Positions 1 to 30,318 of a stretch of 30,318 nt of DNA are shown in pieces. The notes below the pieces were generated by a model that did no database searches, was not told where the DNA came from, and was given only the letters and a program-made list of their open reading frames with translations. The stretch is taken from the IMG/VR virus record IMGVR_UViG_3300038477_000009, positions 1-30,318 of that record; one strand, 5' to 3'. How positions within the stretch are numbered: position 1 is the stretch's first letter; every line of letters starts with the position of its first letter. Source of the stretch: a virus (taxonomy: Duplodnaviria > Caudoviricetes). The translations under genes were made by a program, and so were the position numbers.

Positions 1-1
1 C

Positions 2-1129
2 GACAAGCGCCCCCGCGACGGAGGTAATCGTTGGCGTAGTTGACTCGCCCGCAGCCGCCCAGGTGAGCGTCGTCGGCTCCACCACCTGCATATCGAACGC
101 CACCGGCTGCCATGCGTTGCCATCGCAGATCCATTTCTTGCTCGATATCTCAGAGGCGAAGAACATCTGCCCCACGTTGCCGCTCGTGCACGTTCCCCGG
201 CTCGCATATGCGCCGAACACTGGAGCCGATCCACCGCCGCCGCCGCCGCCGGTCTGCTGCGTCCACACGTTCGCGGTCGAGCATTCGTAGATCTGTTGCC
301 CGGCCGTCGCTCCGCTCACGAATGCCAGCTCGCCCACCGCGCACGTCGCCGGCAACGCCCCCGCCGTCGCCACCACAATCGCCGGCCGCGTATGCGCCTC
401 TCCGGAGAGATCCACCACCCCCGCTGCGCCTGTCACGCTCGCCACCGTCTGCAGCGCGCTCCACGTGTTCGCCCCGTTCAATAGCGGCACCTGCGCCCCG
501 CTCGTCCCCAGCGTCGCAGTGGCCGCCGTTCCCAATGTCGTCAGGCTCGGTACCGCGGATGCGAAGGTCACTCCATAGAGGCCGTTCGCCCCATTCAGCG
601 ACGTGCCCCATGCGCTCGATCCCCCGTAGACAGGCAGCCCCGCCGCCGCCGGCCAGGTCATTCCGCCGCTTCCCCCGCCGCAGTTCCCCGGCCCCCATTG
701 CCCCGAACTCAGAAAGCACATGCTCTGTCCCACCGTCGCCCCATCCTGCGCCAGCCAGGTCGGCGACACCAGACTGTATGGCACCGGTGGGAGGATGCTC
801 CTCACCCCACCCAGGTTCACCGTCGCCGGCGAGGCCGGCACAATCCATTGCTCGTACGCCGGCGCGCATCCCGATGGCGTGATGTTATAGCTCGCCGTGT
901 ACTGCCCCGGCTCGAGCGTCACTGTCAATCCGTTCACCGCCCCCGTCACCGGGAACTCTTGCATGCCCTGGTACACCGTGTGTCCATCCGTCGCCGAAGT
1001 GAACGTGTCCCAACTCAGTGTCAGCGTCCCCGAGCAAAACGCCCCCGTCGCCGTATACAGAGTGTCCTGCACCGTCGTCAACGCAAAGCACGGCGCGCAC
1101 ATCAGAGCCAACAGCAATAGTCGTTTCAT
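2..1129 (-). CDS. Tail fibre-like protein with N-terminal signal peptide (3' end beyond the left edge; absent from the ORF track)
   Basis: Hand translation from ATG 1129 (GAGGGG upstream): MKRLLLLALMCAPCFA-LTTVQDTLYTATGAFCSGTLTLSWDTF..., open to position 2. Contains the fibre-shaft motif LGTAATATLGTSGAQVPLLNGANTWSALQT and Cys-paired knob motifs LPATCAVGELAFVSGATAGQQIYECSTANVW and GTCTSGNVGQMFF...WICDGNAW. Confidence 0.85.
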   Translation of the reverse strand, partial: MKRLLLLALMCAPCFALTTVQDTLYTATGAFCSGTLTLSWDTFTSATDGHTVYQGMQEFPVTGAVNGLTVTLEPGQYTASYNITPSGCAPAYEQWIVPASPATVNLGGVRSILPPVPYSLVSPTWLAQDGATVGQSMCFLSSGQWGPGNCGGGSGGMTWPAAAGLPVYGGSSAWGTSLNGANGLYGVTFASAVPSLTTLGTAATATLGTSGAQVPLLNGANTWSALQTVASVTGAAGVVDLSGEAHTRPAIVVATAGALPATCAVGELAFVSGATAGQQIYECSTANVWTQQTGGGGGGGSAPVFGAYASRGTCTSGNVGQMFFASEISSKKWICDGNAWQPVAFDMQVVEPTTLTWAAAGESTTPTITSVAGALV

Positions 1130-1136
1130 CGTCCCC

Positions 1137-1529
1137 TCAGTTCCTCAGATCCACGCTCACCACCACCGGGCTGTTCGACGTCGCCACGTCGATCCAAATC
1201 CGCGTAATGTCGCGCGGCGCGCCGAAGCCAATACCGGCCGCCGCGTCCGTCCACGTGGCGCCCGGCACGGTCGCCGTCCCCGGCGCCAATTGCTGCGTCA
1301 GGTGACCCGCCGTCGCCTTGTTCGCCACCGTCCCCGCCGCGAAGTTCGCCAGGTCCATGTAGTAGCCCACGCCCACCGTCGCGCCGAATCCCATCTGCAC
1401 GTCGATCCGGTTCCCCAGTATCGGATTCGCCGCAGCCAGCGCCGCATTGTTCGCTACCAGCCCCAGTGCCACCGCCAGGTTCACCGGCGTCCCGCTCGTT
1501 ATGTTCGAAATTAACGCGTTGATTCGCAT
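1137..1529 (-). CDS. Hypothetical small beta-rich virion protein (130 aa)
   Basis: ATG preceded by GAGGA; fills the gap between the ejection gene and the fibre gene; Ala/Gly/Val-rich composition. Confidence 0.75.
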   Translation of the reverse strand: MRINALISNITSGTPVNLAVALGLVANNAALAAANPILGNRIDVQMGFGATVGVGYYMDLANFAAGTVANKATAGHLTQQLAPGTATVPGATWTDAAAGIGFGAPRDITRIWIDVATSNSPVVVSVDLRN

Positions 1530-1543
1530 CCTCGAAGTCCTCT

Positions 1544-4500
1544 CTATAACGCTGCGCGCTTCGCCCGCACGTCCACGAGCGCCTGGCGCGCCGCCTCCAG
1601 CTTGCTCTCTCGCGTCGCCTTGCCCGCTTCCGAAAGCTCGTCGTCGGCCGTCTCCCCGAGCTTCCGCATTGTCGCCACCAGCTTGCTCTCCTGCGCGTTC
1701 AGCTTCGCGACGTTCAGCGCCCGCGTGAAGGCGTCCGCCGGCTCCGGTACCGCGGGCTTGCCGAACATCCCCTCCGGAGCGCCATCGGCCGCCGCGTCTT
1801 GCGCGTAGATCTCCGCCGCGTCCTTCAATTCCGGCAGCGGTGCCGATTGCAGCGTCTTCGCCATCTCGATCACCCTCGGCGAATACCCCGGCCTGCCGAA
1901 GATATTACCCGTCTTGACGAAATGGGCCAGCGTGTTCTTGTTCGCCGAGGCCTCGCGCAGCAGCTCGAGCGCGCCCTGCACCGTCGGCGTCAACGTCCAC
2001 TTCGGGTCCGCATCCAGATCGGTCAACGGCCCCGCGATCCGCTCGATCCGCGTGCGCACCGGCAGAACCGTCGCCGCCATCTGCTCCGTATCGGCGTAAA
2101 ATCGCCCCGTCAAGGCCTGCGAGATCCGCGCCTTCCCCGCCTCTGTCAGAGTGTTCCCCGCCTTCAGCGCCGCCACTTCCTGTTGATTCACTACGCCGTC
2201 GCGGATCATGCTGTTCAGCACATCCACGCCACCGGGCCCACCCAGTACTTGCGGCAACGTCCCCTGTGGCCCCAGCGCGTTCATCCGCCGCCCGATATCG
2301 TCCCGCGTTGCCTGCGATACCCGCCGCGCGTCCGCCATCGCGTTCTCCGCCGGCGTCAGATCCGCGGTACCGCTCGCGTTGAAATCGGTAATCGCCCTCT
2401 GCCGCGCCTCCGGGGTCGCGGTCTCCGAGTCCGCCACTTCGCGCCCTAAGACCGGCTGCCGCATGGCCGCGATCTCCGCCGGGTCTTGGCCGTAGAGTCC
2501 GGCATGTTGGATCAGTAGCTCCCGGTAGGCTTGCGCGCCCTCTGGGTTGTAGGCGTACATCCGCTGCAACATCATGCCGCGGCCGTTGCCGCCGTGCACC
2601 TGCCCTTCACTGTCCCAGGCCGGCGGTCCGCTCCCCATGTCAGGGCCATTGTTGACGAAGTACCGAGGGTCGAATGTCGCCGGGTCGGACCCGAACATCA
2701 CCTTCGCCTGGCTCTCCGGGATGGTGTAGTCACGGTCGTTCAGTCCCTTGAAACCTTCGTTCCTGGCGAAGCTGAGACCGTTGTGAGAGGTGGTGATGCT
2801 GTCGAGTTCCCTTACGGCATATTTGGCTTGGTAAGGGGCGCGACGGGAGCCTGGGATTGGGATGGTTGTCGCTGACGTTCGGCTTGGAGTTCCCGCGACC
2901 GGTCCAGGCTGGCCTTGAACCGCCGGTGCTCCTCGATCTCCTCCAGCGTGCTGCACGGGAAGACTATCGTCGTTTGGCTGCGGTCCACTGTCGCCATGCG
3001 CTGCTCCTATCGGTGTCTCAACAGTACTCGCTTCCGGCCCCTGATTCAATACCTCCGCCGCCCCGCCCGGCTTAGGGTTTAACCCCGCAGCGCTACCACC
3101 TCCACCACTCCCCGCCCGAGGCGTAGACGGTCCTCCACCAGGCGGGATCGGCCTCACGTCATCCGGCCCCGTGATCCGCAATATCTGCGACAGGCGCAAC
3201 GCCGCCGCTCCAGGTGCCTCCGGCGCGAGCCCGCCGGTCAGCAGTCGCACGCCGCGCGGGGAATACAACAACTTTGCTATTGCGCCCCAACCCAACTGGT
3301 AGCCGGCAGCGAGCACGGCGCCACCCGCCACCGCCAAGGGGCTATGCAGGTACAGGCCACCGACGCCCGTTAACCCTCCGATCGCATTGCCCGCCTGGTT
3401 GACCAGTGCCGTGCCCGATGGGTTGGGGTTGTCAGTCGCCATCTTGGCACCCAGGAAGAAGTTATCGAGTCCGGAGCGAAGCCCAGGATTCGGGTACATG
3501 AGTGCCTTGGTCTGGTCCCCTAGTCTCTCCCAATCTCTGGCCATTCCAATCGTTCTCGAGAACCCGCCCTCTGCCGTCCCCTTGTCGAATACCTGTTGCA
3601 GAAACGCGCGGCCAATCTGCGGCATCACGCCCGGCGCTTCCGCATCGATCTTCCGGATCAGGGCGATGCCTGTGTCGTACTGCAGGGTCAGCTTGTTGAA
3701 ATTCTTGACAGGCTCTTCCTTCAACTGGTCCGCTAGGTCCGCCAGTTCCATCTTCGTCGCGTGGGCCGCACGGCCATCCTGTAAGGAACGGAGCGCCTGC
3801 GGGTCCGCTTTCGCGACTGCGGCATCAATCCCCTCCTGAAGGGGCTGGGTCACCCCCGCGGCCATTCCCTGAGATGTATTTCGCAGGTCCGTATTGTCCA
3901 CGCGGGCCATCGTTTTCAGTCCCGACAGCCCTTGCTCGGCATCCTGTGCCGAAATGAAGTCGGGCCCGTTGACGATGCTCTTGGCCGCCTGGTATCCGGA
4001 GCTGGCGTCTCGAACTACGCTCGTGCCCCACGAGTCCATCGACTGCACGAACGGCGCGAGCTGCTGCTTGATCCCACGTACGTCGACCGGCGCCTGGACC
4101 TTCGCCATCACCGGCGCCGCTTCCGTCTGCCCTGTGTCCTTGCCAGTGGCGTCGTAGATCGGCCGCTGCACCGTCTTCACCGGGACCTCGATCGCGTTGG
4201 CCGGATCGTTCACCGTCGCCCATGTATCCCCGTACGCCTCATCCTCATGCAGCTTCAGGTTGCCAATTTGCCGGTTGAGCGAAGCGGGCGCAGCCGCGCC
4301 GGCCGACTCTGGTGTCGCCGGGTTTGGATGCGCCTGTTCAGTCAGCTCGCCGGCGACTCGCGTCAGCCCCTGCTCGGTGGCAAGCGCAGCCTTCCCTGCC
4401 ACGCCCGCCCCCAGTGGCGTTTGTGCCGCGAGCGCCTGGAAGCCCTTGAGGAACTTATTGCCGGTGACCGTTCCCGCGTTCAGCGGCACGTCGTGGGCCC

Positions 4501-5251
4501 GCAGGTAATCCACCGCGTCCTGCTGCACCGGATTTAGCCTGCTCTTGAATTGGAGCGGCCCGACCGCTGGCGCCGCGTCGGCCGCTGCCACCGGCGAGGC
4601 CTCGGCCGCCGGCGCCGCCGGCACGCCGGGCCCCGCCGCCGCATCCCCCACCCCGGCGCTCGCATCCACGCCCTGCACTCCAGCCCGGATCTCGCCCACA
4701 GCCCTTGCCGCCGGCACCGCCAATGCCAGCGCCGCTTGCGGGATCGCTTCGCCAACCGCGCCGGTCGGGTCGGGATGCTGCCCCTGCGTTACCACATTGC
4801 CGAATTTGTCGTAGGCCGGCGGCGCGCCCGCCAGCCGCGTCGCCAAATGCGCCGCCATCGGTCCCACCATCGGTGTCACGGCCGCCAGCGAGTGCCCCAA
4901 CGCCTCGCTATACTGCCCGTTCTGCGCCGCCTGGTAGGCCTGCTGCGCCTCAGCCGCATGAGATTTCAGCAGGTCTAGCGCCATCTGGACTACCTTCGGC
5001 GTGTCCACATGCTGGCCGGTCACCGCCTGGTACGTCTCTTTCACCCCTTCCGCCATCAGCGCCGGCGGCGACGTCTCCCCCAGCACTTTCAGAATGCCCA
5101 GGCCACTCGATAGCACCGCGTGTCCCAGGTTGCCCCACGTCTGCGGTGCCGCCGGCGCATAGGCGGCCGACTGCTTCGGCATCGCCTGCACCTGCGATGG
5201 GTCGACGTGGATCGCCTGCACTTGCGAAGGATCTACTTGAAGCGTTCCCAT
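1544..5251 (-). CDS. Large ejection/internal virion protein (P22 gp16 position) with a C-terminal DdrB-like ParB-superfamily domain
   Basis: 1235 aa; third of three Ala/Gly/Gln-rich genes after the GNAT gene; hydrophobic Gly-rich segment mid-protein. The C-terminal part has YAVRELDSITTSH...NDRDY...FDP...GPP...GGNGR, recalled as the DdrB-ParB motif set. Confidence 0.82.
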   Translation of the reverse strand: MGTLQVDPSQVQAIHVDPSQVQAMPKQSAAYAPAAPQTWGNLGHAVLSSGLGILKVLGETSPPALMAEGVKETYQAVTGQHVDTPKVVQMALDLLKSHAAEAQQAYQAAQNGQYSEALGHSLAAVTPMVGPMAAHLATRLAGAPPAYDKFGNVVTQGQHPDPTGAVGEAIPQAALALAVPAARAVGEIRAGVQGVDASAGVGDAAAGPGVPAAPAAEASPVAAADAAPAVGPLQFKSRLNPVQQDAVDYLRAHDVPLNAGTVTGNKFLKGFQALAAQTPLGAGVAGKAALATEQGLTRVAGELTEQAHPNPATPESAGAAAPASLNRQIGNLKLHEDEAYGDTWATVNDPANAIEVPVKTVQRPIYDATGKDTGQTEAAPVMAKVQAPVDVRGIKQQLAPFVQSMDSWGTSVVRDASSGYQAAKSIVNGPDFISAQDAEQGLSGLKTMARVDNTDLRNTSQGMAAGVTQPLQEGIDAAVAKADPQALRSLQDGRAAHATKMELADLADQLKEEPVKNFNKLTLQYDTGIALIRKIDAEAPGVMPQIGRAFLQQVFDKGTAEGGFSRTIGMARDWERLGDQTKALMYPNPGLRSGLDNFFLGAKMATDNPNPSGTALVNQAGNAIGGLTGVGGLYLHSPLAVAGGAVLAAGYQLGWGAIAKLLYSPRGVRLLTGGLAPEAPGAAALRLSQILRITGPDDVRPIPPGGGPSTPRAGSGGGGSAAGLNPKPGGAAEVLNQGPEASTVETPIGAAHGDSGPQPNDDSLPVQHAGGDRGAPAVQGQPGPVAGTPSRTSATTIPIPGSRRAPYQAKYAVRELDSITTSHNGLSFARNEGFKGLNDRDYTIPESQAKVMFGSDPATFDPRYFVNNGPDMGSGPPAWDSEGQVHGGNGRGMMLQRMYAYNPEGAQAYRELLIQHAGLYGQDPAEIAAMRQPVLGREVADSETATPEARQRAITDFNASGTADLTPAENAMADARRVSQATRDDIGRRMNALGPQGTLPQVLGGPGGVDVLNSMIRDGVVNQQEVAALKAGNTLTEAGKARISQALTGRFYADTEQMAATVLPVRTRIERIAGPLTDLDADPKWTLTPTVQGALELLREASANKNTLAHFVKTGNIFGRPGYSPRVIEMAKTLQSAPLPELKDAAEIYAQDAAADGAPEGMFGKPAVPEPADAFTRALNVAKLNAQESKLVATMRKLGETADDELSEAGKATRESKLEAARQALVDVRAKRAAL
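2812..2997 (-). CDS. Overprinted 61-aa ORF in an alternative frame inside the ejection gene (candidate immunity/antitoxin)
   Basis: ATG 2997 has AGGAG (3008-3004) 6 nt upstream and a sigma70-like promoter further upstream. It lies in the low-complexity linker of the host gene. Confidence 0.6.
   Translation of the reverse strand: MATVDRSQTTIVFPCSTLEEIEEHRRFKASLDRSRELQAERQRQPSQSQAPVAPLTKPNMP
3004..3049 (-). promoter_or_regulatory. Internal sigma70-type promoter and RBS for the overprinted ORF
   Basis: Minus strand: TTGAAT (3049-3044), 17 nt, TACTGT (3026-3021), then AGGAG (3008-3004), 6 nt, ATG. Confidence 0.6.
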
Positions 5252-5252
5252 G

Positions 5253-7094
5253 TTATGGCGCCAATGTCAGCTTTCCGCTCTGCGGATCGATGCTCGTCAC
5301 TTTATGCGCTCTGCCCTGGTACATCACCGAATCGCCCACGTTGAACTTCGGCGTCTGCGCTCCCCCCTGATTTCCGCCACCCTGATTCCCCGCCGCGGCC
5401 GTCGGATCGAAACCATGTTTCTGAAACACCCCGCGCGCCGCCGGCAGAATCGGGTTCCATGCCTGATCCCCCGGTATCTGCTGCTGGTATCGCTGCTGAT
5501 AGGTACTCAGCTTCGCCCCCAGCACGTGTAGGTTGGTTTCCACCACCCCGGACAATTGCGCCGGCGAATTCGCCGCCTGTATGCTCCGCGCGACGTTGGC
5601 AATCTCCGGGTCCGTTGCGTTCCCCTTCAGCGCACTCGCCAGTTCGCCCGCCACGGCATTCTTCAGCGCCTCGAAGTTGGTCGGCGCCGCCGCTCCAAAC
5701 GAGGTCTTCAGCGCGTTCATCGCCCGGTTTATCAGTTGCGCGTCGCCCGTCTTCAGCGCCGTCGCCGCGTCGCTCAACTGATCCAGGTGCACCGTCGCCG
5801 TATTCAGCGCGCCGATGTTCCGGCCGTCCGGTCCCGTCGTGAATGCCTTCCTCACTTGCGAGGCCTGATCGCTGTACCCCGGATAAGCCTGGAACACGGC
5901 GTTGCGAATCTGAATCGCCGCCTGGCTTCTTGTCGAGCCCGACGGCATGACTGCCCGCCCTTCGTTGATGGCTCGCACCTGTGCCGCAGTTCCCGGCGGC
6001 AGCGTGTTCAGATACTCCTCGCCCGTCAGCTTCGAGGCGTCCGGGCCCGGCCCTCCGCCGAGTCCCGGCACCGCCGTCTGCAGTGCCGGCCGCGACTCGC
6101 GCGCGATCTTGACATGCTGCGCTTCCACGTCCGCAGGCAGCGGAACGTCACGTCCGGGAATCTGCTTGGCCGCGTTCGCCGCCGCCTGGTCCGCTTGCGT
6201 CCTTTGCTCGGAAGTCATTCCCGAACGCTGCACAATCCCCTGCATCCCCGGCTTCCACGCGCCCGTCTCGTCGAATGCCGCGGCCGATGGAGGAAACGCG
6301 ATCGGATCGCCCCCGCCCTGGATGTAGCTGTCCCGCGCCTGGTCGTAGCTGCCCCGCGCCTGTGGCCCCGGTGCAATCCCGGATAGCAACTGCGATGCGC
6401 TGGCGCGCTGCGCTACCGCCGCCGCCGCCTTCTGCCCCGGCAATTCGGCGCCCTCTCTCGTCGCCGCCGTCGCCGCCTCGCTCGTCATGGCCCCCGCCCG
6501 GCCGGCCGCCGCCCCCGCGGTCTGATCCTTCGCGAGCTGGTCGTGCGCCACCAGCGTATTCGAGTAGCTCTGGATCGCTTCGCGCGACCCCGGATACGGC
6601 TGCGCTTCGCCCGGCTTCAGAATGCCGCGGCTGATAAGCGCTTGCTCCCCGGCCGCCCACGCGTTGGGCAGATTGGCGTCGTCCTTCTCCGCCAGGATGT
6701 TGTCGATCACCGGCTTGACCATGTTGTTTTTCTCGGTGAGATTCCCGAGCTGGTCCTTCGTCAGCGTCGACATGGCCGTCTTCTGCGCCAGGATCGATTG
6801 ATTCATCGCGATCATGGTCTTCGGGCCCACGCCGTATTTCGTGGCCAGCGTCTGCATCCTGTCCAGGTCGCCGCCCGAGTCCATCCAGGCCCGCCGCATG
6901 TTCGCCTGGTCCTGCATATCCATCTGCTGCTGCTGCAACTGCAATTGCGCGCCCTGCACCTGCATCGGCGCCATTTGCCGTTGCAGGTTCAACTGCTGCC
7001 CGACCTGCAAGCCTTGCAGGGCATTCGGGTTTTCCGTGCCCTGAATCTGCGGCAGGTTGCTAAAGGAAGTCGGAGGAGCCATTTCAACAGGCAT
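5253..7094 (-). CDS. Ejection (DNA transfer) protein, P22 gp20 position
   Basis: 613 aa; Gln-rich helical N-terminus; position between the gp7-like and gp16-like genes; small C-terminal beta domain (FNVGDSVMYQGRAHKVTSID). Confidence 0.75.
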   Translation of the reverse strand: MPVEMAPPTSFSNLPQIQGTENPNALQGLQVGQQLNLQRQMAPMQVQGAQLQLQQQQMDMQDQANMRRAWMDSGGDLDRMQTLATKYGVGPKTMIAMNQSILAQKTAMSTLTKDQLGNLTEKNNMVKPVIDNILAEKDDANLPNAWAAGEQALISRGILKPGEAQPYPGSREAIQSYSNTLVAHDQLAKDQTAGAAAGRAGAMTSEAATAATREGAELPGQKAAAAVAQRASASQLLSGIAPGPQARGSYDQARDSYIQGGGDPIAFPPSAAAFDETGAWKPGMQGIVQRSGMTSEQRTQADQAAANAAKQIPGRDVPLPADVEAQHVKIARESRPALQTAVPGLGGGPGPDASKLTGEEYLNTLPPGTAAQVRAINEGRAVMPSGSTRSQAAIQIRNAVFQAYPGYSDQASQVRKAFTTGPDGRNIGALNTATVHLDQLSDAATALKTGDAQLINRAMNALKTSFGAAAPTNFEALKNAVAGELASALKGNATDPEIANVARSIQAANSPAQLSGVVETNLHVLGAKLSTYQQRYQQQIPGDQAWNPILPAARGVFQKHGFDPTAAAGNQGGGNQGGAQTPKFNVGDSVMYQGRAHKVTSIDPQSGKLTLAP

Positions 7095-7108
7095 GGATTA
7101 TCTCTTTC

Positions 7109-8140
7109 TCAATACGTCGTCTGCCCGTAGTTGTACCCAGGTGCGCCGCCGTAGCTGTACCCCGCGTTGTTCGCCACTGCGGGCATCCCATAGCTCGAGG
7201 GCGCCATCGAGCCATAGCTGGCCGTGCTCCCGCCGCTCGCGAACGGATTGCTGAACAGGCTCGTGCCGCCCGTCGCCAGCGCGTTCCCCGCCGTCCCGAT
7301 CGAGTTAAGCGCTCCGTTCCAGGCGCTGGCCGCTCCGATGTCTCCCTGCGCTTGCGCCTGGCCGGCCCCGATCTGCGTGTTCCCCAGGTAGTTCGCCGCG
7401 CTCAACGTGTTCTGCGCCGCTGTCGCCGTGGCTCCGTAGTTCATCCCGGCGCCGTATTCCGCCGTTCCCACGTTCGTGTTCGCCGCCGCCGTGTTGATGT
7501 TGCCGCCATACTGCGCCGCGTTCGTTCCCAGTCCGGCCTGCGTCGTGCTCGCCTGCTGCCCCTGCTGGGCCACCGAACTCGTGTTATTGAACAGGTTCTG
7601 CTGCTGCTGCGTATATTGGTTGAACGCGTTGTTATAGGCCGTGCCCGCGTAGCTCTGCGAATAGGCGTCCATCGCCTTCATCGCTCCGCCCGATCCGCTC
7701 AGCCCCGCCGCGGCCGCTTGCCGTGCCACTCCCTGTTGCCCTTGTTGGAGTTGGAATTGATACCCCGGCGACATCGACGCCATCGTGCTCGCCGTGAATG
7801 GCGTATTGAACGCCCCGCCCGCCTGCAGCCCCGTGTTCAGCGCGTTGGTGGCATTCGCCCCATTCACCGCATACGGGTTCAGACTGGCTATCCCCGTGTT
7901 CGCCGCCGTCGTGGCGTTGTTCGCCGCCGTGTTCGCGGCCGTCGTCACCGCGCCGCCGGCGTTCGTTACTTCGCTCGCGCCCGTCGCCGCCGCCGTCGTC
8001 AGCGTCGGATTCACCGCCGCCGCGGCATTCGTAACGGTCTGCCCCGCCGCGTTGTACCCGCCGCTCAGCGCGTTCGCCGCGTTGTGCGAGGCGCTCGCCC
8101 CCTGTATCCCTCCGATAATCGATGTCACGATGGACGGCAT
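7109..8140 (-). CDS. Ejection (DNA transfer) protein, P22 gp7-like
   Basis: 343 aa, Ala/Gly/Asn/Thr-rich, with the motif PGYQFQLQQGQQGVARQAAAAGLSGSGGAMKAM typical of this class. Directly follows the GNAT gene. Confidence 0.8.
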   Translation of the reverse strand: MPSIVTSIIGGIQGASASHNAANALSGGYNAAGQTVTNAAAAVNPTLTTAAATGASEVTNAGGAVTTAANTAANNATTAANTGIASLNPYAVNGANATNALNTGLQAGGAFNTPFTASTMASMSPGYQFQLQQGQQGVARQAAAAGLSGSGGAMKAMDAYSQSYAGTAYNNAFNQYTQQQQNLFNNTSSVAQQGQQASTTQAGLGTNAAQYGGNINTAAANTNVGTAEYGAGMNYGATATAAQNTLSAANYLGNTQIGAGQAQAQGDIGAASAWNGALNSIGTAGNALATGGTSLFSNPFASGGSTASYGSMAPSSYGMPAVANNAGYSYGGAPGYNYGQTTY

Positions 8141-8144
8141 TGGT

Positions 8145-8615
8145 CTATTCCCCTGGCTTGCTCCGGCCCATCAACATCTGGTCCCAGAGCTTGCCGTGCT
8201 TCAAAAACGACTTGGAATTCATCCCGTAGGGCTCCAAATTCATGCCCTGCGCGTCGAGCCCGTAGCGCACCGCCGCCCAGTTCGAGGCCGGCACACTCGC
8301 AATCAACCGCCGGCACGGCGTGTTCTCCCACAGCCACTCGACCAGCTCGCGTCCAATCCGCCGCGCCTTCTCCGGGTGCAGCCCGCGGTACAGCGCCACG
8401 TGCGCCGCCCAGCAGATCTGGTTCTCCGGGAACAGGCAGAAGAGCCCTAGCAGATCGAACCCGTCGTAGACGCGCACGTATCGGATGTCCGAATGTGTGT
8501 TCACCTGGAACTCTTCGCGCGCCGGCGCGAAGTCGTCCGTCATGTAATCGTAGATCTCTGGATCGGTCAGAACCTGCCGCACCAGCCCGTAGCGCGTCGT
8601 CGGATCGAACGTCAT
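8145..8615 (-). CDS. GNAT-fold protein, P22 gp14/DUF2824-like (156 aa)
   Basis: Real start is ATG 8615, overlapping the upstream TGA (ATGA). Sequence MTFDPTTRYGLVRQVLTDPEIY...HVAL...WLWENTPCRRLIASVPASNWAA...SFLKHGKLWDQMLMG; conserved position before the ejection genes. Confidence 0.8.
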   Translation of the reverse strand: MTFDPTTRYGLVRQVLTDPEIYDYMTDDFAPAREEFQVNTHSDIRYVRVYDGFDLLGLFCLFPENQICWAAHVALYRGLHPEKARRIGRELVEWLWENTPCRRLIASVPASNWAAVRYGLDAQGMNLEPYGMNSKSFLKHGKLWDQMLMGRSKPGE

Positions 8616-11600
8616 TCCACCACCCCAAAACTCGCTTCCACCCGCGCCGGCACTGGCCAGTCCAACAGCACCAGATGATCCACCGCCCACACATTCACCG
8701 TCGAAACTCCCGCTTCGATCGCCGCCAGGTATTCCGCCGGCCACGGGCACCCGCCGTTGAAAATCGGCACCAGGTAAGCCACCGCCGCCGCCGGCCAGGT
8801 GCACGGCGCCCCGGTCGGGAACCCGATCGCCGTCCGCGCGTTGGTCAGGTTGCGATACCTCGATCCCCAGCTCAGGCCTTCCATCTTCAGCCGGTTCAAT
8901 CCGCTCCCGCTCTGCGCTCTGTAAGCCACCGGGAAGTTCACCGCCGCATTCAGCCGGCCGCCTTGCGGATATGGCAGATCGTCCGTGTAGTAGCACGCGG
9001 CCGCGTTCACGTCCTGCGGATAGAGCAACTCGAATTGCGCCCCGCTCTGCGCTGCCAATACCGCCGACGTGATGGTCGCGATATGCGTCGCGATTGCCCC
9101 CGCCAGCCACCACGCATCCGCGCCCCCGTTCACCGTCGGATCGTCGTCCTGAGTCCAAAAGCTCGCCAATGCCCGGCCCAATCCCGTCAGCGCCGAGGCC
9201 TGCGCCCACGCGTCGTAGTACGCCATCCCGCCGCCGCTCGCCGTCCCCGTCCCCGCCTCGTACGTCCCGTTCCCGCTCGATCCCGTCAGAGTGTAATGCG
9301 TCGTGTCCGTCACCACGATGGGCCACGTCCCATTCGCCGCCGTGTTCCCTTTGATGCCGGCCTGGATCGCCGTCTGGCCCGTCGCGAATCCGTGCGGCGC
9401 CACAGTCCCGATTGAAATCGGCGATGTGAAACTCGCGTATCCCACCGCCTGGCTCATCCGCTCCGAATAGAACCACCAGCCGACCTCGCCGAATTGCAGC
9501 CAGGGAACGAGGCCCGCCGCCGCCAGGATGTTCGCCGCCTGCACATAGCACTTCGCCAGGTACGCCGTCACCGTCCCCGGATTGAAGGTGCACTGGCTCG
9601 TCTGCAGGTCGATCAGCACCCCATCGCCGGCCGCCGGCAGATACCCGCCCGAATTCGCGATCTCGCTCCCCAGCGTGTAGTGGTTCGCGTCCGTCACCGC
9701 CACCGCCCATTCGCCGCTCGCCGTCGCACTGGCGAAATGCGCCGTGTTCCCCGTGATGTACCCGTGCCCGGTCTGCTGATAGACGCCCGCCGCGACCGCT
9801 TCCACCACTCCCGCGCCCCAGCTTCCGAAGCCCGTGTCCGTCAGCACCGTCGTCCCATCCGCGAAGCGCTGCGCCCAGCCGCCCCCCGCCGTGTTCGCAT
9901 CCGGAGGCGCCAGCAGCTCCTGCGAGAAGGCCACCGTCATCGTCTGCCCGGCCGCCTTCACCAGCCCCGCGAAGTCCGCCAGGTAATCCCGAAATGCCCG
10001 ATTCAATGGCGAGGCCTGCGACGCGTCCACCGCCCACGTCCCCTCATTGCCGATCCCCACGTCGCCCGTCATCGCAATCGTTCCGGTCGATCCCACCGCG
10101 GCCGTTACCGTCATCGCGAAGCCGTTGATCGGGGTCAGCGAAGTCACGGTGAATTGCCCCGCCGTCGAGCCGCTCGCCGCGCACACGCCCACGAATGTTG
10201 CGTTGATCGCATCCACCAACCGTTGCGCCAGCGTCGCCAGTGTGTCCGCCGGATAGGCCGCCGCCCCCAGGTTCGTCGCCCCAATCGTGAAGAAGTACGC
10301 GTCCCCGTCGCCCTTGCCGGTCCCCGTCCCGATTGGCCCCGCGATCGTTACCGTCGCCCGGTGAAAATCGCCGCCATTTCTTACCCGCTTCAAACCGAAG
10401 AAAACGCCGGAGTAGAAATCGATGTCTCCCTGGAACCCAAGCTGTCCGAGTATCCAGAGCAGCCGCGCCGGCGGGATTTTATAGGATTGATCCGTGTCGT
10501 AATCGCACGCACCGTTTAAATGCGGATGCGTCGCACCGGGCGCCACCGGATCGCTCGGTACCGCCGCTTGCAGATAGTCGAATAGGCACGTTCCGCTGAC
10601 CACTGTCAGCGTCACCACATGCACCCCGGCTGGTACATTGGTGGCAATAGACCTGCGCCCGGCGAACGCAGCCACCTCCAGCGCATAGGTGTTCACTGTG
10701 GCCGCCGCGGCGCCGTCCACCGAGACGCTGAACTCGCCGCCCGCCCTCCCCAGCGCCGTCCCCAGGTATACGTGGTGCGTCGACTGGCAGGAGTATGCCA
10801 CCGTGACCACGTCGCCCGCATTGCTCGATTGCCGCGCGAAGCCCTGGAAGTAGAACCCGGCCGCCTCCGTCCAGCCCGCCCCCACGTAGCTTGCCCAGGC
10901 GTCCCGGCTCCCGATCGTCACACTTCCCGGCCCGGCGATCTTCAGCTGCGTCACTCCCGCCGTATCCGCCACCGTCCAGTTCGAGAACACCGCCGAAAAC
11001 TCCGTCGGCGCGAATGCGACCAGCGAAGGGGTCGCCGCGCCCGAGTCGTAAGTCAGCCACGGCGCCAATGTCAGCCATATCTGCCGGCAACTCGCCAGGC
11101 CCAGCCCCGAGAAGTCCAGGTGGTAATGCAGCGAGGTCGGATCCGCCCCGCCCGTCAGCTTCGCCGTTTGTCCGCTCGCCGTCGACCCGCTCCCCGTCGG
11201 ATAGAGTTGCGCCCCCGCGCTCGCTCCGCTCGGCCAGTTGTATAGCGCCAGCAGTTCAATCCCGTTTCCATCGCGCCCCGGCGCCGTCGAAACCGCGAAC
11301 GTACTCCCGCTCTGCACCGCCGAAAGCAAACCGCTGGCATTGATCTGCGTAACCAACTGGCCCGCCACCGCCCCTCGCGACCCGCTCTCAAGCAGTACGC
11401 CGCCTTGCGCCGGCCCATCCGAGGCCACTACCGCCTCCGAGTACACCGTCAACAGTTTCGGCGTGAGCACCAAGCCGCTTCCACCCGAGGTCGCCGCCGT
11501 CGCATTCGGGTCCGATGCATTGATCGACGCCGCCAGGGCCGTGGTGATTGCCAGGTTGTTGTCGCCTGCCCTTTGCAGGTACGTGTAGACCGCCGCGCCT

Positions 11601-13009
11601 ATCTCCACGTAGTGCGTGTTCCCGGCTCCCAGTGCGATCGAAAACGCCAAAGTGCAGGTCTCTTGCGTAATCGATACCACGCCCGGCCCGTTGCCGTCCG
11701 AAGCCGTGCAGTCCGCGCCAACCAATCCCGGTTGCGCCGATAGCGTCACCACGTTGCCGGCCGCCGCGGCCACCACGTAGGGGTTCCCGCTGCCCGCGTT
11801 TACCAGCGCCGCTAACGCCGTCGCGATGTCTCCCGAGCCGTCCGTCGCGAGCTGGTAATGCACGTAGTTGTAAGCGCCGGCCACATTGATGAAGTGCGCG
11901 TATCCGCCCAGCGCGACTCCGCTCGCGTTCCCGTCCGAGGCGCCGCATGTCGTCCCCGTCCCCACGATCGCCGTCAGCGTCACGTTGTTCGCGCTCGCCG
12001 AAGCTACTGCGTTCGGGTCCCCGCTCGCCGCGTTAATCAGCGCCGCCAGCGCCGTCGCGATGTCTCCCGAGCCGTCCGTTGCGAGCTGCACATGGGTGTA
12101 AGTGTTCGTGCCGATCGTGATGTAGTGGCTGTACCCGGTCCCATAGGAGTTGAAGAAGCCGAACGTCACCGCCGGCACCACGCCATACGAGTTATAGAAA
12201 TCGAAGCTCGCCGTCCCGACGCTGCTGTTCCCTACTGTCCCAGTCTGCGCTCCCGGTTCCGTCGTCGTGCATGGTGCGTCGTCGCCGCCCGTGCCCTTCG
12301 ATGTCAGGATCACAACCCCCGCCCCGCCGCTCGAAGCCACCGCGTACGGGTCCGCTCCCGTATTGACGGCCGCTATCATCCCGGCCGCCACTTCGGCGAA
12401 TGTGTCCCCCACCAGTTGCGTGTAGTTGTAAGTGTGCTGGCCTCCCACCGGTCCGATGGTCAAGCTGTGCGTCGACTCCTGAATATCGTTGAAGTAGAAA
12501 TCGAGCGTCGCGGCCCCGGTCCCCGACGGGTTGTAGATGTAATCGAAGATCGTGTTACCGAGGTAGACCAGTTGCACCCGGTCGTACGTCGCCGGCGTGC
12601 CGGCCACCGTGAAGCTCGCCGTCGCCGCCGCCCCGCCCGTCGTCGACGTCGGCGCCGGCAGCGCCACCGTCCCGAACGTCTCCCCGCTCGTGATGTAACT
12701 CAGCGCGCCCCATGCCACGCTCTGGTATTTCGAGCTGGCCGGATTCATCACTCCGCTAATCGCCAGGTCGAAGTCGAGAGTCACATAGGCCAGTGAGAAG
12801 TCCGGCAGGTAGCGGCTCGTGAACAGGTGCCCATACAGGTCGTCCGCGTTCCACAGATACAGCACCGCGAAGTCCGCCTGGTCGCTCCAGCAGCCCGATA
12901 CCGTGAATCCCGTCGCCGTCGCATGGTTGATCGAAGCCGCCGCCCCGCGCCGGTCGAATCCATTCAGGCTGATGGCATACCGCGGATCGAGCTTCGCAAT
13001 TGCCGTCAT
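8612..13009 (-). CDS. 1465-aa mosaic tail/receptor-binding protein: NCTSP-like N-terminus, sheath-like repeats, CBM-like jelly roll, TIM-barrel-like C-terminus with beta-barrel inserts
   Basis: Long ORF coupled at both ends (ATGA). N-terminal DPRY...DFAVLYLWNADDLYGH...DF and C-terminal LQFGEVGWW...YYDA resemble 'non-contractile tail sheath' N-terminal and TIM-barrel families (recalled). Repeated IATALAALIN motifs. Confidence 0.75.
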   Translation of the reverse strand: MTAIAKLDPRYAISLNGFDRRGAAASINHATATGFTVSGCWSDQADFAVLYLWNADDLYGHLFTSRYLPDFSLAYVTLDFDLAISGVMNPASSKYQSVAWGALSYITSGETFGTVALPAPTSTTGGAAATASFTVAGTPATYDRVQLVYLGNTIFDYIYNPSGTGAATLDFYFNDIQESTHSLTIGPVGGQHTYNYTQLVGDTFAEVAAGMIAAVNTGADPYAVASSGGAGVVILTSKGTGGDDAPCTTTEPGAQTGTVGNSSVGTASFDFYNSYGVVPAVTFGFFNSYGTGYSHYITIGTNTYTHVQLATDGSGDIATALAALINAASGDPNAVASASANNVTLTAIVGTGTTCGASDGNASGVALGGYAHFINVAGAYNYVHYQLATDGSGDIATALAALVNAGSGNPYVVAAAAGNVVTLSAQPGLVGADCTASDGNGPGVVSITQETCTLAFSIALGAGNTHYVEIGAAVYTYLQRAGDNNLAITTALAASINASDPNATAATSGGSGLVLTPKLLTVYSEAVVASDGPAQGGVLLESGSRGAVAGQLVTQINASGLLSAVQSGSTFAVSTAPGRDGNGIELLALYNWPSGASAGAQLYPTGSGSTASGQTAKLTGGADPTSLHYHLDFSGLGLASCRQIWLTLAPWLTYDSGAATPSLVAFAPTEFSAVFSNWTVADTAGVTQLKIAGPGSVTIGSRDAWASYVGAGWTEAAGFYFQGFARQSSNAGDVVTVAYSCQSTHHVYLGTALGRAGGEFSVSVDGAAAATVNTYALEVAAFAGRRSIATNVPAGVHVVTLTVVSGTCLFDYLQAAVPSDPVAPGATHPHLNGACDYDTDQSYKIPPARLLWILGQLGFQGDIDFYSGVFFGLKRVRNGGDFHRATVTIAGPIGTGTGKGDGDAYFFTIGATNLGAAAYPADTLATLAQRLVDAINATFVGVCAASGSTAGQFTVTSLTPINGFAMTVTAAVGSTGTIAMTGDVGIGNEGTWAVDASQASPLNRAFRDYLADFAGLVKAAGQTMTVAFSQELLAPPDANTAGGGWAQRFADGTTVLTDTGFGSWGAGVVEAVAAGVYQQTGHGYITGNTAHFASATASGEWAVAVTDANHYTLGSEIANSGGYLPAAGDGVLIDLQTSQCTFNPGTVTAYLAKCYVQAANILAAAGLVPWLQFGEVGWWFYSERMSQAVGYASFTSPISIGTVAPHGFATGQTAIQAGIKGNTAANGTWPIVVTDTTHYTLTGSSGNGTYEAGTGTASGGGMAYYDAWAQASALTGLGRALASFWTQDDDPTVNGGADAWWLAGAIATHIATITSAVLAAQSGAQFELLYPQDVNAAACYYTDDLPYPQGGRLNAAVNFPVAYRAQSGSGLNRLKMEGLSWGSRYRNLTNARTAIGFPTGAPCTWPAAAVAYLVPIFNGGCPWPAEYLAAIEAGVSTVNVWAVDHLVLLDWPVPARVEASFGVVE
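11816..12088. repeat. Near-identical 39-bp direct repeat (11816-11854 and 12050-12088) encoding QLATDGSGDIATA
   Basis: cgccgtcgcgatgtctcccgagccgtccgt(c/t)gcgagctg occurs twice, 234 nt apart. Confidence 0.85.
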
Positions 13010-13479
13010 TGCACCGTCACCGTCAGCCCCGATCCCGGAAACGTCGTCCCCACGCTCGTGATGTCCACTTCCCAGAACGCGCCCAAGGGCACCGCCACCG
13101 CGCTCGTCGCTGTGGCGAACAGCAGTCCCGCTCCCACCGTGAATGTCGCCACCAGCGTGGCCGCGCCAGGTGTCGTGTAGTAACTCAGCACCGCCACCAG
13201 GTTCGCCCCCACTGGCGCTTGTTTCAGGTCCACTCGCAATATCGATGGCGTGAAATCCGCCAGTACGTACGTCTTCGGCGCCTGGTCGCTCGCGATCGCT
13301 AGCGTTCCCACCACCTCGAGCGAGTAAGTCGCCGCGCCGGCCGCCGCCGTCGCGCTGGCCCCCGCCGCGGCGCTCCCGCTTGCCAGTGAGTTGAAAAACC
13401 CGATCACGGGTGCACTCAGCGCGTGAAACGGCTGATCGGCGAAGAAGGGCGCCAGCGTCGGAAACGTCGGATTTGCCAA
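13006..13479 (-). CDS. Tail needle-position (gp26-like) protein with C-terminal beta knob (157 aa)
   Basis: Likely TTG start at 13479, just after the hub stop. Begins MANPTFPTLAPFFADQPFHALSAPVIGFFNSL and ends with the knob-like VDITSVGTTFPGSGLTVTVQ; follows the gp10-like gene. Confidence 0.65.
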   Translation of the reverse strand: MANPTFPTLAPFFADQPFHALSAPVIGFFNSLASGSAAAGASATAAAGAATYSLEVVGTLAIASDQAPKTYVLADFTPSILRVDLKQAPVGANLVAVLSYYTTPGAATLVATFTVGAGLLFATATSAVAVPLGAFWEVDITSVGTTFPGSGLTVTVQ

Positions 13480-13481
13480 AC

Positions 13482-15299
13482 CTACCCCGTCCCTTCCGTG
13501 TATTGCAGATACGCCGCCGTGATACTCAGGTTCGCCGGGCCCGTCCACAAAGCAATCGCGCTGCGCGTCGTCCACGTCACGCAGTTGTCGTCCGAATAAC
13601 TCAGTGTCAGATGCCCGTTACCGTCGTCGTCCACTTGGAAAATCCGGTCCCGGCTCGCTCCCAGCCGCAACCATCGCAACCGCGGCGATTCCTGGTCCAC
13701 GTCCGGCATCGCGTCGCTATTGTTGTCCGCATCCAGTTCGAACAGGGAATAGAAACGCCGCTTCTTTTCGTTCGAGAGATGCGGCGCCCGCCGGCGCCGG
13801 TGGATGTTCGCTCCGGAGTCCTGGTAATAGTTCGCCGCCATCTTGTAGATGTTGCCGAGCTGCCAGTCCCCCACGTAATGCGATTCCGCGCTCGTGCCGA
13901 TCCCGATGCAGGCGTGATACGCTGCGGCGTGCCGGTGCCAGCCCGAAACCCCGTTCCAGGCCCCGCGCTGATGCCATTGCGCCAGCGTCGCGTCGTAGAC
14001 CCAGGTCGCATCCGCTGTCGGAAAGCTGATCACCCAGAATTCGTGACCGTCCTGGATGATCGTATACGCCACCGCGTCCGCTACCGTCGTGTACGCGTTC
14101 CACGCCTTCTCGATCGCGGCCGTCGAGATCCGCTGCGGCACGTACCCCGTCGCCAGAAACGCCATCCGCATTCCGCGCGCCGCGTCGCCGCCGATCCACG
14201 CCACGCCGGCCGCCAGCCGGCACACGCTGAATGCCGCCTGGCACCCGTAGTGAATCATGTAACTCGCGTTGCGCTGGTACGGGTTCGTCCCGCTTCCCGT
14301 GTCGTTCCAGACCTCGGTCGATTGCTCGGCGCCGAACAGGTAGAGCTGCTCGTGGTCGGCAATCATTCCGAGCACCGCGTCCGGGTACGCCTCCTTCGTG
14401 AAGAAATTCAGCGGATCCCAGCTCACGCCCGGTTGATTGCTCTCCGCCTCGTTGGCGGAATAGTAGACGATGTTGCTGGCGTACGCGCTCGCGAAGTACG
14501 TCCCATCCAGGTAGGCGATGTGCGCGGCCCGCACATAGTCGGGCGGCCCCACCGTCGCGTGGGCCAGCAGGTAAGGACCAGGCGCGGGCGCGGTGTTGGT
14601 GGTCCCGCTGCGAAGCCATTCGTACCCCTGCCCCTGCATTGCGCCCATGGTTGCGCAGAGCACCTCGCCGGGCCCCAGAAACGCGCTCCCGTCCGTGTTC
14701 ACCGTGTAAATCTCGTACGTGCCCGGATACCACGTCCCCACGGTGCCGCCCGTGATAACCACCGTGCTGCCCACGTCCGAGTCGTAGAATATCCCGCCCG
14801 TGTCCCCCGTCAGCGCCCCAGGAAATAGTCCCGTCTCCGGTTCCACCACCAGGTCGTTGAGTTGCGCCGAGAACTGGAATTGCGTGACCACCCCAGCCGT
14901 CGGAAACCCGTCGCAGAACAGGTACCCCGCCGACATGATCACCGCTTCGCCCTCGTTCAGGATGATCTGCACCGGCAATCCGTCGTTGCCCAAGCTAATG
15001 CCCGTATGCGCCGTTGCCGACCCGTCGGAATTCACTTCATAGAACGTGTCGCCGCCCACCGCGCAGAGCCCGTCCCCGCCCGCCGCCATCCCGCGCACTG
15101 GTGCCTTTGGCAGCACACAGAACGTGTTGATCCCCGGAGTCGGCGTCAGCACCATGCGTGCTTTCTCCGACCCCTGCGGCACGCCGCTCGTTGGCAGCGA
15201 TCCCTCCACCAGGTCCGGGTAATAGTTCATCGTCATTTGGCTCGCGGCGTCCAGCGAGGGGAACGAGTAAAACCCGGAAGTGAACGCGTCAAATTCCAT
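13482..15299 (-). CDS. Tail hub / packaged-DNA stabilisation protein (P22 gp10-like)
   Basis: 605 aa with motifs MNYYP, LTPTPG, YLDGTYF, WDPLNF...E..PD, STEVW, RISTAAIE, GHEFWVISFP, TWVYD...QWH. Confidence 0.88.
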   Translation of the reverse strand: MEFDAFTSGFYSFPSLDAASQMTMNYYPDLVEGSLPTSGVPQGSEKARMVLTPTPGINTFCVLPKAPVRGMAAGGDGLCAVGGDTFYEVNSDGSATAHTGISLGNDGLPVQIILNEGEAVIMSAGYLFCDGFPTAGVVTQFQFSAQLNDLVVEPETGLFPGALTGDTGGIFYDSDVGSTVVITGGTVGTWYPGTYEIYTVNTDGSAFLGPGEVLCATMGAMQGQGYEWLRSGTTNTAPAPGPYLLAHATVGPPDYVRAAHIAYLDGTYFASAYASNIVYYSANEAESNQPGVSWDPLNFFTKEAYPDAVLGMIADHEQLYLFGAEQSTEVWNDTGSGTNPYQRNASYMIHYGCQAAFSVCRLAAGVAWIGGDAARGMRMAFLATGYVPQRISTAAIEKAWNAYTTVADAVAYTIIQDGHEFWVISFPTADATWVYDATLAQWHQRGAWNGVSGWHRHAAAYHACIGIGTSAESHYVGDWQLGNIYKMAANYYQDSGANIHRRRRAPHLSNEKKRRFYSLFELDADNNSDAMPDVDQESPRLRWLRLGASRDRIFQVDDDGNGHLTLSYSDDNCVTWTTRSAIALWTGPANLSITAAYLQYTEGTG

Positions 15300-15317
15300 A
15301 CAATCGGACCATGCAGA

Positions 15318-16067
15318 CTAAAATTCTCTCGTCCGGTAATTGAAGGTCGGTCTTGCCGACCCATTTGTCGGCATCCCTGAATCGACCGTCCGCAGATGCG
15401 GCGCCGTCGAGTTCAGGCCTTGCACGCCCGCGCGTGCCTTCCGCGCCATCTCGACCACCGCTGCCGGTACCGCTGCGTTCCACTGCGGCCCCACCAGCTC
15501 CGCGAACGTGTAGAGGAAGGCCGCATAGTAGCCCGGTGGCAGCGCAATCGCTTCCCCCAGCCCCGTAAATTGCGCCACCTGCAGCCAGGTGAAGAGCTGT
15601 AGCAGGTAGCCTATGGTCGGATAACCCCAGAAGTACAGATTCGCGTTTGGAAACGCATAATCGCAGTACATCTTGGTTGGGATCGTCACTGGCATCTGTT
15701 CCAGGCCGAGCGCCGCCCATCCCTGCGCATCCAGAATCTCCACCGGAGTGAACACTCCCGGCGTCTGATCGGTCAGGCAGATGTTCGCGTTCTCGATCCG
15801 CGTCGGCCGCACACTCCCCGGCCAGTCCGTCGAACCCGGCCCAAGCTGATAAATCGGCGGCTGGTTGGCGTCCGCCGGCGCTTTCCCGCTGAAGACATAG
15901 AAGTCGATCTTCGTCGAGTAGACGAACAATCGCCGCGTTTTCCAGTAATCCACCAGCGCGTTCAGCACCCCCAGACCGTCGGTCAGCTCGGAAGGGCACA
16001 GTCCGCCGCCGGCGCGCAACTTCCCCAGCGCTTTCGCCGCCGAGTTGATCAGGTCCGCTACCGTCAC
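15318..16067 (-). CDS. Head-tail adaptor (P22 gp4-like), paralog 3 (249 aa)
   Basis: GTG 16067 overlaps the upstream TGA. Sequence MTVADLINSAAKALG...DGLGVLNALVDYW...RPTRI...LPPGY. Confidence 0.82.
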   Translation of the reverse strand: MTVADLINSAAKALGKLRAGGGLCPSELTDGLGVLNALVDYWKTRRLFVYSTKIDFYVFSGKAPADANQPPIYQLGPGSTDWPGSVRPTRIENANICLTDQTPGVFTPVEILDAQGWAALGLEQMPVTIPTKMYCDYAFPNANLYFWGYPTIGYLLQLFTWLQVAQFTGLGEAIALPPGYYAAFLYTFAELVGPQWNAAVPAAVVEMARKARAGVQGLNSTAPHLRTVDSGMPTNGSARPTFNYRTREF

Positions 16068-16756
16068 TGTCTCCCTCCTCCCGGTTCCGGCGGTTGCGCC
16101 GGCGCGCCCGGCATCGGTATGCCCAATACTTCGGAGTTCAAGGTTTGAATCGTCAGCATCGCCGCTTGCGCCATCTGCGGCAGCCCCTCCGGAATCGGCC
16201 GGCCGAAGGGAATGCACAGCTCCATCGCGAACGCCTTCACCAGGGCCGTCTCATAGCCCGGCGGCAAAACCACCGGATCCGTCAGATTCACGAAGTCGGT
16301 GATCGCTTCATAGGTCCACAGGGCGCATGTCCCGCTGGCCGGCATCGGAGTCACGTATACGTTCCCGCTCGGATAGCCGCCGTCGTACAGTAGGTCGCGG
16401 ATGAACAACCCCGTGCGCGACTTGTCCCGAATTGATACCCACTCCTCCGCCGTCACGACGTGCACCGCGCTCTCAATGTTGTTCGCCGTGATCGAGGAGG
16501 CCGCCTTGATCTTGATCGGCCGCGTCACCGCGCTCCATGTCTTGCCTACTCCGTAGGTGTACGAGGCCGCCCCCGTCAATAAATACTGCTGATACTTGAC
16601 CCCGATCGGAGAGAGCTTCTGCGCGCTCCAACTATCCAGCAGCCGGTTCACCGAGCGCAGCGCGAACGTCTGGTCGTCGGTCGAAACCGTTTGACCAGGC
16701 CCGTACGCGTTGATGTAAAACAGCGAGTCGTTGATGATGTCGGAAACCAGGCTCAT
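16064..16756 (-). CDS. Head-tail adaptor (P22 gp4-like), paralog 2
   Basis: MSLVSDIINDSL...ALRSVNRLLDSW...RPIKI...LPPGYETALVKAFAMEL. Confidence 0.82.
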   Translation of the reverse strand: MSLVSDIINDSLFYINAYGPGQTVSTDDQTFALRSVNRLLDSWSAQKLSPIGVKYQQYLLTGAASYTYGVGKTWSAVTRPIKIKAASSITANNIESAVHVVTAEEWVSIRDKSRTGLFIRDLLYDGGYPSGNVYVTPMPASGTCALWTYEAITDFVNLTDPVVLPPGYETALVKAFAMELCIPFGRPIPEGLPQMAQAAMLTIQTLNSEVLGIPMPGAPAQPPEPGGGRQ

Positions 16757-16759
16757 CGC

Positions 16760-17473
16760 TTATCTCCCTGCCTGCATCGGCATGTACTGCTGTGGCGTCG
16801 GCGGCACGTAAGGCGGTTCGAAGGGATCGCCCAACGTCTGCCGATAGAGCTTCGCCAGGCCTGCCCGCGTCGATTGCGCCAGCGCCGCCGTCTCTTGCGT
16901 CAGCTTCGCTCCCGCGAACGCCGGCGCCAGTCGCACCGCCAGGTTCGATTTTAAAAACTCGATGTACCCCACCGGCAGCGTCAAAACGTCGGTCATCGCC
17001 GCGAAGTTCGCCAGCGGCTTCACGCTCCACAGCTCGAGCTGGCCGGCGGTAGGAGCCGGATTTAGATAGAGATTGGCCAGCGGCGTCGCGTAATCGCACG
17101 CCATCACATCCGCGAATAGGCCGATCAGCGTTCGGTCCAGCACCGCCTGCGCGTATTTCTCCGCTGGAAGGATCGCTACCGCCTGGGAAGCGCTGTTCGC
17201 CGCTATCACCGCCGCCGCGCGAATCCGCACCGGCCGCACCGTCGCGAGCGTCCCCGCCGGGCCTAGGGTGTATGTCGCTGCCCCGGTCAGCGCAAGGTAC
17301 TCATGCGTCAACTGGTAGACCATGTCTTCTTCCGCGCTCGCCATATCGAGCAGCGCGTTGATCGCGTCCAGCGCGTCCGCATATTCGCCCGTCGCCATCG
17401 TGCGGCCGGTCGCGGTCAGCCCCAGCGATTTGAACGCCGGATCGACGATCCCTTGCTGTAGCGTCATCGACAT
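16760..17473 (-). CDS. Head-tail adaptor (P22 gp4-like), paralog 1
   Basis: ...AFKSLG...EYADALDAINALLD...YTLGP...RPVRI...LPVGYIEFLKSNLAVRLAP. Confidence 0.82.
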   Translation of the reverse strand: MSMTLQQGIVDPAFKSLGLTATGRTMATGEYADALDAINALLDMASAEEDMVYQLTHEYLALTGAATYTLGPAGTLATVRPVRIRAAAVIAANSASQAVAILPAEKYAQAVLDRTLIGLFADVMACDYATPLANLYLNPAPTAGQLELWSVKPLANFAAMTDVLTLPVGYIEFLKSNLAVRLAPAFAGAKLTQETAALAQSTRAGLAKLYRQTLGDPFEPPYVPPTPQQYMPMQAGR

Positions 17474-17476
17474 GAC

Positions 17477-17689
17477 CTACTTCTTCTTGCGCGTTTCGAG
17501 CGCTTCCACGCGCTCTTCCAGCGCCGTCAGCCGTTCCTCGGTCGTGGGCGATTCCGGCTCTGCCGGCGCCGGCGGAAACGGCTTCTCCTGCCATCCCTCG
17601 CCCAGCTCGGTCAATTCCTCTTCGTTCTGCACCACCCGGTAAACTCCATCGGCCCGGTACACCATGTGCGGATATACTTTTGCTCCCAT
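17477..17689 (-). CDS. Small conserved head-region protein (70 aa) with coiled-coil tail
   Basis: AAGGA RBS. The YPHMVY...VV.NEEE...GW..P pattern is recalled from small proteins downstream of P22-like coat genes. Confidence 0.78.
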   Translation of the reverse strand: MGAKVYPHMVYRADGVYRVVQNEEELTELGEGWQEKPFPPAPAEPESPTTEERLTALEERVEALETRKKK

Positions 17690-17708
17690 GACTTTCCTTT
17701 CCGTTGCG

Positions 17709-17736
17709 AAAATCGGGGCGCCGCGGGCGCGCCCCA
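17709..17736 (-). terminator. Probable intrinsic terminator/attenuator
   Basis: Minus strand GGGGCGC-gcccgcg-GCGCCCC followed by GATTTT. Confidence 0.5.
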
Positions 17737-17755
17737 GCTTTGGAGAATCGAACGC

Positions 17756-18658
17756 CTATTGCTTCTCGACCGAAGCTCCCACGTTGGCCGCCGTGTCCGA
17801 AGCCGCCGTCACCCACTGGTAGGTAATCAGGTCGCCCGGCGCCACGGCCACCGAATGCGCGATGTCTTTGCAGGTTTTCGTCGCCGCCGCCATGGTGCAG
17901 GTCAGCGCCGTCGCCGAGCCGTTCTTATACACCGTCAGCACGTCTTTGCTTGTGCCGCCCGTCACGTTCGCGCTCGACTGCGCTTGTAGCCCGTAGAGCG
18001 TTCCGTACGATACCTGAATCGTCGGTGCCAGCGCGGTCGTCGCGGCCGAGCAGGCCGCGTCATTCAGATACTCCGTCTCGTTGCTCCCCACCGTCCCGGT
18101 GCAGAAGTCCGCCTGCAACTGCGACGGCGGCGATCCCATCGTGCCGTATCCCGTCTGAACCCATTGCCCGGAACTCAGGCAATTGTAGATTTTGCCGTCG
18201 CTGATGTTGATGTAAGGCAGCGCCGCCACCGTCGAGGCCACGCACGCGCCGCCCTGGTCGCCCGCCAACCCAGCGCCGGCCATGGCCGATCCGCCGAAGT
18301 AGCTCGGGTACCCGATGTAGACCAGTGCGCCCGAGTTGTGGTAACCGGCCTTCGTGCCCCACGCCCCGCGCACCACTCGAACTTGGCCCGTGCTCGAATT
18401 CAGCACCTGCACCACGTCCATAGCTTCGAAGTCCACGTAGAGCAGCGTGGTCCACTGCCCGACCGAGTTCTGCACGAAGTTCGACGTCGAGGCCACGTAG
18501 ATCACGTCCGTCGAAGTGCCCGGCAACGCGCTCGACGGCGTCGCCGTCAAGGCGCTTGCGAGCGTCGTCGTATTGAGCGTCGCTTGCGCGTGCAGGCAGC
18601 CGAAGGACAGCAGCAGCAGCGCAGCCAATGTTCCGATTCTGTTCAATGTCTTGTTCAT
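17756..18658 (-). CDS. Signal-peptide-bearing putative head decoration/fibre protein (300 aa)
   Basis: Real start ATG 18658 (AGGAGA RBS): MNKTLNRIGTLAALLLLSFGCLHA-QA. Then a TTL...VRVVRGAWGTKAGYH beta-barrel, a Cys knob motif and a C1q/BclA-like C-terminus (TVYKNGSATALTCT...HSVAVAPGDLI). Immediately after the coat gene. Confidence 0.8.
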   Translation of the reverse strand: MNKTLNRIGTLAALLLLSFGCLHAQATLNTTTLASALTATPSSALPGTSTDVIYVASTSNFVQNSVGQWTTLLYVDFEAMDVVQVLNSSTGQVRVVRGAWGTKAGYHNSGALVYIGYPSYFGGSAMAGAGLAGDQGGACVASTVAALPYINISDGKIYNCLSSGQWVQTGYGTMGSPPSQLQADFCTGTVGSNETEYLNDAACSAATTALAPTIQVSYGTLYGLQAQSSANVTGGTSKDVLTVYKNGSATALTCTMAAATKTCKDIAHSVAVAPGDLITYQWVTAASDTAANVGASVEKQ

Positions 18659-18678
18659 CGTTTTCTCTCCTGTGAATT

Positions 18679-18708
18679 GGCGGGGGAAGCCGCGGGCGCT
18701 TCCCCGCC
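18679..18708 (-). promoter_or_regulatory. GC-rich hairpin after the coat gene (no U-tract)
   Basis: Minus strand GGCGGGGAAGC-gcccgcg-GCTTCCCCCGCC between the coat stop and the next RBS. Confidence 0.55.
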
Positions 18709-18714
18709 GGCTGC

Positions 18715-19956
18715 CTATTGCAGGCTCAGCACCCGCACCGCGCAATTGTCCGGGTAAAGGTTGCCGAACCCGATCAACGCGTCGAAGCGGTTGACCATCT
18801 TCCTGGTGATGGGATCGAACATCCGCACGAATGAGATCGAGATCCCCGACTTCGGATCCCGTGCCTGGCTCGACATCTCGCAGGCCTTCGGGATTTCCAG
18901 CTTCACCCCGACTAGGGCGAAAGCGTCCCGGTTCAGCGCCAGCCCGTTGATGCCGCTCTTGCCGTTCGGAGTCGTCGTGCCGGGGAACAGCGTCAGCGCG
19001 GCGTTCAACACCGGCAGCGCGTCCACGTTCTGATAGGGCGAGGCCGGTCCGCAAAGGGCCGGACTGATTTGCAGTGTAGCCGCGCTCGCGGCGCCCACCA
19101 CGCTCTGTGTGATGACGACCTGCTTTAGCGTCCCCGTAGTGCGCCGCGTCACCGGGTTGGCATTATTCACAGCCGCGATGCTGATTACATCGCCCGCGTT
19201 GAACGTGTCGCCCGTCGTGCAGGCCACAGTAAGCGAAGTCACGTCTCCAGTGCTGTTCAGGCCGTTCGCCGATACCGTCACCGCTCCGGCCCACGTTCCC
19301 GCCGTCTGGCTGTAGAGGGACATGCTCTCGTCCCACTCGAACCCTTGGGCGTGCCCGTAGTAGCCTTCGCGGAAGGCCTTGGCGATTTCGTTCTGCGGGT
19401 TGAAGGTCGTCAGGTTGTTGCTGACGATCGTGCGCATCATCTGCGGCGAGACGATCATGCCTTTCTCGCCCGGAGTGCATGCGTTCTCGATCAGCCTGGC
19501 GCGCGCCTGGCCGTAGATGTCGAACGACGTGGGTGTCGTGCCCAGCGCTCCCACCACGTTGTTGGTGTTGGCCAGTGCCCAGGCCGCGGCACGCGAGTCG
19601 ATCTCCTGCGCGAGCTGCTCCATCGCCGGATCCAGCAGCTCTTTCTTGATCGCGTCCCGGCCGCGCTCCAGCTTCAGGGCCGCTTCCACCGAGTCCCATT
19701 CGAAGTGGACGCCGAGGATCTGGTCCACGATAACCGTCGTATAGCGCCGGTCGATCGCTTGCGGCTGATATCCCAGCCCGCTCGTAACCTTGAAGCGCTG
19801 CGGGAGTTTCACGCGCACGCTCTCGCCGACCGCGAATTCCTTCGTGAACTCCTTGTTGTAGTCGGTGTTGAAGTACTGCGATACCGCCAATTTGTTGACC
19901 AGGGTCCGCAGACCCTCCATCGTCAACCAATCGACGACTTGAAAGTTATTCGCCAC
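18715..19956 (-). CDS. Major capsid protein (P22 gp5 coat family)
   Basis: 413 aa; MANNF...FNTDYNKEF...GESVRVKLPQRF...LDPAMEQLAQEID...NRFDALIGFGNLYP; follows the scaffold gene. Confidence 0.93.
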   Translation of the reverse strand: MANNFQVVDWLTMEGLRTLVNKLAVSQYFNTDYNKEFTKEFAVGESVRVKLPQRFKVTSGLGYQPQAIDRRYTTVIVDQILGVHFEWDSVEAALKLERGRDAIKKELLDPAMEQLAQEIDSRAAAWALANTNNVVGALGTTPTSFDIYGQARARLIENACTPGEKGMIVSPQMMRTIVSNNLTTFNPQNEIAKAFREGYYGHAQGFEWDESMSLYSQTAGTWAGAVTVSANGLNSTGDVTSLTVACTTGDTFNAGDVISIAAVNNANPVTRRTTGTLKQVVITQSVVGAASAATLQISPALCGPASPYQNVDALPVLNAALTLFPGTTTPNGKSGINGLALNRDAFALVGVKLEIPKACEMSSQARDPKSGISISFVRMFDPITRKMVNRFDALIGFGNLYPDNCAVRVLSLQ

Positions 19957-19988
19957 GTTTTTCCCTTTTGCGCGGCGTCAGGAGAAGT

Positions 19989-21002
19989 TCAGTTCTTCCT
20001 GATCGCGCGGGCGTCCATCACGCGCTTGTAGCGCGCGAAGTCGCCGGCTTCGAGCGCCTGCTCCGCCTCGTCCACCGTGTTCGTGGCATTCCTGCCACTT
20101 AGCTCGGTAGCCGGCTTGGCCGCTGCGCTCGTTTTCTTCGGTTGAGGAGTCGCTATGGGCTTCGTTTCGAGCTGGCCTTCCGGCTTGGCTTCGCTCAGCT
20201 TCGCTTCCACGCGCACAATCTCGCGTGCCAGCCCCGCCGGCGATAGCCCTGCCACTCGCTTCTGCTCTTCCACCGGCAACCGGTAGAAATGCATCACGAT
20301 CTCGGCCCCGACTTCGCTCTCGATGATGAGCGGCGCTACGCCCCTGAATCCGAAAAACTTGCCGAGGACTTCGTCGGCTGCCTTGTATTCCGGGTCCAGT
20401 TCCATCGCCGCCGATCTGCGTTCCTGCCACACCTCGTTGAGCTTCGCTGCTTCCACTTCCGCCGCCACTCGCTCCGCCGCTTGGCGATCGCGCTCCGGTT
20501 GCTTCAGCTTCCAGTCCGTCAGCTCTTCGAGGTACTTCAGTTTCGCCGTATCGAGTTGCTCCCACGTCCCGGTCCATTTCTCCGGGTCCGGCGGCACTGG
20601 CCGCCCGTCCGCCGGCTGCTGGGTTGCGGTTGCCGATTCCGCGGCCTTCTCGGCGGGTTTCGTCCTCCCAGCTGCCAGGTCGGCTTCCAATCCCGCGCGC
20701 GCTTCCGCCCGCTGTCGAAGCAAATCCTGGATCTCGGCGCTCAGTTCGCCCTTGCGACGCTGCGCCCTTTCAAAGCTCGGCTCCTGTTTCTTTCCGGTGT
20801 CCGTCGCCGGTGCGATTGGTTCAGCCTTTGCAGGCTCGGACGCTTGCCCTTCCTTACCTTCCGCGGGTGCCGATTCCGCTTCGTCTGCCGGCTGTGGTGT
20901 GCCGTTCATCAGCCACTCGTCCCGTTGCTTCCCGGTGAAAGTGTCCAACGAATTCGGCGCTTCTATCGCGACTGACGAGGTCGCATTCGTTTCGTCTGCC
21001 AT
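19989..21002 (-). CDS. Scaffolding protein
   Basis: Charged helical 337-aa ORF between portal and coat; AAGGAG RBS; C-terminal helix pair (EAEQALEAGDFARYKRVMDARAIRKN). Confidence 0.82.
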   Translation of the reverse strand: MADETNATSSVAIEAPNSLDTFTGKQRDEWLMNGTPQPADEAESAPAEGKEGQASEPAKAEPIAPATDTGKKQEPSFERAQRRKGELSAEIQDLLRQRAEARAGLEADLAAGRTKPAEKAAESATATQQPADGRPVPPDPEKWTGTWEQLDTAKLKYLEELTDWKLKQPERDRQAAERVAAEVEAAKLNEVWQERRSAAMELDPEYKAADEVLGKFFGFRGVAPLIIESEVGAEIVMHFYRLPVEEQKRVAGLSPAGLAREIVRVEAKLSEAKPEGQLETKPIATPQPKKTSAAAKPATELSGRNATNTVDEAEQALEAGDFARYKRVMDARAIRKN

Positions 21003-21022
21003 ACGCTCTTCTCCTTACGACT

Positions 21023-21052
21023 CGCGGTCTTTTACGCCCTCCGCGTTGGGCG
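21023..21052 (-). promoter_or_regulatory. Predicted H-type RNA pseudoknot in the scaffold leader
   Basis: mRNA CGCCC-AA-CGCGG-A-GGGCG-UAAAAGA-CCGCG, ending 6 nt before AAGGAG. Confidence 0.55.
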
Positions 21053-21173
21053 AGTTAAGATGGGGCGATGACCCTCCGCCCCATGCCGCTCTGGAAGCGC
21101 TTTTGGCTCTTTCTGTTCCCGGCCGCCCGACGGCGCCATGAAGCGCGTGAGCGCGAGGCTTATCGCTGGCTCG

Positions 21174-23381
21174 TCAGGCACCCGGAGGAGCCGGTGCACT
21201 TCCGGGACTAGCCGCCGCCGGATTAGCCGCCGCTTGCGCCGCCGCCGCTTCCTGCTGCTGCTGCGCCAGCGCCGCTTCGTGATCCCGGTCCGCCTGCGAA
21301 TCCGCCGTGTCCATCGCGTGCTGAATAGCGCCCACCTGCGCTTCGAGCTTCGCTACCGCCGACTGCACGCCCGTCTGCAGCTCCGCAATCCGAATCTGAC
21401 TCTGAATCGCCAGCCGCTTCGTCTCTTCCTGAAGAGTCGCGATCGCCACCTTCGCCTGCACGTCCGGCAGCTTCGCTTCGAGTTGCTTCTGCAGCTCCGC
21501 GATCAGTTGCGCCTGCTGCATCAGCGTCTGCTTCTGCTGCGCCATCGTCTGCTGCGCCGCCGGCGGCAATGGCGGCCCTTGCTGCCCTTCCTGCGCCGCG
21601 ATGTCCGGCGGTACCAGACGCTTCGAAATCTCGTCCCCGATCGGGCCCAGGTTCTTCAGCTTCACGACTAAGTCGCCGATACGCGGCATGATCGCCTGGT
21701 TCTGCGTCAACCCGTCGGCGAACGCGTTCGCCGCGTCTCTCTGCGATTGCGTGCTCGGCCCCGTCGTGATCGTTACCGAGTGGTTGCCTTCGCCGATCCG
21801 GTAGTGATATTCCTCGCCCGTCTCCGGATCCTTGAACGGCTCGTTGATCCGCACCACCTTGTGATCTTCGTTCGCCAGGCGAATGCCCACGTCCCGCTTG
21901 GTGTCGTAGACGTAGTCGATCAGGTCGTTCATGATCCGGCCCATGTGTTCCAGGAAGCCGTCGAAGTTGTCGATGAAGTGGAAAGACCCCTGGCTCGATT
22001 GATCGTCGAGCGCCCGCACCGCCACGCCCGATTGCGCGTTCGTGTCGTGCTTCCCGACCGACGTGTTGTACATCCCCAGCGCGCTCTGAATTGCCCGCTT
22101 GTAGCTTTCGGTGAGAACCTGCACCGATTCGAGCGGCACTTCCCAGTGGTTGAACTGCGGAGGCGGCAGGATCGCCTCTCCCGTCTCGTCTGTCTTCGCT
22201 TTGTAGTAGAGGAACGGCCGCGGTGCGTGGCCTATCGGCGTCACCTCGTCTTCGTGGCCCTCGAATTGGCCCTCGCAGGCCAGCCACATCGCCTTTGGCA
22301 TCATGCCCAGCAGCTCGAGCCCGGTCGTCTGCGCGTAGCAGTACGCCATGTAGGCTTGGCGCGCCAACCGAATCAGCGATTCCACCACCAGCTTCGCCCC
22401 GCCGCCCTCACTGACGTATTTCTCCTTGCCGTAGCAGCAGCCGATCGGAATGTACTTGCCGTCCTGCGGGTTCTCCTCGAGGATCTCCACCGCGTTGGTC
22501 AGGTACTGCACCACGTGCCGCTCTTCGCTCTCCCGCTGGTTCAGAATCTTGTGCGTGCCGCGCGGCACCGTCACGCCGTGGCCCAGGTCCACCTCCTTGC
22601 CGAGCTTCACCGTCTCGTCGTCGATCTCCGCGCCTTCCAGCTCATCGGCGAACACATGCAACCCGCTGGCGATGTCCAGGCTTAGCAGCGTCCGCGTCTC
22701 TTTCTCGACCTTCCAATATTCCGCGATCTGGATGAAGTCGTCCTTGATCCACATCGGCAGTTCGGCGAGCTGCTCGGTCGAGAAATCCGTGATCGTCGCT
22801 TTCGGCCAGCGCTTCTTGAAATCGCTCCGCCGGATCAGGTCCGTCACGAAGCACCAGCCCATGTCCGAGCGGTCTTTCTGCTTCGCGTCCGGGTCCGGCC
22901 ACACCGTGTTCGGATTCGCGATCGGCGAGACCACCAGCTCCTGGTCGAATGAGTCCGGCGCCACGTATCGCTTCGACACTCGCGCGAATCCGTACCCGCG
23001 CTGCGTGACGTTCTCCATCACCTGCGAATAGACCGCTTGCGCCCGGCTCGAGTACTCGATCTGCCGGATCAGGTTGCCCCGGAACTCGGCCGTCTTGTCC
23101 GTCGCCCCGCTGCCCGTCGGGTTCACCTTCACCGCGCGCTTGTTCTGCCGCACGTCGTTGATGAGCTGGTTCAAGTATTGGTTCAGCTCGTCGAACGCCA
23201 CGCACGGCCGCCCGGTCGCTTTCCGTTCCCCCTTGTCCTTCGGATCCCATGGATCCCCGGACGCGTAGCGCATGTCGATGTCGCCCTCGTCGCGCGTGTC
23301 CTGCCAGAACTTCACCGCATAGTCGAAGTTGTCCCGTATCTCCTTCAACAGCGCTTCGTCTTGTCTGGTTACCTTCGACAT
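21174..23381 (-). CDS. Portal protein (P22 gp1-like)
   Basis: 735 aa; D.RYASGDPW...R...GRPC...NQLINDVRQN, IAEYW, GKYIPI, SGVAVRA...F.FIDN; C-terminal Gln-rich coiled-coil barrel. Confidence 0.93.
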   Translation of the reverse strand: MSKVTRQDEALLKEIRDNFDYAVKFWQDTRDEGDIDMRYASGDPWDPKDKGERKATGRPCVAFDELNQYLNQLINDVRQNKRAVKVNPTGSGATDKTAEFRGNLIRQIEYSSRAQAVYSQVMENVTQRGYGFARVSKRYVAPDSFDQELVVSPIANPNTVWPDPDAKQKDRSDMGWCFVTDLIRRSDFKKRWPKATITDFSTEQLAELPMWIKDDFIQIAEYWKVEKETRTLLSLDIASGLHVFADELEGAEIDDETVKLGKEVDLGHGVTVPRGTHKILNQRESEERHVVQYLTNAVEILEENPQDGKYIPIGCCYGKEKYVSEGGGAKLVVESLIRLARQAYMAYCYAQTTGLELLGMMPKAMWLACEGQFEGHEDEVTPIGHAPRPFLYYKAKTDETGEAILPPPQFNHWEVPLESVQVLTESYKRAIQSALGMYNTSVGKHDTNAQSGVAVRALDDQSSQGSFHFIDNFDGFLEHMGRIMNDLIDYVYDTKRDVGIRLANEDHKVVRINEPFKDPETGEEYHYRIGEGNHSVTITTGPSTQSQRDAANAFADGLTQNQAIMPRIGDLVVKLKNLGPIGDEISKRLVPPDIAAQEGQQGPPLPPAAQQTMAQQKQTLMQQAQLIAELQKQLEAKLPDVQAKVAIATLQEETKRLAIQSQIRIAELQTGVQSAVAKLEAQVGAIQHAMDTADSQADRDHEAALAQQQQEAAAAQAAANPAAASPGSAPAPPGA

Positions 23382-23503
23382 GGTTTGCTGGGGCAGACCT
23401 CAGCCTGCCGCTTCTTTCGAGGTCTGGCTTTTGGCCGCCGGCAGGTCAGATACCAACTGCCGAGTAACTCGTTGACCGTCGGCTCGTCGTCGAGTTCCCA
23501 CAT
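23369..23503 (-). CDS. Possible 44-aa hypothetical protein
   Basis: Hand translation MWELDDEPTVNELLGSWYLTCRRPKARPRKKRQAEVCPSKPCRR; fills the gap and overlaps the portal start. Confidence 0.35.
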   Translation of the reverse strand: MWELDDEPTVNELLGSWYLTCRRPKARPRKKRQAEVCPSKPCRR

Positions 23504-23515
23504 GGTCGTGCTCTC

Positions 23516-23719
23516 TCAGGTCCTCGCGCGCCGGCGCGCGAGGACCTGCCGGCTGGTCGGGCACCGCGGATAGACCACCCCGCCGCCGTCCCACACCCAG
23601 CCCTTCTCTTTCGCCGCGATCACCGCGCGCTCGGTAGCCGCAATCGTCGCCTCTCGCGTGCACTTCACGCACACCAGCCGGAGCCGCCCCGCCGCGATAG
23701 GATTGACCGCCGCTTTCAC
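23516..23719 (-). CDS. Small Zn-ribbon-like protein (67 aa), one ligand degenerate
   Basis: GTG overlaps the upstream TGA; CVKC...GW...YPRC. Confidence 0.6.
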   Translation of the reverse strand: MKAAVNPIAAGRLRLVCVKCTREATIAATERAVIAAKEKGWVWDGGGVVYPRCPTSRQVLARRRART

Positions 23720-24018
23720 TGCGCCAGCGCGTTCGCGCTCGGCCCAGCCGCCGGTACCGGAGGCGGCGCCGGCGCTTTGATCCCCAAATGCTTCTGCAGG
23801 TGAGCCATCAGCTTCGGCCCCTCGCTCGCGCCAAAGATATGCTCTTCGTCCGGATGGCTCGGCCCCGGCCCAGGGTTGTAGTTGAACACGTGATTGACCG
23901 AGTGGCCGCCGTTCTTGCCCGGTGTCACCTCGAGCCGCTTCAGCGTCTTCGGCCCGGCCGACGGCATCTTCGTTCCCTTCGGCCCTTCGTTGTCGCGGAA
24001 ATCGTAAGCGTGTCCCAT
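23716..24018 (-). CDS. Hypothetical protein (100 aa)
   Basis: ATG directly after an upstream TAA with a G-rich RBS; GTGA coupling to the next gene. Confidence 0.75.
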   Translation of the reverse strand: MGHAYDFRDNEGPKGTKMPSAGPKTLKRLEVTPGKNGGHSVNHVFNYNPGPGPSHPDEEHIFGASEGPKLMAHLQKHLGIKAPAPPPVPAAGPSANALAQ

Positions 24019-24117
24019 TTATTCCCCCCCAGGAATCCGTCGCATTGTCGCCAATATCCAGCCCCGCCAGAAACGGATCCGGTAGCTCCATTTGCGTGTA
24101 CGCCAGCGTAGCGTCAT
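24019..24117 (-). CDS. 32-aa Arg/Trp-rich peptide (not in the ORF track)
   Basis: MTLRWRTRKWSYRIRFWRGWILATMRRIPGGE; exactly fills the gap (TAG-ATG ... TAA-ATG). Confidence 0.55.
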   Translation of the reverse strand: MTLRWRTRKWSYRIRFWRGWILATMRRIPGGE

Positions 24118-24339
24118 CTATTCCCCCACAATCCCGTCCGCCTTCGCGTCGATCTTCTTTTTCCGCGCCGCCGGCACCCCGAACGTCGAGGTAGCCTGCG
24201 CCTTCCGCTTCGCCGCCGTCAGCTCCCCCGCCGACTTCGCCGTTTTCGTGCTTTCTGGCTTTCTGGCTTTCTTCGCCGGCGCCGATTGCTCGCCGCCCTT
24301 CCGCCAGTCGTAGGCATGAGACTCTCGATTATTTGTCAT
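24118..24339 (-). CDS. Small basic protein (73 aa)
   Basis: ATG 24339 lies 2 nt after the TerL stop; Lys/Ala-rich, ends KKKIDAKADGIVGE. Confidence 0.65.
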   Translation of the reverse strand: MTNNRESHAYDWRKGGEQSAPAKKARKPESTKTAKSAGELTAAKRKAQATSTFGVPAARKKKIDAKADGIVGE

Positions 24340-24341
24340 GT

Positions 24342-25637
24342 TTATGACCACGCCGATACCGGCCGCGGCGCCTGCGCCCCCTTCGGCGGTTGCTTCCGCG
24401 GCGGCTTGATTCCTACCGCCATCTGGCGGAACGCATCCGCCGGGTGTGACGCCGCATCGTGCAGCGGTTCTCTCGTCGGCACGCCCAGTGTCTCGACCAC
24501 TCCGTACCGGTAGCGCCTCAGTCCTTGCAACCCATCCGCGCATTTCTCGGCATCGATCCAGCACTGTGGGAAGATCGTACGCACTGCGTTGATCCCCTCG
24601 GCTATCGACAGCCGCGGCAGGACCGTCACCTTGCGGCCCAGAGACCGCATGACTCCCTCGACCGACTTGCCCGTCGCCATGTTGTGCGAAGTCGCATCGT
24701 GCGGCAGGTAGTCCGTCCCGTAGACGTAGGGCTTGCTTTGGAGCAGCTTCACGCAGTCCGCAACCGACTGATGGCACCCTTCCGCGTAGTCGATCAGACG
24801 ACACTCAAACGGGAAGGCCTGCACAAACCAGATCGAGTAGAGATCGCCCCACCCCAAATCCCAGAACGTGTGCACCGGGACCGTCGCATCGTAGGGCACT
24901 TTGGTGATGCGCCCCTCTTTTTCCATGAGCGCGATTTCGGCTTTGTAAATCGCGCCCTCGATCGCCGATTTGGTCGCCCCGCCGTAAATCACGTCGAAGG
25001 TCTCCGGGTCGCTCGCCCGTAAGTGCTCGATCTTGGCCCTCGATGTCTCCGAAAGCCAGATGTTATCCTCGTAGCTGGTACGCACCACGACCGCGCCCGG
25101 CGGCGGGTTGGTCACCCATCGCAGGAAGGTTTCGTCGGAGGGAAGCTCTGGGTTGAAACTCACCCAGATTTCGGAACCTTCCTTGCGAATGGTCGGAATC
25201 ACTACTTCCCACGAGTTCCTCGAGACGTTCGCAGCCTCCTCCACCCATACCCCATCCAGCGATTCGAAGGATTTGATCTGGTTGACGTTGTGCTTCAGGC
25301 CGGCGAACACGAACTCGCTCGCGCCGGGTGTCTCAATCGGCCGGCCGTACATCCCGGTCTTATGCTCCACCGTGCCCACGATCCGGGCCTTCTCCACCCG
25401 GTAAAAATCGGCTAGGCCTAGCCGTGTTATCTGGTCCGCCAGCAGCCAGTGCACCGATTCCGCAATCGATTGCTGTGTTTCTCTCGCGCACAGCCAGCGC
25501 ACCCGGGTCTGTGCGCCCAGAATCAACAGCGCCCGCGCGATCGACCAGCTTTTGATCCCGTCGCGCCCACCGAAGAGGACCTTATAGTCGTGCGGCTCGA
25601 AGAGAAACTGGACCTTCTCCGGAAACTCCGCTCTCAC
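24342..25637 (-). CDS. terL: Terminase large subunit (PBSX/Terminase_3 type, 431 aa)
   Basis: GTG 25637 overlaps the TerS TGA. Walker A GGRDGIKS, CARETQQSI, Walker B VWVEEA, SFNP, nuclease WDLG...HDAASHPADAFR. Confidence 0.93.
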   Translation of the reverse strand: MRAEFPEKVQFLFEPHDYKVLFGGRDGIKSWSIARALLILGAQTRVRWLCARETQQSIAESVHWLLADQITRLGLADFYRVEKARIVGTVEHKTGMYGRPIETPGASEFVFAGLKHNVNQIKSFESLDGVWVEEAANVSRNSWEVVIPTIRKEGSEIWVSFNPELPSDETFLRWVTNPPPGAVVVRTSYEDNIWLSETSRAKIEHLRASDPETFDVIYGGATKSAIEGAIYKAEIALMEKEGRITKVPYDATVPVHTFWDLGWGDLYSIWFVQAFPFECRLIDYAEGCHQSVADCVKLLQSKPYVYGTDYLPHDATSHNMATGKSVEGVMRSLGRKVTVLPRLSIAEGINAVRTIFPQCWIDAEKCADGLQGLRRYRYGVVETLGVPTREPLHDAASHPADAFRQMAVGIKPPRKQPPKGAQAPRPVSAWS

Positions 25638-26059
25638 GGTGTCGCCGGCGCCCCAGGTTTCAGAAACACCACCTCGAGCGTCGCCGCGATCGGCGCGCCG
25701 TCCTTCCCCGTCAACTCGGTCGTGTTCTTGTACTTCTGCGGCTTCGCCCCGCGCAACAGGAACTGCATCAGTCCACCGTCGAACCGCCGCACGCTCCCGC
25801 ATCGCCGGCCCTGGTAAAACACCGGCTCATTCCACCCCAGCGCAGCGCGCCTCACTGCCACGCTCTCCAGGTAGTCGCCCGCGATGACTGTCGCCCGCTC
25901 GAACTCCGCCGCGTACTTCGCGTATTTCTCCAGCCACCGGTAGTGTTGCCGTGGGCTGATCCCTGCCGCCGCGGCCGATCCCGTGATGTTGCACGTCTTC
26001 CGGTATGCCGCCAGAAACGCCCGCGCCCTGGCTCTCGTGCTCGGCCGCGCTTTAGCCAC
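25634..26059 (-). CDS. terS: Terminase small subunit
   Basis: N-terminal HTH (AFLAAY..TCNIT.SA..AGIS...HYRW), RRA..GW.EPVFYQG, ELTGKDGAPI; upstream of TerL. Confidence 0.88.
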   Translation of the reverse strand: MAKARPSTRARARAFLAAYRKTCNITGSAAAAGISPRQHYRWLEKYAKYAAEFERATVIAGDYLESVAVRRAALGWNEPVFYQGRRCGSVRRFDGGLMQFLLRGAKPQKYKNTTELTGKDGAPIAATLEVVFLKPGAPATP

Positions 26060-26144
26060 CGCTCAACCATTTGTCTATGGCCTCGATCAAGTCCGCGACC
26101 ATCAGAGTGACAAACGAGAGAAATAGCGCCTTGCCCAGATCCAC
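26052..26144 (-). CDS. 30-aa hydrophobic peptide (not in the ORF track)
   Basis: MDLGKALFLSFVTLMVADLIEAIDKWLSGG; its GTG overlaps the upstream TAG and its stop overlaps the TerS start. Confidence 0.5.
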   Translation of the reverse strand: MDLGKALFLSFVTLMVADLIEAIDKWLSGG

Positions 26145-26353
26145 TACTCGCTTCCCTCGCCCTCGGGCTTGCGGCGCAGATGGTAGATCTCTTTCGACAC
26201 GTAGAACTCCGCCATCCACGCTTTCAGCTCGGACGTCTGTTCCGACAACGCCGCCTTCACATCCGCGCGCATCTGCAAATTCAGCCCCGTCCAGATCAGG
26301 TTCACCACAGTCAGCGCCGACCCGACGATTCCAGGCAACCAGCTCGGGTTCAT
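26144..26353 (-). CDS. Single-TM small membrane protein, holin-like (69 aa)
   Basis: ATG 26353 (ATGA overlap); MNPSWLPGIVGSALTVVNLIWTGLNL followed by a short coiled coil. Confidence 0.6.
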   Translation of the reverse strand: MNPSWLPGIVGSALTVVNLIWTGLNLQMRADVKAALSEQTSELKAWMAEFYVSKEIYHLRRKPEGEGSE

Positions 26354-26919
26354 GCCGCCCTTCCCATCACGTGATACATGCCAACTTGCCCCGTTTCGAG
26401 GAACACTCCCCCGAAATACGTGCGCGACGGGTAGACGCCCGCTTCCGCCAGCGCCCGCCCCATTTTCCGCTCCACCACGTACACTTTGTGAAAGAAGTTC
26501 CCGCGATCCAGTTTCAGCTTCCGGCAACACCCGTGCCAGTCGATCCCGGCCAGGAAATGCAGCTTGAACAAGGCCAGCTCGTCGGCGGTCAGCACACGCA
26601 GCGCGGTTAGCTCCACGTCGGCTCTATATTCGGCGTTCTTGTTGCCGTAGCCTAGGGCCACCTTGGCGTGCCCTTGGTACACTTCCAGGCACACCTTCCC
26701 GCACGTCTGTCCGACCATCTCGGTTACTTCTTCGTATCTGCGCATGCACGCCCGGAAGACGCCCCGCAACACGCAATTGCACGTGACGGACTTCCCGAAG
26801 CGAAGCGGCCGCGAGCCGAACCCGTGGCAATACGCGCAATACGGCGCCGCCGCCGCCGTCGCCATCCCTTGCGTGATCTCGCGCGCAGCGATCGCCAATT
26901 CAGTCCGCTCCCGTCTCAC
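26350..26919 (-). CDS. Zn-finger + HTH protein, putative late-transcription regulator
   Basis: CAYCHGFG...CNC and a C-terminal sigma-region-4-like segment (LFKLHFLAGIDWHGCCRKLKLDRGNFFH). Located just upstream of the packaging genes. The family is recalled from Bryobacterales. Confidence 0.7.
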   Translation of the reverse strand: MRRERTELAIAAREITQGMATAAAAPYCAYCHGFGSRPLRFGKSVTCNCVLRGVFRACMRRYEEVTEMVGQTCGKVCLEVYQGHAKVALGYGNKNAEYRADVELTALRVLTADELALFKLHFLAGIDWHGCCRKLKLDRGNFFHKVYVVERKMGRALAEAGVYPSRTYFGGVFLETGQVGMYHVMGRAA

Positions 26920-27227
26920 TCATGCAACACCCCGCCGAAACTCTCTGCCACGACCGTCAGGAAAACCGGCCGCGCTTTGCTCGGAATCTCCCGCAGCGTC
27001 CATACGTTCTCGGGATTGTCGTCTGTCTCGTGATCGTGCGAATAGCGCCGCGGATTGCCGAGGCGCGCGCGTTTCGCCGAGTCGTCCCCGGCTTCGTGGA
27101 GCTGTATCTCGACCAGCTTCCCGTCCCGCCGCCGTCTCACCAGCTCCGCGTTCGCCGCCCTCGCCAGCCGCGCCACCCGCGCCCCGTCCGCCAGCTCCAG
27201 GCACCGCTCGCCACACATCACCGGCAC
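26916..27227 (-). CDS. Hypothetical protein
   Basis: 103-aa ORF coupled (GTGA) to the downstream gene; start uncertain. Confidence 0.65.
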   Translation of the reverse strand: MPVMCGERCLELADGARVARLARAANAELVRRRRDGKLVEIQLHEAGDDSAKRARLGNPRRYSHDHETDDNPENVWTLREIPSKARPVFLTVVAESFGGVLHE

Positions 27228-27313
27228 TCGCTCGCTCTCTGTATGCGTGGTTCTCCTGTCGGTGCCACTAGACCGGGGTAGTTTTGAGCCCGCTCCGCCA
27301 GGCTGTGCCGCTT

Positions 27314-27733
27314 CTATGCGGCCTTACGCTTCGCTTGCGCCTGCACCGGCTCGCCGATGATCCGCGATAACGTCCGCGCTTCGTCGATGTACTCCGCTCG
27401 CTCCGCCGGCTCCAGCACTTTGTCCACGTCGCCCAGGCCCGGCGCGCAGTGCTTCATCACCCACTCGTTGCCCAGTCTCGCGAATAGCGCCGGCAGGCTC
27501 TTGATCGTCCGCCGGATCCGCTTCATGCTCACCGGTACCGAGAAGTGGAAACCTGCCAGGAGTACTTCCGCATCCGCCGGCTGCAAATCCGCGAGTCTTC
27601 CGATTTCCGCGGACAACTGCGCCAGGCGCGCCGCATGCGGATTCGTCGCCGGCTTCCAGGCCGCCGCCGCCGCGCGCACATCCGCGTACTCGTCGATCAT
27701 TCTGCGTTGCGCCAGCGTCAGTTTCGGCGTCAC
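27314..27733 (-). CDS. Hypothetical protein (139 aa)
   Basis: GTG 27733 overlaps the KTSC TGA; MTPKLTLAQRRMIDEYADV... Confidence 0.7.
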   Translation of the reverse strand: MTPKLTLAQRRMIDEYADVRAAAAAWKPATNPHAARLAQLSAEIGRLADLQPADAEVLLAGFHFSVPVSMKRIRRTIKSLPALFARLGNEWVMKHCAPGLGDVDKVLEPAERAEYIDEARTLSRIIGEPVQAQAKRKAA

Positions 27734-27951
27734 GAAATCCTCGTGTGCGCCGACCCGCGCCAATGTTGATTGAAATGCCGGCCGAGCGATTCGGCCTCTG
27801 CGAGTCGCTGGTACTCCTCGGGCTCGACATCCGGATAATCGTGCGTTCGCCCGTTGACAAATTGAATGCGGGCCGTCTTGGTGGCAGGGTCGTACCCATG
27901 CGCCGAGATTGCCGTCGACTTCGCCGGCTTCATCTCGATTGAGATACTCAC
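27730..27951 (-). CDS. KTSC domain protein
   Basis: STAISAHGYDPATKTARIQFVNGRTHDYPDVEPEEYQRLAEAESLGRHFNQHWR fits the KTSC pattern. Confidence 0.88.
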   Translation of the reverse strand: MSISIEMKPAKSTAISAHGYDPATKTARIQFVNGRTHDYPDVEPEEYQRLAEAESLGRHFNQHWRGSAHTRIS

Positions 27952-27987
27952 ACCTTCACACTGCGCCCGTTCCCGCCTCCGGCGTTA

Positions 27988-28059
27988 TGGGCAAAATGCG
28001 CATTATTGGGCAAAATGCCCGGTTTTCGGCTAAAATGCCACTAAGTGGGCGTTTTGCTC
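27988..28059. promoter_or_regulatory. Operator-like repeat cluster (GGGCAAAATGCCC consensus, 4 copies)
   Basis: TGGGCAAAATGC (27988), TGGGCAAAATGCCC (28007), GGCTAAAATGCC (28028), inverted GGGCGTTTTGCTC (28047); between divergent genes. Confidence 0.6.
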
Positions 28060-28086
28060 GACTGGCCCACCACAAATCTGGCTTAT

Positions 28087-28434
28087 GTGACCCCCCCTCG
28101 GAGTTTCGAAAGTACCCGCATCGATGCTTCCATCGAGCGTTTCACCCAAACCCTTGTGCGCTTCAGCCCTCGCGAGCGGTTCATTCTTTCTTTGATATGT
28201 CACGGCGCGAGCGACAAGGAAATTGCCGCCCAATTGGAAATCCGACCCAAGACGGCGCGCACTCACATTCTCCGCTTGACTCGCAAGACCGGCCTCGCCG
28301 ACGATCGGCAACTGATCCTCTACGTCATGCAGCACCCGGAGAGCCTGCACATCAGCGGTCCTCACCAGCATGGCTTACACATGCCCGGTTCCGACCAATG
28401 CCCCTATTGCCAGGTGGTGACCAAGATCGCCTAG
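28087..28434 (+). CDS. LuxR-type HTH regulator with C-terminal His/Cys motif (start uncertain; ORF open from 28045)
   Basis: FSPRERFILSLICHGASDKEIAAQLEIRPKTARTHILRLTRKTG is a LuxR HTH; tail HQHGLH...CPYC. Confidence 0.82.
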   Translation: MTPPRSFESTRIDASIERFTQTLVRFSPRERFILSLICHGASDKEIAAQLEIRPKTARTHILRLTRKTGLADDRQLILYVMQHPESLHISGPHQHGLHMPGSDQCPYCQVVTKIA

Positions 28435-28540
28435 ACCGCCGCGCAATTGGTGAGGTGCGGCACCTAACTGTAAGATTGCCCTCTCCCCACATCGGTGGGG
28501 ATAAGAAAGCCACGCGCCAACATTTACAATATTCAACCAT
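28431..28540 (-). pseudogene. Possible frameshifted Zn-ribbon (Com-like) minigene
   Basis: MVEYCKCWRVAF...LTVRC, then a one-base shift gives PHLTNCAAV-stop, ending on the CTAG shared with the LuxR stop. Confidence 0.25.
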
Positions 28541-28757
28541 GGGCAGTTTCTTTGCGGGCTCGAGTGCCATCACACCACTCCCCCAGCCCATTCAGGAGGT
28601 GGTCTTCGGTCGCGTCCACTCCACCTCCGTTAGTCTCACTCACCATGCCTGAGTTGGTGTAGCCGTTCTTGGCTACCTTCCGACCCTCATCATCGTCGTC
28701 CTCTCCCGACGACGACGACGAATAAGGCTTCATAGACAGTCCCGAGAACCGCCCCAA
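28533..28757 (-). CDS. Hypothetical ORF or gene remnant
   Basis: 74-aa low-complexity ORF with a TTG start; overlaps the ATG at 28540. Confidence 0.25.
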   Translation of the reverse strand: MGRFSGLSMKPYSSSSSGEDDDDEGRKVAKNGYTNSGMVSETNGGGVDATEDHLLNGLGEWCDGTRARKETAHG

Positions 28758-28908
28758 GAAGACGCGTAGCGGCTTCTCCTCTCAAGAGTCTCAATACGCC
28801 GGCGCCCCATGGCTACCTTAAATCGCTAAGTCTATTCCTGCCAGCAAAACGCTTGTAGCCGTGTGCTGGCTACTCCGAGCCGTCCAGAGGTAGCCAGCGA
28901 GTGGCTAC
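28659..28908. repeat. Cluster of GTAGCC-N6/7-GGCTAC palindromes
   Basis: 28659-28676 (N6), 28855-28873 (N7), 28890-28908 (N7), plus a half-site TGGCTACCTT at 28810 identical to 28670. Confidence 0.8.
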
Positions 28909-28952
28909 TCTAAATAAATCCGCGCGCTAGAGCGAGAAATCGGGTATCATTC

Positions 28953-29168
28953 ATGAAGATGAAATCGAGGTACACCGCCGAACAGATTCGGGAAGCGCGG
29001 ACTATCATCGCGACCATCAACGCGGAGAAAGCGAATCGCGTAATCGGCGAGCGCTACACTCCCGACGAGATCAAGGCCCTGAAGAGCAAAGCCGCCAGGA
29101 TCGGCAATGCCCAACGAGGGAAGAAGGCGCGCGAAGCCGCGCTAGCAGGCGCCCCAAGCGCAGCATGA
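28953..29168 (+). CDS. Small basic hypothetical protein
   Basis: 71 aa with an internal repeat RYTAEQI/RYTPDEI. TATCAT at 28945-28950 sits 8 nt before the second ATG (28959). Convergent with the recombinase. Confidence 0.7.
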   Translation: MKMKSRYTAEQIREARTIIATINAEKANRVIGERYTPDEIKALKSKAARIGNAQRGKKAREAALAGAPSAA

Positions 29169-29170
29169 CC

Positions 29171-30109
29171 TCACAGCCCCATCAGCGCGCAGGCGTTCGA
29201 CTGGAACGGATCCGTCGGCCGATAGTATCTCCGCAGTGTGGCCAGGCACCGGTGTCCCGTCTGCGAAGCGACCAGCACGTCGCTCAGCCCGCGTCCGATC
29301 GCCTCCGTCACGAAGCCGGCGCGCAGCGAGTGCCCCGCATACCGGCTCTCGTCGAGCCCGATCAATTTCACGCACCGCTTCACGACCATCGCGATCGTGT
29401 ACCTGTGCAGTCGCCGGCGCGATTGACCCGCGCGAGTTCCCACGAACAGCGGACCCGGCCACGTGCCGCGGCGCTCCAACCACTCCCGCAACGCCGAGAC
29501 GGCGCACAGCCCATCGTGTCCGAATGGAACGGCGATCGCGCGCCCGATTCCGGCCTGGTCCTGTTTCTCGTATCGAACGAAGATCGTCACCCCACGGTTA
29601 TCCAGACTCACGTCGGCCAAGTCGAGCTTTGCCAGTGTGCTCCGCCGCAACGCCGTCGCGAAGCCGAGCAGCAGGATCGCCCGGTTACGTACGTCGATCA
29701 GGCACTCGTGAGACAGGCGCGCGCAGATGGCCCGCAGTTGCTCCATGCCGAGCGGAGCCTTCTGCACCGGCCGCTCGTGCCGTATTCGCTGCGCCCCCCT
29801 CAGCAGATCCCACACCTCGCCGTCGCACGGCGATTCGAGCCCCTCCGCACGGTGCAAGTATGCGATCGCGCAGGCATGCCGCAGGGCCGTGGTGATCTTC
29901 TTGCCGTCGTTGAGCATCTGCGTGACGTACAGCGCGGCCGTCTCACCCGTCGCCGGCAGCGCGCACCGCTGCACGCCGGCACACCACGCCGCGAAGAATC
30001 GCCAATCGTTGGCATAGCCTTTCAGGGTCAGTCGCGCTCGAACGGCGCTCGCGAATCGCAGTCTCTCAACGGTCAGTGCCGCTTGCTCCATCGGGGGAAG
30101 TATCGTCAT
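29171..30109 (-). CDS. Cre-like tyrosine recombinase
   Basis: RNRAILLLGFATALRRS (R), EKQDQ (K), GHSLRAG (HxxR), QTGH (H), RRY (Y). Start probably ATG 30109 (ORF open from 30133). Confidence 0.92.
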   Translation of the reverse strand: MTILPPMEQAALTVERLRFASAVRARLTLKGYANDWRFFAAWCAGVQRCALPATGETAALYVTQMLNDGKKITTALRHACAIAYLHRAEGLESPCDGEVWDLLRGAQRIRHERPVQKAPLGMEQLRAICARLSHECLIDVRNRAILLLGFATALRRSTLAKLDLADVSLDNRGVTIFVRYEKQDQAGIGRAIAVPFGHDGLCAVSALREWLERRGTWPGPLFVGTRAGQSRRRLHRYTIAMVVKRCVKLIGLDESRYAGHSLRAGFVTEAIGRGLSDVLVASQTGHRCLATLRRYYRPTDPFQSNACALMGL

Positions 30110-30167
30110 ACCCCCGATGCTACGCGCCAACACGCTAGCGTGCTATCAGGTTGCTACAGAATTTCAT

Positions 30168-30195
30168 TGTAGCGGGTGGAGAAGACCGCGCTACA
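30168..30195. other. Inverted repeat/hairpin upstream of the recombinase
   Basis: TGTAGCG-GGT-ggagaag-ACC-g-CGCTACA; nearby perfect palindrome CACGCTAGCGTG at 30131-30142. Confidence 0.6.
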
Positions 30196-30207
30196 CTCGT
30201 AGAATTG

Positions 30208-30300
30208 TCCAATACAGAATGAGCCTGGAGAAGGGGTTCGTTTCCAACACGGCGTGAGCCTGGAGGGCGGATTGGATTCCAATACAAGGTGAGCCTGAAG
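30208..30300 (+). repeat. Three 23-bp repeats with 35-bp period: TCCAAYACRNNNTGAGCCTGRAG
   Basis: Copies start at 30208, 30243 and 30278, separated by 12-nt variable G-rich segments. Confidence 0.85.
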
Positions 30301-30318
30301 AGGAGGGTGGAAGTCAGG

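Follow-up and report, generated by a model that had tools for sequence, protein, structure and literature searches.

The window, that is, the whole stretch of 30,318 nucleotides analysed here, is one phage-like contig within a 5.8-Mb genome bin. The genes on its minus strand run in the order tyrosine recombinase, small and large terminase, P22-like portal, scaffold, coat, head closure and a gene of the PHROG category 'DNA ejection', followed by genes of 613 and 1235 aa. The flanks of the contig contain no host genes, and one relative locus sits 394 kb inside a genome contig. Those close relatives that have named genome records belong to the Acidobacteriota, and the window DNA is present in peat metagenomes, so the bacterial host is likely a soil acidobacterium. 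Elsewhere in the window, positions 15318-17473 hold a tandem row of three PHROG 12985 paralogues, of which one weakly matches an SU10 adaptor, and a 630-aa frame at 8145-10037 overlaps the end of a 1465-aa gene (8612-13009) by approximately 1.4 kb. Only the last 150 aa of the 630-aa frame match a head-morphogenesis PHROG, and therefore its true start is probably near 8600.

The 1235-aa gene (1544..5251, minus strand) encodes an ejection-region polyvalent protein of a P22-like phage, composed of an N-terminal scaffold, a linker and a DdrB-ParB module. It is placed after the 'DNA ejection' gene and downstream of the portal, coat and head-closure genes, and these Pfam and PHROG neighbours give the DdrB-like ParB domain a late-gene, virion-associated setting. 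The sole Pfam match in the protein is ddrB-ParB at aa 804-938 (PF18763; 2438..2842, minus strand; E 1.8e-10, 41.4 bits against a cut-off of 27.6). The GxxR phosphate-binding motif of this domain reads GNGR, with the arginine at R891, and G-N-x-R is invariant in all 26 aligned ParB modules. In the AlphaFold2 model, where the module region has a mean pLDDT of 88.9, the ParB domain is accompanied by a helical domain (1751..2437, minus strand). The whole module aligns to the pNOB8-like ParB 5k5d over 214 residues (Z 7.3, rmsd 5.5), and the matches to the ParB/sulfiredoxin fold have modest Z values (pNOB8 ParB 7.3, PadC 7.0, KorB 6.6, sulfiredoxin 5.6); Foldseek returned no match to the module at E<=0.001. 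The model places the domain in the ParB/sulfiredoxin fold, with a conserved active-site arginine. For the DdrB-ParB domains of phage polyvalent proteins, Iyer et al. 2017 (PMC5512222, in its account of PF18763) proposed injection and a role as NTP-regulated nuclease or NTP sensor, and the domain studied here resembles those domains in scoring above the Pfam cut-off, in keeping the catalytic arginine and in lying among late virion genes. DdrB of phage P1 is reported in the virion head (PMC9024508), and by analogy the ParB module is likely packaged and injected with the phage DNA. Many homologues of the 1235-aa protein entirely lack the ParB module.

Within the linker, the same strand carries a second, shorter reading frame. 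A -35-like hexamer TTGAAT (3044..3049, minus strand, 4/6 consensus) is followed after 17 nt by a -10-like hexamer TACTGT (3021..3026, minus strand, 3/6 consensus), which together predict a transcription start near 3014. Then come a Shine-Dalgarno sequence AGGAG (3004..3008, minus strand) 6 nt 5' of the ATG at 2997, and an ORF of 61 aa in the +1 frame relative to the host gene (2812..2997, minus strand), which ends at a TAA at 2814-2812. The four signals and the ORF, in a frame different from that of the host gene, lie exactly where the first-pass annotation of this DNA had placed them. The same annotation had the ORF ending where the ParB domain begins; in fact it covers host residues 752-814 and overlaps the first 10-20 codons of the module (the Pfam match starts at aa 804 and the conserved strand at aa 795). 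The local shift in composition claimed at the same time is borne out: third-position GC over the ORF is 0.74 in the nested frame versus 0.48 in the host frame, and outside the linker the host-frame values are 0.68-0.95. Across the 14 minus-strand genes of the window only two out-of-frame AGGAG+ATG starts occur, and a promoter match is found only at the nested gene. The other start, at 3825 on the minus strand, opens 30 codons and has no promoter match. On a short public contig, gene calling has already picked up a 59-aa protein with 68% identity to the nested product. No second copy of the nested gene was found in its own genome, and Pfam, PHROG and the ESM Atlas hold no family for the small protein (best Atlas value 0.78, weak).

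The window promoter has 7/12 consensus matches and is not flagged by a promoter scan of the window, and the +1 frame is open for 48 codons at about 20% of positions in these host genes. The earlier statement that such signals are unlikely by chance therefore required homologues. Single-sequence locus searches with the C-terminal module gave no matches and alignment-based searches succeeded: 122 loci were fetched by host-homologue alignment, 8 from related genomes were added, and removal of duplicates left 36 host frames with and 63 without ParB. A close set of 27 was defined by a match that begins at the first ParB strand and includes the helical domain; 9 distant or truncated ParB loci were set aside. 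A +1 ORF of 50-81 codons, starting 86-173 nt before the module, is present in 24 of these 27 close homologues, the window included, although the loci are related to each other and such counts overstate independence. Loss of the frame in close homologues that keep ParB had been named beforehand as the finding that would speak against a gene; by that measure the 24 loci favour the gene and the 3 loci without the frame count against it.

The nested products share the core E-x-x-K-x-x-R-F-x-x-R-L-x-Q-x-R, which forms a single predicted helix (aa 18-43), and have net charges of +1 to +10. The C-terminal tail is an out-of-frame reading of the first ParB strands. The nested product is thus predicted to be a basic helix of no known family. 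In some family members (P0022, P0054, L035, L040, L006) the helix is duplicated or a W-T-x-E-Q-L repeat is present, and in P0019, probably a broken copy, the helix continues into a short ParB-like stretch. With a leave-one-out profile, from whose training the test sequence and its near relatives were withheld, the nested ORF ranks top among the out-of-frame segments of every one of the 24 host genes; the window copy is the weakest member (4.0 bits versus 1.3 for background). Another 15 close loci, identified from ParB only, served as a held-out set: 10 score at least 8 bits and rank first, 3 more score 5-7 bits with a visible motif, and 2 have none. The family is carried by 2 of 39 distant ParB loci and is absent from the other 37. 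Among 1.84 billion proteins it has 41 representatives (clusters at 50% identity); gene callers drop nested genes when the long frame is intact, and a conserved family of this size has therefore stayed unnamed.

The upstream signals are conserved as well. With a simple promoter score that requires A2 and T6 of the -10 box, 20 of the 24 nested starts reach the threshold of at least 7, compared with 8.4% of the 593 remaining +1 starts of these genes. Scores of at least 10 occur at four nested starts and at 0.0% of the background starts, and only 3 of the 593 combine the length, promoter and start criteria. Three loci (L023, L026, L032) have a perfect TTGACA at the -35 position. Two layouts are found. 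In the leadered layout a ribosome site is present and the -10 box lies 12-23 nt upstream. In the second, seen in 7 copies, the -10 box lies exactly 8 nt before the start codon, and 6 of these copies have no ribosome site; this spacing is the geometry of a leaderless message. A -10 match is absent in 4 copies. Judged from sequence, the nested gene carries a conserved sigma-70-like promoter in leadered and leaderless layouts.

Which of the two frames is under selection can be read from the codon positions. In a 20-codon ungapped block, nucleotide identity at nested positions 1, 2 and 3 is 0.507, 0.563 and 0.438, and the most conserved, position 2, is the wobble base of the host frame. In the ParB control the values are 0.705, 0.735 and 0.446, with the wobble base least conserved. 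The mean BLOSUM score in the block, which is anchored on a nested residue and somewhat favours the nested frame, is 1.58 for the nested frame and 0.52 for the host frame. Of the 43 single-base differences in five close pairs, some of which share members, 23 leave the encoded residue unchanged in the nested frame, compared with 7 in the host frame. These comparisons show purifying selection on the nested frame and not on the host linker. Since conservation of the nested frame exceeds that of the host frame, the linker is largely a by-product of the small gene. The nested gene is almost certainly real.

The search for RNA returned 22 runs for positions 1800-4200, of which 3 are metatranscriptomes from 3 studies, each with 7-11% of the words. 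The only part of the host gene covered by contigs from these RNA libraries, all of them from peat, is 2663..2987 (unstranded). Four contigs (2663-2813, 2792-2942, 2796-2987 and 2664-2857) represent the 3708-nt gene, and all four lie on the nested gene or just downstream of it; they are unstranded, have a depth of 3-4, and none reaches the predicted start. Random placement would make all three runs touch the ORF with a probability of about 0.003, computed post hoc. In a DNA run (X12, depth approximately 3), 27 of 30 bins have coverage; that the nested gene makes up two of the three bins without any is uninformative at such depth. The RNA is a weak hint that the nested stretch is transcribed while the rest of the host gene is not seen, and DNA carry-over into RNA libraries is possible. 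The earlier proposal of a separately expressible gene is supported by the conserved promoter and starts.

The reading that we favour, with a probability of roughly 0.47, is that this is a selected nested gene with promoter-like signals whose helical product binds and switches off the NTP-hydrolysing domain of the injected ParB module. Taking the gene as real, the odds of an inhibitor role are even. Host RNA polymerase would transcribe the nested gene independently of the late operon, both in the lysogen and as soon as the phage DNA has entered a cell. The injected ParB module would act first on host nucleotides or DNA; subsequently, the newly made helix, minutes after arrival of the cargo, would silence it. 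A lysogen that keeps making the helix would be shielded from the cargo of kin phages. We infer the toxicity of the ParB cargo, the helix-ParB binding and the timing. In its general form, more tentative still, the proposal is that in temperate phages the gene of a virion-injected enzyme conceals the antidote to that enzyme, the helix shutting off DdrB-ParB cargo and immunising lysogens against kin.

The association with the ParB module is close. The family profile has no match in the 63 ParB-less homologues or their flanks. Long N-terminal parts unlike the window scaffold are found in 12 of the 24 hosts, which indicates that the helix gene and the ParB module travel as a cassette, and the nested gene is kept across ParB modules that are only 38-54% identical. 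A reverse search from the small protein in 400 family genomes gave three new strong matches, all directly before ParB in the +1 frame, and collection scans gave seven distinct new loci, again all directly before ParB in the +1 frame (two of them possibly the same as genome matches). No copy away from a ParB start was found in any locus with DNA. Five weak genome matches (E 0.002-0.009) with no ParB nearby were dropped; three of the five were unrelated host-gene frames. Among the family representatives, 25 of 41 end in an out-of-frame reading of ParB strands, compared with 0.7 in shuffles, the profile itself including the tail and being biased towards such matches; a few, e.g. P0041, P0055 and P0056, have no such tail. 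The small gene is thus an adjacent, co-inherited partner within one clade of ParB modules. It does not follow the type of active site: the idea that it tracks GNGR rather than GNSR was rejected, with GNSR in 9 of 22 positive loci.

The overlap of the nested gene with the ParB coding start forces co-inheritance whatever its function, and the 'inseparable cassette' of the first-pass annotation is only partly upheld: the pair moves across scaffolds, on the one hand, and each member occurs without an intact other, on the other hand. L005/L063 and L019 have an intact GGNGR motif and no nested gene, which amounts to two independent losses on the tree, and the genome of L005 (G018, 97% complete) has no family match. 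In total, close loci with an intact motif but no nested gene number 3 of 27, plus 2 of 15 in the held-out set, and a late-expressed, packaged cargo may need no partner. Conversely, L142 (G790) keeps the promoter, ribosome site and ORF beside a ParB cut after about 24 residues, and in L140 (G816) the nested gene is intact beside a frameshifted ParB; either these are recent decay or the small gene brings a benefit independent of the phage's own ParB. In L132 the ParB start and the nested gene are both replaced by other DNA. The linkers of L006 (G052) and P0006 contain an inserted second segment with a ParB-like motif (G-N-N-R), which lies upstream of the nested gene or of the site where that gene would be.

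Such cases, with ParB persisting without the small gene and the small gene beside a broken ParB, fit an accessory gene, expressed early or in the lysogen, that occupies the linker as spare coding space and is carried along with ParB, its target being a host factor, a defence system or the entry of a superinfecting phage. Unrelated nested ORFs in other linkers of distant homologues point the same way, and a basic helix could bind nucleic acid or many acidic proteins. What such a gene leaves unexplained is the confinement of the family to ParB starts and its retention across divergent modules and unrelated scaffolds, with none in the ParB-less relatives. We regard this alternative as unlikely, and as the best of those that remain beside the inhibitor.

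That the small protein is a positive partner is a good deal less probable. It could be an activator or co-factor supplied by the lysogen, for instance one through which incoming kin ParB becomes an abortive signal, or it could assist folding or packaging as a chaperone, and either would give the same co-occurrence with ParB as the inhibitor. A packaging chaperone, on the other hand, needs no conserved sigma-70-like promoter of its own, the leaderless copies are unreadable from the late message via a ribosome site, and the modules without the small gene look intact.

An even lower probability is given to a regulatory role in cis, in which the internal transcript or its translation matters, through interference with the late message or a helix-ParB frameshift fusion, and the peptide matters little. 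The RNA contigs, which extend about 150 nt beyond the nested stop into ParB, would suit such a role; the amino-acid-level selection in the nested frame would not. Slippery heptamers occur in only 2 of the 24 genes and no slippery site is shared, so that a programmed frameshift into ParB was rejected. An internal host-frame start for ParB was rejected as well, with a ribosome site at such a start downstream of the promoter in none of the 24. The promoter would therefore yield the small protein only. Near 2663, where the RNA ends, neither an intrinsic terminator nor a stable RNA structure (z 0.63) was found. Finally, a chance open frame with coincidental signals in a GC-rich linker, which the imperfect, unflagged promoter, the frequent openness of +1 frames and the lack of a Pfam or PHROG family might suggest, is refuted by the excess of nested-frame over host-frame conservation and by the rarity of comparable background starts, and is highly improbable.

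Out-of-frame genes within a functionally linked partner on the same strand are known from lambda, where Rz1 lies in Rz. Spanins are membrane proteins of one lysis transcript, with the Rz1-type lipoprotein inside the gene of the membrane-anchored partner. The likeness to the present case is the same-strand, out-of-frame nesting in a partner gene; the difference is that the nested helix is predicted to be soluble and basic and has promoter-like signals of its own. A spanin identity was rejected: in 25 aligned rows there is no conserved cysteine or hydrophobic leader, and the window protein has no Pfam or PHROG match.

A functional parallel is the ToxB-iToxB pair of CDI systems, described as a ParB-fold ATPase toxin and a cognate immunity protein that inhibits ATP hydrolysis (10.64898/2026.05.05.722872). 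Going by that description, ToxB resembles the module in being a delivered effector with a ParB fold and a GxxR motif, and the small cognate inhibitor parallels the candidate helix. ToxB is, however, delivered by CdiA and its immunity gene is separate and downstream, whereas the candidate here is upstream, nested out of frame and phage-borne. In P1, ddrB is listed as non-essential, and its annotation is antirestriction rather than toxin (PMC10695390), which counts against a toxin/antidote reading. P1 also has a small annotated gene nested in its DdrB-ParB-carrying gene, iddB ('internal to ddrB', NC_005856; PMC10695390). It is antisense, encodes 132 aa and covers the last part of the ParB domain together with the sequence that follows; as the nested profile also has no match at the P1 locus, iddB was rejected as the same gene. 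The main text of PMC5512222 has no match for 'overlap' or 'linker', and its section 15 names no small partner gene for the domain. Alternate-frame insertion is described as an engineering method, OAFI (10.1101/2024.11.07.622342); OAFI is synthetic, whereas the nested gene is natural and conserved. In searches of the openly accessible literature, nested genes with promoters of their own were not found described for the linkers of ejection or polyvalent proteins. The present case contributes a specified cargo partner, promoter conservation in two layouts and a hint of expression.

Further nested frames occur in related genes. Some other candidate nested ORF is present in 9 of 39 loci that lack the family. 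A second, different +1 family is found in a distant subclade (L210, L212, L214, L231, L225), about 390 codons after the ParB start and just past the module, with the motif R-Q-x-M-x-x-Y-L-x-x-P-P, AGGAG in four of five members and a TAAACT or TACACT -10 box 20 nt upstream. In L231 and L225 it is followed by an HExxH domain, and its partner could therefore be either neighbour. The 2090-aa gene of L151 (G021:C27) has two further +1 candidates with a flip in codon bias, at host aa 839 and 1334: the first, of 61 aa, has GGAGG and lies after the ParB module, and the second, of 70 aa, has a leaderless-type promoter; neither is in the family by profile. Before distant ParB domains, L008 (G078) has in its linker an unrelated 88-aa +1 ORF with AGGAG (third-position GC 0.90 in its own frame, 0.56 in the host frame), and L217/L220 have a 102-aa pair of unrelated +1 ORFs with AGGAG. 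The same ejection scaffold or module also occurs with other cargo, namely a zeta toxin (L040), a PBECR1 nuclease (L015) and an M90 peptidase (L133), and by the same criteria no nested gene specific to any of these was found.

The nested gene gives the DdrB-ParB domain its first candidate partner and makes the role of that domain, a question ever since the domain was described, testable. The locus also shows that an apparent low-complexity linker in an ejection protein can arise as a by-product of another gene, promoter included, and that leadered and leaderless layouts have both evolved inside coding DNA. If the antidote reading is true and general, the 'disordered linkers' of polyvalent ejection proteins would be a catalogue of cognate inhibitors for their cargo domains.
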